The position numbers and the translations under genes are program-made. This document shows positions 1-64,000 of a DNA stretch of 64,000 nucleotides, piece after piece. The notes beneath the pieces are model-generated. The model was not told the origin of the DNA. It saw nothing but the letters and a program-made list of their open reading frames with translations, and ran no database searches. Position 1 is the first letter of the stretch. Each line of letters begins with the position of its first letter. The stretch comes from a virus (taxonomy: Duplodnaviria > Caudoviricetes). The DNA is taken from the IMG/VR virus record IMGVR_UViG_3300044620_001883, positions 32,001 through 96,000 of that record, one strand, 5' to 3'.

Positions 1-336
1 TTTCCCTGTCCAGGTTGCGGGGTCCAACATTCCCTGGAGGCAGGGGAGTGGACCAACTGCAGTACACGCCCAGCCTACTACGAGGACGGGGAAGCCTACG
101 AGGAAGTCATTTGTAGTTACTGCGCCCGAGCATTCAATGCTCCCTTGCAGGCCAAGACACACTACATTTCAGGTATGCAACACCGCTCCCTTGTGTTGAA
201 GTGTGTGGAACTTGAATGGTTCGAACCGCTAGGTGCGAAATGCCAGGTTGAATGCAGCAAACTCTCCGACCTTACAGGTCAGTACATCATGACAGTATTT
301 GGAAACCACACTGCTACCCTGATGGGATGTCCATGA
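1..336 (+). CDS. 5'-truncated Zn-ribbon hypothetical protein
   Basis: Frame 1 is open from base 1 (FPCPGCG...ICSYCAR) to TGA 336; overlaps the next ATG. Confidence 0.6.
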   Translation, partial: FPCPGCGVQHSLEAGEWTNCSTRPAYYEDGEAYEEVICSYCARAFNAPLQAKTHYISGMQHRSLVLKCVELEWFEPLGAKCQVECSKLSDLTGQYIMTVFGNHTATLMGCP

Positions 337-626
337 GCCCGTTCCGTGAGCTTGAACAAAAGATGGAATACTACGTACCAAATCTTCCGGATGATGTGTG
401 TCGCTGCCATGACCAGACCGGGTTGTGTGGGCGAAACAATGAATGCCGCCGCTGGCTGCAGCGTGGTTCTGGGGGTGTACGGGTACGCCAAGCAGCGAGC
501 CTTCTGCACCTGGACTCACTCGGAGAATGCATTAACTTCATGGACACGAAGCTAGTGCCTGTAGTTATTGATGGGAAGCGCTACGAACCATGCATCACGA
601 CGAACCCGGCAATACCAGACAAATGA
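333..626 (+). CDS. Cys-rich hypothetical protein
   Basis: ATGA overlaps at both ends. Confidence 0.55.
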   Translation: MSPFRELEQKMEYYVPNLPDDVCRCHDQTGLCGRNNECRRWLQRGSGGVRVRQAASLLHLDSLGECINFMDTKLVPVVIDGKRYEPCITTNPAIPDK

Positions 627-781
627 GGTACTTCCAAATCCTGTACCGGAACGCTGATGGCAAAAATGCCCTGACGAGCAGCATCAACTTGCAACCACCC
701 TGTAAAGCCGAGGACTGCTTGAAGTACACGACACAGTTCGTACGGGACAATCTGATTCAAATCCTGGAGGTGGCATCTTGA
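623..781 (+). CDS. Small hypothetical protein
   Basis: ATGA overlap with the upstream gene. Confidence 0.45.
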   Translation: MRYFQILYRNADGKNALTSSINLQPPCKAEDCLKYTTQFVRDNLIQILEVAS

Positions 782-815
782 CAAAGAGCACCACCACCTG
801 AACTCCTATACCACT

Positions 816-1403
816 ATGACTCCAAACCTCGCAAAACTGCTAAGCCGCAGACATGAAGCAAAGTACAAGGGTTACACCTTCAAGGTGTTCCCTGGCATAG
901 ACACCATGGCACAGGCACCATGGCAGGTCGAAGAGGCCGAGGAAGACTTTGTCGTCGAAGACGATTCGGACGTGCCCGATGAGAATCTGTGGTATCTGAC
1001 CAAGGTGCCAGATGAGTACAGCCCTTCTCCATTGGGTGACTCGTGCTGTACCTGCCTGATGTTCGACAGTGCTGCTGTGCGGGAATACTTTGAGGAGGAA
1101 GGACCGTTCCAACCTGACGAGGAACTTCGGGATGGTCTGCTGGCCGAGCTAGGTCGCGAGCCCACTGAGGATGATTACCTGGACGAGCATGTCTGGAAAC
1201 TGTACGTGTACTACCGGGAGTATGTGCAGGGTCAGTCCCCTTGGCTCATGATTGAGGTGCAGGTTTGTAATCCTGATGGTGAAATAAATCTGACGGCTAC
1301 AGTAACGTACCGGCAGATTGCTGCCGATCGTTTTGACGAGATCTGGAAAGCTGCGGTGGTCGGGGCACGACAGGAGATCGACAGCCTGATTTCTGAAAAC
1401 TAG
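816..1403 (+). CDS. Acidic hypothetical protein
   Basis: 195-aa ORF that tiles with neighbours. Confidence 0.75.
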   Translation: MTPNLAKLLSRRHEAKYKGYTFKVFPGIDTMAQAPWQVEEAEEDFVVEDDSDVPDENLWYLTKVPDEYSPSPLGDSCCTCLMFDSAAVREYFEEEGPFQPDEELRDGLLAELGREPTEDDYLDEHVWKLYVYYREYVQGQSPWLMIEVQVCNPDGEINLTATVTYRQIAADRFDEIWKAAVVGARQEIDSLISEN

Positions 1404-1406
1404 GAA

Positions 1407-1598
1407 GTGAAACACGATAACAAACCAGCGCCCGCGGTGGGATCTACAATTAGCACCTGGTTCGCGGACAACCCTGCAGGTATGTCTACGGTGCTCAAGG
1501 TCGCGCGGTACACTGGAGCATATCCTCAGTGGTTCTCTTGGGTCGTTCGTGTTACAGCACCACGAACAAATCGAGGCTGGATGGAAATAGTCCAGTAA
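1407..1598 (+). CDS. Small hypothetical protein
   Basis: GTG start 3 nt after the upstream stop. Confidence 0.55.
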   Translation: MKHDNKPAPAVGSTISTWFADNPAGMSTVLKVARYTGAYPQWFSWVVRVTAPRTNRGWMEIVQ

Positions 1599-1611
1599 TT
1601 ATAGAACTTTG
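1599..1611 (+). promoter_or_regulatory. TTATAGANNTTTG motif copy 1 (candidate phage promoter)
   Basis: TTATAGAACTTTG, intergenic; same motif at 19696 and 37421. Confidence 0.6.
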
Positions 1612-1863
1612 TGCTTGAATGTTCTCTCCTGATCGGGCACCATCACGGTGTAATCTCTCGATTTGAAGAGCGTCTCTGAGTTGAAAAAACAGCGACAATT
1701 GGATCTGACAGGAGGTCATCCCTAAATGCCCGAAGGGCCTGCGAGGATGTTGAGAGTTGGTGTTTTTTCACAAAAGCGAGCGGCCCCGCAACACTTTTGC
1801 CTGTAACAGGGCTCACCAGTTCAAGACAGAATCCAGGCCCTGAGGGCTCCAGGATCACCTCAC
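1611..1863 (+). ncRNA. Structured leader/ncRNA L1 upstream of the initiator-like gene
   Basis: GTGCTTGA/TCGGGCAC stem (1611-1640); TGAAAAAACA/TGTTTTTTCA 10-bp helix (1682-1691/1761-1770) enclosing three smaller stems; further stems to about 1855. Confidence 0.5.
1726..1806 (+). CDS. Possible 26-aa leader peptide (uORF)
   Basis: AGGAGG at 1710-1715, ATG 1726, TAA 1806: MPEGPARMLRVGVFSQKRAAPQHFCL. Confidence 0.3.
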   Translation: MPEGPARMLRVGVFSQKRAAPQHFCL

Positions 1864-3654
1864 ATGTCTCAGACCACCCTCCCCGTGCCGGCTGCCAAGC
1901 AGCCCAAGGCTCCCAAGAAGCCCAGCAAGCCCAAGACACCCCCGTCTTCCCCGCACCTCCTGCCGCGCTGTATTGCCGGTTTGCGGGCTCCTACGATCCC
2001 CGAGCTGTCCCAGCACCCCGACTTCACCAAGAAGAACGTCAGCGACGCCAAGGTCATCCTGATGGCCATTCTGCGCCATGCCAGCTACTGGCAGGTCACC
2101 AAGAAGCTGGTCCGGGCTGACACAGGCTTTTCCGACAAGCGCACCACCAAGGCCCTGAACTACCTCAGGATTCAGCAGATGCTGGCCAACGTGGTTATCC
2201 GGAAGGACAGCAAGTTTCACGGCTGGTGCTTCAGGGTCGATCTGGACGGGAAGGTCCAGAAGGGCGGCTGGGTGCTCCACTACAGCCAGGAGACGGATGT
2301 GAAGCGCGACTTCAATGCCCGGAAACAGATGCGCCGGGAAAAGGGTGGGATCGACAAACCCAAGCCCAAGAAACGCCGCACACGCAAGACCAAGGCTCAA
2401 AAAAATGATCACAGTCAGTACCCCCCAAAACAGGGGGGTACTGACGCCGCTCCTCTGCACTCCTATAATGTAATACCTGTAGAAGCCTCTGAAAAAGAGA
2501 CCCTTTTATTCCCTCTGCCGAGGGAAAATTTCCAATCTCTTCCCGGAGACCCTCAGGACAGTCGCGACCGTCAGGAACTCCAGGGAGGATCGGAATCTCC
2601 GACCACCCCGGAAGTGGTCACGCCTGTCAGTCAGGAACGTCAGGAAGAAATCAAAACAGCCTACCCGGTCTCGGAGGACGTCCTGGAACACATTGAAGAT
2701 CTTGGGCTTCCTCAACCTGACCCGGCGATTGCCCCGACCTTCTACCTTCAGGCTCAGACATCGCTGGAAGCGGATCGATCATCATCAGATCCGGCACATC
2801 ACCATCGCGGCAGGCTCGCGATTGAGAAACTCCAACAGGGGGTGCGACCCCGCAAGGAGGCCGCGTTGGCTTGGTTCAAGGCCAACCTACCCGGCTGGCT
2901 GTTGGAGGATTGCCTCCGCCCTGGGGAGGCCATTACCGTCATGGTGGCTCACAAGTTGGTGCGCAAGCTACACGGTGGCTCCCTGACTCTTGACCACTTT
3001 GCCCGGTATTGGGCCGCGGTGCAGACAGAGCGCTGTAAACGCCTGCCGCTTGTGCATGTCGTGAATCTGCTTTCCAGCGCCTTTGCGATCAAAAACGAAC
3101 AGGATGCCGAGCATGCCACCAGCGCGGCAGCGCGGACTCACGATAAGTTCGGGCGGGTGCTTTACCGCGCTGAAGACGTCTCAGCCAACCTCGTACGGGC
3201 TATCCCGGATATGCGCGTGCCGCATAAAGCCGACACATCTGCGTGGGCACCCGATGCCCTCTACGAGGACCTGCAGGGTTGGAGAAGTGACCAGCTGACC
3301 GAGGGCTACGCTGACCGGTTCCTGTGGGCCGCACGCATCTACGCTCTGGCGGGCTACATGGGCGACCATCATGCTTGCGTGGTACCCCTGCTGCGTGACG
3401 TAAGTGCGGCGAACATCACCAAGCAGGATGTCTGCCGTTGGTTCGTGGAATCCCCTCGGGGGCGTCCGACCTTCGTGCGTGTCGCACGCGAGTTTGGTGC
3501 GTGTGGGTTGGATACCTTCGATGTTTTTGGTATTGACTGGCAGGAGTGCTATGCAAAGGCCTGGCGTCTGTGGGTCTGCCTTGCAACTGTCCGGGAATCC
3601 CAACTGCGGATCCCGTACGCGAACATGAGCCTTGGCGACTTCTGCCGCCACTAA
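1864..3654 (+). CDS. Putative replication initiator (N-terminal winged-HTH)
   Basis: AKVILMAILRHASYWQVTKKLVRADTGFSDKRTTKALNYL resembles phage Rep wHTH; heads the replication module. Confidence 0.55.
   Translation: MSQTTLPVPAAKQPKAPKKPSKPKTPPSSPHLLPRCIAGLRAPTIPELSQHPDFTKKNVSDAKVILMAILRHASYWQVTKKLVRADTGFSDKRTTKALNYLRIQQMLANVVIRKDSKFHGWCFRVDLDGKVQKGGWVLHYSQETDVKRDFNARKQMRREKGGIDKPKPKKRRTRKTKAQKNDHSQYPPKQGGTDAAPLHSYNVIPVEASEKETLLFPLPRENFQSLPGDPQDSRDRQELQGGSESPTTPEVVTPVSQERQEEIKTAYPVSEDVLEHIEDLGLPQPDPAIAPTFYLQAQTSLEADRSSSDPAHHHRGRLAIEKLQQGVRPRKEAALAWFKANLPGWLLEDCLRPGEAITVMVAHKLVRKLHGGSLTLDHFARYWAAVQTERCKRLPLVHVVNLLSSAFAIKNEQDAEHATSAAARTHDKFGRVLYRAEDVSANLVRAIPDMRVPHKADTSAWAPDALYEDLQGWRSDQLTEGYADRFLWAARIYALAGYMGDHHACVVPLLRDVSAANITKQDVCRWFVESPRGRPTFVRVAREFGACGLDTFDVFGIDWQECYAKAWRLWVCLATVRESQLRIPYANMSLGDFCRH
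2414..2445. repeat. Perfect 13-bp inverted repeat, candidate origin inside the initiator gene
   Basis: GTCAGTACCCCCC-AAAACA-GGGGGGTACTGAC followed by an AT-rich stretch (about 2460-2540). Confidence 0.5.
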
Positions 3655-3662
3655 TCCGATAT

Positions 3663-3875
3663 ATGCCCAAGCCACCCATAGAACTCGCAATCGTGCCCGC
3701 GCATTTCCAAAAGGGATGCCGCGTGTACAGCCCCCTCTTCGAGCAGGAGGGAGTGGTAAGCCGTGCTCCGCGTCATGACGACCAAGGGCGTGTGCTGTTG
3801 GACATTCTGTTCGACGGGGATACGATCCCTGTCGTGCAGCGTCCGCTTGAACTTCGTGTAGTCAATTTGGTATGA
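3663..3875 (+). CDS. Hypothetical protein
   Basis: 70 aa, ATGA overlap downstream. Confidence 0.6.
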   Translation: MPKPPIELAIVPAHFQKGCRVYSPLFEQEGVVSRAPRHDDQGRVLLDILFDGDTIPVVQRPLELRVVNLV

Positions 3876-4105
3876 CCCCAGAAACTTCCACTATTCACGC
3901 ATCCCATTCCTTCGTGCTGGAGCAGGCGAAGGCCAATATCGCGTTCGTGCGGGCCAACGCCGAGCACGTCGAGCAGGCAAAACAGATCAACGCGTCCCTG
4001 GCCAACATCGTGGCAATGGAACGCAACCTGGTCATGCACAACGCACTGGAACGCGCCAAGCTGAAGGAACTCAATGAAGACATGCAAAAACTGCTCAAGC
4101 ACTGA
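3872..4105 (+). CDS. Coiled-coil hypothetical protein
   Basis: 77 aa, helical heptad pattern. Confidence 0.65.
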   Translation: MTPETSTIHASHSFVLEQAKANIAFVRANAEHVEQAKQINASLANIVAMERNLVMHNALERAKLKELNEDMQKLLKH

Positions 4106-4739
4106 CTTGGTGGCACGCGGCGCAAGCGGGTTCCGAAACGTGTGTCGTGTCTGCTGGGCGGAGGCTCAACGTGAAGCGTGGGCGAAGAACCGCACAAAAG
4201 GCCGCGCGGCGCTCAAGCGTGCCTATGCCAAGCATGCATCAAAGCGTCGAAGCGAGTCAGCCAAGTACAAGCAACAGCATCGTGAGTACTACGCATTGGC
4301 TGAATGGTTCCGTAAAAAAGGCATTCGTGTCAGCCACATTGCACCATCGGACATCACAGCTTTGGTTGAAATGAAGCAGGCCCTGAAACAGGCCAAGGCA
4401 CAGACGCAGTTACCAACACAATCTCCCAAACTGACTGCGCCAGCGCAACGCGTCTTGACTGCAAGAGCTGGACACGCTGTGGTTGCATCCTTCGTGGAAA
4501 CGCAAAGCGTGACTGCTCCACCAACGCACGAGCTTATTGAAAACATGATCGAACTCCAAGACACTGACCCGATGCCATTTGGTAAACACAAGGGAGATCT
4601 CATGCAGGATGTCCCGGCTAGATACCTGCACTGGCTGTACAGCAACGGCAAAAAGGATGACCGACGCTGCCCCGTCGCGGACTACATTCGCCGCAACCTT
4701 AACGCACTCAAACAGGAGTATTCCGATGGAATCTGGTGA
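4074..4739 (+). CDS. Zn-finger/basic N-terminus plus C-terminal MPFGKHKG (DUF3820/ExoX-C-like) domain
   Basis: CKNC...CRVC at the N-terminus; MPFGKHKGDLMQDVPARYLHWL at the C-terminus; possible internal start at 4545. Confidence 0.55.
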   Translation: MKTCKNCSSTDLVARGASGFRNVCRVCWAEAQREAWAKNRTKGRAALKRAYAKHASKRRSESAKYKQQHREYYALAEWFRKKGIRVSHIAPSDITALVEMKQALKQAKAQTQLPTQSPKLTAPAQRVLTARAGHAVVASFVETQSVTAPPTHELIENMIELQDTDPMPFGKHKGDLMQDVPARYLHWLYSNGKKDDRRCPVADYIRRNLNALKQEYSDGIW

Positions 4740-5097
4740 TCCTGTGGTGTTGTGGGTGGAGCAGGCCCGACGTGCCTACGAGGCTGGGGAACAGCATCCG
4801 ATCCTGACCTTTCTGGAATCAGAGCTCGAGATCGAGATAGCAGAGCGTGGTTGTGATCGTGACATGACCGAGTCGGATCTGGATGCGTACCGCGAGAAGC
4901 GCATGCCCGAGATGCTTGAGGACGTGGTTACGATTCGGGAATACCTGGCATATTGCAGAATCCTGTCCGCAGGTAGAACCACCCCATTGGTTGATCTGCG
5001 CGCGATCATCACAGAAAACCTTCTCAAGGATCTGCCTGATGAATGTCCACAGCTTCTTGGTAGATATTTTGAACTCAAACCGAACAATGGACCCTGA
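4726..5097 (+). CDS. Hypothetical protein
   Basis: AGGAG at 4714-4718 before ATG 4726. Confidence 0.7.
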   Translation: MESGDPVVLWVEQARRAYEAGEQHPILTFLESELEIEIAERGCDRDMTESDLDAYREKRMPEMLEDVVTIREYLAYCRILSAGRTTPLVDLRAIITENLLKDLPDECPQLLGRYFELKPNNGP

Positions 5098-6382
5098 CCA
5101 AGTACGATTTCGCAGCGGGGCCAGCACTGGTGTCCCCGAGGATGTCATGAACTTCGCGCAGGCCTTGGCGGTCAAGCATGGTGCGGTGCTGATCAGCCGG
5201 GAAAAGAACGGGCTGCATTTGAACCTTGCCTGTCCAGCCTGTTTGGAAGTTGAGGGGGATCAGGAGTTGCGCAAACGGCACCTGGCCGTCAATGCAGACA
5301 AGTTCTGCGCAACAGGACGTTGGGAAGGTGCCACAGATCACCTGCGGGACTCCGTAGGGTTGTGCATGAAGTGTGGCACCAAGTACAAGGCCACACAGCT
5401 CATGACCTTTGCGCCACTGGCCGCGCGCGGGATCAAGGAATCCAAGATCGGTTCCGTGTCTTTTGCGGACAACACACAGTGGCTGGTACGCGACGCCCTG
5501 GACAACATTGTTCCCGGTGGTCCGGGCAATGGTCCTCCCGGATCTCGAGGTAATCACGGGGATCCGCGGGATGTCATTCCGATCAACCAGCTGTCTGCTG
5601 ATCATCCCGCCGTCCAGTATTTGCTGGAGCGTGACTATGATTTGCAGAGTTTGTGGGAACAGTTCCGTTGCAGCTACTGTGTGCGAGAATGGGCGCAGGA
5701 TCCCGCGACCAAGCGTTACTACCGCAAACTCTGCGAGGGTTTCCGAGATTCGCCGCAGGGTCGTATTATCTTCTTCGCCGACATTGAGGGGGTGCAAAAA
5801 ACCTGGCAGGCGCGCATCATTGAACGGGTCGCGGAGCATGGTGGTACACGTTTCAAGTATTTCTGGAATGGGGACACAAACACTTGGTTCTGCATGGAGT
5901 CCTACGACGTCGCCAAGAAGAAGTTTATCCCGCCTCCTCAGTACGCGGAACGCTGGTCGCCCAGCAAGTACCGCACAGCTAACGGCACGGCACGGAATGA
6001 GATCCTGATGGGGCTCGATGCGGCTATCGCCTGGAATGCCTGCCATCGTCCTGGTCAGCTGCCAATCGCCTTCACGTCAGAGGGACCGTTGGACGCTGGA
6101 AGGTTGAGGGCGCCGGCCGTGGCGCAGATCGGCAAGTTCCTGTCGGATGATCAGATCGCGCTTCTTGCTCGTCACTTCGCGGTGGTCATTCAGGTGCCCG
6201 ACAATGACGCGGCCGGGCAGAAGGACCTGGAACTTAGCTCACGACGGCTGGCCTCCAAGGTGTTGACCGATGTCTGGCATTTGCCGCAGCAGCTTCCAGA
6301 CGGCAAAGCTGCAAAAGACATTGGGGACTTCCCGCAGGCCTGGGTGGACGAACAAAGGCAAACGTGGTTGAACAGCTACTGA
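5087..6382 (+). CDS. dnaG: DNA primase (DnaG-type, Zn-binding + TOPRIM)
   Basis: CPAC...CMKC Zn ligands; TOPRIM motifs EGPLDA and DNDAAG. Confidence 0.85.
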   Translation: MDPDQVRFRSGASTGVPEDVMNFAQALAVKHGAVLISREKNGLHLNLACPACLEVEGDQELRKRHLAVNADKFCATGRWEGATDHLRDSVGLCMKCGTKYKATQLMTFAPLAARGIKESKIGSVSFADNTQWLVRDALDNIVPGGPGNGPPGSRGNHGDPRDVIPINQLSADHPAVQYLLERDYDLQSLWEQFRCSYCVREWAQDPATKRYYRKLCEGFRDSPQGRIIFFADIEGVQKTWQARIIERVAEHGGTRFKYFWNGDTNTWFCMESYDVAKKKFIPPPQYAERWSPSKYRTANGTARNEILMGLDAAIAWNACHRPGQLPIAFTSEGPLDAGRLRAPAVAQIGKFLSDDQIALLARHFAVVIQVPDNDAAGQKDLELSSRRLASKVLTDVWHLPQQLPDGKAAKDIGDFPQAWVDEQRQTWLNSY

Positions 6383-6385
6383 CCC

Positions 6386-7942
6386 ATGGATATCACGCAC
6401 ATCACACAAATGTCCCCTTCGACAGAACGGGCCTGGAATGAGGTTAAGACACACACGACGCGCACGCCTGCCGTGACGGGTCGTTTTGACGCGCTGCTAG
6501 GCAATGTTTTCAAACTGCGGGATGCGGGTGACGACGGTATTTTCACGAGCAGCTTGCTTATGAAACAGGCAGGCTGGCGGCATGACAACTTGCTGCGGCC
6601 GATCCGGCGATATGTTGCCGCGCACCCTCAGGAAAAGGGTGTGCATTTGTTTCGCTCAGGTCAGCATGTGAACTCGGCGGTGTTTTGGTTGCCGGCGTTG
6701 CAGCGCTTCATCGTATGGCTGCTCAACAGCCTGAAAGGGCATGAGGCAGACCAGCAGCGCAGATGTGCGGGATTCATCGACGTCTACAGCTACATGTCAG
6801 GGCTGCGTAAGACGCGGGAGATCGAGTTCTGCGGACCTCTTATTCGTACAGCCTGGCCGGAATGTGCCAGCCTAGACGCGCTGGCCTGGGAGTACCAACC
6901 CATGTCACAGCTGGTGTTGGACTTCTACCACGACGACTTGAGCCAAACACGCATCGACGTGAGCAAGCTCGCCGCGCGCTGCGGGTATTCCGAGAAGCAC
7001 GTGAGGCGCAAACTGCAGACGTCGCGGGTCGAATATGGGGAGACAGATGACACTGATTTCCTGACTGTGGCGGCAGACGGCACACTCTCACGCAAGACGG
7101 CGGTGTTTCTACTGCTTAGCTTGCCCAAGCTGCTACGTGCCCGGTTGCTGGCGTTCAACGAGCTTTACCGGCGGATTGCACCGGTGCCGGTGCCGTGCCC
7201 CGCAGGTCTGCCTGAGTATATTTCCAAGGTGGACTTTAATGATCCTAAACAGGCGGTGCAGGCTTGTCTGCAGCTGGTCGAACGCACGAGGCAGCAACAG
7301 CAACACCATGTTCAATACAAGGCCGAGACGTTGCAGCGCATTCAGGACATGCAAGGGGCCGCGGATGTTCTGGCGGCGGAGCTGGCCGGCAAGAACGAGG
7401 AGCTGGCGCGGTTGAAGACCAGTCTGGCGCAAGCGACAGCAGCGGGCTCCATCGTGCGAAGTCCTGAAACTGACAGAATGGTTTACCATTCCAGCAAACT
7501 TCGGCAGGACCACGGCTGGTGCACGATCAATGACGTGTTGGCTGCGCTGTTGGACAAATACGATTATGACACCCTGCTCGCCATGGTGCACACAGCAATG
7601 CCCGCCAGCTCGCGTGACGTGAACAAAGTTCTGCGCAATGTGGTGCGGTTCAAGATAGGGCAGAAGAAATTGCGGGCGGACGGCGAGCCTGTGTTGCGTC
7701 CGCAGATCATGATTGAACAGAAAGCATTTGTACGGCGGGTGCACACGTCAAACAGCAGCACCGCAGGTTACCGTGCCAAGCATGGAACAGACCGCGATTG
7801 GCGCTGGCAGGTGTTCTTCACCCCTGTGGGAGCACGCTGGCTGGTCGATGATTTTCCGGCCCATGTGGAAGAATTCCTGGCAGCACGTTGCCCCGAGCAC
7901 ATGGCTGAGTGTGAACTGCCGGGGGAACTGGTCACGACATGA
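6386..7942 (+). CDS. Rha-like / antirepressor-like multidomain DNA-binding protein
   Basis: SSLLMKQAGWRHDNLLRPIR (Rha-like); central coiled coil; C-terminal QVFFTPVGARWL (KilAC/ANT-like). Confidence 0.55.
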   Translation: MDITHITQMSPSTERAWNEVKTHTTRTPAVTGRFDALLGNVFKLRDAGDDGIFTSSLLMKQAGWRHDNLLRPIRRYVAAHPQEKGVHLFRSGQHVNSAVFWLPALQRFIVWLLNSLKGHEADQQRRCAGFIDVYSYMSGLRKTREIEFCGPLIRTAWPECASLDALAWEYQPMSQLVLDFYHDDLSQTRIDVSKLAARCGYSEKHVRRKLQTSRVEYGETDDTDFLTVAADGTLSRKTAVFLLLSLPKLLRARLLAFNELYRRIAPVPVPCPAGLPEYISKVDFNDPKQAVQACLQLVERTRQQQQHHVQYKAETLQRIQDMQGAADVLAAELAGKNEELARLKTSLAQATAAGSIVRSPETDRMVYHSSKLRQDHGWCTINDVLAALLDKYDYDTLLAMVHTAMPASSRDVNKVLRNVVRFKIGQKKLRADGEPVLRPQIMIEQKAFVRRVHTSNSSTAGYRAKHGTDRDWRWQVFFTPVGARWLVDDFPAHVEEFLAARCPEHMAECELPGELVTT

Positions 7943-8205
7943 ACAGGAACGTACAGTGGGTTGGAACATGCGTTCATCTACCTGCACACAGGTTGGAAGC
8001 GTTCGATAATTCCTCTCGCGAGGTTACGTACCGGACGTTCTTGAAGCATGTGGGGTTGTACATTGTGCGTGAGCTCAATGAGCAATTCGGTTTTCATCCG
8101 ACAATCAAGAATGACTGCCACATTCAGTACTACCGCGGCAAATGGTGCGGGCGTCCTGCTATGTGCATGATGCATTCCAGTATTCACCACATCTGGCTGC
8201 TATGA
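7939..8205 (+). CDS. Conserved-looking phage hypothetical protein
   Basis: SREVTYRTFLKHV...NDCHIQYYRG pattern; ATGA overlaps. Confidence 0.65.
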   Translation: MNRNVQWVGTCVHLPAHRLEAFDNSSREVTYRTFLKHVGLYIVRELNEQFGFHPTIKNDCHIQYYRGKWCGRPAMCMMHSSIHHIWLL

Positions 8206-8444
8206 AGAAAAAGACACCTAGACAAAAGAAGAAGCGCAAGGTGGAGTTCTGTCCCCGCCTCAAACCCTTTCGGTTACCGGAAGGGGAGCGGGGTCCTGTG
8301 GATCCGGTGACGGGCGATTTTGACATGGGATCCTCGTGTCATGGAAACTCAGCTTGCAGCAAGCGCGGTGTGAGTCACAGGATGCACAAGGTGACACCCC
8401 AAATGTGGGTCTGCCTCAATCCCGGCTGCTACGCCAACTGTTGA
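8202..8444 (+). CDS. Basic Cys-containing hypothetical protein
   Basis: ATGA overlap; 80 aa. Confidence 0.55.
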   Translation: MKKKTPRQKKKRKVEFCPRLKPFRLPEGERGPVDPVTGDFDMGSSCHGNSACSKRGVSHRMHKVTPQMWVCLNPGCYANC

Positions 8445-8450
8445 TTAACT

Positions 8451-11400
8451 ATGAACGGCATGCTTGAGAAACTCACAGATATGGAGCAAACCGAACAACC
8501 TTACCCGTCGTTTCCAGCGCCGACTCCCGAGCCGGAGGCAGCCACGCCGAAGGTGTGCGCTGAACCTTTTGAAGTGCCGGAGAATTGGAACGTTAGCAGA
8601 CGTCATCAGGATCGAGTTGTGGTGGCCGGCCGAGGGTCCAAACAATCCTCCATCATGTTCCTCTCCAGCAGTGTTCTGGAAGAGGAGGTGCTGGAGGAGG
8701 AGCAGGGTACCTACGGGGCTGTGTTCAAACGCAAACCTGCGTACTTGAAAGGCCCGCACGGCGCGGCTCTAAAGGACATGTGTATGTCCGTGGGTGTAGC
8801 GGTTGACAGTGACGTGTACTACACGGCGGTGTGCAAATGGTTGCTGCCCAAGGAGACACGGCTCAACCCCAAGGCAGGGGACATATCCCCCGGTCTGGCG
8901 TGTCTGCGGCGTGAGCTGACGGAGGTAAAGCCCAAGATTGTGGTGGCTTTCGGCAAGGCCGCCTTCGAGTTCTTGGTGCCGATACGGTTCAAATTTGGCG
9001 ATGCCATCGGGGCCTGGTTCTGGAGCGATGAGTTCCAGTGTCGCGTCATGCCCATGAACCACCAGTACTACGTGGCGGCCAAGCCTGAATGGATGGAGCG
9101 GTTTCGGATGGACATGGCCCAGGTGAAACAGGCCCTCGACGAATCTCGGGGTATCCTGGTCAACAGGATACCGTTGCATTACCGAACTGTCACGAACGCC
9201 GCGGAACTGCGGCAGCTTGTAAAGGACCTGCAACCATACAAGCTGCTATGTCCTGACTGTGAGTGGCACGGCAGGAGCCACGCATCAGGCCAGTTGCGTT
9301 CGCTCCAGATTGGCTGGCTGCCGGGGCATGCGGCGTACATCAGGTTCATGGACGACAAGCTCAACTACGTCTTTGACGTGGACTACCGGGCGGCCGGGGC
9401 GATTCTGGCGGAAGTGTGGGATCAGCCGGACGTGGAGCTGGTCGGACATCACATATCTGCGGATTTACCCTGGCTTGCGGAGTGGTTAGGATTGACCTGG
9501 TGGGGCAAGACAAGACTTGATACTGAGTTCGCGTACCAGTGCTGCAACGAACATGGTGACCGCGGGTTGGAGCGTATGTCCCTCCGGTACACAGATCTTG
9601 GCAGGTATGAGATGGAGCTGGAGTTCTGGAAGAAGGACCACAGGGCGGACGTGGAGGGTGGCTACGGTCTGATCCCGGATGAGATACTGATCCCCTACGC
9701 TCTCCGGGACGTTGACGTCCCGTTGCGTGCTCTGCCTTACATCGAGAAGGACTTAGAGCAGCAGGGCATGCTTGAGTACTACCGGACGATCATGAACCCG
9801 TTTGTGACGGATGTGTTCACGCAGTTCGCCATCACGGGGCTGCCGATGAACATGGAGCTCATGGATGAGATGCGCATGTTGTACGGGTTCGTCTACCAGG
9901 AGATGGAGCGGATCTTCCGCGACAACATCTACGCAGAGGCCTGGTTGCTACTGGCGCGCAATGCGGTGGAGATGCTGCCGAACCTCAAGGGGCTGGAAGA
10001 CGCGGAGCTGCGGCGCACGCTTGCAATATCTGTATCGAGTTCCTGGGGGCCCAGGCTCCGGCAGGTCTACGAGGACGCCATGGCCGACGCAAAGGACGCG
10101 GCGGCGGCACTGCGTGTTTTCTTGCAAGAGTCCATGGGACTGCCGTTGGAATCTCTCTCAAAGGAGGAGGAGCGCTGCATTGTGCAGTCCATTGAGCACG
10201 CCCACGGGGCTGCCGGTTTCAATTTACGCTCCGTGACGGACATGCGGCGTTGGTTGTTTGATGTGAAAGGTTACACACCAGTCAAGAGTACTGCCAACAA
10301 AGCCAAGGGGGTACCGGCCACAGACTGGGCAAAGGTGATGTCCTGGAAGCCGGCAAAACGTGAAGGTCTCGTGCCGGCCGTGGACAAACAAACTTTGCAG
10401 ATCCTCTCGGCCGCCAACCAGGATCCGGTATTGATGGAGTTGCTGGAGCTCAATGCGGTGGGCAATATCCGGAAGGCTTTCCTGAAGGAACCGGAGCGCA
10501 ACGAGGCGGGGGAGATTACGGAGGAGGCCGGACTACACGCGTGGGTGGCACCAGACAAGCGGGTGCATGGGCAAATGTCCATGACGGAGACATCCCGTCC
10601 GCGTGCCTGGAATCCGAACAGCCTCAACTGGCCCTCATATGTCCAGGATCGGATCCTGTCTGGGATGGCGCGCATCCTGGAATATGTTCACGCAGAAGGC
10701 AGACTTCCCGCCATTTTTCAGAAGTACCTGAAACAGAAATTGCCAGCTCTGCGGCACTGCGTGCAAGCTCCGCCTGGTCTGTGTTTTGTGGAGTCCGACT
10801 TCCAGACAGCCGAGGTGCTGGGCCTGGCGTACATTTCGGGTGATGAAAATTTGATCCGGATCATGACGGAACCGGATCAGCAGTTCGCGATCACAACCAA
10901 GGGGGAGAAGGTGCGGGTGGGTTATGCCAGCGACTGTGGTATTGCACCGCGAGCGCAGGAGCAGCGTTTCATCATGAGTGTGTGGGAAGAGGGCAAGTTT
11001 ATACGCAACGTTCAGGAATCTGAGCTGAAGCGAAATCCGGACGGTTCTCTGCGCCATCCCAAAGCGGATCTACACTGGTCCCTGGCGGAGATGTTCCAGG
11101 AACGCCCGCGCGAACTGATGACCAACAAGAAGGACCGAGGAGCCGGAAAAGCTGGCAACTTCAAGACAGCATACGGCTCGACGCCCGGCACACTGGAACG
11201 CAGTATTGAGGCGGACACAGGCTTCAAGCCGGAGCCCGGTACTGGGGAGAAAATCCTGACAGCTTTGGAGAAGCGCCAACCAAAAGCTGTGGCGTTCCTG
11301 AACGCGCAGGAAGACAAGGTTCTGGATCCTGGTTACTTGCGTGCAGCATCAGGTAAACTGCGGCACTTTGTGGCACCCCCGAACGTGTACGGGCTATCTA

Positions 11401-11876
11401 GCAGTTTGACCCGGTCGATCATCTCAGCACAGGCTCGTGAGGCGAGAAACTACTTCATGCAGGAGTCGGTGGCGGCTACAGCTCTTCGGGCTGCGTACTG
11501 GCTGATGCAGTTCAAGCGGCGGTACAACCTCGAGGGTGTGCCTATTACGGTCCTGTACGACAGCGTGGTCACCATGTGCCCCTACCACGAGCGAAAGCTG
11601 TGGGCCAAGGCGCATGAACTGTGCATGTACAGAGCCAACGGGTGGGAGTACCATGGACGCGTTCTGAACTACTCGATCGACACGGAAGTCAATGCCGGGT
11701 GGTCGCTGCCCTACAAGTACGTACCAGGGCAGCGTCATATGGACGCGCTGTTGTCGCGTGACGAGTACGCGCCCACCCCTTCCCATTTACGGGCAGCAGA
11801 AGCATGGTTGGATTCGTCGAATGAGTTCTTCAAGCAGAACCCTCGCGCGAGTCTGAACACGTGCTTGTTCAGCTAG
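8451..11876 (+). CDS. polA: Family A DNA polymerase with N-terminal UDG-like domain and 3'-5' exonuclease
   Basis: UDG fold (VYYTAVCK, KPKIVVAFGKAA); ExoI DCE, ExoII GHHISAD, ExoIII YALRD; motif A SDFQTAE, B RGAGKAGNFKTAYG, C LYDS. Confidence 0.95.
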   Translation: MNGMLEKLTDMEQTEQPYPSFPAPTPEPEAATPKVCAEPFEVPENWNVSRRHQDRVVVAGRGSKQSSIMFLSSSVLEEEVLEEEQGTYGAVFKRKPAYLKGPHGAALKDMCMSVGVAVDSDVYYTAVCKWLLPKETRLNPKAGDISPGLACLRRELTEVKPKIVVAFGKAAFEFLVPIRFKFGDAIGAWFWSDEFQCRVMPMNHQYYVAAKPEWMERFRMDMAQVKQALDESRGILVNRIPLHYRTVTNAAELRQLVKDLQPYKLLCPDCEWHGRSHASGQLRSLQIGWLPGHAAYIRFMDDKLNYVFDVDYRAAGAILAEVWDQPDVELVGHHISADLPWLAEWLGLTWWGKTRLDTEFAYQCCNEHGDRGLERMSLRYTDLGRYEMELEFWKKDHRADVEGGYGLIPDEILIPYALRDVDVPLRALPYIEKDLEQQGMLEYYRTIMNPFVTDVFTQFAITGLPMNMELMDEMRMLYGFVYQEMERIFRDNIYAEAWLLLARNAVEMLPNLKGLEDAELRRTLAISVSSSWGPRLRQVYEDAMADAKDAAAALRVFLQESMGLPLESLSKEEERCIVQSIEHAHGAAGFNLRSVTDMRRWLFDVKGYTPVKSTANKAKGVPATDWAKVMSWKPAKREGLVPAVDKQTLQILSAANQDPVLMELLELNAVGNIRKAFLKEPERNEAGEITEEAGLHAWVAPDKRVHGQMSMTETSRPRAWNPNSLNWPSYVQDRILSGMARILEYVHAEGRLPAIFQKYLKQKLPALRHCVQAPPGLCFVESDFQTAEVLGLAYISGDENLIRIMTEPDQQFAITTKGEKVRVGYASDCGIAPRAQEQRFIMSVWEEGKFIRNVQESELKRNPDGSLRHPKADLHWSLAEMFQERPRELMTNKKDRGAGKAGNFKTAYGSTPGTLERSIEADTGFKPEPGTGEKILTALEKRQPKAVAFLNAQEDKVLDPGYLRAASGKLRHFVAPPNVYGLSSSLTRSIISAQAREARNYFMQESVAATALRAAYWLMQFKRRYNLEGVPITVLYDSVVTMCPYHERKLWAKAHELCMYRANGWEYHGRVLNYSIDTEVNAGWSLPYKYVPGQRHMDALLSRDEYAPTPSHLRAAEAWLDSSNEFFKQNPRASLNTCLFS

Positions 11877-11880
11877 ACCA

Positions 11881-11903
11881 ACAGCAGTCTCTGAGGCTGC
11901 TGT
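11881..11903 (+). terminator. Hairpin after polA
   Basis: ACAGCAGTC-TCTGA-GGCTGCTGT 9-bp stem, no clear U-tract. Confidence 0.35.
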
Positions 11904-12004
11904 AACTGCAGTAAAACTTTCGCACAAATGCGACAAGAAAAATGAGTGTTCAACGCTGCAATGGCTTGCACCTCACGTGATGCGTTTTAGATGATCGTTC
12001 CCTT

Positions 12005-13987
12005 ATGGCAACTCATATCCCAACTAAACAAACCAGCCGCCGACTCACCGGTGGCAGTGCAGCAGAAGAACAGATGGACGCAGGCTTCAGCTCTGTGATC
12101 AGCCTATTCCAACCAGGGGTTGAATGGATTCAACCTGGCGACAAACGTGTGAACTTGCAGGTGCGCTTCAAACCGGCCCACGACCCACAGTTGGATCCGC
12201 AGGACCCAGCGTTCAAGCTCTCGGTAGTTCCCTACCGCACCAACTCAATCGACGCGGAATCCGGTCACCCGTTCTTCAGCGCCTGGTATGTGCCGTATCG
12301 TTCGTATCGTTATCTGGGCAACCAGAAACTCTCGTTCGTGTCTCCTATCACACGTGGGGACAGTTATCCCGAAGCGGATCGCACTTGCCCTGTGGTGATG
12401 CTGCTGCGGTATTGCAAGAAACACGCGGAATACGCGCACCTGCTTGAAGAGCGCCCGCGCACTCCTGACAACAAGTACGGTAAGCCAATCCTCCAATGGC
12501 CCGGCACGAGCATGGCTTACAATGTTGTGGCCGCGCATCGTGATCAGCAAACCCCGAAGGACATGCTGCTCACGATTGATCGCGGCGGGCACTTGAACAT
12601 GGTGGATCAGCTGGATCGTGCGACTCCGCGTGCTGCTCCTCCGGACATGCTTTCCCCTACCGGGGCGCCTCTGAATCCCGCGGACCCGCGCTGGAAGCAG
12701 TTTATGCCGCCTCATCTGGTGGACCCCAAGTGGGAACAGTACATGCTCGGCGATATCACAGATCCCGCTCGTGGATTGTTGGCGACAGTGAAGCAAGTTC
12801 AGTCTGGTAACTCTTCCGCAACGCCATGGTGCCCAGTCTTCTCCACGGAGCCCGGTTGGCCCGCTGGTATCGTGCAGTACCCGCTGACACAGCAACAGCT
12901 TGAGAATCGTTACGATCTTCAGTCTGAAGATGTGATTCGCATCGAGCCCTTTCAGCGTCTTGTTGAGATCTTGATCGCCGACGGTTTCTTGCCGCGTGAT
13001 CTGATTGCTGTTGTCTGTGGTGGTATGTGTGACATCCCTGGAGGTGGTGCGCCCTCTCCGACTTACAAGTCGGCTGTCACGGGTTTTGCACAACCGTCCG
13101 ACGACGACATTCCGATGCAGCACCCCGCGCCAGCCCAGCAGGCTCCGGCCTTCGGAGGTCAACAGGCTCCAGCGCCTGCTTACCAAGCCCCAGCTTTCGG
13201 GGACCAGCAGGCTCCGGCCTTCGGAGGTCAACAGGCTCCAGCGCCTGCTTACCAAGCCCCAGCTTTCGGGGGCCAGCAGGCTCCAGTGCCCGCTTATCAG
13301 GCTCCGGCCTTTGGCGGTCAGCAGGCTCCAGTGCCCGCTTATCAGGCTCCAGCCTTTGGAGGTCAGCAGGCTCCAGCCTTTGGAGGTCAGCAGGCTCCCG
13401 CCTTCGGAGGTCAGCAGGCTCCCGCCTTCGGAGGTCAACAGGCTCCAGCGCCTGCTTATCAGGCTCCGGCCTTCGGAGGTCAACAGGCTCCAGCGCCTGC
13501 TTATCAGGCTCCGGCCTTCGGAGGTCAACAGGCTCCGGCCTTCGGTCAACCGGCAACCAGCCCGTTGGGCCATGAAGCGGACACTCCGTTTACGGCACCG
13601 CCTCCACCACCTCCACCTCCGCCTCCGCCTCCACCTCCGCCGCCTCCACCTCCACCTCCCGCGCCCGCCCAGTTTTTCTGGGTTGCTGAAAATGGTGTAA
13701 GTCGTGCGGAGCCGGTGGCACTGCATGACCTGGGCAAATGCCCACCTGAGGTCCGCGTGTGTAGCGTCGTGGATCCAAGTAAGGGGTGGCAGTCAATTGC
13801 AGACGTGCTCGGCACGGGCGTCTCCGTTGAAACCAACGACAGCAGCGCACTGACCGGACCGGAAATGCAGGAGTGGGCGGAACTCGACGCACAGTCGCGA
13901 AACCGCACCATGGACATGCCTGGTGAGCGGCTCATGCGCTTGGGTGCGCTGCAGCAACGGGCAAGGGCAGCAGGGCAATCCCTGTAA
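12005..13987 (+). CDS. Putative gp32-like ssDNA-binding protein with low-complexity tail and GYF_2-like C-terminal domain
   Basis: Lies between polA and recA; GDITDPARG and RYDL segments typical of gp32-like SSBs; repeats; 21 consecutive Pro; FWVAENG..P..L..W..IADV. Confidence 0.55.
   Translation: MATHIPTKQTSRRLTGGSAAEEQMDAGFSSVISLFQPGVEWIQPGDKRVNLQVRFKPAHDPQLDPQDPAFKLSVVPYRTNSIDAESGHPFFSAWYVPYRSYRYLGNQKLSFVSPITRGDSYPEADRTCPVVMLLRYCKKHAEYAHLLEERPRTPDNKYGKPILQWPGTSMAYNVVAAHRDQQTPKDMLLTIDRGGHLNMVDQLDRATPRAAPPDMLSPTGAPLNPADPRWKQFMPPHLVDPKWEQYMLGDITDPARGLLATVKQVQSGNSSATPWCPVFSTEPGWPAGIVQYPLTQQQLENRYDLQSEDVIRIEPFQRLVEILIADGFLPRDLIAVVCGGMCDIPGGGAPSPTYKSAVTGFAQPSDDDIPMQHPAPAQQAPAFGGQQAPAPAYQAPAFGDQQAPAFGGQQAPAPAYQAPAFGGQQAPVPAYQAPAFGGQQAPVPAYQAPAFGGQQAPAFGGQQAPAFGGQQAPAFGGQQAPAPAYQAPAFGGQQAPAPAYQAPAFGGQQAPAFGQPATSPLGHEADTPFTAPPPPPPPPPPPPPPPPPPPPPAPAQFFWVAENGVSRAEPVALHDLGKCPPEVRVCSVVDPSKGWQSIADVLGTGVSVETNDSSALTGPEMQEWAELDAQSRNRTMDMPGERLMRLGALQQRARAAGQSL
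13136..13546 (+). repeat. Coding tandem repeat of 24-nt (QQAPAFGG) and 45-nt (QQAPAPAYQAPAFGG) units
   Basis: 12 units in order A-B-A-B-B-B-A-A-A-B-B-A with synonymous variation. Confidence 0.95.
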
Positions 13988-13998
13988 GTAGGTAATCC

Positions 13999-14035
13999 AA
14001 ACGTGACGGGGTCCGATCCCCCGTCACGTTTTGTT
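13999..14035 (+). terminator. Intrinsic terminator
   Basis: AAACGTGACGGGG/CCCCGTCACGTTT 13-bp stem followed by TGTT. Confidence 0.75.
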
Positions 14036-14070
14036 CGTACTAGGAAGACAATCAGCCAGAGAGCAAAAAC

Positions 14071-15558
14071 ATGGCCAAACGCAAAACAACAAAGCCAGCA
14101 AAAGCGACGAAAGTGTGCAACAACACATCCCCGGACACAGCTGTTCCGGAGGTTGCGGAGGACATGACAGTCCCGCGTATCCATAATGCATCACGCAGCA
14201 ACGCAGGCGAATTCGACAGTGTGGCACAGGCGGAAGCAGGGCGGGCCAGGTCCGTGCAGGAGCAATTGTTGGAGATGGCCTCGCGGCGTACTTCCAACCC
14301 ACGCCCAGCGACCTACGCGCAAGCGTCCACAGTAAAGCAAACACAGCTACCACATGTGCATTTTCTGATGCAGTGGCTGACCGACAATTATGGGTACCCG
14401 GGCAGCGGTCTGGTTAATTTCGTGGGAGACACGAGTTGCGGCAAGACCACCAAAATGTTGACCGACGCCGCACACATCATGAAGGAACGCAATGCGCCCC
14501 TGCTGTACATGTCTTGTGAAGGCAAGGACAAGACTATGAGCCGCGATCGCATGCTTCGTTGCATGCACTCTGACCCGGTCATAGCACTCCAGCTGCTCAG
14601 TAATGTGTCTATCGAGTACACCCAGTCTGTGTTGCAGCTAATGCCTCAGATGGTCAATTGGGCCAAGGTTCAACGTGAAGGTTGCGGTAAGGGTAAAAAC
14701 GCCGCGGCAGGTCTGCCTATGTCGATCCCTTTGTTGATTATCGTGGATCCATTCAGCCGCCTCCTGAACGCCGTGGAGTCTGAGGGTAATGTGTCGTGGG
14801 ACAAAGTCGGCAAGGAGCAGCGTACTGAAGTGGGCACTCAGAAGGTGAACTTAGGACACTCCAAGTACGCCCAACACTTTTGCCGTTGGTTGCAATGTTT
14901 TGTGGATGAGTACAACGTGCTGGTGTTCGTTGCCCACAGCCGTAATGCTGATGTCGATTTCGACGGTTCCGCGGCACGGGCTGTGCAGGGTATGTCCGAG
15001 TGGAAGTCCCACCTGATGCGCTACAAGTTCCTGGGCATGAGCGCTTTCGAGAGTCTGGCAGCCTTGACCTTCATCATGACATCCTTAGAGCTTATCAAGG
15101 ATCCATTCGAGAAAAAATTGATCGTGTCCAAAAGGGTGCGCTGTCGTTTGCGCAAACAGTCACACGGAATAGGTGAACGGTTGTGTTCTTGGGAACTGCG
15201 CATGGAGCACAAGAAGTTCGACCTCGATCAGGGAAAGACATATCTGGATCCTCCGATTCACTACAGCGAAGGTTTCTGCGACATGCTGCAGGAGCAAAAA
15301 CTGCTCGGTGTGCGCATCAACGAGGAAGGCCTGGTGTCCGTCGGCGATCTGGGTTTGAAAGGCTTGACCCCGCTGCAAGTGGATCTGCACCTGCATCGCG
15401 ACAAGGCGCTGATCAACAACCTGGGCATTCAGCTGGGTATCAACGGGTACGTGAACCTGGTGGAAGACATTGTGACCTCCGTGAAGGAAACCAGCGATGC
15501 CAAAGTGAAGAAAACCAGCGATGCCAAAGTGAAGAAAACCAGCGATGCCAAAGTCTAA
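14071..15558 (+). CDS. recA: RecA/UvsX-like recombinase
   Basis: Walker A GDTSCGKTT, Walker B LLIIVD, RecA-like strand order. Confidence 0.85.
   Translation: MAKRKTTKPAKATKVCNNTSPDTAVPEVAEDMTVPRIHNASRSNAGEFDSVAQAEAGRARSVQEQLLEMASRRTSNPRPATYAQASTVKQTQLPHVHFLMQWLTDNYGYPGSGLVNFVGDTSCGKTTKMLTDAAHIMKERNAPLLYMSCEGKDKTMSRDRMLRCMHSDPVIALQLLSNVSIEYTQSVLQLMPQMVNWAKVQREGCGKGKNAAAGLPMSIPLLIIVDPFSRLLNAVESEGNVSWDKVGKEQRTEVGTQKVNLGHSKYAQHFCRWLQCFVDEYNVLVFVAHSRNADVDFDGSAARAVQGMSEWKSHLMRYKFLGMSAFESLAALTFIMTSLELIKDPFEKKLIVSKRVRCRLRKQSHGIGERLCSWELRMEHKKFDLDQGKTYLDPPIHYSEGFCDMLQEQKLLGVRINEEGLVSVGDLGLKGLTPLQVDLHLHRDKALINNLGIQLGINGYVNLVEDIVTSVKETSDAKVKKTSDAKVKKTSDAKV
15481..15554 (+). repeat. 3 x 24-nt coding repeat (VKKTSDAK) at the RecA C-terminus
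   Basis: GTGAAGAAAACCAGCGATGCCAAA x3, one mismatch. Confidence 0.95.
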
Positions 15559-15985
15559 CAACGAAGCGATCAAAGTCTCCGAGCAACAAACGCTCGGGTG
15601 GTTGTGGCGTGCCTTGAAGCTCTCGGGAAGAGCGCCGAGAGCACTGGATGAATTGACAGAGGCGCATTTTTTGCAGCTTGATGAAGCATACCCGCTCCCG
15701 GTCGGATGGGATCGTGTGTTCATAACCTGTGTGGCGTTTCCGGTGTGCCGTGACATCTGGCAGGACAACGCTGACTCCATTGTTCATGACCTGCTCAGTC
15801 AGGCCCGCGCAGGTGTGTTATTGGTCTCCGATTCGACGGTGGTGCGGAGCGCGGAGAACCTGCACCTGATCTACGGCGACACGCCCCACGTGGATCCTTT
15901 GAGCTTCGACCTGGACACGCCCCCACAATTGGTACATCCCGGCTGGCAGATAGCTTGTGAAAAATTGAAGAGGCATTTTGCATGA
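15545..15985 (+). CDS. Hypothetical protein
   Basis: Tiles between neighbours. Confidence 0.7.
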   Translation: MPKSNNEAIKVSEQQTLGWLWRALKLSGRAPRALDELTEAHFLQLDEAYPLPVGWDRVFITCVAFPVCRDIWQDNADSIVHDLLSQARAGVLLVSDSTVVRSAENLHLIYGDTPHVDPLSFDLDTPPQLVHPGWQIACEKLKRHFA

Positions 15986-16425
15986 TGCGCAGCAGACGAA
16001 ACATCAAGAAATGGTACGAGATACTTTTAGCCGTCGAGGATAACTGGCGGCCGGCGGCTGATGATATTGTGGAGCGAAACTACAGTGCGGCGGAGTTGTG
16101 CGTACCGGCCGCGGAGTTCGGTTCCGGGTCGACCATCTTGGATGTGGCTTTCTACTTCCAGAGCCCAAACTTGGAAGGCATGCGCAGGCAGCTGCGCATG
16201 TTCGATATTTTGCACATGTGTGTTAACACCCAACAAGCCTCGGGCGGTGCCAACTTCAGTGCCATCGACTTCTTGTTGGTTCCGCGCGAAAGACTGCGTG
16301 AGTTTGTGTGCCTGACCGCAGCTGGGCGCTTGCCTTTTGCGGACCCAAACATCCCAGAACTGTGCATGGTTCAACTGGGACGTTCGTTCCAGAAGTCATT
16401 CAGGAAGGAACTGCGCACGGCATGA
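15982..16425 (+). CDS. Hypothetical protein
   Basis: ATGA overlaps at both ends. Confidence 0.75.
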   Translation: MMRSRRNIKKWYEILLAVEDNWRPAADDIVERNYSAAELCVPAAEFGSGSTILDVAFYFQSPNLEGMRRQLRMFDILHMCVNTQQASGGANFSAIDFLLVPRERLREFVCLTAAGRLPFADPNIPELCMVQLGRSFQKSFRKELRTA

Positions 16426-17027
16426 CACCGTCATTCAGCCAGCCCGCCCTTGTATATTTTTACTCACCCCTTCCAGGTGGGTTGGTTGATTTGACCCAGG
16501 GTTGTATCAACACACCCGTGTTGCCAGGTACTCCTGACGTGGACGTCGTGTGTCAGATCGTTACAGAAGCAGGCATCCACGCACCCTTTGCTGTAGTCGA
16601 TTCGGGCAGGCTGGTACCATCCAGTGCAGGGTTGTCACAGCTGATCGGGATAATAGAAACTGCGTCAACCTCACAGCAATGGTACAGTCCACATGCTCGG
16701 AGTGTGCTAGCGCGGTACGCGCAGTGGGCGCTGTGGCAGGATCAGCTCTTCCGGGAACAGAAGGGGTTACAACCACCCGCGTACTGGCAACCGACATTGA
16801 GTTTCCTGGATCCTGTTCAGGAACTCAACAGCCCCGCCTACATGGCTTTGCAGGACAGGCAGTCCTGGACTGCTGTGAAGGTGTTGCAGCTTTTCCCGTC
16901 TTTACTGCCGGAAGGCGCTGACAGGTCAAAATGGCCGCTGGTCGAACCGTGGGTTGCCGCTATGATCTGGTTCAATCTTGCTAAATTCTTACACACGCAC
17001 TCGAAATGTCCCAACCTCGTTACATAG
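16422..17027 (+). CDS. Hypothetical protein
   Basis: ATGA overlap; 201 aa. Confidence 0.7.
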   Translation: MTPSFSQPALVYFYSPLPGGLVDLTQGCINTPVLPGTPDVDVVCQIVTEAGIHAPFAVVDSGRLVPSSAGLSQLIGIIETASTSQQWYSPHARSVLARYAQWALWQDQLFREQKGLQPPAYWQPTLSFLDPVQELNSPAYMALQDRQSWTAVKVLQLFPSLLPEGADRSKWPLVEPWVAAMIWFNLAKFLHTHSKCPNLVT

Positions 17028-18682
17028 TACGTAAGCCAGTAATTGATATGGAGCAGTACGCACGCGGAATGCTCAAGCTCCCGGCAGTACTGAAGCGCAT
17101 GGGTTTTCAACGTATGCGCGAAGGGCAGGATGCCGTTGCGGCCAGCCTGATGGCAGGGCGGGACACGATTGGCATCCTCCCGACCGGCACCGGCAAGAGC
17201 GCCTGTTTTATTATCCCGACATTGTGTTTGGGTCTCAAGACGTTGGTGTTCCTGCCCTTGATCAGCTTGATGGCGGACCAGGTGCAGTCCGCGGTAGCCA
17301 AGGGCGCCAGGGTAGGCAGCATTTCGAGCCACAACCCGGCGCTGCATGCCGAGACAGTCCGCGCGTGGTTGCGAGGAGACCTGGATCTGCTGTTCGTGGC
17401 GCCGGAGCGTCTTCGTCGTGATGATTTCATGGCCGCCATGCGGAAGGTGCCTCCGGATATGATCGTCCTCGATGAGGCCCACTGTATCTCCACCTGGTCG
17501 GTCACGTTCCGTCCGGCCTATAAGATCATCGGTGATTTCATCACAGCTTTGCAGCCCAAGATCGTGGCGGCTTTCACGGCCACGTGTCCTGCCCAGGTTG
17601 AGCACGACATCCGTCACGTGATGTGTATTGAGGACGCGCATCTGTCCATGCATTACCCGCGGCGCAGAAACCTGGAACTCAAGTCGGAAGACTGGCAAGG
17701 TGCTGCGCCTTTGGCCTCGCTGTTGACGCAGCAGACCGAGGGTGCTGCGATTGTGTACTGCGCAACCAAACGCCGGACCGAGGAGCTGGCTTTGGAGCTG
17801 CAGAAAATCACGGGGGAGCAGGTGGGGTTCTACCATGGTGGGCTGGCACCCGCGGCGCGCAACTACATCCAGTCGCAGTTCATGACAGGAGAGATACCTT
17901 GGTTGTGTGCGACCAACGCATTCGGGATGGGTATCGACAAGAGCAACATCCGGCTGGTTGTTCATAGAGATATTCCAGGTTCCATTGAGGCGCAGATGCA
18001 GGAGGATGGGCGTGCCGGGCGTGATGGTTTACGCTCCACCTGCCTGACCTACTTCAGTCCGGACTCGGTGCGCACGCAGGAATACCTGATCAACCTCAGC
18101 AGTCCATCCTTCGGCGAAGTGCGACAGGTGCACAAGGCGCTGGTCAAGCATGCGGCAAATCATGATGGTTTGATCTCTCTGTCCTATGAGGACCTCAGCA
18201 AGGCCGCGGGGCTACACGCACCCCGGCTGGCGGCCATCATGAACATTCTTTCCGGTGCACGCGTCACAGACCGTGCAGCCGCGACAGAAAAGATATGCAG
18301 CGTGCGCTTGCGTAACAAAGTGGACAGTCCGGTTGTAACGTCGCTGTTGGAGTTGTTGCAACAGTGTGGCGTGCCTGCGGCCAATGGTTACATCGATGTG
18401 CCAATGTGCACGCTCGTGGAGGAGCTGAATGTACAGGAAAGCACAGTGAAGCGCCGGCTTGGGGATCTGGCCAAGCAGCAAATCATCGACTACATACCAC
18501 CGGACTCGCAGCGTCCGATCAAGCTGATTGGTGACCTCAGTCAAGTTGACGCAGAGCTGGTGGACGAACTGCGTGAAAAGGCCTTCTGGCGACTTAGCCA
18601 AACTGTCGAGTACGCGACGAAGATTCCAGACAGGGACAAGCACAAGTTTGTGGAAGACCAACTAGGCATCATCAGCATCTAA
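17006..18682 (+). CDS. recQ: RecQ-family DNA helicase
   Basis: LPTGTGKS, DEAHC, FRPAY, TAT, YHGG, ATNAFGMGID, QEDGRAGRDG. Confidence 0.95.
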   Translation: MSQPRYIVRKPVIDMEQYARGMLKLPAVLKRMGFQRMREGQDAVAASLMAGRDTIGILPTGTGKSACFIIPTLCLGLKTLVFLPLISLMADQVQSAVAKGARVGSISSHNPALHAETVRAWLRGDLDLLFVAPERLRRDDFMAAMRKVPPDMIVLDEAHCISTWSVTFRPAYKIIGDFITALQPKIVAAFTATCPAQVEHDIRHVMCIEDAHLSMHYPRRRNLELKSEDWQGAAPLASLLTQQTEGAAIVYCATKRRTEELALELQKITGEQVGFYHGGLAPAARNYIQSQFMTGEIPWLCATNAFGMGIDKSNIRLVVHRDIPGSIEAQMQEDGRAGRDGLRSTCLTYFSPDSVRTQEYLINLSSPSFGEVRQVHKALVKHAANHDGLISLSYEDLSKAAGLHAPRLAAIMNILSGARVTDRAAATEKICSVRLRNKVDSPVVTSLLELLQQCGVPAANGYIDVPMCTLVEELNVQESTVKRRLGDLAKQQIIDYIPPDSQRPIKLIGDLSQVDAELVDELREKAFWRLSQTVEYATKIPDRDKHKFVEDQLGIISI

Positions 18683-18687
18683 ACCCC

Positions 18688-19110
18688 ATGGACAACCGCC
18701 TGCTGCAAGAGTACATCGATATTACCAAGAAGCTACCTCCCCCGGTACCCCCGCGCATCGTCACTCTTCTGGACGACGTCAATTTCATGCTTTGCATGTG
18801 TGGTAAGCGAAAGCGCAAGGTGGATATGCCACCGCGCCACAGCGGCGTAGTACGCTTTCATGACAACATCTGCCGGGGTTGCGTGGCCCAGGCCAAAGAC
18901 TGGGCTGCCGTGGTGTGTACACGCTGCAAAGAAGTAGTGGCACGCATGGAGCCGGGCGGTAAGGAGAAAGACGGCTGGACATTCAAAAGGAACGGCATAT
19001 ACCATGTCGTCAACTGTGCCTCTTGCTGTCCCGGATTGGAGTCCGTCGAAATCGTCGAACGCATTCTTTGGCGGCAGAGGAACAATCTACCCATACCCAA
19101 ATCATCATGA
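18688..19110 (+). CDS. Cys-rich (multi-Zn) hypothetical protein
   Basis: CMC, CRGC, CTRC, CASC. Confidence 0.75.
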   Translation: MDNRLLQEYIDITKKLPPPVPPRIVTLLDDVNFMLCMCGKRKRKVDMPPRHSGVVRFHDNICRGCVAQAKDWAAVVCTRCKEVVARMEPGGKEKDGWTFKRNGIYHVVNCASCCPGLESVEIVERILWRQRNNLPIPKSS

Positions 19111-19670
19111 GTCTGACAAGAAACAATCCAAAGATCTCCCGGCGTGTGCTCATCTACGCCATGGACAAAGCCCTCATTCCCATGAAGGAAGGCACAGACA
19201 AAGTCATCGAGGAGCAGTGCCGCATTATCGGTACGGACCCAACAGGTGTGAATCTCAAATTCCCATGCACGCGGGCCGCCATCGCTCAGGCTGTTGGACG
19301 TAACGACGCCGGTAAACCGACACGCGCGCCGTTCCATTTGCTGCCGGAACACACACGTTTCCTCGTGTGTCTGGATGACGCTGGCCGTGTCGTGCGCACG
19401 GACACCATCAGCGACATCGAGCCCAGCCGTTTGGAGCGTTCCAAGGACGGTACAACCGTCGATGTGCGGGTGGAATCTGACGCACTAGGAACGCTGCGGG
19501 TGGAGAATTATCCGCAGCGCTTTGGTTTCGAAGCCGTGCGTCGGATCGTATCCAGCATGTCTGATGTGGAAGCTTTCAAGGTGGGTGATGCCTTCGGGGC
19601 TGCCACGATCTCGGCCATTGAAGGCAACTTGGTGCGTCTGACGCCCGAGGTGACGGCGGACGAGAGCTGA
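19107..19670 (+). CDS. Hypothetical protein
   Basis: ATGA overlap; 187 aa. Confidence 0.75.
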   Translation: MSLTRNNPKISRRVLIYAMDKALIPMKEGTDKVIEEQCRIIGTDPTGVNLKFPCTRAAIAQAVGRNDAGKPTRAPFHLLPEHTRFLVCLDDAGRVVRTDTISDIEPSRLERSKDGTTVDVRVESDALGTLRVENYPQRFGFEAVRRIVSSMSDVEAFKVGDAFGAATISAIEGNLVRLTPEVTADES

Positions 19671-19674
19671 GTTC

Positions 19675-19708
19675 GCAATACAGCGACCTTCCACGTTATA
19701 GATATTTG
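19675..19708 (+). promoter_or_regulatory. GCAATA-N15-TTATAGANNTTTG motif copy 2
   Basis: GCAATA 19675-80, TTATAGATATTTG 19696-19708; same spacing as copy 3. Confidence 0.65.
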
Positions 19709-20066
19709 GTGAAGAGATTCATCAACACGGTTGAGACCTGGGTCCGCAAGGGCAGCCAGGTCGCCCTGATCCAACTTGGTTGGATCGGGAAACCCCTCGC
19801 ACTATTGTGCGGGGTGGTTGTTGTAGGCGCACTTATCCTTGGCGGGTGTTCCGCCTTGGTTTGGGTGTTCGCCGACGGGCTGCGTATCCTGCTCGTCACC
19901 TTCGTGGTGGCGTGCATGGTGCCCTGGAATGCCGTCCTGCCTTTGTGCAGCGGTGTCGCAGCCCTTGTAGCGGTGGGAGAGTTGCTACCGACTCTCCTCA
20001 GCATACTGCCCACTTTGGGTAGTGTGTGGGTACTCCTAACGGTGCTGCGGGTCTTTCAGGGCCCGG
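19708..20066 (+). ncRNA. Structured leader/ncRNA L2
   Basis: At least 9 stems, e.g. GGTGAA-GAGA-TTCATC; GACCTGG/CCAGGTC enclosing GTCC-GCAA-GGGC; 11-bp stem 19765-19789; 9-bp stem 19976-19997; 12-bp stem 20001-20027; many G-U pairs. Confidence 0.6.
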
Positions 20067-20083
20067 AAAGGAGGTCAGCATGA
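19709..20083 (+). CDS. Hydrophobic ORF, possibly a by-product of the G/T-rich structured RNA
   Basis: GTG start, V/L/G-rich; overlaps L2 entirely. Confidence 0.3.
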   Translation: MKRFINTVETWVRKGSQVALIQLGWIGKPLALLCGVVVVGALILGGCSALVWVFADGLRILLVTFVVACMVPWNAVLPLCSGVAALVAVGELLPTLLSILPTLGSVWVLLTVLRVFQGPERRSA

Positions 20084-20859
20084 CAAAGCTGGCGTCCCTA
20101 CTAGGAGAGTTTGACGTCGATACATTGTTGGGCGACCCGCCCAGCGATGTACCTGCCGACCAGCCACCACACAATGGTGGGCTAGATCTGAACAGGATCA
20201 CAGGCGGAGGTGGGGATGGGGACGATGTATACCGGGGCCATCATCGGCCCTGCTATCAGTTCATCTACATCATACCTGGGGCAGGAGTGGTACCTCTATG
20301 GCGCCGCAAGTGCCTGAAGGAACTTCTGAGCTGTTGCCTGTTTCAGTTCCAGCAGCAATGGGAGCCCTGTCAGGAGTACCTGGAGATGTGGATGCTAGGG
20401 GTGACAAGTACCGCCAACTCTGAAATGGCATTCATGGTACCGGGCGGGGTGTCCGGGTGGGAGCACAAATCCATCTCAGAGCTCCGACAGCGTCATAGTC
20501 CGGAGCTTTCTGTGGTGACGTTGAAAATGAAGCTCCCACCATCTCCGTGGGAGCTTTGTCCTAACATCCACGTACCCGGCAGGGCCAGGAATGACAGCTG
20601 GGGAGTGCGCACCGTGCCTCTCAGCCAACTTCCCTTGGACGATCATTGGCCGCCCAAGATGGGGACAAGAATCCCATTTACCCCGAGCAGTACCGGCAGA
20701 GGAAAACTGCCAGGTCTGAACCTTACGGACAAGGAATGGGAGTGGGAAGGTGACTGGCGTCCAGGTGCCGGTGCAGTTGTCAATGCCGCGACGATCGGTA
20801 TGCAGGCGGGTGCCTTCTACACGGGTGTGTATGAGGATATGGGCGTAATCCCACGCTGA
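20080..20859 (+). CDS. Hypothetical protein downstream of L2
   Basis: Strong SD AAGGAGGT just upstream; 259 aa. Confidence 0.75.
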   Translation: MTKLASLLGEFDVDTLLGDPPSDVPADQPPHNGGLDLNRITGGGGDGDDVYRGHHRPCYQFIYIIPGAGVVPLWRRKCLKELLSCCLFQFQQQWEPCQEYLEMWMLGVTSTANSEMAFMVPGGVSGWEHKSISELRQRHSPELSVVTLKMKLPPSPWELCPNIHVPGRARNDSWGVRTVPLSQLPLDDHWPPKMGTRIPFTPSSTGRGKLPGLNLTDKEWEWEGDWRPGAGAVVNAATIGMQAGAFYTGVYEDMGVIPR

Positions 20860-20870
20860 CCTCTGAGGTC

Positions 20871-20901
20871 TCCAGCGGTAGGGGTGCACCCTGCCGCTGG
20901 A
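20871..20901 (+). terminator. 13-bp hairpin (terminator or processing site)
   Basis: TCCAGCGGTAGGG-GTGCA-CCCTGCCGCTGGA; no U-tract. Confidence 0.5.
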
Positions 20902-20931
20902 CATCCCCCATTCTATTAGCTATTGGTAAGC

Positions 20932-22512
20932 ATGCGTGAATTCAAACCAAAAGGTGTGGAGCTGTTTGACCCGGATGATTTCGGGACACAGCGTACTCAT
21001 ATTTTCGACAAGGTACACGACGCGGTGAAAACTTCGTTTCCGCGCAGTTTTGGCGGCGTGCGCATGGAGCTCAAGGACTCGACCTACGAGGGCCCGGAGG
21101 ACTTTTCTCCGGAGGAGCAAAAGCAGGCACTGCTGAACAACAAGTTTTTGGGGCGCCGGCTGCGCGGGACCCTGCAGCTGTTCGACGACAAGACCAACGA
21201 CGTGCTGGACGAACAGCGTGTGACGCTCATGAATGTTCCCTGGTTGTCGCCTCGCGGTACGTTTCTGCACGGCGGTTCAAACTACACAGCCGTGCGTCAG
21301 CTGCGGTTGGTCCCAGGTCCCTATGGGCGTGTCATGAACAACGGCAACACCGAGGTTCATTTCAACGTGCGGCCCGGATCCGGGTCCGGCTACCGGGTCA
21401 TGCTGGAGCCCGAAACGGCGCAGTTTAAGCTCAAGGTTGGGAAACAGTCAGAGGTGCATTTATATTCGGTCCTGAAGGACATGGGCGTCCAGGACGATCA
21501 CATCAAGGGTATGTGGGGGGATGGTACATGGGAACGCAACGCCAAAAAGTACAACCCCAAGGCGTTCCAACAGGCTTACGTCAAGCTGGTGCCCACCCGC
21601 GAACAGCTCCCTGATGCCCCCAGAGTGGATCAAGTCAAACAGCTACGTGCGGCATTTGACCGCTCCCAGATACTGGCAAGCGTGCGGGACCAACACCTGC
21701 CAACCATGGCAGACACCGTCAAGCGCGCGGCCTTGGGTCGTGAGTTGGCGACAACTGACAAGGACTACGAGGATCTCGAAAAGGCTTTCAAGCCAGACTT
21801 CACACCCGAGGATCTGACGGACGTCAAGAACGCCATTTACGGCAAGTCGGGACCGCAGCTGGCGTCCATGAAGCAGTGGCCGGATGCGTGGATTAACAAG
21901 GACGTAGATCCTATGGGCTGGTTGGAATGGTATGACAATTACGCGGGCGGGCGGCGCTCCGAGGACGACGCCAGGCAGATCCAGCGCTGGTTGCGTTTCA
22001 AGCGCCGAGCCGGTGCACAGTATGTACAGAACCCAACGGCACGCCGGGGACACGCTTTGCGGAACTGGGGGATTGATGCGCCGACCCTCCTACCACAGGA
22101 GCGACAGGAGGCTGCCCGCAAGGACATGGACGCGCACAAGGCACAAGCCTGGGGTGACTGGGCCGCGAAAAGGGCCAGCTTGACCCGGCAAGACTTGATC
22201 GCGCTGGCCAGGTATATCAACCAGCAGAGCCAGGCGGCGTTACCTCTTGAGGGCACAGTTGAGGAACTCGAGCAGGCGATCAGCATCTTTCTGACACGCC
22301 CCGATAATCCGGACGCAGGCAATGACGCAATGCTGGCAGCTTCCAGCCTCTTCAAAACGGCGACAATTGCGCACATGATGGCGCGTCACCCGGAAGACTT
22401 CCAGATGGTCTTCGAGGCGGGGGACAACTTGAAGATCAAGTACGCCAACAGCGCCCAGGCCTGCACCGTGGTTGCCACACCCTTCATGGAGGTACTTGGA
22501 TGTCTTATTTGA
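20932..22512 (+). CDS. RNA polymerase beta subunit, N-terminal fragment, fused to extra domains
   Basis: VTLMNVPWLSPRGTFLHGGSNYTAVRQLRLVPG matches the RpoB N-terminal block; then a DPMGWLEWY...GRR..DD.RQIQRW domain; KRAA/KRAS/KTA motifs. Confidence 0.85.
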   Translation: MREFKPKGVELFDPDDFGTQRTHIFDKVHDAVKTSFPRSFGGVRMELKDSTYEGPEDFSPEEQKQALLNNKFLGRRLRGTLQLFDDKTNDVLDEQRVTLMNVPWLSPRGTFLHGGSNYTAVRQLRLVPGPYGRVMNNGNTEVHFNVRPGSGSGYRVMLEPETAQFKLKVGKQSEVHLYSVLKDMGVQDDHIKGMWGDGTWERNAKKYNPKAFQQAYVKLVPTREQLPDAPRVDQVKQLRAAFDRSQILASVRDQHLPTMADTVKRAALGRELATTDKDYEDLEKAFKPDFTPEDLTDVKNAIYGKSGPQLASMKQWPDAWINKDVDPMGWLEWYDNYAGGRRSEDDARQIQRWLRFKRRAGAQYVQNPTARRGHALRNWGIDAPTLLPQERQEAARKDMDAHKAQAWGDWAAKRASLTRQDLIALARYINQQSQAALPLEGTVEELEQAISIFLTRPDNPDAGNDAMLAASSLFKTATIAHMMARHPEDFQMVFEAGDNLKIKYANSAQACTVVATPFMEVLGCLI

Positions 22513-22982
22513 TTCTGCATCTTCCCCTGCCAGACCGTTATCGCGGAGCCTGGGCTGCCGCGCAGTTAAAGCTTGGGTGCAAGCCGCATGATGCCGACTT
22601 GGATCCCGGCATCCTGCTCGCATTGCTTCCGGCAGGTGTGGATGTGGATGCCCTCCGCGCGGGCTTGCCTGAACGTATCAGCTGTACGCTCGGGGATGTG
22701 GAGCAACAGGCTTCAGCTTCAGGAGCCGCTGTGGTCATCAACGTGACAGGGGAGGTGTTGGAGGTCTGGGAAGATTTGATGACCAGCGGGGCTGAACATC
22801 TCGACAACACTCCCACCCTCACGCTGGCCACCGGCATGTACGACGCGCTGGAAGCTGTGCAGGACATGCTGAGCGGTCAACGTGTGTTCTTTGACACACT
22901 GGACGTGTTGGATCTTGAAACCGGAGAATGCGTGGCAAGTTTTGATTTGAACGGAACGGAGGACACTGACGATGACGACTGA
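22500..22982 (+). CDS. Hypothetical protein, possible degenerate 2H-phosphoesterase fold
   Basis: Secondary-structure pattern resembles T4 57B-like proteins but the HxT motifs read PGIL / PTLT. Confidence 0.6.
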   Translation: MSYLILHLPLPDRYRGAWAAAQLKLGCKPHDADLDPGILLALLPAGVDVDALRAGLPERISCTLGDVEQQASASGAAVVINVTGEVLEVWEDLMTSGAEHLDNTPTLTLATGMYDALEAVQDMLSGQRVFFDTLDVLDLETGECVASFDLNGTEDTDDDD

Positions 22983-23622
22983 TCTCGACGTACTTGATAA
23001 TGCTGATATTCCTTCGGCTTCCGACGACCACTATGTACCAGTTGGTGTCGACGGTGTACTGGCTGCAACGCAAAAAGCGCTGGCGATCAATCGCGGCTTG
23101 GCCGAGCAGGACCACCGTGATGGTATTCAGTTCAAGCGCATCATGAACACACCCGACTTGTTGTCTGAGCGTGTACGGTTGGACGCAACCGGCTCCTTGC
23201 GCAAAACACTGGGCTACGCGGCCCGGCACCGATCCTTAAAAGGGTTTATGCCTGGAGCATTGAGCGATCTCGTGACGAAGCACATCACAGCCAGTCAGCT
23301 CGCTTCTCCTTTGGAGGAAATCAACCCGCTCGACGTCGCAAACCAGGCAAGGCGTGTCACGTTATTGGGTCCAGGCGGGGTCAGCAGCGCTGACATGATC
23401 ACAGATTCGATGCAGGCAATTCACCCCTCGATCTTTGGTTTCTTGTCCCCTATTGAAGGTCCTGAATCAGGGTCGGCCGGTGTCGACACCAGGTTGGCCA
23501 ACGGCGTCAAGATCGGGAGCAATGGGCGGCTGTACCAAAAGTTCAGAAATCCCCGCACGGGTGACATTCACTGGTTGTCCCCGGAAGATCTGCGCGGTAA
23601 GGTGATTGGCCTGCCCCGGTGA
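22972..23622 (+). CDS. RNA polymerase beta subunit, middle fragment (fork loop 2 / rifampicin pocket)
   Basis: DHRDGIQFKRI, SQLASPLEEINPL..RRVTLLGPGG, HPSIFGFLSPIEGPESGSAG. Confidence 0.92.
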   Translation: MTTDLDVLDNADIPSASDDHYVPVGVDGVLAATQKALAINRGLAEQDHRDGIQFKRIMNTPDLLSERVRLDATGSLRKTLGYAARHRSLKGFMPGALSDLVTKHITASQLASPLEEINPLDVANQARRVTLLGPGGVSSADMITDSMQAIHPSIFGFLSPIEGPESGSAGVDTRLANGVKIGSNGRLYQKFRNPRTGDIHWLSPEDLRGKVIGLPR

Positions 23623-23667
23623 ATTTCTTTTTGACAGGCTTCAACTCTCAACGTTCCTTTAAGTACT

Positions 23668-25248
23668 ATGTCACTCATCCTCCGCCCCCTTCGCACTGGT
23701 ATCTTCGGTTTTGGTCAGAAATATGTCCGGAACCTTGCGAACCGGGAAGACTTCACGATTCCAGCAGAGTTCGCGCTCGACAAAGAGGTCCTGGCGGCTG
23801 TCCGCAGCCATGTCGCCGCTGGCTACATGCAGGTCGTCAAATCGGACGCCATCCACGGCATCTCTTCGGTGCGTCCAAGCACAGCACGCAAAACACTTCT
23901 GGTACAGATCGGTGCCGGCGGGGTCATTCCAAATGGCGCCACGCTCAACAAGGTCACGCTTGGTGGGGTTCCCTTCACGTTCGGCAACTCCAACATTGAC
24001 GGCGCAACCACCGCCGCCCTGCTCGCCGCCTTCTTGGTGGAACTTGCAGCCAGCACCGACTTCGCCGCCACGGGCGCAACAGTACGCAGCTCCACTGAGC
24101 TGGCCACCCCCGCGGCTATTGCGGCCTCCGGTACGCTGACCGCCGCCGCTGCGCCTGCCAACAACGACACGGTCACGATCGGTGGCACTGTTTACACTTT
24201 CAAGACGGCGATCCAAGGCGTCACGGCCAATGAGATTCTGGTGGAGGTGGCAGCCAGCGACGCGTTGGACAACCTGATCGCCGCTATCACTGGTGGAGCT
24301 GGCAGCGGTACAAAGTACGGCTCGGCAACCGTCGCGCACACAACCGTTACGGCAGCTGCCGGCGCGGGTGATACAATCACGGTCACGGCCTCCACCGCCG
24401 GTTCGGCGGGCAACGCCATCGCCACCACGGAAACCGGCGCGAATCTTTCCTTCGGCGCAGCGACACTCACTGGCGGCGCGGACACGCATGCGGTTGTGAT
24501 CATCGACGGGGATGACGTCGCCGATTGGACTGCCTTTGGAGATGCCAGCAGCGTGACAGGTTCTAATGACCTGCCGCTGGCTACGCCGCTGGTGTCCTTG
24601 GAATTCAAAGCCGGCGCATATGCGACCGGCACGCTCACGAGCAACAACACCAATGTCACAGAAGGCGACACGGTCACGATTGTCGACAAGGTTTACACTT
24701 TCATGGCAACCCCAGCCGAAGAAGGTGATGTGGACATCGGCGCAGACGCCGATGGAAGCCTCCTGAATCTGATCCGTGCCATCAACCACTCCGGCACCCC
24801 GGACACGAATTACGTCTGTGCACTGCCACATCCGCACGTGACAGCCGCCACGTCAGTCACTTCCCACGCCTTTGCGGTCACGGCACGCGTTCCCGGCACC
24901 GATGGCAACAGCATTCCAACCACTGAGGTGGCGGCGACACTCTCCTGGGGAGCTGCGACTCTCGCAGGTGGCACTGACGTGCTGGATACCATCGCGACAG
25001 ACGTTCCCGTCTATGTGTCTCGCACGGTCACCGCGGCTGATGTCAGCCGTGGTTACATTGAACTCGACACAGGCCTCACAAATCTGTCCACCAAGTTCGC
25101 GGTCCGCATCACCCGTTCCGGCACCGCTGTGCTGCATGACGGCACCGTGAATGTCAAGGGCTCGGCCATCATCCTGATCCAGAACAACGGCAGTGTGGAC
25201 TTTGTCGCTGGTGACATCGTCCAGGCCTTCGCCGCCGGTGCTGATTGA
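23668..25248 (+). CDS. Virion structural protein with an internally duplicated beta-rich domain
   Basis: Two copies of A(S/T)GTLT..DTVTI...YTF..NLI.AI..G(N).I.TTE..LS(F/W)GAATL.GG.D; Ala/Thr/Gly-rich. Confidence 0.7.
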   Translation: MSLILRPLRTGIFGFGQKYVRNLANREDFTIPAEFALDKEVLAAVRSHVAAGYMQVVKSDAIHGISSVRPSTARKTLLVQIGAGGVIPNGATLNKVTLGGVPFTFGNSNIDGATTAALLAAFLVELAASTDFAATGATVRSSTELATPAAIAASGTLTAAAAPANNDTVTIGGTVYTFKTAIQGVTANEILVEVAASDALDNLIAAITGGAGSGTKYGSATVAHTTVTAAAGAGDTITVTASTAGSAGNAIATTETGANLSFGAATLTGGADTHAVVIIDGDDVADWTAFGDASSVTGSNDLPLATPLVSLEFKAGAYATGTLTSNNTNVTEGDTVTIVDKVYTFMATPAEEGDVDIGADADGSLLNLIRAINHSGTPDTNYVCALPHPHVTAATSVTSHAFAVTARVPGTDGNSIPTTEVAATLSWGAATLAGGTDVLDTIATDVPVYVSRTVTAADVSRGYIELDTGLTNLSTKFAVRITRSGTAVLHDGTVNVKGSAIILIQNNGSVDFVAGDIVQAFAAGAD

Positions 25249-25292
25249 TTTCCCTGCATTCCACAACAACCCCACCCACCCATACCCCGTAT

Positions 25293-25508
25293 ATGATTCC
25301 CTCCTCCGCCTACGTTAAACGCGCCTCGCAGATGTTCTTGCTTGGCGTCTCCGCTGAAGCACGCTCCCGTCACCAGGATTCCAGCAAGCTCCTGGAGAAG
25401 GTCGCCAGTGCCGCCCCCCGTCTGCAGGAACAGGCCGAAAAGGCTGTCCTGGGCACCTGTCTCTTCATCGACGCGCTGACGTCTCGCCTCAATGGGCAAG
25501 CCGCCTGA
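25293..25508 (+). CDS. Small KxA-motif protein (putative virion)
   Basis: VKRAS, EKVAS. Confidence 0.65.
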   Translation: MIPSSAYVKRASQMFLLGVSAEARSRHQDSSKLLEKVASAAPRLQEQAEKAVLGTCLFIDALTSRLNGQAA

Positions 25509-26097
25509 TGCCAGGTTATCCCGCGCGACCCATGAGCGGTTCGTGTGGTTTGTTCAGCAGCAACTTCAGTTACAGAAACGGAACGTGGTATCTCTCGGGG
25601 TACCACGTTCTGTGTTTTACAACTGGTGCAAAATGAGGCACCGACCAGGAAGGCGGCGTGCGGTACAAGTGTTACGCCTTCTAGGATTCAGCTGGGGTGA
25701 GTTTAGGGCGGCGGGCATGGTGACCCCGGAGGAAGGTTTGCCGGAGCTGCCGGTCAACGCAGGGATCGTCTGGGATCTCGCCAATATGTTCTCCCTCATC
25801 CTGGAAGAACCGGCGACGATCACAACAGACACACAACCCAACGCCGTGTGGTTTGCCAGGGTGCGGACTTTACACCTGGTTGTACACATGTCCCGCTGGT
25901 GTGAAGTATTTGACGGTCCTGCTTTGGTGTTGGCTGGTCAGTACTCGACAGGCTTCAGGAATGAGTGCGCCCGTATTGCGCGTTTAATCAGCGCACCTGT
26001 GCGGCGGCACAAGAAGAAATCGCAGATGAGCATTTCACGCTTGCAAAGCAAGATGCGTGCGCTTCATCTTAGCGGTGATGGTTCCTCCCAATGCTGA
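25492..26097 (+). CDS. XRE/Cro-like HTH protein
   Basis: LGVPRSVFYNWCKMRHRPGRRRAVQVLRLLG. Confidence 0.55.
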   Translation: MGKPPDARLSRATHERFVWFVQQQLQLQKRNVVSLGVPRSVFYNWCKMRHRPGRRRAVQVLRLLGFSWGEFRAAGMVTPEEGLPELPVNAGIVWDLANMFSLILEEPATITTDTQPNAVWFARVRTLHLVVHMSRWCEVFDGPALVLAGQYSTGFRNECARIARLISAPVRRHKKKSQMSISRLQSKMRALHLSGDGSSQC

Positions 26098-26656
26098 TGT
26101 CGCTTCGAATGACCTGGCCGAACAAGCTCTCTTGGAGCAGGCGGACAAATACCCCGCGCCCGCAGAACTGAGCAGACGCGCGCGTGCGGCGGAGAACTTT
26201 TTTACTGGCAAATCCAGCAGCTCTGTACAGGACCCTGACGACGCCGTCACACCAGTTTCCATCGCGCCGGTCAAACGTAAACGTGGAAGGCAACCGACAG
26301 ACAACACGCCAGTGGAAGCCAACACCACGGCTGCGGGTGAACTTGCACAGCTCCTTCTCTCCTCACAGGAGCGGATCACGCTCACCTTCGATTCCCTGAC
26401 CCTGCAATTCAGCGTGTTCGTGTATGTGAGTGAGGACGCCGCAACGTTAACTCTACTGGGCTGGGGCGCCAACCAAGTGCAGTTGAAGCTGCACGATATG
26501 GCCAGTCAGGTTATTAAAGTGACGCGACAGTCCGGTCAGGTTTACGACGCCATGTACCTCGGTGCCAGTGTCACGCTGGGGTTGCACGGTACGCTGATCA
26601 GTTTTATGCTGGTGGAGCATGATGATCAAAACTGGCATACCACCCGTCCAGAATAA
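26078..26656 (+). CDS. Hypothetical protein
   Basis: 192 aa; tiles with neighbours. Confidence 0.7.
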   Translation: MVPPNADVASNDLAEQALLEQADKYPAPAELSRRARAAENFFTGKSSSSVQDPDDAVTPVSIAPVKRKRGRQPTDNTPVEANTTAAGELAQLLLSSQERITLTFDSLTLQFSVFVYVSEDAATLTLLGWGANQVQLKLHDMASQVIKVTRQSGQVYDAMYLGASVTLGLHGTLISFMLVEHDDQNWHTTRPE

Positions 26657-26663
26657 AACAGCG

Positions 26664-26703
26664 GCACATCAACCCCAACCTCACGTGGTTGATGTTGATG
26701 TGC
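26664..26703 (+). terminator. Long hairpin upstream of the portal-like gene
   Basis: GCACATCAAC/GTTGATGTGC 10 bp plus inner CAACC/GGTTG. Confidence 0.5.
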
Positions 26704-26763
26704 TGGTTGAACTGATGCCTAAGCAGGCGGCAATCAAACCCTCCAAAACAACTTCCCACTCCC

Positions 26764-28572
26764 GTGTTCGAGTCGCATCAAAACTCACTGTCTAACACGG
26801 GAACCAGCGGGTTCTTGTCGTCGAGCATCTCCAAGTTTGGAGATCCTTTCATGCTGCCAAGCTGGTCCTTCGTCCCGGAGAACCTGACAGCACTTTTTGA
26901 AATTTGTCGTTTCCTGTACATCCGCACGCCTGAGTATGCGCGGGCCAGTCAGCGTGTTGTCTCGTATTTCCTCACGGATCTGGATTTCATCGGCGCCAAA
27001 TCCAAGGCCGGGGACAAGGCGGAACAGGATGAATTACGGGAGTGGATGCGCGACGGTATCGCCTTCTGGTTACATCTGGCTGAACTGGGGATGGACTGGT
27101 CGGCTTTCGGCAACGCGTTTGGACGGATGCACAGGCCGTTCAACAGGTTCCTGCTGATTCCCACGGACAATGGACACTCCGAAATGTCTGTGTCGGAGTT
27201 CCCGGATGCCAAGTACAAGTTTGAGACGCTCAAGTACGAGATTGCTGACCCTACACGTCAGCACCGCAGCCAGCGGCAGCGCCGCACTATTCAGGTCAAT
27301 TTCATTGACCGTGTTGCACGTGACCTGAACCGGCTGGCGTTGCGCCGGATCGATCCGGCTTACGCGTACCTCCAGCACGCGGACAGATCCGGGCGCTACC
27401 AGGTGGCTGAGCGTTTCCAGCCGTTCTTCAAAGCCGCTATCCGCCGCGGGGACCTGTGGCAGGTCAATGAGACTCCGATTGCGCAGCTGCGGGCGCTCGC
27501 CGCGGACAGTGATTTTCTCTACAACGAGGGGGAGGTGTTTCACCTGCGTGCTCCGTGCATCTCCGGCATCAGCGACTCCGGCTGGGGTATGCCTGAGATT
27601 CTGGCCAACTTCCCGAACATCCATCAGATGGCTGTCTACCGTCGAATCGACGAAGCCATTGGGTTGGACTATATGTTACCGTTCCGTGTGTTCTTCCCAC
27701 AGGCCGGCGCCAGCGGGTCACTCGACGCGTACGCGAACCAGGGCTCCATGCAGGTCTGGCAGCAGATGCTGCAGCAGATGATTGGAGACCGGCGCAAGGA
27801 TCCGTTTTCGATTCACGCCATGCCCTTCCAGATGGGCTTTGCGGAAGTCGGGGCCTCAGGCAAGCAGCTGACACCCAAGGAGAACATGGAGTGGCAGACC
27901 AACGCGATGCTAAACGCCCAGGGTTTTCCGGCCGAACTCTACAACGGTTCCATGGCTTGGCAGCAGGTGCCGACAGCCTTGCGGTTGTTTGAGAATACCT
28001 GGCAGCATTTGCCTTGGAGCTTCAACAAGCACCTCAAGTGGGTCGTGCGCACTGCCCTGGATTTCATGGGGCGGGAACAGATGCAGGTCAAGGCCGCCAG
28101 TCCGCGTATCCTCGACGACATCGAATCCCGGCAGGTGTACCTGCAATTGGCGGCCGGTGGAGAGTTTCCACGCCGCATCGCGTTCCGTCCTTACGGTGTG
28201 GACGATCCGGTCGAAGCAGCGGCGGAGCGAGCTCGCGAGAACGTCGAAATCAAACGGCAGGTGGACAAGATTCAGGCGGACGCTGCCTTGGAGGAAGGCG
28301 CAGGGTCAATCGGAGGAGGCGGCGGCGGCGCAGGTGGCGCACCGGGAGGGGTGGCCTACACACCTTCCCAGAAAGCCGAGCAGGCCCTCGCGGAGTCCCA
28401 GCGCTTGTTGCAGATCCAAGATGACGGGGATCGGGCTAAACAGCTCGCTGCCATCCGGTCCACGGATCCCGACATGCACGCTCTGGTGCGTCAGAAAATG
28501 ACGGAGCTACGTGCGGCTGCACGTAGTCAAGGCGGAGCGCAAGTGGCGCAGCTTGCATCAGCAGGGGCTTGA
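26764..28572 (+). CDS. Putative portal protein
   Basis: 602 aa; helical N-terminus, D..AFGNAF, WGMPEIL, EAI..DY..P blocks and a coiled C-terminus typical of phage portals; GTG start. Confidence 0.6.
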   Translation: MFESHQNSLSNTGTSGFLSSSISKFGDPFMLPSWSFVPENLTALFEICRFLYIRTPEYARASQRVVSYFLTDLDFIGAKSKAGDKAEQDELREWMRDGIAFWLHLAELGMDWSAFGNAFGRMHRPFNRFLLIPTDNGHSEMSVSEFPDAKYKFETLKYEIADPTRQHRSQRQRRTIQVNFIDRVARDLNRLALRRIDPAYAYLQHADRSGRYQVAERFQPFFKAAIRRGDLWQVNETPIAQLRALAADSDFLYNEGEVFHLRAPCISGISDSGWGMPEILANFPNIHQMAVYRRIDEAIGLDYMLPFRVFFPQAGASGSLDAYANQGSMQVWQQMLQQMIGDRRKDPFSIHAMPFQMGFAEVGASGKQLTPKENMEWQTNAMLNAQGFPAELYNGSMAWQQVPTALRLFENTWQHLPWSFNKHLKWVVRTALDFMGREQMQVKAASPRILDDIESRQVYLQLAAGGEFPRRIAFRPYGVDDPVEAAAERARENVEIKRQVDKIQADAALEEGAGSIGGGGGGAGGAPGGVAYTPSQKAEQALAESQRLLQIQDDGDRAKQLAAIRSTDPDMHALVRQKMTELRAAARSQGGAQVAQLASAGA

Positions 28573-28590
28573 TCTACATTTTGCGGTATT

Positions 28591-29232
28591 ATGCAACTTA
28601 TCCCGCACGCGGAACATGTTTCCAAACCACGCTCCCGGCTGCGCTATCAACGTATTGATGGGATGCCACCGCGTGGTTTCAATGAGCCCAAGGAGGACGA
28701 GGACCCTTCAGGCCTTTCCAAATTGAACTTGGTCGGCAAAGATTACTACAGTGGCTCCGGTACAGGCCCTGAAATTGAGAAAGTCTCAGCCCAGATCTGG
28801 GGTGCTCCTTTAGTCAATCTAGCTGTCAAACTCGCAACACGTCAGCCGCTGCCGTCGGGATTGGCGGCCGTGCATGACAACGCGACGTACATGAACACCG
28901 GCAAGCTGGTTCAAACGGACCCGTTCCGCCGTCCGGTTGGTGCGCCTGCTTGGCAATCCCAAACTCCCGACTTTCCTTTTCTGGGTACCTCGTTGTTTCA
29001 GCTGGCTCGTAATTTACGCAACAAGCTGCAAACCGCGCAGATGCCCAACATCCTGCAGCAGTCCGCCCCGCTGCGGGGCACTGTGGGGGCGTTGGGAGGT
29101 GCGGCGGCTGCTGCCGGCGCTGGCTGGTTGTCGAACATCCTGAATCAGAAGAACACCCCGCTGAGCCACTACGCCCTTGGCGGAGCAGGGCTCGCTGGTT
29201 TGCTCGCGTATGGAAGGGGCACCCACAAGTGA
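28591..29232 (+). CDS. KxA-motif virion/ejection-type protein
   Basis: EKVSA, VKLAT; two Gly/Ala hydrophobic helices. Confidence 0.7.
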   Translation: MQLIPHAEHVSKPRSRLRYQRIDGMPPRGFNEPKEDEDPSGLSKLNLVGKDYYSGSGTGPEIEKVSAQIWGAPLVNLAVKLATRQPLPSGLAAVHDNATYMNTGKLVQTDPFRRPVGAPAWQSQTPDFPFLGTSLFQLARNLRNKLQTAQMPNILQQSAPLRGTVGALGGAAAAAGAGWLSNILNQKNTPLSHYALGGAGLAGLLAYGRGTHK

Positions 29233-29507
29233 ACGTGGGAGCCCTGCTTCGTATGCTTATCCAAGGTGCCATGGATATTCCGCCCAGCGCCAAGCAGGGG
29301 ATCATGGGTATCATTGACCTTCTGCCGGAGGAACACAAACAGCGGTTGTTTCAACTTCTCAGGGCAGGCACGGCTGCAGGTATCGGCGCAGTTGTGTCCT
29401 CCTTCCTTTCGGGGTATGGTGGTCCGGGCGCACTCGCAGGCCTGGCCGTTCAATCCAGCATACGCTACGCCACACCAGATCAACTCACTTACCGTCCGTA
29501 TTTATGA
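29229..29507 (+). CDS. Small Gly-zipper protein
   Basis: GTGA/ATGA overlaps; AGTAAGIGAVVS. Confidence 0.65.
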   Translation: MNVGALLRMLIQGAMDIPPSAKQGIMGIIDLLPEEHKQRLFQLLRAGTAAGIGAVVSSFLSGYGGPGALAGLAVQSSIRYATPDQLTYRPYL

Positions 29508-30067
29508 ATCACAGGAACGCTGCTCAAACTCACGTCATGCATGAAACCGCGAGACAGCTGGGCTGTTCTCCACTCGATTTGCAAGTGGCGAAAGCAGCGG
29601 CTGAGCACCTGGACAACCGGGCGTTTGGACGCATCCTTGCTTTGATCGGCGACACCTGTCTCATCAAGGCAGGCCATGAAGGCAAATTCGCGCAGCAGTT
29701 GTACTGCAGGCTGTGGCGCAGCCCTGAGTGGAACCCGTCGTTTGATACCCTGGTGGAACCCGTCCAAGACGCCTTGGGTCGTGTGAACATCAAACAGGCC
29801 AGCTTTGGCACTGCGACGATTGCCTCCATGTTCCCTCGTGCAGGTACAAGCATTTCGGACAACATGTTTGGCATTCTCAGCGCGTTGGCGTTGGGTGGAG
29901 GTGTCGTTGGCAGTGGTGTGGGCGCTCTGAACTGGCACCTGAAGCGCATGACACAGGCCGACGACGCCAAGGCTGAGGAGTTGGATACCAAGGCCGATTT
30001 CTACAAGCAGCTGGCGGATGAGATCGGCACAGATGCGCGGTTGCGCAAATGGCAGCAGGGTGCATGA
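29504..30067 (+). CDS. KxA-motif virion protein
   Basis: IKQAS; LALGGGVVGSGVGAL helix. Confidence 0.7.
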   Translation: MNHRNAAQTHVMHETARQLGCSPLDLQVAKAAAEHLDNRAFGRILALIGDTCLIKAGHEGKFAQQLYCRLWRSPEWNPSFDTLVEPVQDALGRVNIKQASFGTATIASMFPRAGTSISDNMFGILSALALGGGVVGSGVGALNWHLKRMTQADDAKAEELDTKADFYKQLADEIGTDARLRKWQQGA

Positions 30068-30074
30068 ATGCGCC

Positions 30075-30476
30075 ATGTCTCCATCTGACCTATCTCCCGG
30101 TATAGCCCTCCCTGCCGCAGTGCCTGTCCTGGGCCAGGCAGCGGTGGAAGTTGTCGACACAGTACGTCGACCAGAGAAGTGGGTTAAGGGCAAGCCACAG
30201 CTCAAGGATCATTTTGTAAAAAACCAGCAGCACGTCAAGTACGGGCCCATAACACACAAGATCCTGAATCTGTTGGATGCTGATGACCTGGGGGCGCTGA
30301 ACGAGTTGTACGAGCAGTCGCATAATCCCACCGGGGACGGTGCTTGTATTGAAATCATGCGACACAGCGAGCCTGTCGTTGTCGGTGACAAATGGATATG
30401 CCACATTATGTTGCGCGATATCTTTTACAGAAAGCTCGATCCTCATGACTCAGACGACACCAATTCCAAACCCTAA
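30075..30476 (+). CDS. Hypothetical protein
   Basis: 133 aa in the structural cluster. Confidence 0.65.
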   Translation: MSPSDLSPGIALPAAVPVLGQAAVEVVDTVRRPEKWVKGKPQLKDHFVKNQQHVKYGPITHKILNLLDADDLGALNELYEQSHNPTGDGACIEIMRHSEPVVVGDKWICHIMLRDIFYRKLDPHDSDDTNSKP

Positions 30477-31944
30477 CGTCAAGCAGGCGGACGCTGCTAT
30501 GTTCCCCACCGCAGGGATGCCAGCCCCAGCAGGGATGCCAGCCCCAGCAGCGATGCCAGCCCCAGCAGCGGCTCCCGCCCCTCCCGCCCCTGCCGCCCCT
30601 GTGGGAACCCACGACACTCATGTCAACCCAGGGTTCCTTGCCCGCATGCTGCTTGGAGGTCTGGTCGCCGGCGGCGGGGTAGGACTTCTGACCGCGTTGC
30701 TTCGGCAGCGGAACGCCATCGTGGAGGACAAAAACGAGGCAGCCGATTCTGACTTGGAGCTGCAACTACCGGCGAGACTTCGCAAGCAGGCCTCAGGTTT
30801 TTCTCAACTCATGAACCTGGCGGCCCCCGCCGGGGAGTGGTTCAATGAGAAAATGGCACCGGCTGAGCAGTACGTGCAGTCACCAATGCCCGCGGCAGGA
30901 AAACAACCACTGAGCGTGTGGGACTACATGTTGGGTGGTGCAGCGTTCCCCCTGGCTGCGCTGGGCGGGTTGCAGCTGACACGCAAGGCCTACCAAGGCT
31001 GGCGCGAGCGGGACGTGAAAGACAGGCTTGCGGAACAGCAGTCGCGCTACATGGCGGCGCTGCAGGCCGAAGCTGAAGGTACAAAGGAGGCGGCAGACGG
31101 GCGAGGCTTGAGTATGCCGCAGATCGCCGCTCTTGCGATTGGCGGCATACCGTTACTGACAGCCCTGACGTCGGGCTTGCTGACGGATCGTTTTCTGGAC
31201 CAGCAATTCCCGCTCAAACCCAAGATGCAGGCCCCGGTGAACCGAGTGCGTGTCGGGTTTGGGGAAGACCCGGCAGCAGAGGAGGAGGAAGACACGGAGG
31301 CTTTCAAGAAAGCATCCGACGCCCTGGTACATGTGGCTCTCCAGTTTGAAAAGCTTGCAGCCGATGCCGGTGTCAAAGCCGTCATCGCTGCAGTGGGACA
31401 CGGGATGCTCGATGACCTGGAACGTCATCAGTTCAAATATGGTTCGGACGCCATGCTGGATCTGGCCCAAGGAGCCAACCTTGAGTTGCCGTCGGATCCT
31501 TTGGTCAAGTGCGCAGCTGTGCGGGTCGCGGTGCAGTCTGGTATTGGGCCTGCTCTGATGCTCATGTCTGCCGGTGTTTTCGCTAATGCTGCACCGCACT
31601 GGCGCAAGCAAGGCGCACAGCTGGCGGAGTTCAACAAGACGGCGTCGCAGCTGATTAGTTGTACGGCTTCCGCCCTGGATCTGCATATCGCGGCACTGGC
31701 CGGCGAAGAAGTCATCAAGGCGGCGGCAGCGCAGGCTGCCCCACAAACACCGATGGAACAACTGCGTGCTATGCTTGCCCAACAGGGTGGCGCAGCAACT
31801 ATCGGTAAAGATGACGCGTCGCAAATGCACACGGGTACGCTACAGACGGCAGCCACGGGCTCCCAGTTCAGTGATTCCACACAGCAGGTCAACAGACCGC
31901 AGAACATCAAAGACGATATTGTAGACAACGTCCTGGTTAAATGA
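30445..31944 (+). CDS. Large KxA-motif virion/ejection-type protein
   Basis: 8 K-x-A motifs (KQAD, KQAS, KEAA, KKAS, KLAA, KCAA, KTAS, KAAA); Gly-rich hydrophobic helices. Confidence 0.75.
   Translation: MTQTTPIPNPNVKQADAAMFPTAGMPAPAGMPAPAAMPAPAAAPAPPAPAAPVGTHDTHVNPGFLARMLLGGLVAGGGVGLLTALLRQRNAIVEDKNEAADSDLELQLPARLRKQASGFSQLMNLAAPAGEWFNEKMAPAEQYVQSPMPAAGKQPLSVWDYMLGGAAFPLAALGGLQLTRKAYQGWRERDVKDRLAEQQSRYMAALQAEAEGTKEAADGRGLSMPQIAALAIGGIPLLTALTSGLLTDRFLDQQFPLKPKMQAPVNRVRVGFGEDPAAEEEEDTEAFKKASDALVHVALQFEKLAADAGVKAVIAAVGHGMLDDLERHQFKYGSDAMLDLAQGANLELPSDPLVKCAAVRVAVQSGIGPALMLMSAGVFANAAPHWRKQGAQLAEFNKTASQLISCTASALDLHIAALAGEEVIKAAAAQAAPQTPMEQLRAMLAQQGGAATIGKDDASQMHTGTLQTAATGSQFSDSTQQVNRPQNIKDDIVDNVLVK
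30511..30570 (+). repeat. 18-nt coding repeat (AGMPAP) x3
   Basis: GCAGGGATGCCAGCCCCA tandem copies. Confidence 0.9.
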
Positions 31945-32495
31945 CACCCAGCATTGCTGATATTATCTCACGCGCCCAAGAAAGTCTTGGGCAGGTATGG
32001 TTGACCAACTATCGGAGTAGCGACGGCAAAGTTGCGAATTATCGGCTGCAGGTGCATCCCGCGCATTTCTATCCGTCTCTGATCAACCAGACTATCGCCA
32101 TGTTACAGCGAGTCGCGGAGGAAACAGAGCAGAAGGCTGAGTGTCCAGCCCCGGCGGTCATGCAGGCTGCCGCGACGCGATTGCTGGGCACGTTACAGCA
32201 GCGGCAGGCCGCCTTTGAGGAGCAGCAGAAATCTGCTGCGGGTATGCCACCCGAGAACCCCAATCTGCAGTTGCAGCCAGACGCGACGCTCATGCTGCGC
32301 AACGTGGAGGTACTCGAGACTGTCGTGGTTGAAGAACCAGCAATGAAGGCAGGCAAACGCGCCACCGCCGCAAAGGTGTACACACCGGATGAACAAGCGG
32401 AGCGTTGGCTACGGGCCAACTGGCCGTTAAAGCGTTACGGGGCGTCTTTCAAACTTGTCCCTGGAAAGTTTAGTTCAATCGTACCAACCGCTTAA
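31941..32495 (+). CDS. Hypothetical protein
   Basis: ATGA overlap; 184 aa. Confidence 0.75.
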   Translation: MTPSIADIISRAQESLGQVWLTNYRSSDGKVANYRLQVHPAHFYPSLINQTIAMLQRVAEETEQKAECPAPAVMQAAATRLLGTLQQRQAAFEEQQKSAAGMPPENPNLQLQPDATLMLRNVEVLETVVVEEPAMKAGKRATAAKVYTPDEQAERWLRANWPLKRYGASFKLVPGKFSSIVPTA

Positions 32496-32502
32496 AACAC
32501 AC

Positions 32503-33117
32503 ATGGAATTCTACTCAAAACACAACAGGCTTACGCCAGAACTCTGGCATGATTACAGCGTCAACGCCTACAGGACGACGCCGGATGTCGGAAAACTGCT
32601 AACGCAATGGGGAGTTATTCAACCTGGTCAAGACCCTGCAATGGTGGTGTGGGATCTGGCAAATGTCAGGCGTGTCGAGGATCTCAAGCACGGCGCCCAC
32701 GGACTGGCCACGGAGTTGTATGAATACGCCTGCGCTCCGGATGAGGAAAACCGCAACGAGGAACTTGGGGATATCTGCTGGTACTTGGCTGTGATCGTAC
32801 GTGGCCTTGACTTGTGCCTCGATGATATCTGCCCACCAACCGATGACGGCACCATGTTTGCAATGACATTCCCGGCGTGTGCACATGAGGTTGTGGGAGA
32901 CCTCAAACGCCTGGCCTACTATGATCGCCAAGAAATACGGGACAGGTTAATCACCAACATCAGATCCACATTGATCTGTATTCAGGGACTTGCATCCTGC
33001 AGCATGGCCGAGTTGCTAGATCAGAACAGTCATAAACTTCTCAAGAAACGTTACCCTGATGGATTCAGCAACGAAGCAGCTACGGCTCGCCGCGATAAAC
33101 CGGGCGAGAGCGATTGA
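32503..33117 (+). CDS. MazG-like nucleotide pyrophosphohydrolase
   Basis: GLATELYE...EELGDICWYLA and N..KLLKKRYPDGFS. Confidence 0.85.
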   Translation: MEFYSKHNRLTPELWHDYSVNAYRTTPDVGKLLTQWGVIQPGQDPAMVVWDLANVRRVEDLKHGAHGLATELYEYACAPDEENRNEELGDICWYLAVIVRGLDLCLDDICPPTDDGTMFAMTFPACAHEVVGDLKRLAYYDRQEIRDRLITNIRSTLICIQGLASCSMAELLDQNSHKLLKKRYPDGFSNEAATARRDKPGESD

Positions 33118-33481
33118 TGCAGAATGGCATCGAGCGGGGGAGTTGATGCGGACCACCCAGGACTTTCGTTCGGACGTGGCCTGGTATTGGGCAGGACCAG
33201 AGGACGACTTCACACGTGCTGCTTTTTGGCAGATCGTGGTGCAGGCACGCTGCATTGTGTTGGAGTTCCTCAATGACGCGATCATTGGATTGGTCTGGGA
33301 TCGAGGCCAACCCGCAGTAGCCTACGACGCCTCGCTGGCGCTGGCGATCTTGCGGCGTAAATGGCTGTTGGGGGACACGTCAACAAAGTTGCAGCGCGAG
33401 ATAGAGGCCAGGGAACTTGAGAAGTTCGAGGCAATGCTGCACACAGACTTTGGAAAGACAACGCCTTGGTTTTTGATGTAG
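33059..33481 (+). CDS. Hypothetical protein (start uncertain)
   Basis: 140-aa ORF filling the gap before the AT-rich region. Confidence 0.55.
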   Translation: MDSATKQLRLAAINRARAIDAEWHRAGELMRTTQDFRSDVAWYWAGPEDDFTRAAFWQIVVQARCIVLEFLNDAIIGLVWDRGQPAVAYDASLALAILRRKWLLGDTSTKLQREIEARELEKFEAMLHTDFGKTTPWFLM

Positions 33482-33720
33482 ATGGTTATAAGAGTATCCA
33501 GTATAATACACTGAAGAATGTGCGAAATGGGCAATTTCCTGAACGTGTTTTGGAATAAGTTGAACAAACTGTTCAGCGTGATACATGTATGCTAAGTATT
33601 GATTATCAATTATTTAGCTGCGTTTTAGGTTTCACCAGAAATGGTGCGCTTAAAATGTTGTTCAGCGTTTTAAGTTATTGCTACACAGTGCTTTACAACA
33701 CTCAATTTGCTGATGGCTAC
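33482..33720. promoter_or_regulatory. AT-rich palindrome cluster with an IHF consensus site
   Basis: TATAAT 33502; GTTGAACA/TGTTCAGC; ATACATGTAT; near-palindrome 33591-33618 containing TATCAATTATTTA (WATCAANNNNTTR) 33604-33616. Confidence 0.55.
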
Positions 33721-34147
33721 AATGTACAGTTTCGCGTGTATTGACACGAATGGTGGTCATCGCAATTACTACCGGACCGCGAGCAAGGAGTCTATGTGCG
33801 TGCTGGGCGCTGACGGCAAAACCGTGCTGCAGTGTCCCGAAGACATTGATCACACGGACACGATTGTGTTGCCTGGCGGTGTGCACCTCAGCATCCGAGA
33901 GATCGCACTTTCGGGTCTAGCAGGTTGGGTGACAGCACCCCCCACGTCCTATCGTTGGTGGTTGGAGTTCACGGACGGTACACGCGCCTCTTACTTGTTG
34001 CGTGAGCCTGACAGCACAGTTTATCAGTTTTTTCCTGAGCAGGAAAACGGAGCATGGGTGCCTGCGCGCACCGTGCAGGAGCAGGCAATCTTGTGGCACC
34101 CACGTGCGAACAAGTACGGGTTAGTTGTTAAAGTACATCCTGTTTAG
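33707..34147 (+). CDS. Hypothetical protein (start 33707-33722)
   Basis: Open frame after the AT-rich region. Confidence 0.65.
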   Translation: MLMATMYSFACIDTNGGHRNYYRTASKESMCVLGADGKTVLQCPEDIDHTDTIVLPGGVHLSIREIALSGLAGWVTAPPTSYRWWLEFTDGTRASYLLREPDSTVYQFFPEQENGAWVPARTVQEQAILWHPRANKYGLVVKVHPV

Positions 34148-34188
34148 ATTGTACTTGCCGTCGTTGATTATCTTGCCAGTTCTACATC

Positions 34189-34755
34189 ATGGTTAAAAAA
34201 GCATCATCTAAAGGGGGCACCGCATCTGCGAGTGCCGGTATCGAAGTCGTCTATCGCGTCGGTGGGCAGGAGTTCACTGACAAGGCCGCTGCGGAAACGC
34301 ATGCTGCGAAGCATTCCGTGGAAGCAAAAGTAGCGTCCGCTGTGTCGGCTGTCATGCAACGCACCGCAGCGCGCAAGCGTCAGGACGTGCATGAGGGTGT
34401 CAAACATGTGTGCACACTGCTGCTCACCAATCCGGAGCTCGCGGCAAGGCTGCAGGAACTCATCAGCGGCGGAGGCGTGGACGCGAAAGCAGCAACGCGT
34501 GCCGTCGCAAAGACCCCCAAGACAAAGAAACCCACGGCGGAAGCCAAGGCACCAAGGGCCAAGAAACCCGCAGCGCCCGAGAGCAAGCCCGAGAAACCTG
34601 CGGAGTCGGAAAACAAGCCCGAGAAGCAGACCAGGACCAAGAAAGCTGCCGCGGTCAAACCTGCAGCAACCCCACCGGCTGCGGCGGAGGCTCCACCCAA
34701 GATCGACTTCTCCAAGTTTCCACCGCCACCCCCGCCACCACCACCTGGTAAGTAA
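34189..34755 (+). CDS. Lys/Ala/Pro-rich histone-H1-like protein with P9-GK terminus
   Basis: KKPTAEAK, KKPAAPESKPEK, KKAAAVK; ends FPPPPPPPPPGK. Confidence 0.7.
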   Translation: MVKKASSKGGTASASAGIEVVYRVGGQEFTDKAAAETHAAKHSVEAKVASAVSAVMQRTAARKRQDVHEGVKHVCTLLLTNPELAARLQELISGGGVDAKAATRAVAKTPKTKKPTAEAKAPRAKKPAAPESKPEKPAESENKPEKQTRTKKAAAVKPAATPPAAAEAPPKIDFSKFPPPPPPPPPGK

Positions 34756-34791
34756 GCACAGGAACTGATCTCCTCTAACGACGTACTTGCC

Positions 34792-35343
34792 ATGGACCCT
34801 CACATCATCATTTCCGGTTCGAATCCCCAGCCTACTGAACCCCCATCTCCGACTGGAGGTGTGGCGTTCCGGCAGGCGGATTTTGACCAGCAGGTGCGAG
34901 GGCTCCATGCAAGTGCACGTGTGCGTCCAGAGGACGTACTTGTCGGTAATCCGGAGCATCGGCCCTTTGTGACGGTGATCCCGATTCTACCCCATCCCTT
35001 CAGTGTTGATCTGCAGCATGTGATCATTTTCACACGCGCGCCGAATCTGACAGAGGCGCTGGGCCGCACACCCATCATCTGGGAGAAGTTCATCAAACCG
35101 ATACACTTCCCACCACAGTCGGACTTCACAGGTGTTCCAATGGCGAAAGCCTTGGACGAAGAGGATTGGGTCGAGTACCTGAAATCCTGCCTGCGGGCGC
35201 AAAGAGACCAACCGCACAAGTACAAACTTGTGGCGCTGGGCCGCGGTTCATTCCCGCACACATTTTGTCCCTTGTGGTTGCTGGAGGACTTCAAGGATAT
35301 GTGCAGCTTCGAAGTGGACAACCGCAAGGATGTGGTCGCGTGA
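34792..35343 (+). CDS. Hypothetical protein
   Basis: 183 aa. Confidence 0.7.
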   Translation: MDPHIIISGSNPQPTEPPSPTGGVAFRQADFDQQVRGLHASARVRPEDVLVGNPEHRPFVTVIPILPHPFSVDLQHVIIFTRAPNLTEALGRTPIIWEKFIKPIHFPPQSDFTGVPMAKALDEEDWVEYLKSCLRAQRDQPHKYKLVALGRGSFPHTFCPLWLLEDFKDMCSFEVDNRKDVVA

Positions 35344-35579
35344 CCAAACACGCACCAGTCGAAATGGAATTGCGCCGGTTGACGGCGGCTCATCGTTACG
35401 GTGAGTTGAAAAATGTACGACGCCTTTCACCAGGGTTAGCGGCAGGAGTGGTCCAAACCGGCTGTAGGACACTCATTTGTCGGCGCCTGAGAACAGGGGA
35501 ATGCGTTTTGTTGTGGTCCGCATCATGGCTGCCTTTGCGGCAGCTTCTGAGGCTCCAACATGCCGGCTATCAAACATAA
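35340..35579 (+). CDS. Hypothetical protein
   Basis: GTGA overlap; fills the gap. Confidence 0.4.
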   Translation: MTKHAPVEMELRRLTAAHRYGELKNVRRLSPGLAAGVVQTGCRTLICRRLRTGECVLLWSASWLPLRQLLRLQHAGYQT

Positions 35580-36375
35580 CAGAGTTACAGGCAGTGCGCG
35601 CAAGAGCACTGCGGGACGTTGGAAACAGAAACAGCTGCAGAAGCAGCCCACAGGTGCGCTGCTAAAGTTCAGTCGTGACAATGCCAAGCTGGGAAGTCAC
35701 ATCCTGACGTTTTCCCTGCCATCCGGCCACACATGCCCCGGAGCTTGCACCTGTTTGGCCAAGGTGGATTTCAACACTAACCGGCTTGTGGACGGACCGC
35801 AGCAGGACACACGATGCTTTTCTGCCTCGCAGGAAGTGGCGTTCAAGAACTTGCGTGAAGCCAGGCGCTTCAACTTCGCATTGCTCCGTCGGCTCAAGAA
35901 AGCCACAGACATGCGGGATCTGATTTTGCGATCTCTGCCTGATGTGGGTGGTATCATTCGGATACACATCGGAGGTGACTTCTTTTCGCAGACATACTTT
36001 GACGCCTGGCAAATGGTGGCGCAGGCGCGTCCATATCAAAAGTTTTACGCGTACACGAAGTCCATACCGTTCTGGCGCAACTGGCTCAACAGGCACAAGG
36101 CGCTGGCCAAGAACTGTTTTCTGACGGCCAGCCTTGGTGGTAAGTTCGACGACCTAATTCTCCCGGGCTGGGTCACAGCCCAGATTGTAAAACATCCCGA
36201 CGTGGCCGAGGCGTTGGAACTGGAGATCGACCATGATGACTCCCATGCCTACAACCCGCGTGGGTCCTTTGCACTGCTGATCCATGGTCCACAACGCCCA
36301 GGTACAGAGGCTGCTGCCTCGCTCAAAACGCTGCGTGAAGAAGGTGTGCAGTACAGCTATTCACGAAAAAAATGA
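35560..36375 (+). CDS. GP88-like (Gene product 88) protein
   Basis: NAKLG..FSLPSGHTCPGACTC..C, IRIHIGGDFFSQTYFDAW, FYAYTKS. Confidence 0.75.
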   Translation: MPAIKHNRVTGSARKSTAGRWKQKQLQKQPTGALLKFSRDNAKLGSHILTFSLPSGHTCPGACTCLAKVDFNTNRLVDGPQQDTRCFSASQEVAFKNLREARRFNFALLRRLKKATDMRDLILRSLPDVGGIIRIHIGGDFFSQTYFDAWQMVAQARPYQKFYAYTKSIPFWRNWLNRHKALAKNCFLTASLGGKFDDLILPGWVTAQIVKHPDVAEALELEIDHDDSHAYNPRGSFALLIHGPQRPGTEAAASLKTLREEGVQYSYSRKK

Positions 36376-36578
36376 ACGAGCAACGAATTCTGAAGCGTCT
36401 GGCTCAAGCCCGTCGAGGGCTGTGCATTGCTTTGTGGTGTGCTGTACTTCTGCCATTACCAGCTGCCTTGATTTCTCCCTCCGTGGCTTTTATGACGTCT
36501 GGAATTGTGCTTGCAGTTGCAGCGCTTTTATGGTGGTATCGGGCGCATTTGTTTAGCAGCCTCATAGATCATGACTGA
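36372..36578 (+). CDS. Small 2-TM membrane protein
   Basis: Two hydrophobic helices; ATGA overlap. Confidence 0.65.
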   Translation: MNEQRILKRLAQARRGLCIALWCAVLLPLPAALISPSVAFMTSGIVLAVAALLWWYRAHLFSSLIDHD

Positions 36579-36939
36579 AACACCCAGCAAACCCACGCCC
36601 TATGATGGGCTTCCGCTAGAAGCCAAAGAACTGGCAGCCTTTGCGCTCTTCAAGGCGCTGCTGCAGCCGGTGGACGCAAAAGACTCACGGCCGCTGGGGG
36701 CTGTGATAAGCCTGAAGTCTTGGGAGACGTGCGCCGAGGCGGACCAAGCTGAGCTGCACTGGCGCGACGACAAGAACCTGCGCTTCATTTTCCGCAGCTT
36801 CGGCCGGGTTGTGGTTGAGGAGTTGCTGCAACAGGGCTTCACGATCAGACCGCCACGTGAAAAACAAATGCTCGACCAGCTCGATGCGGTCGTGACAGTA
36901 CCGTCACACCCTGCCTACCAACTGACGGACGACATCTGA
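36571..36939 (+). CDS. Hypothetical protein
   Basis: 122 aa. Confidence 0.7.
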   Translation: MTETPSKPTPYDGLPLEAKELAAFALFKALLQPVDAKDSRPLGAVISLKSWETCAEADQAELHWRDDKNLRFIFRSFGRVVVEELLQQGFTIRPPREKQMLDQLDAVVTVPSHPAYQLTDDI

Positions 36940-36944
36940 TACTT

Positions 36945-37406
36945 ATGCATGTCGCGCGACTACTCCAGATGGCTGATTACCTTGATCGTCTGGATCCGTC
37001 GCGTTTCACCATGCAGGCCTGGGTGCGCGTACCGCAGGCTCCGCGTTCGCACTTGATCAACCAACTCCCACCGGACAGCCGAGCTTGCCCGGTGGGATGG
37101 CTTCCTGACTTGGATCCTGAAAACTGGTGTTGGGTGGCCGTGCCTGAATCCTCTGAAGGGAAAGTGGAGTTGACCATCTACCCCGTGTGCAAGGTAGCCG
37201 CGGTATGGTGTGGGGAGGGACTGCAACCACATAACCTTGACCTCAATCCGGTGGTGTGTCGGGTGTGGCAGCAGGTGCGAGAATGGTTCGAGCTGGATTC
37301 GTTACAGCTGACGGGGCGGCTATTTGAGAGCAGTGGGTATGGTAATGGCGAGCCGGAACCGGGTCAAGTGGCGCGACGCATACGCGAGACAGTTTGTGTG
37401 CAATAA
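36945..37406 (+). CDS. Hypothetical protein
   Basis: RLLQMADYL..FTMQAW..ACPVGW pattern. Confidence 0.7.
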   Translation: MHVARLLQMADYLDRLDPSRFTMQAWVRVPQAPRSHLINQLPPDSRACPVGWLPDLDPENWCWVAVPESSEGKVELTIYPVCKVAAVWCGEGLQPHNLDLNPVVCRVWQQVREWFELDSLQLTGRLFESSGYGNGEPEPGQVARRIRETVCVQ

Positions 37407-37433
37407 CACACACCAACGCGTTATAGAAATTTG
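37400..37433 (+). promoter_or_regulatory. GCAATA-N15-TTATAGANNTTTG motif copy 3
   Basis: GCAATA 37400-05, TTATAGAAATTTG 37421-33. Confidence 0.65.
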
Positions 37434-37752
37434 AGGACGGCTACGCTTGGTGGCGCCTCACCCATCTCCCGAAAGGGCACGAACTGGGGACCTTCGGGTC
37501 CCCGCCTGCGTACTGGCTCGCTACCAGCACGCAGGTTTGTTCGGCTTCGGGCTTTGCAGTGACTTCATCGGGTCATGCATTTGGGGAAATCAAACAGGTC
37601 ATGGGTGACCTGTACGATGGTTCGTGTTCACGAGACCCCACAGGGGCGGGAATCAATATGGGGCGGCATACGCCCCCACAGGGCCCAACTGGCCCGACCG
37701 CTGACCTGGCAGTTACTACCAGGATCGTTCCGGCGAAATCCGGTTCCACACC
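37433..37752 (+). ncRNA. Highly structured RNA L3 (multi-helix junction + candidate pseudoknot)
   Basis: cUUCGg 7-bp hairpin, GAAA hairpin, 7+4-bp and 8-bp stems, long-range CACGAAC/GTTCGTG, loop ATGGGT complementary to linker ACCCAT. Confidence 0.7.
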
Positions 37753-39060
37753 ATGCAGAACAAAAGCAAACAGATGAGTCTCTCCAACATGTTCGCCCAA
37801 GGACTCACATCTATGGGCGCTCTCCTGGAGAGCAATGAGCAGTTCGCGAACCTCGCGGCGGCAAGACCGCCGCGCTGCCGCTTGACCAGCAGCTACGCAG
37901 GCCCCAACGATTTCACGTTGGAGGTCATCGGGGAACAGATGCCGGCACCGGCGAAGGTGGATGAGGCGACGGTGCGCCTCATGAAGGGATGGCTGGCCAG
38001 TCGCCAGGTCATCACGGGAATCCTTCAGGGGGATAACCTCCTGGAGGACATGTCAGTCGAGGAGGCGATCGATCTCCTCGACCAGCACCGTATCATTAAG
38101 CCCCGTGACAAGAAGTCGCTGGGCATGACCGTGTGGGAACATGCAGTTCCGCACTGCTTGTTCCGTCAGTCCCTGGAGTTCCTCCAGAAAGCAGGACCTG
38201 GCCTCCCGGCAGCCTGGGACGTGGTGGAACTCCTCGAGGATGACGACGGCACCCAAGTGGGTGTCAGCCGCGCGGATCTCGAGGACTTGATCAAGAAGAT
38301 CAAGGCCGTCGAGGCCATCGTGACGAACCTGCCCAAGATCGCAGGTCCGTTCATCCCGCTTGGGGCCGCGACACCGCGCCCCTCGCTGGACACCTCGGAT
38401 ATCCAGCGCAACACCCGCTGGGTGCCGCTGAGCCGCTGGGGTGGTACGACGGCGTTCAAGTTGCGGATTGAGGTCCGCAACGGTCGTATGACGGCCATGT
38501 CGGCCGTTCCTGAACTGGAGGGCGGTACTCGGGAGAAACCCGAGGTCGTCCAACAGGCGCGCAACCCCGACCGCCACGGGCGTCCACAGCTGACGCCCCT
38601 GCCGTCTCTTCCGCCCCTGGCGGAAGACTGCCGGTTCCTCACGGACACTTTCGCACGCCGGGAGGAGATCCTCCAGGCAGCGCCAGAGTTCGCGAAATGG
38701 GCAGGAGCGGCAGGGCTACCGCTCTTCCTGCTTCAGCAGATCAACCTGACAAAGTCGGGGAAGGTCTGGCTGCAGGACGTGATGGATCAGCAGCAGCAGG
38801 CCAAGGAGGACTTGGCCGCTGCAAAGGCTGAGGCGGCCGCCGCTGTGGCCGTTGCAATGGGTGTTCAGAACGGAGAGGTCGGCGACGATTTCTCGATTCT
38901 GGAGAATGCGATTTCGTCCGCACCGATTGCGGATGAAATCGAGATCGAGCCTGAGGTGATTTCGTCCGCACCGATTGCGGATGAGATCGAGATCGAGCCT
39001 GAGGTCGAGGCAACACCAGCTGAGGCCGAAACGACACCCGCCGAGATGGCAGTTGTTTAA
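37753..39060 (+). CDS. Hypothetical protein with acidic repeat tail, downstream of L3
   Basis: 435 aa, strongly C/G-ending codons. Confidence 0.85.
   Translation: MQNKSKQMSLSNMFAQGLTSMGALLESNEQFANLAAARPPRCRLTSSYAGPNDFTLEVIGEQMPAPAKVDEATVRLMKGWLASRQVITGILQGDNLLEDMSVEEAIDLLDQHRIIKPRDKKSLGMTVWEHAVPHCLFRQSLEFLQKAGPGLPAAWDVVELLEDDDGTQVGVSRADLEDLIKKIKAVEAIVTNLPKIAGPFIPLGAATPRPSLDTSDIQRNTRWVPLSRWGGTTAFKLRIEVRNGRMTAMSAVPELEGGTREKPEVVQQARNPDRHGRPQLTPLPSLPPLAEDCRFLTDTFARREEILQAAPEFAKWAGAAGLPLFLLQQINLTKSGKVWLQDVMDQQQQAKEDLAAAKAEAAAAVAVAMGVQNGEVGDDFSILENAISSAPIADEIEIEPEVISSAPIADEIEIEPEVEATPAEAETTPAEMAVV
38911..39006 (+). repeat. 2 x 48-nt coding repeat (ISSAPIADEIEIEPEV)
   Basis: Direct tandem copy. 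Confidence 0.95.
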
Positions 39061-39068
39061 GTGACCAC

Positions 39069-39122
39069 GGCGTGGGCCGGCTCAGGGGGTAACACCCCTG
39101 GGCCGGTTCCCGCCATCATTTT
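39069..39122 (+). terminator. Probable intrinsic terminator
   Basis: CCGGCTCAGGGG/CCCCTGGGCCGG 12-bp stem with outer GGCG/CGCC, then ATCATTTT. Confidence 0.6.
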
Positions 39123-39174
39123 AGCTATTGCGTCTTGCTGTGTACTGCTTAGATGTAAGCATCATATAGTACAC

Positions 39175-39582
39175 ATGCACTTCGATCCTCCGGAACTCGC
39201 CGTCATTGCCGACCTAATCTTGTGGTTACTCCAGGACGGTAACATCGCCGACCAAGTGACGCAGCATGGCATCAGCCTCCCGGATTTGAAGCTCAAGCTC
39301 CTGCAGGTACAAGAGACCAGTCATGACAGTGAACCCCTGTTGTTGGATGAACCAAGCAGTGATTACGAGGAGCGCAGACGCCGCAAGCCAGCCACCGTGA
39401 AGGAGAAATCACGGAACATAGCCACGCTGGTAAATTGCTACAGCAAGAAGTCGCTGACAGGTATGCAGCTACAGGAGGCTTTCTTGGAGTCCCCGAAGCA
39501 GGACCTCGTTGATTTTATCATGCTTTCACTTTTAGGATGGGCACCCCCACAGCAGCGGAAGAAATTCCCAGCGGTCAATTAG
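39175..39582 (+). CDS. Hypothetical protein
   Basis: ACACATG start; 135 aa. Confidence 0.65.
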   Translation: MHFDPPELAVIADLILWLLQDGNIADQVTQHGISLPDLKLKLLQVQETSHDSEPLLLDEPSSDYEERRRRKPATVKEKSRNIATLVNCYSKKSLTGMQLQEAFLESPKQDLVDFIMLSLLGWAPPQQRKKFPAVN

Positions 39583-40037
39583 TACCGGAAGCCACGACAG
39601 TGTCAGGGCAGGAAGTAGCCAGGTTGGTATTTGACCACGCAGAGGCAAAAGGCACAGTGGAGTTGCGACGGGAAGGCTACGGCGCGTCACTGTGGGTAGA
39701 CGGTGTTGAGCTCGCCTATGTGGATCTGTTTTACCGTTCTCCAGAAGGTCAACGCGCAATCGCCGACAGTTTGGTGCAGCGCAACACCGCTCTACTGAGC
39801 GCGCCTGACAGTCTGGTGCGGCGTAACGCCGTTTTACTGGGATCACATGCCGATGAATTTGGAGAGCAGGGGCTCCTGCAGTACATTCGAGCCGAGGATG
39901 GTAGGATCGTCAGTCGCACGTATGACGAAATAGGGCTGCCCATTGTGCGCAGTCGCTGGCGTCCTATCCAAGACACGGATCCCACTCACGTGCTGTGTGA
40001 CAAGGTTCCAGCCACCTGGGAGGCAAGCAGCATATGA
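39537..40037 (+). CDS. Hypothetical protein with a 14-aa internal duplication (start uncertain)
   Basis: DSLVQRNTALL / DSLVRRNAVLL. Confidence 0.6.
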   Translation: MGTPTAAEEIPSGQLVPEATTVSGQEVARLVFDHAEAKGTVELRREGYGASLWVDGVELAYVDLFYRSPEGQRAIADSLVQRNTALLSAPDSLVRRNAVLLGSHADEFGEQGLLQYIRAEDGRIVSRTYDEIGLPIVRSRWRPIQDTDPTHVLCDKVPATWEASSI

Positions 40038-40288
40038 CACCCCGGCAGCAAATCCGACTTAATCAAACCTTTGCGCGTGTGAAGGGTGAGTCCATTGAGG
40101 TGCTGGAGCGCGCCGAGGAAGTCTTGAAGGAAGCACTAAAACTGCTGCGGACAGATGATGTCGAACTGCCACGGTATCTGCATTCTCAAATGCAGCTAGT
40201 CACATCTGCGCTTAACAAGGTGCTTTCCGGACAGCAGCGAGTACGCGGTATCCGGGAAGCTTGCCGGATCATGGAGGGTAAGCCGTGA
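40034..40288 (+). CDS. Coiled-coil hypothetical protein
   Basis: ATGA overlap. Confidence 0.65.
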   Translation: MTPRQQIRLNQTFARVKGESIEVLERAEEVLKEALKLLRTDDVELPRYLHSQMQLVTSALNKVLSGQQRVRGIREACRIMEGKP

Positions 40289-40509
40289 AGCAACCTGATG
40301 TAATCATCTTTGTCGAAGGGGGTCTGGTGCAGGCAGTTCGTTCGACGGTACCGCTTACGGTGCAGGTGTTCGACAAGGACAACTACGACGCAGGGGGCAG
40401 GGCTGAGCGGGAGGACATGAGGCGTCGCTTTATCATTCTGGGTGACATGGACATTGATGACTGGTGGTCTGACGTCGTCAGAGAAACACATCCGCATGGA
40501 GCCTTCTGA
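40285..40509 (+). CDS. Small phage hypothetical protein
   Basis: VIIFVEGGLVQAV...VQVFDKD pattern. Confidence 0.65.
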   Translation: MKQPDVIIFVEGGLVQAVRSTVPLTVQVFDKDNYDAGGRAEREDMRRRFIILGDMDIDDWWSDVVRETHPHGAF

Positions 40510-40999
40510 AAATCAATCTTTGAAGCTGCCCAGGTTGATGGTGCAGCCGGATGGAACTGCCAAGTTGTACTTGCTGGCAGCGGATACGCATAAAGGAGGT
40601 ACGACTGTGGAATGCTTCACGGAGGAGTTGAGTATTCCACGTGCAATAGCACGCTTGCTGGACGAGTCGGAAGAGGCGGCCGTTGCTGCGTACAATGATG
40701 AGGATGAAAGTGGAGACTTCTGGGACTGGATTGAAGATGTGAGGGGTAACACCCTGGATACCTTCCAGACAGATGAGGCCACGTACTTGGTCGATCCAAC
40801 GCCACGCGTGCAGCGTCTGGAGGATCTGCTCCTCAAGGCTTTTGACCATCTGTGTTACATGGCCAATATCTTACCAGCAGGTATCATGATCGACATGGCG
40901 CGGAGTGGCCAAGATGAGGCGGCACAGCAGATCGTGAAAGAAGTAGATCGCATCCGAGCGTACCGGAAACAACATGGAAGCAATCCCAATCCCGTTTGA
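40496..40999 (+). CDS. Acidic hypothetical protein
   Basis: 167 aa. Confidence 0.65.
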   Translation: MEPSENQSLKLPRLMVQPDGTAKLYLLAADTHKGGTTVECFTEELSIPRAIARLLDESEEAAVAAYNDEDESGDFWDWIEDVRGNTLDTFQTDEATYLVDPTPRVQRLEDLLLKAFDHLCYMANILPAGIMIDMARSGQDEAAQQIVKEVDRIRAYRKQHGSNPNPV

Positions 41000-41207
41000 A
41001 CAAGAGGACCCCGTGTTGGGGAACCTGGTGGCCCGCTGGATTCTTCGTCGTCATGGTGCGTCGCCGTTTGCTGCACGGATGCTGGACATGAAGTCAGACC
41101 GCATGTTTGAAGAGATACGACGTGAAACACGCGCCCAACCCCGGAACGCTCCTTGTGGTTGCGGTTCTGGACAGAAGGCCAAGAAGTGCTGTAGTGCCCT
41201 GGTATGA
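40974..41207 (+). CDS. SEC-C motif protein
   Basis: PRNAPCGCGSGQKAKKCC. Confidence 0.8.
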   Translation: MEAIPIPFEQEDPVLGNLVARWILRRHGASPFAARMLDMKSDRMFEEIRRETRAQPRNAPCGCGSGQKAKKCCSALV

Positions 41208-41632
41208 CAAACCCCCTATCTCTTTCCGATTTTTTTGAGGCACTCGGCGGTATCGCTGCCTCTGTTTTAACCTGGCTCGATACTCCTGCTGCCTCCCCGT
41301 TCGAATCTCACAGTTTCGACATAGAGGATGACACCTTCAAAGGCTGGTTTACACCCGCGGTTTGCCAAGGCGCATCACTACGCGTGCGGCCGTTGGAAGG
41401 CCCGACGGGGCATGGGGTGGAGCTGTTGTTTTCCGTGAACGCTCCTGCAAATCCATTTCTGCATGGCAGCAAGCGTATGCAGACTCAATGGGTCGCTCCA
41501 ACTTTCAAGGCGTTGGGGTTGGATATTGATATCCTCGTTCCTCAGTCGAGTCACACGGTGTACATTACGCTCGTCCACACAGACTCACGCAGGAGTTGCG
41601 TACTGAGCGTCGTGTACTACCCACGCAAATAG
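41204..41632 (+). CDS. Hypothetical protein
   Basis: ATGA overlap. Confidence 0.65.
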   Translation: MTNPLSLSDFFEALGGIAASVLTWLDTPAASPFESHSFDIEDDTFKGWFTPAVCQGASLRVRPLEGPTGHGVELLFSVNAPANPFLHGSKRMQTQWVAPTFKALGLDIDILVPQSSHTVYITLVHTDSRRSCVLSVVYYPRK

Positions 41633-41668
41633 CGGTTGACAGTACCGTATGCGCGGGAACCATCTAGC

Positions 41669-41947
41669 ATGGACGAGACCATGCACAGCTACGATGTACT
41701 GCACCTTGCCGACTTGCTGGAGCGAGTCTGGCAGGAGCGTAGCATCGCGGCCTCGTTGGTTGAGCGCCAATCCTGGGATGTTGTTGAAGGGATGGTGCTG
41801 CACGCAACCTCGATAACGGCACTGGAGAGCAAGCTGCGCACCTGTATTAAGTTCGCGGCAAAAGGAGGTTACCGGAGAGTACTGAGGCTCGCTTTGACGC
41901 ACATGGAAGAAACCATCCTGAACATCTCGGCCTGTGTGGGAGTTTGA
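41669..41947 (+). CDS. Hypothetical protein
   Basis: Helical ORF that tiles with neighbours. Confidence 0.6.
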   Translation: MDETMHSYDVLHLADLLERVWQERSIAASLVERQSWDVVEGMVLHATSITALESKLRTCIKFAAKGGYRRVLRLALTHMEETILNISACVGV

Positions 41948-42134
41948 GTGTACGCTAGCGCGTGTGCTCACCCGCACAGGCCGCTTCACTGTAATGGCGG
42001 AGCGGAAAGAAGACGCGGAGGAGCAAGCGCTCAAGATATTGGCGGACCCGAAAAATCCGGCTGTCCAGTGGGATGCAGAAGCTGCCTGTCAGTCATCCAT
42101 GGTCGTATCCATTGAAAAAGTGGAGAAGGCCTGA
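41934..42134 (+). CDS. Small hypothetical protein
   Basis: FTVMAERKEDAEEQA pattern. Confidence 0.6.
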   Translation: MWEFECTLARVLTRTGRFTVMAERKEDAEEQALKILADPKNPAVQWDAEAACQSSMVVSIEKVEKA

Positions 42135-42150
42135 TTGGGATCTGTTCTAA

Positions 42151-42627
42151 ATGTCCAACACACTCACTTCAAATCTGCGCAGCCGGCGCAATCAACTCAT
42201 TGAATCCTTCGAGCAGGGATTCAGTTCTTCCGATATCCAGAGCGTCAACATCCTCGCGCATGCCCGGAGGCATTGGCCCGTACAGTTCACCTGGACCTAC
42301 CTGCTGGAGCGCCTGACGGTTATTCAGGGAGACACCATCACGGTGCCTGAGTTGTGGGAACTGCGCATGATTACCGATGCCGGACAGCACCCGGATTTCA
42401 ATCCGCTTGCCTGCCATCCCTGGTCTGGGTACAATCAACCCCACCCAGCTGATCGCACTTTGCAGCGCTTGAGCCGGGTTTTCGCAGGCTGCTGTGCGCG
42501 TCTGATGATAGACCGCGGGAGCGCGGTCACCCGTCAGTACTACATCCGGAGACTCCGGGCTGTGCTCGTGCGTGTCACAAATCTGTGTAACGCAGCCCAG
42601 CAGGAATACGACGACAACTGTCTCTAA
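42151..42627 (+). CDS. Hypothetical protein
   Basis: 158 aa; TAATG overlap. Confidence 0.7.
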   Translation: MSNTLTSNLRSRRNQLIESFEQGFSSSDIQSVNILAHARRHWPVQFTWTYLLERLTVIQGDTITVPELWELRMITDAGQHPDFNPLACHPWSGYNQPHPADRTLQRLSRVFAGCCARLMIDRGSAVTRQYYIRRLRAVLVRVTNLCNAAQQEYDDNCL

Positions 42628-42938
42628 TGTCTTTAACGGCCCAGCAACGCCATAACCGTACGGTGTGTAAATGCTGCCCTCAGTGTAATCTTCCCTCGGA
42701 TCGTTTGCTCCCAAGCGGACGCGCGGGGCTCTGCAGTGTGTGTCGCGTCCACCTGCGCGGTGTGCGGGATGTTTGGCGCGCTGACCGTCACGACCGGGGG
42801 CTGTGTCTGGACTGCGGTGGTCCTAAGGGGGTTAACAGGCAGGCACGTACTACCTGCCAGGGGTGTGCGGACTGCAAAGCGGCAAAGCGGCGAAATAGTT
42901 TGCAGGGCAACAGTCTCGTATGGACTATACCCCAATGA
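42627..42938 (+). CDS. Cys-rich Zn-finger protein
   Basis: CPQC, CSVC, CLDC, CQGC. Confidence 0.65.
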   Translation: MSLTAQQRHNRTVCKCCPQCNLPSDRLLPSGRAGLCSVCRVHLRGVRDVWRADRHDRGLCLDCGGPKGVNRQARTTCQGCADCKAAKRRNSLQGNSLVWTIPQ

Positions 42939-43480
42939 CACCCACCATCATCGCTTACAGCACCGCAGACTTGTTGTTTGGCAAGATCGATCGCGAGGCC
43001 ATGCAACGCTCCGTCGAGCAGGCAGTCACCGAATGGAATCGTGTACTTGCAGGGCTTGTGGTGTTTCAGCCCTGGGTGAAAGGCTGCACGGACCCTTTGG
43101 TGTTGATCACGTTTGGACACCAGTTCAAACCACGGCCAACGACAACAGAGACCTGGGCAACCTGTACACAGTTCCCAGGCAAGCTGGCACCGCGTTGGGT
43201 TATTGAGCTCAAGGACAACCCCAGGTTGAACTGGAAACCCCTGCCGGTAACCCGGTTCGGTATCTGGTGGCGCAGGGTAAACGGGCTTGCCGTTGGTAGT
43301 ATCTCGATTGTGGCGGTGCTGCTCCATGAATTGGGGCATGTGCTGCAGCTACCCCATGAGGAAGTTGAAGACTTGATCATGAGCGAGTCTTGCGCGCAGC
43401 GGGAAACCATCCGACCGATGGAAGCCAAACGGTACCGGACATGGTTTGAGAAATACATCGCGGCGCAGCAGCATGACTGA
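42935..43480 (+). CDS. Matrixin/M10-like metalloprotease
   Basis: HELGHVLQLPH followed by the Met-turn LIM. Confidence 0.75.
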   Translation: MTPTIIAYSTADLLFGKIDREAMQRSVEQAVTEWNRVLAGLVVFQPWVKGCTDPLVLITFGHQFKPRPTTTETWATCTQFPGKLAPRWVIELKDNPRLNWKPLPVTRFGIWWRRVNGLAVGSISIVAVLLHELGHVLQLPHEEVEDLIMSESCAQRETIRPMEAKRYRTWFEKYIAAQQHD

Positions 43481-43605
43481 GCGTCCCAAGTTCGCAGATG
43501 GTTCGGGCAATACCTGAGGTACGCGCTCCGGTTGTGGGAAGGTGAATGGCGCAAAGCGTAAATCTTACCCGTGACAATGGAGGGACCGGTGGTTAAACTT
43601 CTCCT

Positions 43606-45411
43606 ATGGCAACCCGTGCGGAATTCGACCAGCTCCTAAACAGTATCTACCAGGACAACCCCACCTGGTGGCCTCACGGCCTCAAACGCGCCCAGCTCGA
43701 CGAGGCGTTCGCGATCCGAGACCCTGCGACGCGCAAGCTGGCTGGTTTCACAGGCTGGCAGTTCCGCAACGATCAGACAGGCAAGAAGGCTGGCTACTAC
43801 GCTGTGGGACTCCTGCCGGAGTTCCGGCGCCAGGGGCTTGCGAAGCGTGCCCTGCAGGAAATGTTCCAGGAGCACAAGCCGGCGGATGTCCAGGATGTCC
43901 GGGCCTACATTGTGCCCGGTAATGAGCCGAGCCTGAAGCTCGCCGACAAGCTCGGGGTGCCTGTGCAGCATAAGATGGCACGCTTGCGCTCCCAACCGCT
44001 TCCCTCTATGTTGACCAAAATGGCACGCCGACCTTCCTACGTTCCAGGCTCCTACGGGGGTGTTTCTCTCCAGCAGTACATGCCGCTGGCACCCCGCCGT
44101 GCTGTGCTGAACCCAGAGGAACAGGCCAACGTCGAGGAAGGACAGAGTCAATGGTTCCCAAAACTTTTCAGGTCTATGGCTGACAGTCCTGCTGTGGACA
44201 TGTCCTCCCCTGCCAAGGCATCCTTGATGACAGCCTTGGTTGGTGGTGGAGCAGTCGGCGCAGGTGCCCACTTCCTAGGAGCCAAGCCAGAACACACGGC
44301 AATGGCCGGCGGCGGTGCGGCGTTGCTGTCTGGGTTGCTCGGTTACCACAGCCGCAAGGCCAACAACGAGGGGATCATTGAGATGATGCGCCGCCTACCC
44401 CCAGGTGGGACCCGTCGCGACATGCTGGCTGACCCGGTGCTGCAGCAGGAACTCAACCGCGAGAGTCAGACCGGTGCCTCCGAGGAAGCCCTCCGGACGG
44501 CCCAACTTCTGGCCGTCTTGAAAGCCACGTCCAAGACGGCGGCGGTGAAGCAAGCCGGTTGGCCCGAGGTTGCCAAGGCGTTGTGGACAGGCACCAAATA
44601 CATGGCGGCACCAACAGCAGGTGCGGTCGGCATGGACGCGTTATACAACGCCCCCAGTGGACGGTTTCTCACGACTGAACATTGGAAGGAACGCCTGGCG
44701 GACGGTTTGCTGAACACTACCATGTTCGGGATTGGCAAAGGTACGGGACGGTTGCCTGGTGTTTCCGCACTCGCGAAGGCCGAAGCGGCAAAGCGGCCCG
44801 TACAATTGACCATCGACGCCGCCAAGAGGTTAAAGATGATGGGCGGAGCAACAGGTATGGCGGTAGCTATTCCCGGTGTGTTCGCGAAGGATTTAATGCG
44901 GCGTAACATGAACACGGGTTCTGATTTGGTGGCCGCCTTGTCCAAGGAGCGTGGGACCAACGTCAACGTCACGGCTCCCGCCAATACCTCTGTCAACGTC
45001 ACGTCCCCGAGCATCTTTGATCAGGCTTCTCAGTACATAGACAAGAATCCGGGAACAGCCATCGCGGGTGGGCTTCTGGGCGCCGGGCTGCTGGGTGGTG
45101 TCGGTTATCTGGGCCTCAAGGGCATCAATGCCCTGCAGGGTGTCGCGGACCGTGCGGAGCGCCCTGAGTCTGGACGTATCCGGGTGACACTACCAACCAA
45201 GAACAAGGGTGACGCGGAAACGCAGCTTGATCTGCCTGTGCAGGAGATGGCACTCTCGGATGCTCTGGTGGGCAAGATTCGCCGCGATGTTCGTGGTCGC
45301 CTCCGGCACGAAACTAACGAGCGTACCAAACGCGTGATCCTCTCCCCGGAAGAGCGCCAGCGTCGAGCTGAGTTGTTGGCAAGCTACCGTAATAACGCTG
45401 TGAACGTATGA
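43606..45411 (+). CDS. GNAT acetyltransferase fused to a KxA-motif virion-type protein
   Basis: AVGLLPEFRRQGLAKRAL (motif A), NEPSLKLADKLG (motif B); then KMAR x2, KTAA, KQAG and Gly-zipper helices. Confidence 0.8.
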   Translation: MATRAEFDQLLNSIYQDNPTWWPHGLKRAQLDEAFAIRDPATRKLAGFTGWQFRNDQTGKKAGYYAVGLLPEFRRQGLAKRALQEMFQEHKPADVQDVRAYIVPGNEPSLKLADKLGVPVQHKMARLRSQPLPSMLTKMARRPSYVPGSYGGVSLQQYMPLAPRRAVLNPEEQANVEEGQSQWFPKLFRSMADSPAVDMSSPAKASLMTALVGGGAVGAGAHFLGAKPEHTAMAGGGAALLSGLLGYHSRKANNEGIIEMMRRLPPGGTRRDMLADPVLQQELNRESQTGASEEALRTAQLLAVLKATSKTAAVKQAGWPEVAKALWTGTKYMAAPTAGAVGMDALYNAPSGRFLTTEHWKERLADGLLNTTMFGIGKGTGRLPGVSALAKAEAAKRPVQLTIDAAKRLKMMGGATGMAVAIPGVFAKDLMRRNMNTGSDLVAALSKERGTNVNVTAPANTSVNVTSPSIFDQASQYIDKNPGTAIAGGLLGAGLLGGVGYLGLKGINALQGVADRAERPESGRIRVTLPTKNKGDAETQLDLPVQEMALSDALVGKIRRDVRGRLRHETNERTKRVILSPEERQRRAELLASYRNNAVNV

Positions 45412-46856
45412 CCACTCTTTCGCCCTTCATCAAGCTCGCACTCCTGCAGGACGGCGTCTCACCCAAGAGCGCCCCGGGTCCTGTGCGGCCTGCGGATCAA
45501 ACCAACGGCATCAAGCCAATCGTGATCCCGAACCATGCGGCTGAGGATCCGAACGCAGTCTCCCCTGAACAGACCAAGGCCGAGCAGGGACAGGTCAAGG
45601 CTGAGCAAACAGCCCAGCAGGCGCAGATGAAGGCCTTGGAAGCAGGCCATCAGCAGAAGCTGCAGCAGCAACAGATCCTGCACACCAAGGCCATGTCCAA
45701 CGCGGCAAACAACATGGGCGCTGGTTATTTCGGTAAGCGCTTCTCGACGACCATGGGGAACATCAGCAAGCTCACCCAGCAGGCAAGCATGTCCCGGTTG
45801 AACCATGGGCTCTATGGTCTCAAAACAGCGGCAGATGCTCCGAGTGCGCCCACCCTGACCCGCTCTGGCAAACCCTGGCCAACCGGGCGGGCCGCACCAA
45901 CAGGCGTGCTGAAGGGACCGCATATTGCGGATCTGTACCGCGACAACGGAATCAATTACAAAGCCCTGCAGGCTGGGCACTACGGTGATCCTGCGGCGCC
46001 TGTGCCAGGTGTCATGGACACGCTCTGGAATGGGATTAAGGAGCCCAGCAAGGCCCTGCCGATTGCACGTGCCGGTATCAGTACAGTTCCGGGTCTTAAC
46101 TGGTTTGCAGGTGACAAACCGGTCACGCCTTTCGGAGAGACACCGTGGCAACCCTTTTCGAACTCGGCCAAACCAGGTACGGTGGGAGCGTTGATGCCTA
46201 CCAGCTTACTCAACGGCGTAGCTAACGCGACGCAGTGGATGGGCAATAAAGCGCTCAACTTACCACGTGTACTGGGCAACGCCGGCTTGGCTGTAGGTGC
46301 AACAGGACTAGGGGCAGCCTCCCACACTGGCCAGGCTTACGCAGCAGCGCCCGATGCCTACAAGGAACTCTCGGCAGCTCATGCAACCCCGGAGGGAATC
46401 TGGAATACCCCGACCGACAAGCTGACTAAAACCAAGGCGATGCTTGGTCAACTTGGTTCGGGTGCACTGGATACTGCTAACACGGCTTTCACGGTTACTC
46501 CCTGGAAAGGGGTCGGACTGGCGGCGAAACCAATTGCGAAACTGCTGGGCCTCTCGTTTCCGCTCATGGAGGGGCCGATGGCCAACATGGGGCATGACGC
46601 GACTGTCGCACAGGCGACTGCCCAACAGCAGGCGCTGCGCGAGGCGGCGGCCAAGGCAGGACAACCATTGACCACCCCCAGCGGCTCAGGTGAATGGTTG
46701 CAAGGGCTGCTTGGACAGCTCGGCACCTACCTGAAGAATCGCACAGGCTCCATGGTAGCAGGTGGACAACCACAGACGCTGCCCTCCACAGTAGGGGCGC
46801 AAGGGCTGCCTGTGCGCTCCATGACGGGATTCTTGCGGGAAGCACTCGGAACCTAA
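45408..46856 (+). CDS. KxA-motif Ala/Gly/Pro/Gln-rich virion-type protein
   Basis: IKLAL, LKTAA; hydrophobic Gly-rich segment. Confidence 0.75.
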   Translation: MTTLSPFIKLALLQDGVSPKSAPGPVRPADQTNGIKPIVIPNHAAEDPNAVSPEQTKAEQGQVKAEQTAQQAQMKALEAGHQQKLQQQQILHTKAMSNAANNMGAGYFGKRFSTTMGNISKLTQQASMSRLNHGLYGLKTAADAPSAPTLTRSGKPWPTGRAAPTGVLKGPHIADLYRDNGINYKALQAGHYGDPAAPVPGVMDTLWNGIKEPSKALPIARAGISTVPGLNWFAGDKPVTPFGETPWQPFSNSAKPGTVGALMPTSLLNGVANATQWMGNKALNLPRVLGNAGLAVGATGLGAASHTGQAYAAAPDAYKELSAAHATPEGIWNTPTDKLTKTKAMLGQLGSGALDTANTAFTVTPWKGVGLAAKPIAKLLGLSFPLMEGPMANMGHDATVAQATAQQQALREAAAKAGQPLTTPSGSGEWLQGLLGQLGTYLKNRTGSMVAGGQPQTLPSTVGAQGLPVRSMTGFLREALGT

Positions 46857-46868
46857 AGTCCACGCCTC

Positions 46869-47309
46869 ATGTTCAAAGCACCTCTCATCAACGCCGCCGC
46901 CAACACAAGCCCGAGCGCGCACATCAGACTCAACTACGGCACCCCAAGTGGGGAGGCCCTGCCGAGTCTGACATCCAGCCCAATGGCGGATGCGCTGCTG
47001 CGCTTTGGTCGGGCGGCTCTAATGCCCGCAGGGCGTGCTGAGACGTTTGAACCTTCAACATACCGCCTGCCGAATCTCATAGGGCGCATGAACGGCAGTT
47101 ACGGGGTGGGTGGTGAGTTCTACGCAAAGGCGCTCGGCAACGTGGAGGCAGCGCAACAGCTTGCAGCGCAGTCTCAGGCTGGTCTCATGGCCGCCGTGCA
47201 GGGCACCGGTGCCGCCCCCTACGCGCTACCGCTGTATGAAACCTTGCAGGACCCACGTTGGGGACCTGAGGCCAGCAATCTCCGCAACGCGCTTTTCCAT
47301 GCATCGTGA
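46869..47309 (+). CDS. Hypothetical protein (probably virion)
   Basis: Ala-rich, between virion and RNAP genes. Confidence 0.7.
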   Translation: MFKAPLINAAANTSPSAHIRLNYGTPSGEALPSLTSSPMADALLRFGRAALMPAGRAETFEPSTYRLPNLIGRMNGSYGVGGEFYAKALGNVEAAQQLAAQSQAGLMAAVQGTGAAPYALPLYETLQDPRWGPEASNLRNALFHAS

Positions 47310-49203
47310 AGTCGTTAACGCCCAGTATGAATTGGATCGGCGCCCTGAAGAGGACGTCGATTTCGAGTTCATGTCTCCCAATCAATTCGTCGGTCCCAAT
47401 GTCGGGCTGATCCCGCTGCAGAATGCCGTCCAACCTACCCGGTTGTTCTACGGTGCCCGTTTCGCCAACCAGGCACAACCACTGGTAAAACCAGAGGCAC
47501 CATGGATCCAGACCAGCATGGATGACACGCCGGACACGTCATTTGACGACATGCTTGGCGGTACGGCCGGCGCTATCCGCTCTGACGGGGACGCCACGGT
47601 TGAGGATGTGGCGGACACACAAATCAAACTGCGACTGGCAGATGGAACTCCCAAGGTGATCGGGCTGTATCGCAACATGCCCTTCAACCGGTACAGCGGA
47701 ATCACACAGACCCCGACGGTCACGAAGGGACAGACTGTCAAAGCCAAGGACCTGCTGGCCCGTTCCAACTTCACAGACGAGAAGGGTTCCCTGGCGTTAG
47801 GCCTCAACGCCCGTGTGGGGGTTGTTCCCTTCAAGGGGTTCTCGATGGATGATGCCATGGTGGTCTCGGACAAGTTCGCAAAGCGGGCCACCAGCCTCCA
47901 TCTGGATTCCATCGACAAGGACTTTTCAGGGGGCAACCTGAAGAGCGGCCAAGACCACTTCAAGTCACTGTTCCCTGACATGTACACCAAAGATCAGCTC
48001 ACGCTGCTGGACGAGCACGGCATCGTGCGTCCAGGTCAGGTTGTACAACCGGGCGACCCTCTGATCCTGGCCACCCGTCCGCGCAACTTCAATTCAGCCC
48101 AGTCACAAAGCCTGGGGCGCTTGGGCAAGGTAGCGAGACAGCTCCGCGCGGATGCCTCTGTGCAGTGGGACAGCGCAGTGCCAGGTACCGTCACGGACGT
48201 GGTGCGCAAGAATGACGGATCTGTGAAGGTGCTGGTCGAGAGTCATCGCCCCATGCAGAAGGGCGACAAGCTTGTCCTGCGCTCGGGCCAGAAGGGGATC
48301 GTCTCAGCGGTCATCCCCGAGCATGAGATGCTCCGCACAGCGTCGGGTGAACCGCTGGAGATGCTGCTCAACCAACAGGGTCTCCCATCGCGTGCCAACC
48401 CCTCGCTGTTACTTGAGATCCTTCTTGGAAAAGTTGCAGCCAAGTCAGGCACCCCAATGAAGCTCCCGGCGTTCAATCCGAACGAGGACAGTTGGATAGA
48501 CTTTGTGGCGGCCAAGCTCAAGGAAGCAGGCATGACCGACAAGGAGACTGTGTTCGATCCCAAGGACAACCGCAAGCTGGACAGGCCGATCACAACCGGC
48601 AATGCCTACGTGTTGAAGCTGCACCACATCGCAGAGCACAAATACGACGCACGTGGGCAAGGGGGGTATGACCAGGACGGACAACCTTCGAAGGGGTCTG
48701 GCCTTGGTGGCGGCGCCAAACGTCGCTCAGGTCTCGAGACTACCGTGATGCTCAGCAGCGGCGCGTACAACAACCTCCGGGAGTCCAGCACATTGACGGG
48801 GCAGCAGAACGATGATTTCTGGCGCACCTTCAGGTCAGGGCAAACCCCCAAAGCTCCAGGCTCTCCTTTTGTGTTCCAAAAGTTCAGGGCACTTCTGAAC
48901 GGTGCTGGCATGCACGCGCGCGAAATGGGCGGCGGCAAACTTCGGTTGGGTCTCCTGACTGACAAACAGCTCGAGCAATTCAAACCCCTGAAAGTACATT
49001 CCGGTGAGACCATTGACTTCCGCACCTTGGCTCCCAAGGCAGGCGGTCTCTTCGACCCGGCATTGGTGGCCAACAAGAACTGGGGTTACATTGACCTCCC
49101 GGAGCCTATGCCGAACCCAGCCGCAGAGGACACCATTCGCCAGCTGCTTGGGATCACTCGCAAGGACTTCGAGGAAGTTCTTGCCGGTACTCGGCCGCTG
49201 TGA
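47299..49203 (+). CDS. RNA polymerase beta C-terminal fragment fused to the beta-prime N-terminal segment
   Basis: GFSMDDA, GDKLVLRSGQKG, GLPSRAN, LKLHH..ARG, GGGAKR; then LGLL..ETIDFRTLAPKAGGLFD..WGYIDLPEP (RpoC region A without the Zn ribbon). Confidence 0.92.
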   Translation: MHREVVNAQYELDRRPEEDVDFEFMSPNQFVGPNVGLIPLQNAVQPTRLFYGARFANQAQPLVKPEAPWIQTSMDDTPDTSFDDMLGGTAGAIRSDGDATVEDVADTQIKLRLADGTPKVIGLYRNMPFNRYSGITQTPTVTKGQTVKAKDLLARSNFTDEKGSLALGLNARVGVVPFKGFSMDDAMVVSDKFAKRATSLHLDSIDKDFSGGNLKSGQDHFKSLFPDMYTKDQLTLLDEHGIVRPGQVVQPGDPLILATRPRNFNSAQSQSLGRLGKVARQLRADASVQWDSAVPGTVTDVVRKNDGSVKVLVESHRPMQKGDKLVLRSGQKGIVSAVIPEHEMLRTASGEPLEMLLNQQGLPSRANPSLLLEILLGKVAAKSGTPMKLPAFNPNEDSWIDFVAAKLKEAGMTDKETVFDPKDNRKLDRPITTGNAYVLKLHHIAEHKYDARGQGGYDQDGQPSKGSGLGGGAKRRSGLETTVMLSSGAYNNLRESSTLTGQQNDDFWRTFRSGQTPKAPGSPFVFQKFRALLNGAGMHAREMGGGKLRLGLLTDKQLEQFKPLKVHSGETIDFRTLAPKAGGLFDPALVANKNWGYIDLPEPMPNPAAEDTIRQLLGITRKDFEEVLAGTRPL

Positions 49204-49220
49204 AACATTTACTCATTCCT

Positions 49221-49850
49221 ATGAACCTGCCATTCCGTATCAATCTCACGACTTTCATCATCAAGCGCGCTGCGGGTGAACCAGCCCAAGCGCCAATTAA
49301 CCCCCGCATCCTGGCCGCCATCCTTGGTGGTGGAGCCGGGGCGCTCGGGGGTGGCGCCATTCAGGGTGTCCGTAAGCTCATGCAGAGCAAACGGGATGAG
49401 GAGGAGAACGGTTCTCCCTCGATCCTGAAAGGTATGCTGCTCGGGGGTCTTGGTGGTGCTGGGGTTGGTGCGGGCTTGGAACACTGGCGTGGGCAGGGTG
49501 GTTCCGATGAATCATCGATACCAGCGTTTGCAGATCACTCCAGTCAGCTTGCAGGAGCAGCAGGGCTAACCCCAACTAAACCCATCACCGGTTCCGTCAG
49601 GGAAATGGAGGAGGGCGCGGGTTACCCGACACGCCCAACTAACTGGGGAGCACAGAGCAAGGCAGATCCATTACAGACGAATCTGCTCCGTACACCCGCT
49701 AGGTTTGGCGGAGTACCGAATGAGAACGAGCAAGCAATGTTATCGTCAGCTATGTTCAAAAAAATTCTGATGGGGGCTCCGTCTCCAAGTTCGCTACTTT
49801 CAGGAACAATACCAGCTCCGTCTCTCCCGCCGTACGCAGGAGGCGCATAG
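49221..49850 (+). CDS. KxA-motif Gly-zipper protein
   Basis: IKRAA; GGGAGALGGGA and GGLGGAGVGAG helices; alternative GTG start at 49200. Confidence 0.75.
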   Translation: MNLPFRINLTTFIIKRAAGEPAQAPINPRILAAILGGGAGALGGGAIQGVRKLMQSKRDEEENGSPSILKGMLLGGLGGAGVGAGLEHWRGQGGSDESSIPAFADHSSQLAGAAGLTPTKPITGSVREMEEGAGYPTRPTNWGAQSKADPLQTNLLRTPARFGGVPNENEQAMLSSAMFKKILMGAPSPSSLLSGTIPAPSLPPYAGGA

Positions 49851-49870
49851 CGCAGTAAAATCAGCACTTA

Positions 49871-50221
49871 GTGTCCACCAAGGCCTATCACGAGTACAGG
49901 GGGCAACAGCAGTTTGTCCGGTTTGATTTCGGCGTCACAGAAGCGTTCCCGCAAGGTACAAACTACATTGAAGTGCAGGTGGTAGGCTCCCATACGGAGC
50001 GCACCCCGGTGACAATCTCGTCGGATCTTACAATTGAGAAGGAGGACGATGACTGGTACTGGGATCGGCGCGATGAGTGGAACATCGCAGTAGATCAGCT
50101 CCTCAGTACACTGTTGACCGTGCTCACGCACAACCCGCAGCTGTTGGATCTGGAGCGTCCCGACTCCTCGACCGCAGACATGTTCACGGATTTATTCGAC
50201 ACGCTTGGAAACCAGTTTTGA
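49871..50221 (+). CDS. Acidic hypothetical protein
   Basis: GTG start; 116 aa. Confidence 0.6.
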   Translation: MSTKAYHEYRGQQQFVRFDFGVTEAFPQGTNYIEVQVVGSHTERTPVTISSDLTIEKEDDDWYWDRRDEWNIAVDQLLSTLLTVLTHNPQLLDLERPDSSTADMFTDLFDTLGNQF

Positions 50222-50742
50222 ACAAACTACGAAATCTTATCCTCAAGTGCCACACTGCGTGGTACTGGCTCTCAGAAGGTACCTACGATGTGTACGTGGC
50301 CTTGACAGACTGGCGACCGGTCCTGACTGATCTGACCAGCATTTGGGTCGGTGTCATGCTGTGTGGTTGTCTCAATGCCTTGGTGACGATTCCGGACCAT
50401 CCGTTGTTGGGTTGTGTGTTTCTGCTGTGCTGTGCGAGCAGCATAAAGATCTCGCTGGCGACCAGTGACAACACGTACGCGCGTGCCTACGGGACGTTGG
50501 AGGCGCGGCAAAACATGCTGAAGAGCATGGAGGTTGCGGTGATAAATTTGCAGCAACAGGCACGGGATCCGAAGCAACTCGAATGGCGTGTCTTACAGCA
50601 AGCCGTGCAGGACTTGTACCTCAGCAACCTGACGGCGATGAAACGTCATGAGCAGTACAGGCAGGGTATGCGGTTTCGTGCGCAGCAGTGGTGTTATGAG
50701 AAGTACCAATTCCTGACAGGATGTCACAGAAGATCTCATTGA
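50218..50742 (+). CDS. 2-TM membrane protein
   Basis: TTGA overlap; two hydrophobic helices then a coiled coil. Confidence 0.6.
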   Translation: MNKLRNLILKCHTAWYWLSEGTYDVYVALTDWRPVLTDLTSIWVGVMLCGCLNALVTIPDHPLLGCVFLLCCASSIKISLATSDNTYARAYGTLEARQNMLKSMEVAVINLQQQARDPKQLEWRVLQQAVQDLYLSNLTAMKRHEQYRQGMRFRAQQWCYEKYQFLTGCHRRSH

Positions 50743-51101
50743 ACGCCCAAGCGGATCACGTGATTCTGATATCACGCGAGGGTGAACCGAGCACGAAGCT
50801 GGAGTTTAGGTGCAGTACAATAACCGCCATGACCATGGAGGAAGTGCTGAGCAGAGTGCAGTCTGCCGTGACGGATTGGATTATTGAGACGGACGAGGGC
50901 AAGCGTGCCTGGCAGGATTCTGTGGAGGACTTTAATGTCGGAGACCTGAGTCTGGAATTATGCGCCCAGCTCCATGAGCATCTCCGTAGCTGGGGTATCT
51001 TGAATGTCTCAGTCTCGTCACCGGACCACGACGTCTGTCCGGCGTGGAACTATGACACCGTGTTGGCTGAACGGTCGCGGTTGGAGGGCCTCGCCTCGTG
51101 A
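50721..51101 (+). CDS. Hypothetical protein
   Basis: 126 aa. Confidence 0.7.
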   Translation: MSQKISLNAQADHVILISREGEPSTKLEFRCSTITAMTMEEVLSRVQSAVTDWIIETDEGKRAWQDSVEDFNVGDLSLELCAQLHEHLRSWGILNVSVSSPDHDVCPAWNYDTVLAERSRLEGLAS

Positions 51102-51775
51102 GCGGTACTGTCGAGTACCCCTTCCTGTACGAGGCCACAGATGCTCAGCTGCAACGATTCTTCATGTTGACGGCCTTTGTGGCGGGTAAACATGCTGGCG
51201 TTCAGCAACGCAAGTTGGACGCCCTGCTGGGTGACTGGCGGGAGCTGTACGGACTGCGCTGTCCCTTCGACTGTTTGTCCATGTTATGGGCCGACGCGCG
51301 AAAGTGTGTTCCGGACAGCGGAGCGGAAGCGCAGCGTGTGGTGAAAGAGGAGCCGGCATTGGTGATCTGGCTACAGCAACACAAGGTTGGTCAGTACGTG
51401 CGCTTGTCGCGGTTGCTGTTCCATGTGGCAGCCAGGCACTATGAGGGGTTGCTGAATCTCCGCACCTGCACACGCGAGGACCTCGTAACGCTTCCCGGTT
51501 ACGGCCTCAAGAGCGCCTCTATGCTCATGCTATTCACACGCCCCGGATTGCAGTTGGCCTGCCTGGATACCCACATCTTACAGTACATGCAGCGCAAACG
51601 CCTGTGTGCTGGGATTCCCAAAACAACTCCTTCCGGTAATGAGTATTTGCGGTTGGAGAAGGCGTTCTTGCATCATTGTGATGAGCTGGGCCGCGTACCG
51701 GCAGAACTGGACTTCGAGATCTGGAAAGAAAACTCAGTGACGATGCGTGGACAAAAGTTCCTGACAGAGCTATGA
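51098..51775 (+). CDS. HhH-GPD-type DNA glycosylase (Ogg-like)
   Basis: LVTLPGYGLKSAS (HhH with Lys), LACLDTHI (catalytic Asp), YLRLE..F..ELDFEIW. Confidence 0.75.
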   Translation: MSGTVEYPFLYEATDAQLQRFFMLTAFVAGKHAGVQQRKLDALLGDWRELYGLRCPFDCLSMLWADARKCVPDSGAEAQRVVKEEPALVIWLQQHKVGQYVRLSRLLFHVAARHYEGLLNLRTCTREDLVTLPGYGLKSASMLMLFTRPGLQLACLDTHILQYMQRKRLCAGIPKTTPSGNEYLRLEKAFLHHCDELGRVPAELDFEIWKENSVTMRGQKFLTEL

Positions 51776-52293
51776 GCAGGCGTAGCACCAAAGCAACGCG
51801 GGACAAGTTCGTACAAGATTTCGTAAAATCCTGGGCAAGGGGGAGGGCACGCTTCGAAGCCATGCGCCGTCGTTTTGCGGCGGAGGCTGGGTGCGAAGTG
51901 ACGATTCATCCTAGACCTGAAAAGTACTATTGGAACTTTGTGATAATCCAGCAAGGGCTTGCTCCAGCCCTGCGTAAACTTCTTGGTCCCGAGGCGGCCG
52001 TGCTAGGTCCAATGGGGTTGTACTGTGATCTTACAGTCGTGGCGAATCTAATGCGTACGCGCAGTCCGTCCTTGGAGTTGAGATTCACGAACTACAACAA
52101 AGCGTCACTGCACTTTGTGTTACCGTCCGTAGCGAGACAAGCCAAATTCGCCCCCGGTTCCCTCGGCGCCATCAATGGGGGTAATCGTAAAAGCATCCCG
52201 ATCCCAGATGACTTTACCGTCGGGCAGCTCGTCGACCTCCTGTTAGCCGGGCGGCGCGCCCAGCGGAAGTTTTTCAAGACACTGTTGTCATGA
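51772..52293 (+). CDS. Basic hypothetical protein
   Basis: ATGA overlaps. Confidence 0.7.
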   Translation: MSRRSTKATRDKFVQDFVKSWARGRARFEAMRRRFAAEAGCEVTIHPRPEKYYWNFVIIQQGLAPALRKLLGPEAAVLGPMGLYCDLTVVANLMRTRSPSLELRFTNYNKASLHFVLPSVARQAKFAPGSLGAINGGNRKSIPIPDDFTVGQLVDLLLAGRRAQRKFFKTLLS

Positions 52294-52757
52294 CCTCCCC
52301 ACCTATTCCCGCAGGGCTTCCTCCCGAGGAAGCCATTAAACGAGTGCTGACGGATCAACTCGATCAGCCGGAGTGCTGGGCCAAAGCCCTCGTGAATCTT
52401 TCGGAGTTAGACAGAGAGTGCCAAGTGGACGCCCTGGTTATGCTGCAGCTGGCGCAGCCCATAAGACAGTTTCTGCATCAGGTCGCGGGGGGCAATTCGG
52501 AAATCAATCAGACGATGCGGCGAGCTCGTATGTTCTTGTACGCGCTGAGCCTCAAACCTGGTACGGTTACTCTGGGTATGCATCCGGACAAACAAGGGCA
52601 TGTGTTGACCCTCAAACTGGACTTGGGTGCGGTTCCTCTGCTGGAGGAGTTCTATGAGGAGGAAGACAAGGCGCAGGCGCTTGACGAATACGCGCTACTG
52701 ACGGAACTGAGAATGCCGGCCAATGCCTTGCACACCACGCACGACAAGGACGCATGA
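52290..52757 (+). CDS. Hypothetical protein
   Basis: ATGA overlaps. Confidence 0.7.
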   Translation: MTSPPIPAGLPPEEAIKRVLTDQLDQPECWAKALVNLSELDRECQVDALVMLQLAQPIRQFLHQVAGGNSEINQTMRRARMFLYALSLKPGTVTLGMHPDKQGHVLTLKLDLGAVPLLEEFYEEEDKAQALDEYALLTELRMPANALHTTHDKDA

Positions 52758-54808
52758 GCACACCCACTACACCCGCACAAGTACGAGACCGCATTGAGGT
52801 TCTCAGGAAGCAGATTGAAGATGCCGCTAACTGGTACTACCAGGTGGGGCGGCCCGTGATATCAGACCAGGAATACGACAAGCTGTTCCGAGAACTGCAG
52901 ATCTACGAAGCGAGCTATCCGGAACTCCTGACGCCGGCGTCCCCAACGCAGCGCATCCTGCAGCAACCCCTGAAGGGCTTTGCTTCCTGCATGCGCCAGA
53001 TCCCAATGCTCAGCCTCGCGAATGCCTACGAGGACAAGGATATCAAGACATTCTTGGAGCGTTGCGTGAAAACAATCGGGACGCAGGACACGCCAGCCTA
53101 CTTGGTGGAGCCGAAGGTGGATGGTCTCTCCGTGGAGCTGTACTACAACCATGGTATTTTGACGCGCGCCCTGACCCGTGGTGACGGTATCACGGGTGAT
53201 GATGTGACGGCCCAGGTCAGGACGATTCGTAGCGTCCCGCTGCAACTCAAGAGCACTACCGGCTTCCTGCACCCGGATGAGATGGTGTTTCGTGGGGAAG
53301 TGTACATGTCGCGGGATACATTCCAGCTGCTCAATGCACAGCGTGTCGCCGCCGGGGAAGAGGAATGGGCAAACCCCCGCAATGCTGCCGTGGGAGCCCT
53401 CAAGCAGCTGGACCCGCGTGAGACCTCCAAGCGGCGTCTGGACTGTGTCATCTACGAGTTGCTGGAATGTGACAGCTGGGTCTGTCAGACAACCCTCCAT
53501 GATCAGTTCCGCTGCATGGGCCTGCCGACCTTTCCTCCGCATGTCCTGTACCGCACACGCCAACCCACCGTCGAGCAGACCTTGGTGTCTCTGAAGGATG
53601 CGCTGGCGCAGCTGCAGAGTGAGCGTGGTACGTTGCCCTTCGACATCGATGGCGCGGTGATCAAGCTTGATCAGCGGAATCTCCGCCGACTGCTTGGCAC
53701 CAACAAGACAGCCCCGCTCTGGGCCGCGGCCTTCAAGTACCCACCCGAGGAAGCCAAGACCGTCCTGAATTCCGTGACGGTCCAGATGGGCAAGAACGGT
53801 GTCCTGACGCCCGTGGCGGAACTCCGTGCCGTGAAGCTTGCTGGTTCCACGATTCGGCGCGCGACCCTCCACAACTATGTGGATGTCGCCGCGAAGGACA
53901 TCCGGGTCGGGGACCATGTGATCATTGCAAAAGCAGCAGAAATCATACCGCAGGTCTTACGGCCGATTCTGGACAAGCGCACAGGCGACTGTTCCAAGAT
54001 CTTCGCCCCAACGGAGTGTCCGTTCTGCGGCTCCCCCACAGGCAAGTCTGAGGAAGAGGCGGTGGCAATCCGTTGCACCAACTATGATTGCCCGGAGTGG
54101 TTCAAGCAACGTCTCTGCTACTTTGTATCCAAGGCCGCTTTGGATGTTGAGGGAATGGGACCGTCCACTATTGAGGCGATTTTGACGCATCTGCCGCGCG
54201 TGAAACGGTACGCAGATCTGTTCCTGCTTGGCATCCCCGAGTTGGATCGGTGCGGGCTAGGGGAGAAGCAGGCCAGCAATACCGTCAAGGCACTCGCGAC
54301 GGCACGTCAACGCGCAGCCCAGGAGCAAGACCGGGTTATCCGGGGACTCTGTATCCCGCAGGTTGGCAACACGGCATCGAGGGCGCTCGTGACACACTTT
54401 GGCAGTATCCCAGCAATCCTGGCCGCCGCCGACCAGGATATCCTGTCCTGTCCGGATATGCTCCCTGTGGCTGCCGCAGCCTTCCTGGCCTGGCGGCAAG
54501 ACACCGAGAAGGTGCGGGACATTGATCTGCTGGGTTTGGTCGGCTTCGAGTTCCCGGAAGCCACGCGGGAGATCAAAGGTAACACCTTGGAGGGTGAAAT
54601 CTGGGTCATCACCGGCACCCTGACGGTCCCACGTGAGATCGCAGCGGCGATGATCAGGGCCCACGGAGGCAAGGTGGCATCGGGGGTGACCAAGAACACG
54701 ACCCGGTTGCTCGCCGGTGACAAGGCAGGCTCGAAACTCGACAAGGCCGCGAAGCTGGGTGTCATGGTGGTAACCGAAGAAGAGTTCCGGACGCGCATTG
54801 GAGCTTGA
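52754..54808 (+). CDS. ligA: NAD-dependent DNA ligase
   Basis: EPKVDG, TRGDG, RGEVYM, NPRNAA, DIDGAVIK, AFKY, C4 Zn finger, HhH, BRCT. Confidence 0.97.
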   Translation: MSTPTTPAQVRDRIEVLRKQIEDAANWYYQVGRPVISDQEYDKLFRELQIYEASYPELLTPASPTQRILQQPLKGFASCMRQIPMLSLANAYEDKDIKTFLERCVKTIGTQDTPAYLVEPKVDGLSVELYYNHGILTRALTRGDGITGDDVTAQVRTIRSVPLQLKSTTGFLHPDEMVFRGEVYMSRDTFQLLNAQRVAAGEEEWANPRNAAVGALKQLDPRETSKRRLDCVIYELLECDSWVCQTTLHDQFRCMGLPTFPPHVLYRTRQPTVEQTLVSLKDALAQLQSERGTLPFDIDGAVIKLDQRNLRRLLGTNKTAPLWAAAFKYPPEEAKTVLNSVTVQMGKNGVLTPVAELRAVKLAGSTIRRATLHNYVDVAAKDIRVGDHVIIAKAAEIIPQVLRPILDKRTGDCSKIFAPTECPFCGSPTGKSEEEAVAIRCTNYDCPEWFKQRLCYFVSKAALDVEGMGPSTIEAILTHLPRVKRYADLFLLGIPELDRCGLGEKQASNTVKALATARQRAAQEQDRVIRGLCIPQVGNTASRALVTHFGSIPAILAAADQDILSCPDMLPVAAAAFLAWRQDTEKVRDIDLLGLVGFEFPEATREIKGNTLEGEIWVITGTLTVPREIAAAMIRAHGGKVASGVTKNTTRLLAGDKAGSKLDKAAKLGVMVVTEEEFRTRIGA

Positions 54809-54833
54809 TTGGATACGCACGTCGTGTCATTCT
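54805..54833 (+). promoter_or_regulatory. Possible sigma70-type promoter
   Basis: TTGATT-N17-CATTCT with TG extension; predicted +1 at A54840, where a 12-bp hairpin begins. Confidence 0.35.
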
Positions 54834-54839
54834 CATTTT

Positions 54840-55052
54840 ATCTGCGGCTAGTGCTCCCCTAGCTGCAGATGCACCACCAGCAGGTGTGCAGTGTCGGAAG
54901 CGTTTTCCTGCAACCTTTCCCTGAGTGGTTACAGGGTTTCACGTATTGTCCCTGCACGCGCAATAAACCGCGGCAGGGTTTCCGATCAGAACAGCTGGCG
55001 TTTATTAAACAGGACTGGCAGGTGCTCCCTCACACCTGCCAGTCCATTTTTC
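54840..55052 (+). ncRNA. Structured RNA / attenuator-like leader L4
   Basis: 12-bp 5' stem, two CCCTG/CAGGG-TTTC stems, 13-bp terminal stem; GTGCTCCC in both the first and last loops. Confidence 0.55.
55012..55052 (+). terminator. Intrinsic terminator
   Basis: GGACTGGCAGGTG/CACCTGCCAGTCC perfect 13 bp + ATTTTTC. Confidence 0.8.
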
Positions 55053-55060
55053 ATATTTAC

Positions 55061-55303
55061 ATGGGCAGAACTAGAATGAGCAGAGACGTCCGGTACTTTG
55101 TGCTGGGTTGGGTGTGCGTGTTGGTTGGTATGGTTCCTTGGGCGGTGCTGCTGGCCGACTCTTCCGGCGCCGTGTTTGGCATGTTGTGCGTCGTGGGGCA
55201 GATCGCAGGGGCCTGTGTGGGTTTTTGGCTCATCTACAAAGCGCACACGTGGCGTGAACCAGAACCGAAGAAAGAACGTCCAAACAACGAAAAATGGTCA
55301 TGA
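55061..55303 (+). CDS. Small 2-TM membrane protein
   Basis: ATG 55061 or 55076; two hydrophobic helices and a charged tail. Confidence 0.65.
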   Translation: MGRTRMSRDVRYFVLGWVCVLVGMVPWAVLLADSSGAVFGMLCVVGQIAGACVGFWLIYKAHTWREPEPKKERPNNEKWS

Positions 55304-56061
55304 CTTATCGCATTGAACAGATCACTAAATTTGTGGACCGCATGCATGCGATCCTGGCAGACGATTCAGTTGAACGCATTGAGCTCACCAAAGAGGAGTA
55401 CACGGCGCAGGAACTCTCCGTTATCCTTAACACCTACCTGGCTGAGGCGCAGACATCCCAGCAGCGGGCTGCGATGCTTGAGGAGCTGGCGGAGCTGGCC
55501 ACGCAAGCAGCGGCATCAATCACGCTGACGGCAAAAACTGCGGCGCTGTTGTTTGCGATCAACCACACCGTCACGACTTGTTCAACCATGGTAGATGCCA
55601 TAGATCAAGCATTGAAGCTCGGTGTGCATGCCCGCCGCGCCGCCCTGGAGCTGACAGCACAGGGGATCGCAACAGAGCTGCGGAATATTCACGCGGACCT
55701 CTCGGTAATCGCGAAGGATGGTGAACTGTCGGCTGCGCGTCAACCTGAGGAAGTCACGTGGGTGCCGCTAGCACGCGTGCTGGCAGTCCTGAACCACCCG
55801 AACTTCTACTGGGGCAACACCAACATGGCGGCGACAGCCAAGTACCTGGAACTCCGGATCGACACCCGGGACAACCACTGCGTGGTCATGGACGCAAAGC
55901 ATAAGCTCCTGGACATCAAGCACCTCGAGGAGGCCTGCCTGAAGTTCTATGTGCCGAACATGAACGAGAATGTGTGTCCCCGTGAAAAGGGACCCAAGGC
56001 GTTGATCTCAGACACGCAAACCGAACCAGCATCGGACCATGGACCTGATCCAGTCACGTAA
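55300..56061 (+). CDS. Coiled-coil hypothetical protein
   Basis: ATGA overlap. Confidence 0.75.
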   Translation: MTYRIEQITKFVDRMHAILADDSVERIELTKEEYTAQELSVILNTYLAEAQTSQQRAAMLEELAELATQAAASITLTAKTAALLFAINHTVTTCSTMVDAIDQALKLGVHARRAALELTAQGIATELRNIHADLSVIAKDGELSAARQPEEVTWVPLARVLAVLNHPNFYWGNTNMAATAKYLELRIDTRDNHCVVMDAKHKLLDIKHLEEACLKFYVPNMNENVCPREKGPKALISDTQTEPASDHGPDPVT

Positions 56062-56482
56062 GCAATTCCGTCAGGATATCACGCAGATATTTGAATCTCT
56101 GCGACATCAGCGAGGTGAGGCTATTGATGTAGCCTGGGACGATCTCATTCAGTACTACGTCATGGGGTTCAATGGTTTCAATCCCATGACGACCACGGCC
56201 AGGCTCCTGGAGGTAGCCAAGCATATCCCCTATCTGGAGCTACCCGACATACACGGGGTGCACTTTCAATTCAACGTGCTGTACAGTGACCCTGCATATC
56301 CGCAAGAGTCATCGACGCGGGTGGTTGTGCAGATGGTACGCAAAGTGCGTGTGGTTTATCGAATGGAGTGTGAAGCCAAGGTTCCTCTGGGGCATCCTCA
56401 CATCAAATACAATCCCGACTTCCCGGTGCCTGCGCCTGAGTTTGGAGAGTTCCTGGATTACGAGATCATTGACGAATCATGA
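56039..56482 (+). CDS. Hypothetical protein
   Basis: 147 aa. Confidence 0.7.
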   Translation: MDLIQSRKQFRQDITQIFESLRHQRGEAIDVAWDDLIQYYVMGFNGFNPMTTTARLLEVAKHIPYLELPDIHGVHFQFNVLYSDPAYPQESSTRVVVQMVRKVRVVYRMECEAKVPLGHPHIKYNPDFPVPAPEFGEFLDYEIIDES

Positions 56483-57186
56483 GTACAACTCTAACTGCTG
56501 TTGACTGGATTGTGACGCCCTGGCAACCGACCGGGCTGGCCGTGGGGGATTTCGTGGAAGCTGCAGCGCGTGCCGACGACGCCTGGTTCGGCGTGATTCG
56601 CGGTGAGATCTCGTACATCTTGCGTGGTCCGGAATGCTACGCTGCCGTCGAAGTAGACGACGGTGTAGTCTGGGACGTGGATATCAGTCAGATCAAGGTT
56701 CTCAGTGGGAAGCGCAAAGTGTCCATATACCTGAGCGAGAACACCAAGCTTGACCCTCTGCACAGCTCACACAAGAGCGCCGCGTATAACACCATGCCGG
56801 TGAGCTTGTTCGGGTTGCGGTTGGGTCTCCTGACCGTGCAGGTCTATCGTTGTGACCAGGACAGGCCGGCAATAGCAGACACCCAGCTGCACCTGCACAC
56901 CGCTGTATTGGAGTTCAATGAGGAAGAAGACGAAATCACCTGGGAGGCAGTCTTGCCGTTGTTCCAGGAGCTCCCGATTTCAACCATAGGCAGGAAAGAG
57001 AAACCCACGGAGGCTCTCGTGTCCTTGACGCATTCCGGCAAAGAGGATTGGGGTTGGGAACAATCCTTCCCGCTCCAGTTCTGTCATGCCAACCGCAAGG
57101 TGTACGTCTGCGTTGGGGACCTTGATTCCATCCCGGATGTAGAGGACATGACAAACCTCGAAGACGACATATGCCAATGGGATTAG
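56479..57186 (+). CDS. Acidic hypothetical protein
   Basis: ATGA overlap; 235 aa. Confidence 0.75.
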   Translation: MSTTLTAVDWIVTPWQPTGLAVGDFVEAAARADDAWFGVIRGEISYILRGPECYAAVEVDDGVVWDVDISQIKVLSGKRKVSIYLSENTKLDPLHSSHKSAAYNTMPVSLFGLRLGLLTVQVYRCDQDRPAIADTQLHLHTAVLEFNEEEDEITWEAVLPLFQELPISTIGRKEKPTEALVSLTHSGKEDWGWEQSFPLQFCHANRKVYVCVGDLDSIPDVEDMTNLEDDICQWD

Positions 57187-57614
57187 GAGACCTCGGTTTC
57201 GTCCCAGTAATCCTGACAGAGGATGATTATAAGGCTGCTGCCAAGCTGGTAGAACATGCTGAAACGTACGTGCTGTCCCATCAGGACATGAAGCGTATTC
57301 AAACAGGCTTCGATCCTCCCGCTGGTGCGGACCCGGCTAGGCAGATTATCATGGGAGGCGTGATACGCTGTGTGTTCACCCACGAGTACCAACCCTGCGG
57401 ATTATGTCGACACCTTTCACTGAGTGTCATCGAAGAGGTCGGTACCAAAATAGTACCTAGCCGGCTGGTAGCTTACATTGCGGCGAAGTTCTTCGGGTTC
57501 GACATTAAGGACAAGGGCGCCGTTGATGTACTGACGGTCTACCTGGAAGCAAATGAGGAACCTGCGGCGCCTCCGGTCTTTAATCTAATCCAGAGAATTC
57601 ATGAACCAGAATGA
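57171..57614 (+). CDS. Hypothetical protein
   Basis: VFTHE..CRHLSLS pattern. Confidence 0.7.
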   Translation: MPMGLGDLGFVPVILTEDDYKAAAKLVEHAETYVLSHQDMKRIQTGFDPPAGADPARQIIMGGVIRCVFTHEYQPCGLCRHLSLSVIEEVGTKIVPSRLVAYIAAKFFGFDIKDKGAVDVLTVYLEANEEPAAPPVFNLIQRIHEPE

Positions 57615-58089
57615 AATCAAGGCGCTCGGACGCCGACGCGAACTGGAGAGGCTGTTCGCAGGTAAGAAGGTGTGGCTCAGGAATCCTCAAGGGATGTACA
57701 TGTGCCATCCAGATGGTAAGCAGGGTGTAGGAGCGAGCTGGCACCCAGAGAACACACATGCGCGGATCTTTGACTTTGATCAGGCCCGCGTCGCTGATCA
57801 GTTGTTCGATATCCAGATGGAGCAAGGTGATGAATGGGAAGTCGAGGAGGCGAGTCGTCCCTACTCGGTGCTGTTGCTGTATCCCGACTACCTGGCGGAC
57901 ACGTATGGGCAGGACACGTTCTTGACCACCGTGCAGGCCATCAATCCCATCCAGGCTGTGGCGTTGGCACGTAGTCAAATGGCGGTGGCCCAACACTTAG
58001 TACCTGAAGCAACGGAGGACCCATATTTGCTTCTGGTCTGTGAAGGTGCGATCCGCAACCTGGTCTACAAGGGAGAACTGCTATGCTGA
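57601..58089 (+). CDS. Hypothetical protein
   Basis: YSVLLLYPDY..V.A.NP..AV pattern. Confidence 0.7.
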   Translation: MNQNEIKALGRRRELERLFAGKKVWLRNPQGMYMCHPDGKQGVGASWHPENTHARIFDFDQARVADQLFDIQMEQGDEWEVEEASRPYSVLLLYPDYLADTYGQDTFLTTVQAINPIQAVALARSQMAVAQHLVPEATEDPYLLLVCEGAIRNLVYKGELLC

Positions 58090-59576
58090 TAGGCCACACC
58101 GCTACAGGCAGCATTGCTGTCATGGTGGATGAGGGGCGCAAGTACACCCTGTATCAGCAGAGCGGCGGATGGCATCTGCGCGCGTATGCTGACTTTTCAA
58201 ACAGAATCGTGGAGGAGCGCGTTCCTGTCACGGAGGTGGAATGGCTGGCATGGCACAAAGTCAATGAGGCCGAGCAGGAGTTGCGGAACATCTGTATCAG
58301 GTTCAAGGAGGACCAAGCTTTCGCAGTAGAGCTGCTGCGCATGCGTGATCGTACCATGCAGACCGTAGAGGTCCTGGATGCAGTTGTCCGCAAGCGGATC
58401 AAAGACGCCACGATGGGTGACGTGCGCAAGAGCATGACGGCGCGGCAGTGGGACGTCATTGTACGTCATGGCAAATACCCTACAGGGTTTGATCGGGTCG
58501 TGTACGCGACTCTGACCAAGCGCCTTCAAGCACTGAGGTATGCCGCGCAGAAGCGCCGCCCAGGTCGCGGCTGGGTCGCCCCCACCCCACGTCCAAGCTC
58601 ACTCTACCTGGCGACACTAAGATCGCAGTTGAACCAGAAACGTGAGATCGCGCGCGCCAAGCGAGATGCAGCGGCCAGGAAACGGCTCGAGCCCCTCAAT
58701 AAGTTCCTGCTCCATGTAGCGCACCGATTCGACAAGTCCGTTTATGCCCTGCATAACCAGAGTCAGATCCGCGTGGGCATGGGTGTTACTGGTCACTCCC
58801 AATTCAACCGAGGGCGTTGGCGCTCCACTCCCGGCGCTGCTGGGGTGCAGCTTATCCGGGGACGCGTGGTCCTCACAACCGTACAGCGTGGTGGTAAGTG
58901 CTTCGCATTCAAGATGCCTGCCAACTGGCGCAAGGCAGCTGTGGGGGTGGCACACCCACGTGGTCTGTTCTGCGTAGCCTCCAAGGAGTATCCAGGCTTC
59001 TATGAGAACTGGGGGTTCGATGTACCAGACAAGATCACAGCCGTGCCGATCTCTAAGCGCCCCCTCAAGGACATGCCGCATCATGCACGAATGCTGCCCT
59101 CCTGTTGGCGTATCCTCGGGTACAGCTATAAGGGTGTGCGCGTGCCTGAAAACGTGATGCGGCGCGAGTACGCACCCGAGGATATCCTGGAAGAGGATAA
59201 CCAGGAAGTTCGGCGCATCATGATCGAGCTGCTGGCGCCGGAGATTCTGGAGGCCAGTGGAATCCTGAAGGTGCTCCATCGTGACGACTTCGGAACATTG
59301 TTTGTGGCCGGGCTGCCAGCCGATGCGTATGACCTGAGCCAGCCGCGGCTTGGTGAAATTGAATACCGGCGTACTTGCGACACCGTGCGGCGCTTCGGCG
59401 CCACCAAGCACAGTCTGACGTTGTTCGTCAAAGTCGTGAACTCTACGGCTGAACCGGACGGTACCTTCAAGGACTACTACCTGCAGGTGCCGCCGCATAT
59501 AAGCTCTTCGAAAGAAGCCGTGGCCTGGACGTTTGGTCTGCGAGCAGATCACTACAACCCCACCTTTGAATCATGA
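58083..59576 (+). CDS. Protein with C-terminal DUF6745-like domain
   Basis: ILEEDNQEVRRIMIE, VKVVNSTAEPDGTFKDYYLQVPP..EAVAWTFGL..YNP. Confidence 0.75.
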   Translation: MLIGHTATGSIAVMVDEGRKYTLYQQSGGWHLRAYADFSNRIVEERVPVTEVEWLAWHKVNEAEQELRNICIRFKEDQAFAVELLRMRDRTMQTVEVLDAVVRKRIKDATMGDVRKSMTARQWDVIVRHGKYPTGFDRVVYATLTKRLQALRYAAQKRRPGRGWVAPTPRPSSLYLATLRSQLNQKREIARAKRDAAARKRLEPLNKFLLHVAHRFDKSVYALHNQSQIRVGMGVTGHSQFNRGRWRSTPGAAGVQLIRGRVVLTTVQRGGKCFAFKMPANWRKAAVGVAHPRGLFCVASKEYPGFYENWGFDVPDKITAVPISKRPLKDMPHHARMLPSCWRILGYSYKGVRVPENVMRREYAPEDILEEDNQEVRRIMIELLAPEILEASGILKVLHRDDFGTLFVAGLPADAYDLSQPRLGEIEYRRTCDTVRRFGATKHSLTLFVKVVNSTAEPDGTFKDYYLQVPPHISSSKEAVAWTFGLRADHYNPTFES

Positions 59577-59932
59577 ACACCACCGCAATCCCAGCAATTG
59601 TCAGGCAGGGCGATGTCCTGCTTGTGCCAGTCGAGATGCCCGAAGCGGCAGCTCAGAAGAAGATGAAACGAAGCAGAAGCGAAGCCGGTCGGTTTGTGCT
59701 CGCGCACGGGGAAGCCACTGGACACGCCCATACCGTATCTGTGAATGATTGCCTGATGTTGCAGAACACCATCAACCGTCTGTTGATCGTCAATAAGCCG
59801 ACGCAGTTGACACACCAGGAGCACGCGCCGCTTTGGCTCCAAGAGAACACCTGTTACAGGGTCATTCGTCAGCGCGAGTTTGTGAGATCAGAACCAGGCA
59901 TGCCCTTGGAGGACCGGTATGTCCGAGACTGA
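59573..59932 (+). CDS. DUF6745 partner protein (RQGDV / GEATGHAH / HQEH)
   Basis: RQGDVLL, LAHGEATGHAH, LTHQEH, YRVIRQREF; ATGA-coupled. Confidence 0.8.
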   Translation: MNTTAIPAIVRQGDVLLVPVEMPEAAAQKKMKRSRSEAGRFVLAHGEATGHAHTVSVNDCLMLQNTINRLLIVNKPTQLTHQEHAPLWLQENTCYRVIRQREFVRSEPGMPLEDRYVRD

Positions 59933-60914
59933 TCCGTATCGTGAGAATATCTTGTACGGGTTGGCCTGCGGGTTCTGCACTGCTCTGAGGTTGGGGTTAA
60001 ATGATGCGCAGCTGTGCGCTTTGATCAGCGGCAAAGACGGGCTCGGTGCGAATGATTATTGTGATGCAAATGTGCTGATGGCTGCCGCATGGGATGCTGT
60101 GATGTTGCAGAAGATATTTGATCCGGACAACGCACAGGATGCGGCATTATGGAACGACGCCTGGAACCTGGCTGTGCGGCAGCGGTACGACATGAGCAAA
60201 TACAGGCTGGAGCAGGCGCTCAAAACTCCAGAACAACCGGCTGAGGCGCCAGATGCTGCAGCGGAATTTGCAATTGCCAAAGGTCTGTACGACTACTTTG
60301 CAAACAAGCAGAGCTACGACATCTCCGAGATCTACAACGGCGCGGATGAATTCATGCGAAGGTGCGCACACCTCGGCCGGCTGTTCGAGGCATGGAGTTG
60401 TGACCATGTGGACTTCAACGCCATGCAGGATGTTTGGCCGTACTATTTGGAAGACCACGTAGGACCTGCGGTAGAATCCATGTTCTGGGAGCAGAACTGT
60501 GAGATCCCGGTGCGTTGGGGTGAAGATGAACTCCTGTCTCTGGCGACCAAACTGCGGTTGCCAGTGCGTATCCAAAACACACCCAACTGCAGCATGAACG
60601 TGGAGTGGGCTGCCGCGCCCGCGCAGCAGGGACGTTATCAGCGTTACCAGGTGCGCACAGTGCGGCACAGTGAGGACGGCTGGGCGATGGAACACTACAC
60701 CGTCGAGGATGCGCAGGAGCGCCACGCGGCTGACAACGATCACCCCGTCCTGTTTGCCCTGTATGGCTCGCTGGAGAGCTCAGGTGAATGGGAGTTCATC
60801 TGCGAAGCTCCCAGCTATGATGTCTTGCGCACGTCTATGCTGCGCATGCTTGGTCCGGAGAATATCGAGGGACTGCTAGAGTGTCCGGTCATGCAGTACC
60901 CGAACAAGGTATGA
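59919..60914 (+). CDS. Acidic multidomain hypothetical protein
   Basis: 331 aa. Confidence 0.75.
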   Translation: MSETDPYRENILYGLACGFCTALRLGLNDAQLCALISGKDGLGANDYCDANVLMAAAWDAVMLQKIFDPDNAQDAALWNDAWNLAVRQRYDMSKYRLEQALKTPEQPAEAPDAAAEFAIAKGLYDYFANKQSYDISEIYNGADEFMRRCAHLGRLFEAWSCDHVDFNAMQDVWPYYLEDHVGPAVESMFWEQNCEIPVRWGEDELLSLATKLRLPVRIQNTPNCSMNVEWAAAPAQQGRYQRYQVRTVRHSEDGWAMEHYTVEDAQERHAADNDHPVLFALYGSLESSGEWEFICEAPSYDVLRTSMLRMLGPENIEGLLECPVMQYPNKV

Positions 60915-61183
60915 GCGCCAGACACGGAAGCAGAGTCCCGCTGCCCAAAGTGCCCAAAGTGCTGCAGCGTGTCGGCGATGGTAAGTTTTTGGAGTTGTGG
61001 GGGTGGGGAATAGAGTGGGCTGAAAAGCAGTCTGCCGCGTGTCCAAAGTTCACGACCAGCAACATGGGCAAGCAGCGTCAAGATGACTTTCACAAAAACC
61101 TGTACCAGCGTTTCTCCAGCCGCAAAGCCAAGCAGGCTGGGGTGTTTTGCAAGCTCGTTCCCTATGACGAATCCAACGGTTAA
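60911..61183 (+). CDS. Basic hypothetical protein
   Basis: ATGA overlap. Confidence 0.5.
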   Translation: MSARHGSRVPLPKVPKVLQRVGDGKFLELWGWGIEWAEKQSAACPKFTTSNMGKQRQDDFHKNLYQRFSSRKAKQAGVFCKLVPYDESNG

Positions 61184-61676
61184 ATTCAAGTTTAAGCACT
61201 TCGACACGACGTTGTCAGGGCGGTTGTCTGTGACCACTTACGCTCTGGGTGGGCTGGCTGTGTCCCTCACCACCGAAATGGAGGAAGCACCTGGGCAGTA
61301 CGAGCCGTATTGTCATGTCAGTGTACGCCTGCCTGAGACAGATCACCTGCCTTCCGATGTCTTCTATGCCAAGCACTGGAGCGAGAACGAGGGAATAGTG
61401 GAGACGCTGGTTGAGCTGCGTATCATTGAGCTAGCCCCGGACTTTCCTCCGGTAGCCAGTGGTTTTGTGCGGAACATCCGGGCGTACCGGTTGGTGTCCT
61501 GTGTTCAGTGTCCGGACGAGCCGCGGTTTGAGGGTGACCTTGTTGGTTGCGGCTTCGTCTGCGCAGAGCCTCCCGATTCCGAGGGGTTGTATGACTGTCT
61601 GAATTGTGGTCTGTTCTTCTCCAAGGAAGATGACCAGCGCGGTATTCCCCATATCGTACATGACAATATCCAATGA
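61164..61676 (+). CDS. DUF4313-like protein with C-terminal Cys cluster
   Basis: YAKHWSENEGIVETL...SGFV..YRL; CVQC...CLNC. Confidence 0.65.
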   Translation: MTNPTVKFKFKHFDTTLSGRLSVTTYALGGLAVSLTTEMEEAPGQYEPYCHVSVRLPETDHLPSDVFYAKHWSENEGIVETLVELRIIELAPDFPPVASGFVRNIRAYRLVSCVQCPDEPRFEGDLVGCGFVCAEPPDSEGLYDCLNCGLFFSKEDDQRGIPHIVHDNIQ

Positions 61677-61730
61677 GAACTCATCAAGAACCTCCGGTAT
61701 GAGCTTCGGAATACAGGGATCAAATGACCT

Positions 61731-62387
61731 ATGACAGCTAAAAAAAAGAAAACCGAAATACCCCAACAACCAGCTGGGGTGGTGGACGAAGTACAAAAGG
61801 TTAAACGGCGCGGGCTCGTACCGTCCAACGGTGAGAACCGGGTCATGACACCCGCGCCATTGGCCCAGCAGCTCGTGGATCATTTTGCTGCGCAGATGAC
61901 CGGCGGATACATTCTTGACCCGGCTCGCGGACAGGGCGCATTCCTGGAGGCATTGAAGACGCGATGTGCTGTAACCAGTTTGAAGTGGGCTGAAGTGGAC
62001 GCCGGGATCGATTTCTTCGACACCAAGAACTGGTGGGGTTGTGTGATGAAACGCGACACCCTCAAGGACACCAAGCTGGACCATGTAGACAAGTTCAGTT
62101 TCATCATCACCAACCCGCCTTGGGAGAAACTCCTGAACTGGTGGATTCGTGGGATGGAGCTGGCCGACAATGTTGTGTACTTGTGTCTGGTCCCCAACGT
62201 GTTCCAGAAGGCCAAACGCAACGCCATCCGGAATGCTGGCTTCGGTATCAAGGAGATCGCGTACGTGAAGACCCCACCGCCCAAGACTCCCTGGCCCCAG
62301 GCTGGGTTCTGTCTTGGGGCTGTGCATGTACAGCGCGGCTACAAAGGTGGCATCAAGGAAACGTTCCTGCCCGACTACGACGCATGA
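61731..62387 (+). CDS. Orphan amino-DNA methyltransferase (m6A/m4C)
   Basis: VMTP, motif I ILDPARGQGAF, motif IV ITNPPW. Confidence 0.85.
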   Translation: MTAKKKKTEIPQQPAGVVDEVQKVKRRGLVPSNGENRVMTPAPLAQQLVDHFAAQMTGGYILDPARGQGAFLEALKTRCAVTSLKWAEVDAGIDFFDTKNWWGCVMKRDTLKDTKLDHVDKFSFIITNPPWEKLLNWWIRGMELADNVVYLCLVPNVFQKAKRNAIRNAGFGIKEIAYVKTPPPKTPWPQAGFCLGAVHVQRGYKGGIKETFLPDYDA

Positions 62388-63121
62388 AAGCCGTCACGCT
62401 GATCCAAGTATGTTCTGCAGAAGATGAGCACGACAGTGCTTCTCTAATGCGCCGCGTGCAGGAGATGAACTGCATCCTACAGGGTGTACAGGCCCACTAT
62501 GCTGAGTCTGACGTGTACGTGGTGACAGACCAGCTGTACGCAGGTCTGAATGGTAACACGCGGGAGTTCCGGTCACATTTTAATCGCGTCTGGGACTCAA
62601 ATGCACATCCGTGCACTGAGAAAGTGTTTAGAACGTGGTGGCTCAGCTGGGTCGAGATGCTGCAGTTCGAGCTCAACTACATTGTTGGGTTGGAACAGTC
62701 ATGCGACAAGGCGGATCGTGAATCCTCTGAAAATGCTCACAGAACCTGGGACTCGTACCTGAAGGGGCTGAGGGTGCAGGTCGACAATACTGTGCGGATC
62801 ATGCAGGAAGTCAGGCATGAGGTGCTCAAGATCATTCCAACATTGGACCTGCCGGGATTCCCGGACGTTCCCAAGGCAGCCGAGTTGACCCCGGACGACA
62901 AGCGTTGGATCAAAACCGCTGCAGAGGTTGTCGCCGATGTTGAGATGGAGCGGGGGCGGCATGAGGCTATCAGGGAGCTGGCCAGGCAATACCATCAGAA
63001 AGATGGTGAGCTCGAGTTCGACCCGGACGCGAAGGTGTCTGAGGGTGAAGAAAACGGCGCCTATGTGCAGGGTTGGAAGTGGGTCAGCTTTCGCGATACC
63101 GCCCTGGATAAAGTGTCATGA
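62384..63121 (+). CDS. Hypothetical protein
   Basis: ATGA overlaps; 245 aa. Confidence 0.7.
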   Translation: MKAVTLIQVCSAEDEHDSASLMRRVQEMNCILQGVQAHYAESDVYVVTDQLYAGLNGNTREFRSHFNRVWDSNAHPCTEKVFRTWWLSWVEMLQFELNYIVGLEQSCDKADRESSENAHRTWDSYLKGLRVQVDNTVRIMQEVRHEVLKIIPTLDLPGFPDVPKAAELTPDDKRWIKTAAEVVADVEMERGRHEAIRELARQYHQKDGELEFDPDAKVSEGEENGAYVQGWKWVSFRDTALDKVS

Positions 63122-63456
63122 AATCCGATCTATCCGAGGACATCATTGCCTGCATGGTGGCGGGTGGTTTGATCATCGCGGCTTTGCTGTGGGTTAAGTC
63201 CGCAGACAGTCCTGAGCCTAAGAAACCAGCAATGCCAGTTCAAGACGCTCCATTTACAGCAACCCTAGATACCCTCAAGGAGTTGTCACTCCCAGGAACA
63301 GCGCCGTTGTTGATTGTCACAGATAACACCTGGATGACGCTCACGTTTGGTCCTGAGGGTCCCAGCACCGCGAAGGGGGCTGTCATGACCTTGAAGGCGG
63401 AGCCCATTGTGGAGCGGCTAGGGACGACGTGGAGAGTCACTTTCAAGGTGCCATGA
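63118..63456 (+). CDS. Protein with N-terminal TM anchor
   Basis: IIACMVAGGLIIAALLWV. Confidence 0.7.
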   Translation: MKSDLSEDIIACMVAGGLIIAALLWVKSADSPEPKKPAMPVQDAPFTATLDTLKELSLPGTAPLLIVTDNTWMTLTFGPEGPSTAKGAVMTLKAEPIVERLGTTWRVTFKVP

Positions 63457-63731
63457 CAAGTCAAACAACCGACCGACGGGACAGGCTACACCAGGAGTAC
63501 TGGGAGGTGTTTACCCGATGGGCCTGGCGGGTGCTGGGTCCACAGCAGCTCAACTGGTATTGGACTATGAACAATACCCCGGCAGGTCAGCGCTTCAGCG
63601 CCGCCCTCTGCCGGTTCGGGTTGCAGGAATCATTCATGTACCGGCGCCAGAATTACGAACGCGGGCTGCGGGGTTCCATCATGGAACCTCCGCCCCGTCT
63701 CATGATCCGTACCATTGATGCATCAGCATAA
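63453..63731 (+). CDS. Hypothetical protein
   Basis: ATGA overlap. Confidence 0.6.
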   Translation: MTSQTTDRRDRLHQEYWEVFTRWAWRVLGPQQLNWYWTMNNTPAGQRFSAALCRFGLQESFMYRRQNYERGLRGSIMEPPPRLMIRTIDASA

Positions 63732-63957
63732 GCATTTCGTCCGCACCCCTGTCATCCATGATGTGCTGCACCTGCAGTGCTATCAGCGGGGACAGTGGGT
63801 GCAGCTCGCTTGGTGTGATCGACCAAGCAGGTATTGGGGCACAAAGCCAGGAGCAGGCAGGGTCGTGATAGCCTTTCACTACCCCCATGCGCACCGCAGT
63901 TTCGTTCAGTACAACCAGATGTTAAAACAAAGAGCAGCATGCCCGTCTACGACGTAA
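63715..63957 (+). CDS. Hypothetical protein
   Basis: Tiles with neighbours. Confidence 0.5.
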   Translation: MMHQHKHFVRTPVIHDVLHLQCYQRGQWVQLAWCDRPSRYWGTKPGAGRVVIAFHYPHAHRSFVQYNQMLKQRAACPSTT

Positions 63958-64000
63958 CGATTCAGGCCACGGTCCGCAAGGCAGTCCGTGTGGAAGCAGA
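63939..64000 (+). CDS. 3'-truncated small protein
   Basis: MPVYDVTIQATVRKAVRVEA runs off the window. Confidence 0.5.
   Translation, partial: MPVYDVTIQATVRKAVRVEA

Follow-up and report, generated by a model that had tools for sequence, protein, structure and literature searches.

The window, a stretch of 64,000 nt, is part of a 121-kb virus record that is 59% complete; proteins identical to its own are found on contigs of up to 200 kb. We examined the 252-nt gap 3' of the NAD-dependent DNA ligase gene together with the small ORF that follows it. The gap holds a predicted RNA of about 212 nt (54840-55051), which heads a co-directional gene run of about 24 kb. The features of the locus are as follows.

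52754..54808, plus strand: NAD-dependent DNA ligase gene (PHROG 3869, E 1.6e-154); its last bases overlap the -35 box
54805..54833, plus strand: predicted sigma70-like promoter (-35 at 54805-10, 17-nt spacer, -10 at 54828-33, +1 at 54840)
54840..54870, plus strand: P0, 5' hairpin (pair probability 0.94), abutting the pseudoknot
54871..54889, plus strand: stem S1 (54871-74 with 54886-89), 2-nt loop (54875-76) and 5' strand of stem S2 (54877-85)
54893..54986, plus strand: domain within the long loop, with P2 (54893-99 with 54980-86), P3 and P4
54987..54999, plus strand: A-rich junction, 3' strand of S2 (54990-98; outer 5 bp at 54994-98) and linker C (54999)
55000..55006, plus strand: 3' tail, pairing with the P4 loop (54962-68) as a second pseudoknot
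55012..55051, plus strand: terminator hairpin of 13 bp (-26 kcal/mol) with its U tail, at which the RNA is predicted to end
55061..55303, plus strand: small hydrophobic ORF of 80 aa (or 75 from 55076) with two hydropathy peaks
55300..56061, plus strand: 253-aa orphan gene d1, immediately downstream of the RNA in six of eight sequences

The closest named cellular ligases are verrucomicrobial (42-43% identity), which may be a weak hint to the host. Upstream of the ligase, this clade invariably carries an Ogg/HhH-type glycosylase-like gene (window 51098-51775; assigned to Pfam PF22175 in the relatives). In one relative the ligase is split after about residue 438 by a LAGLIDADG endonuclease ORF, intron- or intein-like, that is not in the window (L002:762-3726). 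The orphan gene d1 has no Pfam, PHROG or PDB match and no clear fold match: its predicted structure (pLDDT 86, pTM 0.46), queried as a whole, returned generic helices only. The C-terminal 75-residue domain of d1 (about residues 150-226; window 55750-55980) recurs in about 55 small unnamed proteins with an invariant W, P, K-Y, D-T-R-D and N-E-N, and is without a Pfam family. Elsewhere in the window, ARAGORN calls a tRNA-Ser(GGA) at 31387-31463 within a 534-codon ORF, a call that may be spurious, and the ORF at 12005-13987 contains long low-complexity repeats and a proline tract (13115-13665).

Relatives were gathered through the ligase and d1, yielding seven further distinct versions of the locus. 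The resulting eight sequences represent five phage lineages: the window with L001, L002 with L005, L006 with L007, L008 (to which L093 is nearly identical), and L105. Over the core, which is about 100-140 nt long, the seven relatives are 76, 70, 71, 54, 53, 53 and 50% identical to the window. The RNA lies between the ligase and d1 in all of them. The ligase gene is immediately 5' of it in seven of the eight, and d1 is separated from it in two. The small membrane gene that the preliminary description placed after the terminator is not a conserved downstream partner: it is found only in the phage of the window, is missing between the RNA and the next gene in the relatives and has no homologue among the fetched loci. 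By this comparison the small hydrophobic ORF is a lineage-specific insertion outside the RNA.

The region folds far better than its shuffles (z -6.3), and both G-U pairs and the U tail indicate the plus strand. All eight sequences have the same layout: a promoter-like site, a 5' hairpin, an H-type pseudoknot, a second pseudoknot, a terminator-like hairpin, and the next gene. As compared across these relatives, the element is a real and conserved non-coding structured RNA with a predicted double-pseudoknot fold; both pseudoknots, the conserved core, were absent from the preliminary description. The H-type pseudoknot spans 54871-54998 and carries a three-way junction in its long loop. This junction is closed by P2 and includes P3 (54900-54944), which is variable, and P4 (54950-78), which has an 8-nt loop (54961-68). 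P0 is a 12-bp hairpin (54840-51/54859-70, one G-U) that varies in sequence and length, with leaders of 14-63 nt, and is weak in L006-L008.

S1 is Watson-Crick in 32/32 cells, with three of its four pairs compensatory, and the 2-nt loop between the S1 and S2 strands is Y-A in 8/8. Outer S2 (54877-81 with 54994-98) is paired in 40/40 cells, four of five pairs being compensatory; S2 reaches 9 bp in L008 and L105, and in the window its inner 4 bp contain A.A and G.A mismatches. P2 is paired in 48/48 cells and compensatory in 6/6 pairs, while P4 changes on both sides in five of eight pairs. The preliminary description had proposed covariation as a check, and the check came out in favor of structure: over S1, S2 and P2, with helices anchored by hand and five independent lineages behind the count, 120/120 cells are paired and 13/15 pairs show compensatory change. 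An untouched MAFFT alignment of seven sequences has 91% of cells paired and 13 pairs with change on both sides. That pairing is reached by 0/500 shuffles and compares with 27-43% in slid controls, in statistics that ignore relatedness. The S1/S2 segment (54871-54889) is 100% identical between L001 and the window versus 54-59% in its flanks. About eight bases in all are invariant, at the S1/S2 stem junction; the linker C at 54999 is invariant.

The second pseudoknot, between the P4 loop and the 3' tail, is 7 bp in the window and L001, 6 bp in L006 and L007, and 8 bp in L008, with differing sequences (shuffled-tail fractions 0.002-0.02). It is 5 bp in L002 and L005 (shuffled-tail fraction 0.13), and the tail partner in L105 is ambiguous (0.054). 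Compensatory counts for this helix were set aside because picking the best match inflates them.

A promoter site like that of the window is present in 8/8 sequences with the best or second-best score. The shared pattern is a -35 box led by TTG (7/8), a spacer of 16-17 nt, a -10 box with A2 and T6, and a purine +1 that lies 7 nt after the -10 box. Derived from these same eight sequences, the pattern has a frequency in the genome of about one per 6 kb on each strand. The predicted +1 coincides with the opening base of the 5' hairpin in the window (54840), L001, L002, L005 and L105. The sigma70-like promoter with its +1 on a 12-bp hairpin, already noticed in the preliminary description, thus gains backing from conservation in 8/8, though a consensus scan missed this weak promoter. 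The phage encodes its own beta-like gene. A 12-base promoter-like word occurs at window 1599-1610 and 37421-37432 and nowhere else in the 121-kb piece; this phage early-promoter word was rejected as the promoter of the RNA since it is not upstream of it. Also rejected was a G-rich stretch upstream that could pair with the start of the pseudoknot, as it precedes the predicted +1 in L002, L005-L007 and L105.

At the 3' end, the perfect 13-bp terminator reported 9-15 nt before a small gene was confirmed in the sequence: a hairpin of 55012-24/55033-45 followed by a 5-U tail, with the ATG at 55061 lying 15 nt past the hairpin and 9 nt past the U tail. All eight sequences have a terminator-like hairpin of 10-14 bp that starts 0-5 nt after the 3' tail and ends 9-31 nt 5' of the next start codon; the relatives measure 149-235 nt to the hairpin end. 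The eight nucleotides after the hairpin contain 5, 3, 6, 6, 6, 6, 6 and 0 U residues in the eight sequences: six have a good U tail, L001 has a poor one and L105 has none. Between hairpin and ATG no promoter-like site was found in 6/8, and the plus strand has no other strong terminator until about 79087.

We also examined how widely the RNA is distributed. A topology descriptor, built from the same eight sequences, has the true site as its sole match on both strands of its own genome piece (242 kb) and locates the L105 element at the syntenic place, where the stems are rewritten. Its background is two matches in 1.54 Mb of unrelated loci and one in 29 Mb of simulated sequence. The covariance model R1 finds one copy in its own genome piece and misses L105, so its negatives are weak, including the lack of a match in 151 genomes from the phylum (PVC) of a Lentisphaerales MAG. 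Rfam 15 gives no match in the window at the gathering threshold and only miRNA/lncRNA noise (E 0.2-5) at E-value thresholds, and no match on six homologous loci. A blastn search of cultured phages returned chance matches only. In pattern scans of IMG/VR, JGI metagenomes and GTDB every match examined was due to chance, the patterns being blind to L105-like members. The RNA has so far been found in one phage clade and not elsewhere by these searches; they are sequence-led, so distant members would be missed. We found no description of it in the literature, where the supplement of the phage structured-RNA catalogue (PMC10690425) lay outside our comparison. The motif is apparently undescribed and belongs to a general kind of structured RNA that is already known.

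The nearest likeness in wiring is the preQ1-III riboswitch (Rfam RF02680; PMC11625349, PMC11602147). In both, a 5' strand pairs with the junction to form a pseudoknot with two hairpins in its long loop, the second of which pairs through its own loop with the 3' tail, and the core is about 100-140 nt. However, the preQ1-III pocket (A-A ceiling, specificity C, U-A-U major-groove triples) and the A-C-U-U junction are absent in the phage RNA, which has a 2-nt Y-A loop and a G-C-rich crossed stem in 8/8 as well as the extra closing stem P2. Its tail is not a Shine-Dalgarno sequence, a terminator comes next, and the downstream genes are orphans with no queT. With pocket and queT absent and no Rfam match, the phage RNA is not a member of the preQ1-III family. 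The raiA motif likewise has about 200 nt, two pseudoknots and variable peripheral stems, but also a long conserved closing P1, a four-way junction and strong sequence conservation in >2700 species (PMC10861870, PMC12968392); the phage RNA has no closing stem and different pseudoknot wiring, is found in one phage clade only, and is not a raiA RNA. Likenesses to RNase P, the hairpin and HDV ribozymes, tmRNA and minus-strand CsrB-type GGA loops were rejected on strand order or non-conservation.

Type III toxin-antitoxin and AbiF loci resemble the locus in layout: a promoter, a structured RNA, an intrinsic terminator, and a gene without its own promoter (bioRxiv 10.1101/2025.04.15.648962). Type III antitoxins are pseudoknots, and with this layout the loci give abundant RNA plus read-through, RCd22 accumulating over the abiF read-through mRNA (bioRxiv 10.1101/2025.04.15.648962). 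The phage RNA differs in having a single body of 100-140 nt rather than 36-nt repeats or abiF motifs; neither tandem 35-60-nt repeats nor abiF motifs were found in the region, nor any Rfam match, and for want of repeats it is not a type III antitoxin. Its downstream gene is not fixed and does not appear to be ToxN/AbiF-like: searched as a whole for likeness to ToxN/CptN/TenpN/AbiF-type RNases, d1 gave no Pfam, PHROG or PDB sequence match, and fold comparison gave generic helices only.

By analogy with these loci, the reading we prefer, at about even confidence, is that the element may be a discrete RNA recognized by its shape and made in excess over the downstream mRNA. From the compared fold and layout we infer a transcript, with the ends given above, that would accumulate and act in trans on a protein partner. 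A sigma70-like promoter overlapping the ligase stop would produce the RNA of about 212 nt and head a transcription unit. The body would be a compact double pseudoknot with a hairpin at either end, of which the 3' hairpin may stop or trim most transcripts, leaving the RNA in excess, while a fixed leak past it would feed the downstream orphan genes. The RNA would then most likely act in trans by virtue of its three-dimensional form, serving some protein or machine of phage or host as scaffold or decoy, and not by base pairing with mRNA. Action through shape is suggested by pairing that persists although no more than about eight bases, close to the stem junction, are invariant. Consistent with a discrete RNA, no conserved switch was found in the eight sequences under nested folding. 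In L105, which has no U tail, and L001, whose U tail is poor, the RNA is therefore probably also a 5' leader. Against this reading, a transcriptional riboswitch would have just the same layout, and d1 matches neither an RNase nor an RNA-binding fold.

A transcriptional attenuator, either a riboswitch or a protein-sensing leader, is a possible but clearly less probable explanation. The double-pseudoknot aptamer would gate the terminator and so control the downstream orphan genes. Its order of promoter, aptamer, terminator and ATG is present, with the terminator 0-5 nt past the tail, a U tail lacking in L105 and weak in L001, and wiring like that of preQ1-III (PMC11625349); the S1/S2 junction, the ligand site in such aptamers, holds the invariant bases. 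The antiterminator pairing of the preliminary description does exist, as a duplex of 9 bp interrupted by a 1x2 loop (-12.1 kcal/mol), and the alternative pairing of the window, at -9.7, is on a par with the closing of S2 (-5.8) plus S1. In context, though, it does not beat shuffled arms (p 0.14), and it occurs in the window and L001 only, which have the same terminator arm. Conservation of the alternative pairing and of the loops had been set as a test; neither is conserved. When the whole nascent RNA was folded, capture of the terminator left arm against shuffled arms gave p values of 0.14, 0.47, 0.60, 0.37, 0.98, 0.63, 0.003 and 0.90. Capture thus is no better than with shuffled arms in 7/8 (p 0.14-0.98; Fisher 0.09), and beats them in 1/8 in context and 2/8 in a restricted test, under a nested folding model that ignores pseudoknots. 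Since this model cannot form pseudoknots, the result lowers the likelihood of a switch rather than excluding one. The one sequence in which the 5' leader captures the terminator arm is L008, where a short leader has 8 bp of complementarity to the left arm (L008:3811-3824 and 3927-3935; p 0.003), a possible lineage-specific antiterminator. The window and L008 cases imply opposite switching logic. The attenuator is further disfavored by an invariant set of bases that is very small for a small-molecule pocket, the lack of a U tail in L105, downstream genes that vary, and the failure of R1, a weak test, to find a copy in the 151 PVC-phylum genomes.

A bolder and more tentative proposal is a new phage class of ligand-binding RNA, in which the pseudoknot-stem junction would be a small-molecule pocket and the RNA would gate the downstream genes or soak up a signal. 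Candidate ligands would be, for example, a host-defence nucleotide signal or an NAD-related metabolite.

A purely cis-acting role is doubtful. The element would be a put-like, polymerase-binding antiterminator, or else a nuclease block or elaborate terminator that stabilizes and rations mRNA. Its ring-like loop-tail pseudoknot resembles exonuclease-resistant RNAs, and it sits between promoter and terminator at the head of the gene run. Phage HK022 putL also lies just downstream of its promoter, and put, like the phage RNA, is 5' of a terminator (PMC9378689). Yet put is made up of a pair of stem-loops, about 70 nt in length, and has a triplex, with no pseudoknot mentioned (PMC9378689); no series of downstream terminators is seen here, and the phage RNA is not a put RNA. 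As no further strong same-strand terminator occurs until about 79087, processive antitermination would have little role, and a conserved double pseudoknot is superfluous for a plain terminator.

It is improbable that the element is a new self-cleaving or otherwise catalytic RNA. Compact nested pseudoknots, strong covariation and an intergenic location in a phage might suggest one, but ribozyme families in Rfam give no match, the strand order is one we take to be incompatible with HDV-like, twister, pistol and hairpin ribozymes, and an RNA with its own promoter and terminator makes cleavage unnecessary.

Very improbable is an antisense sRNA whose C-rich loops block ribosome-binding sites in the manner of RNAIII/RsaE, the trans-acting role offered in the preliminary description. 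The window does have two C-rich hairpin apexes, and its two related stems are followed by the same 9-mer (54932, 54974), but this 9-mer is in 0/7 relatives, and neither the twin GUGCUCCC loops nor the CAGGGUUUC repeats are conserved across homologues. The 8-mer placed in the first and last loops does occur twice; the terminator copy has its first three bases in the stem, not the loop, and any repeated 8-mer arises in 26% of shuffles of the RNA. As a conserved unpaired C-rich loop the motif is absent in 7/7 homologues. The pseudoknot stems lock up the conserved bases, and antisense matches within the genome piece reach 12 nt at most. The sRNA reading is thus largely refuted through non-conservation. 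What stands of the earlier proposal is a structured RNA that has a promoter and a terminator of its own, together with the choice 'switch or trans-acting RNA'; the Shine-Dalgarno-targeting loops and the specific antiterminator are not supported. Equally remote are chance hairpins, refuted by the covariation and the descriptor null, and a 144-codon gene (54869-55303), which gene callers list but which stop codons interrupt in L001 and other relatives, no reading frame being conserved through the RNA across homologues.

It is rare to find a new RNA fold that contains two covarying pseudoknots, and such folds have frequently proved to be riboswitches, ribozymes or protein-binding RNAs. The small core (100-140 nt), the natural minimal variants L008 and L105, and the defined ends mean that this one can be made and tested at once. 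L105 illustrates that sequence-based models overlook members at 50% identity. To our knowledge such RNAs have hardly been described in the lytic-type giant phage clade to which this one belongs. In an uncultured giant phage and seven relatives, a knotted shape has been kept even where about half of the sequence has changed.
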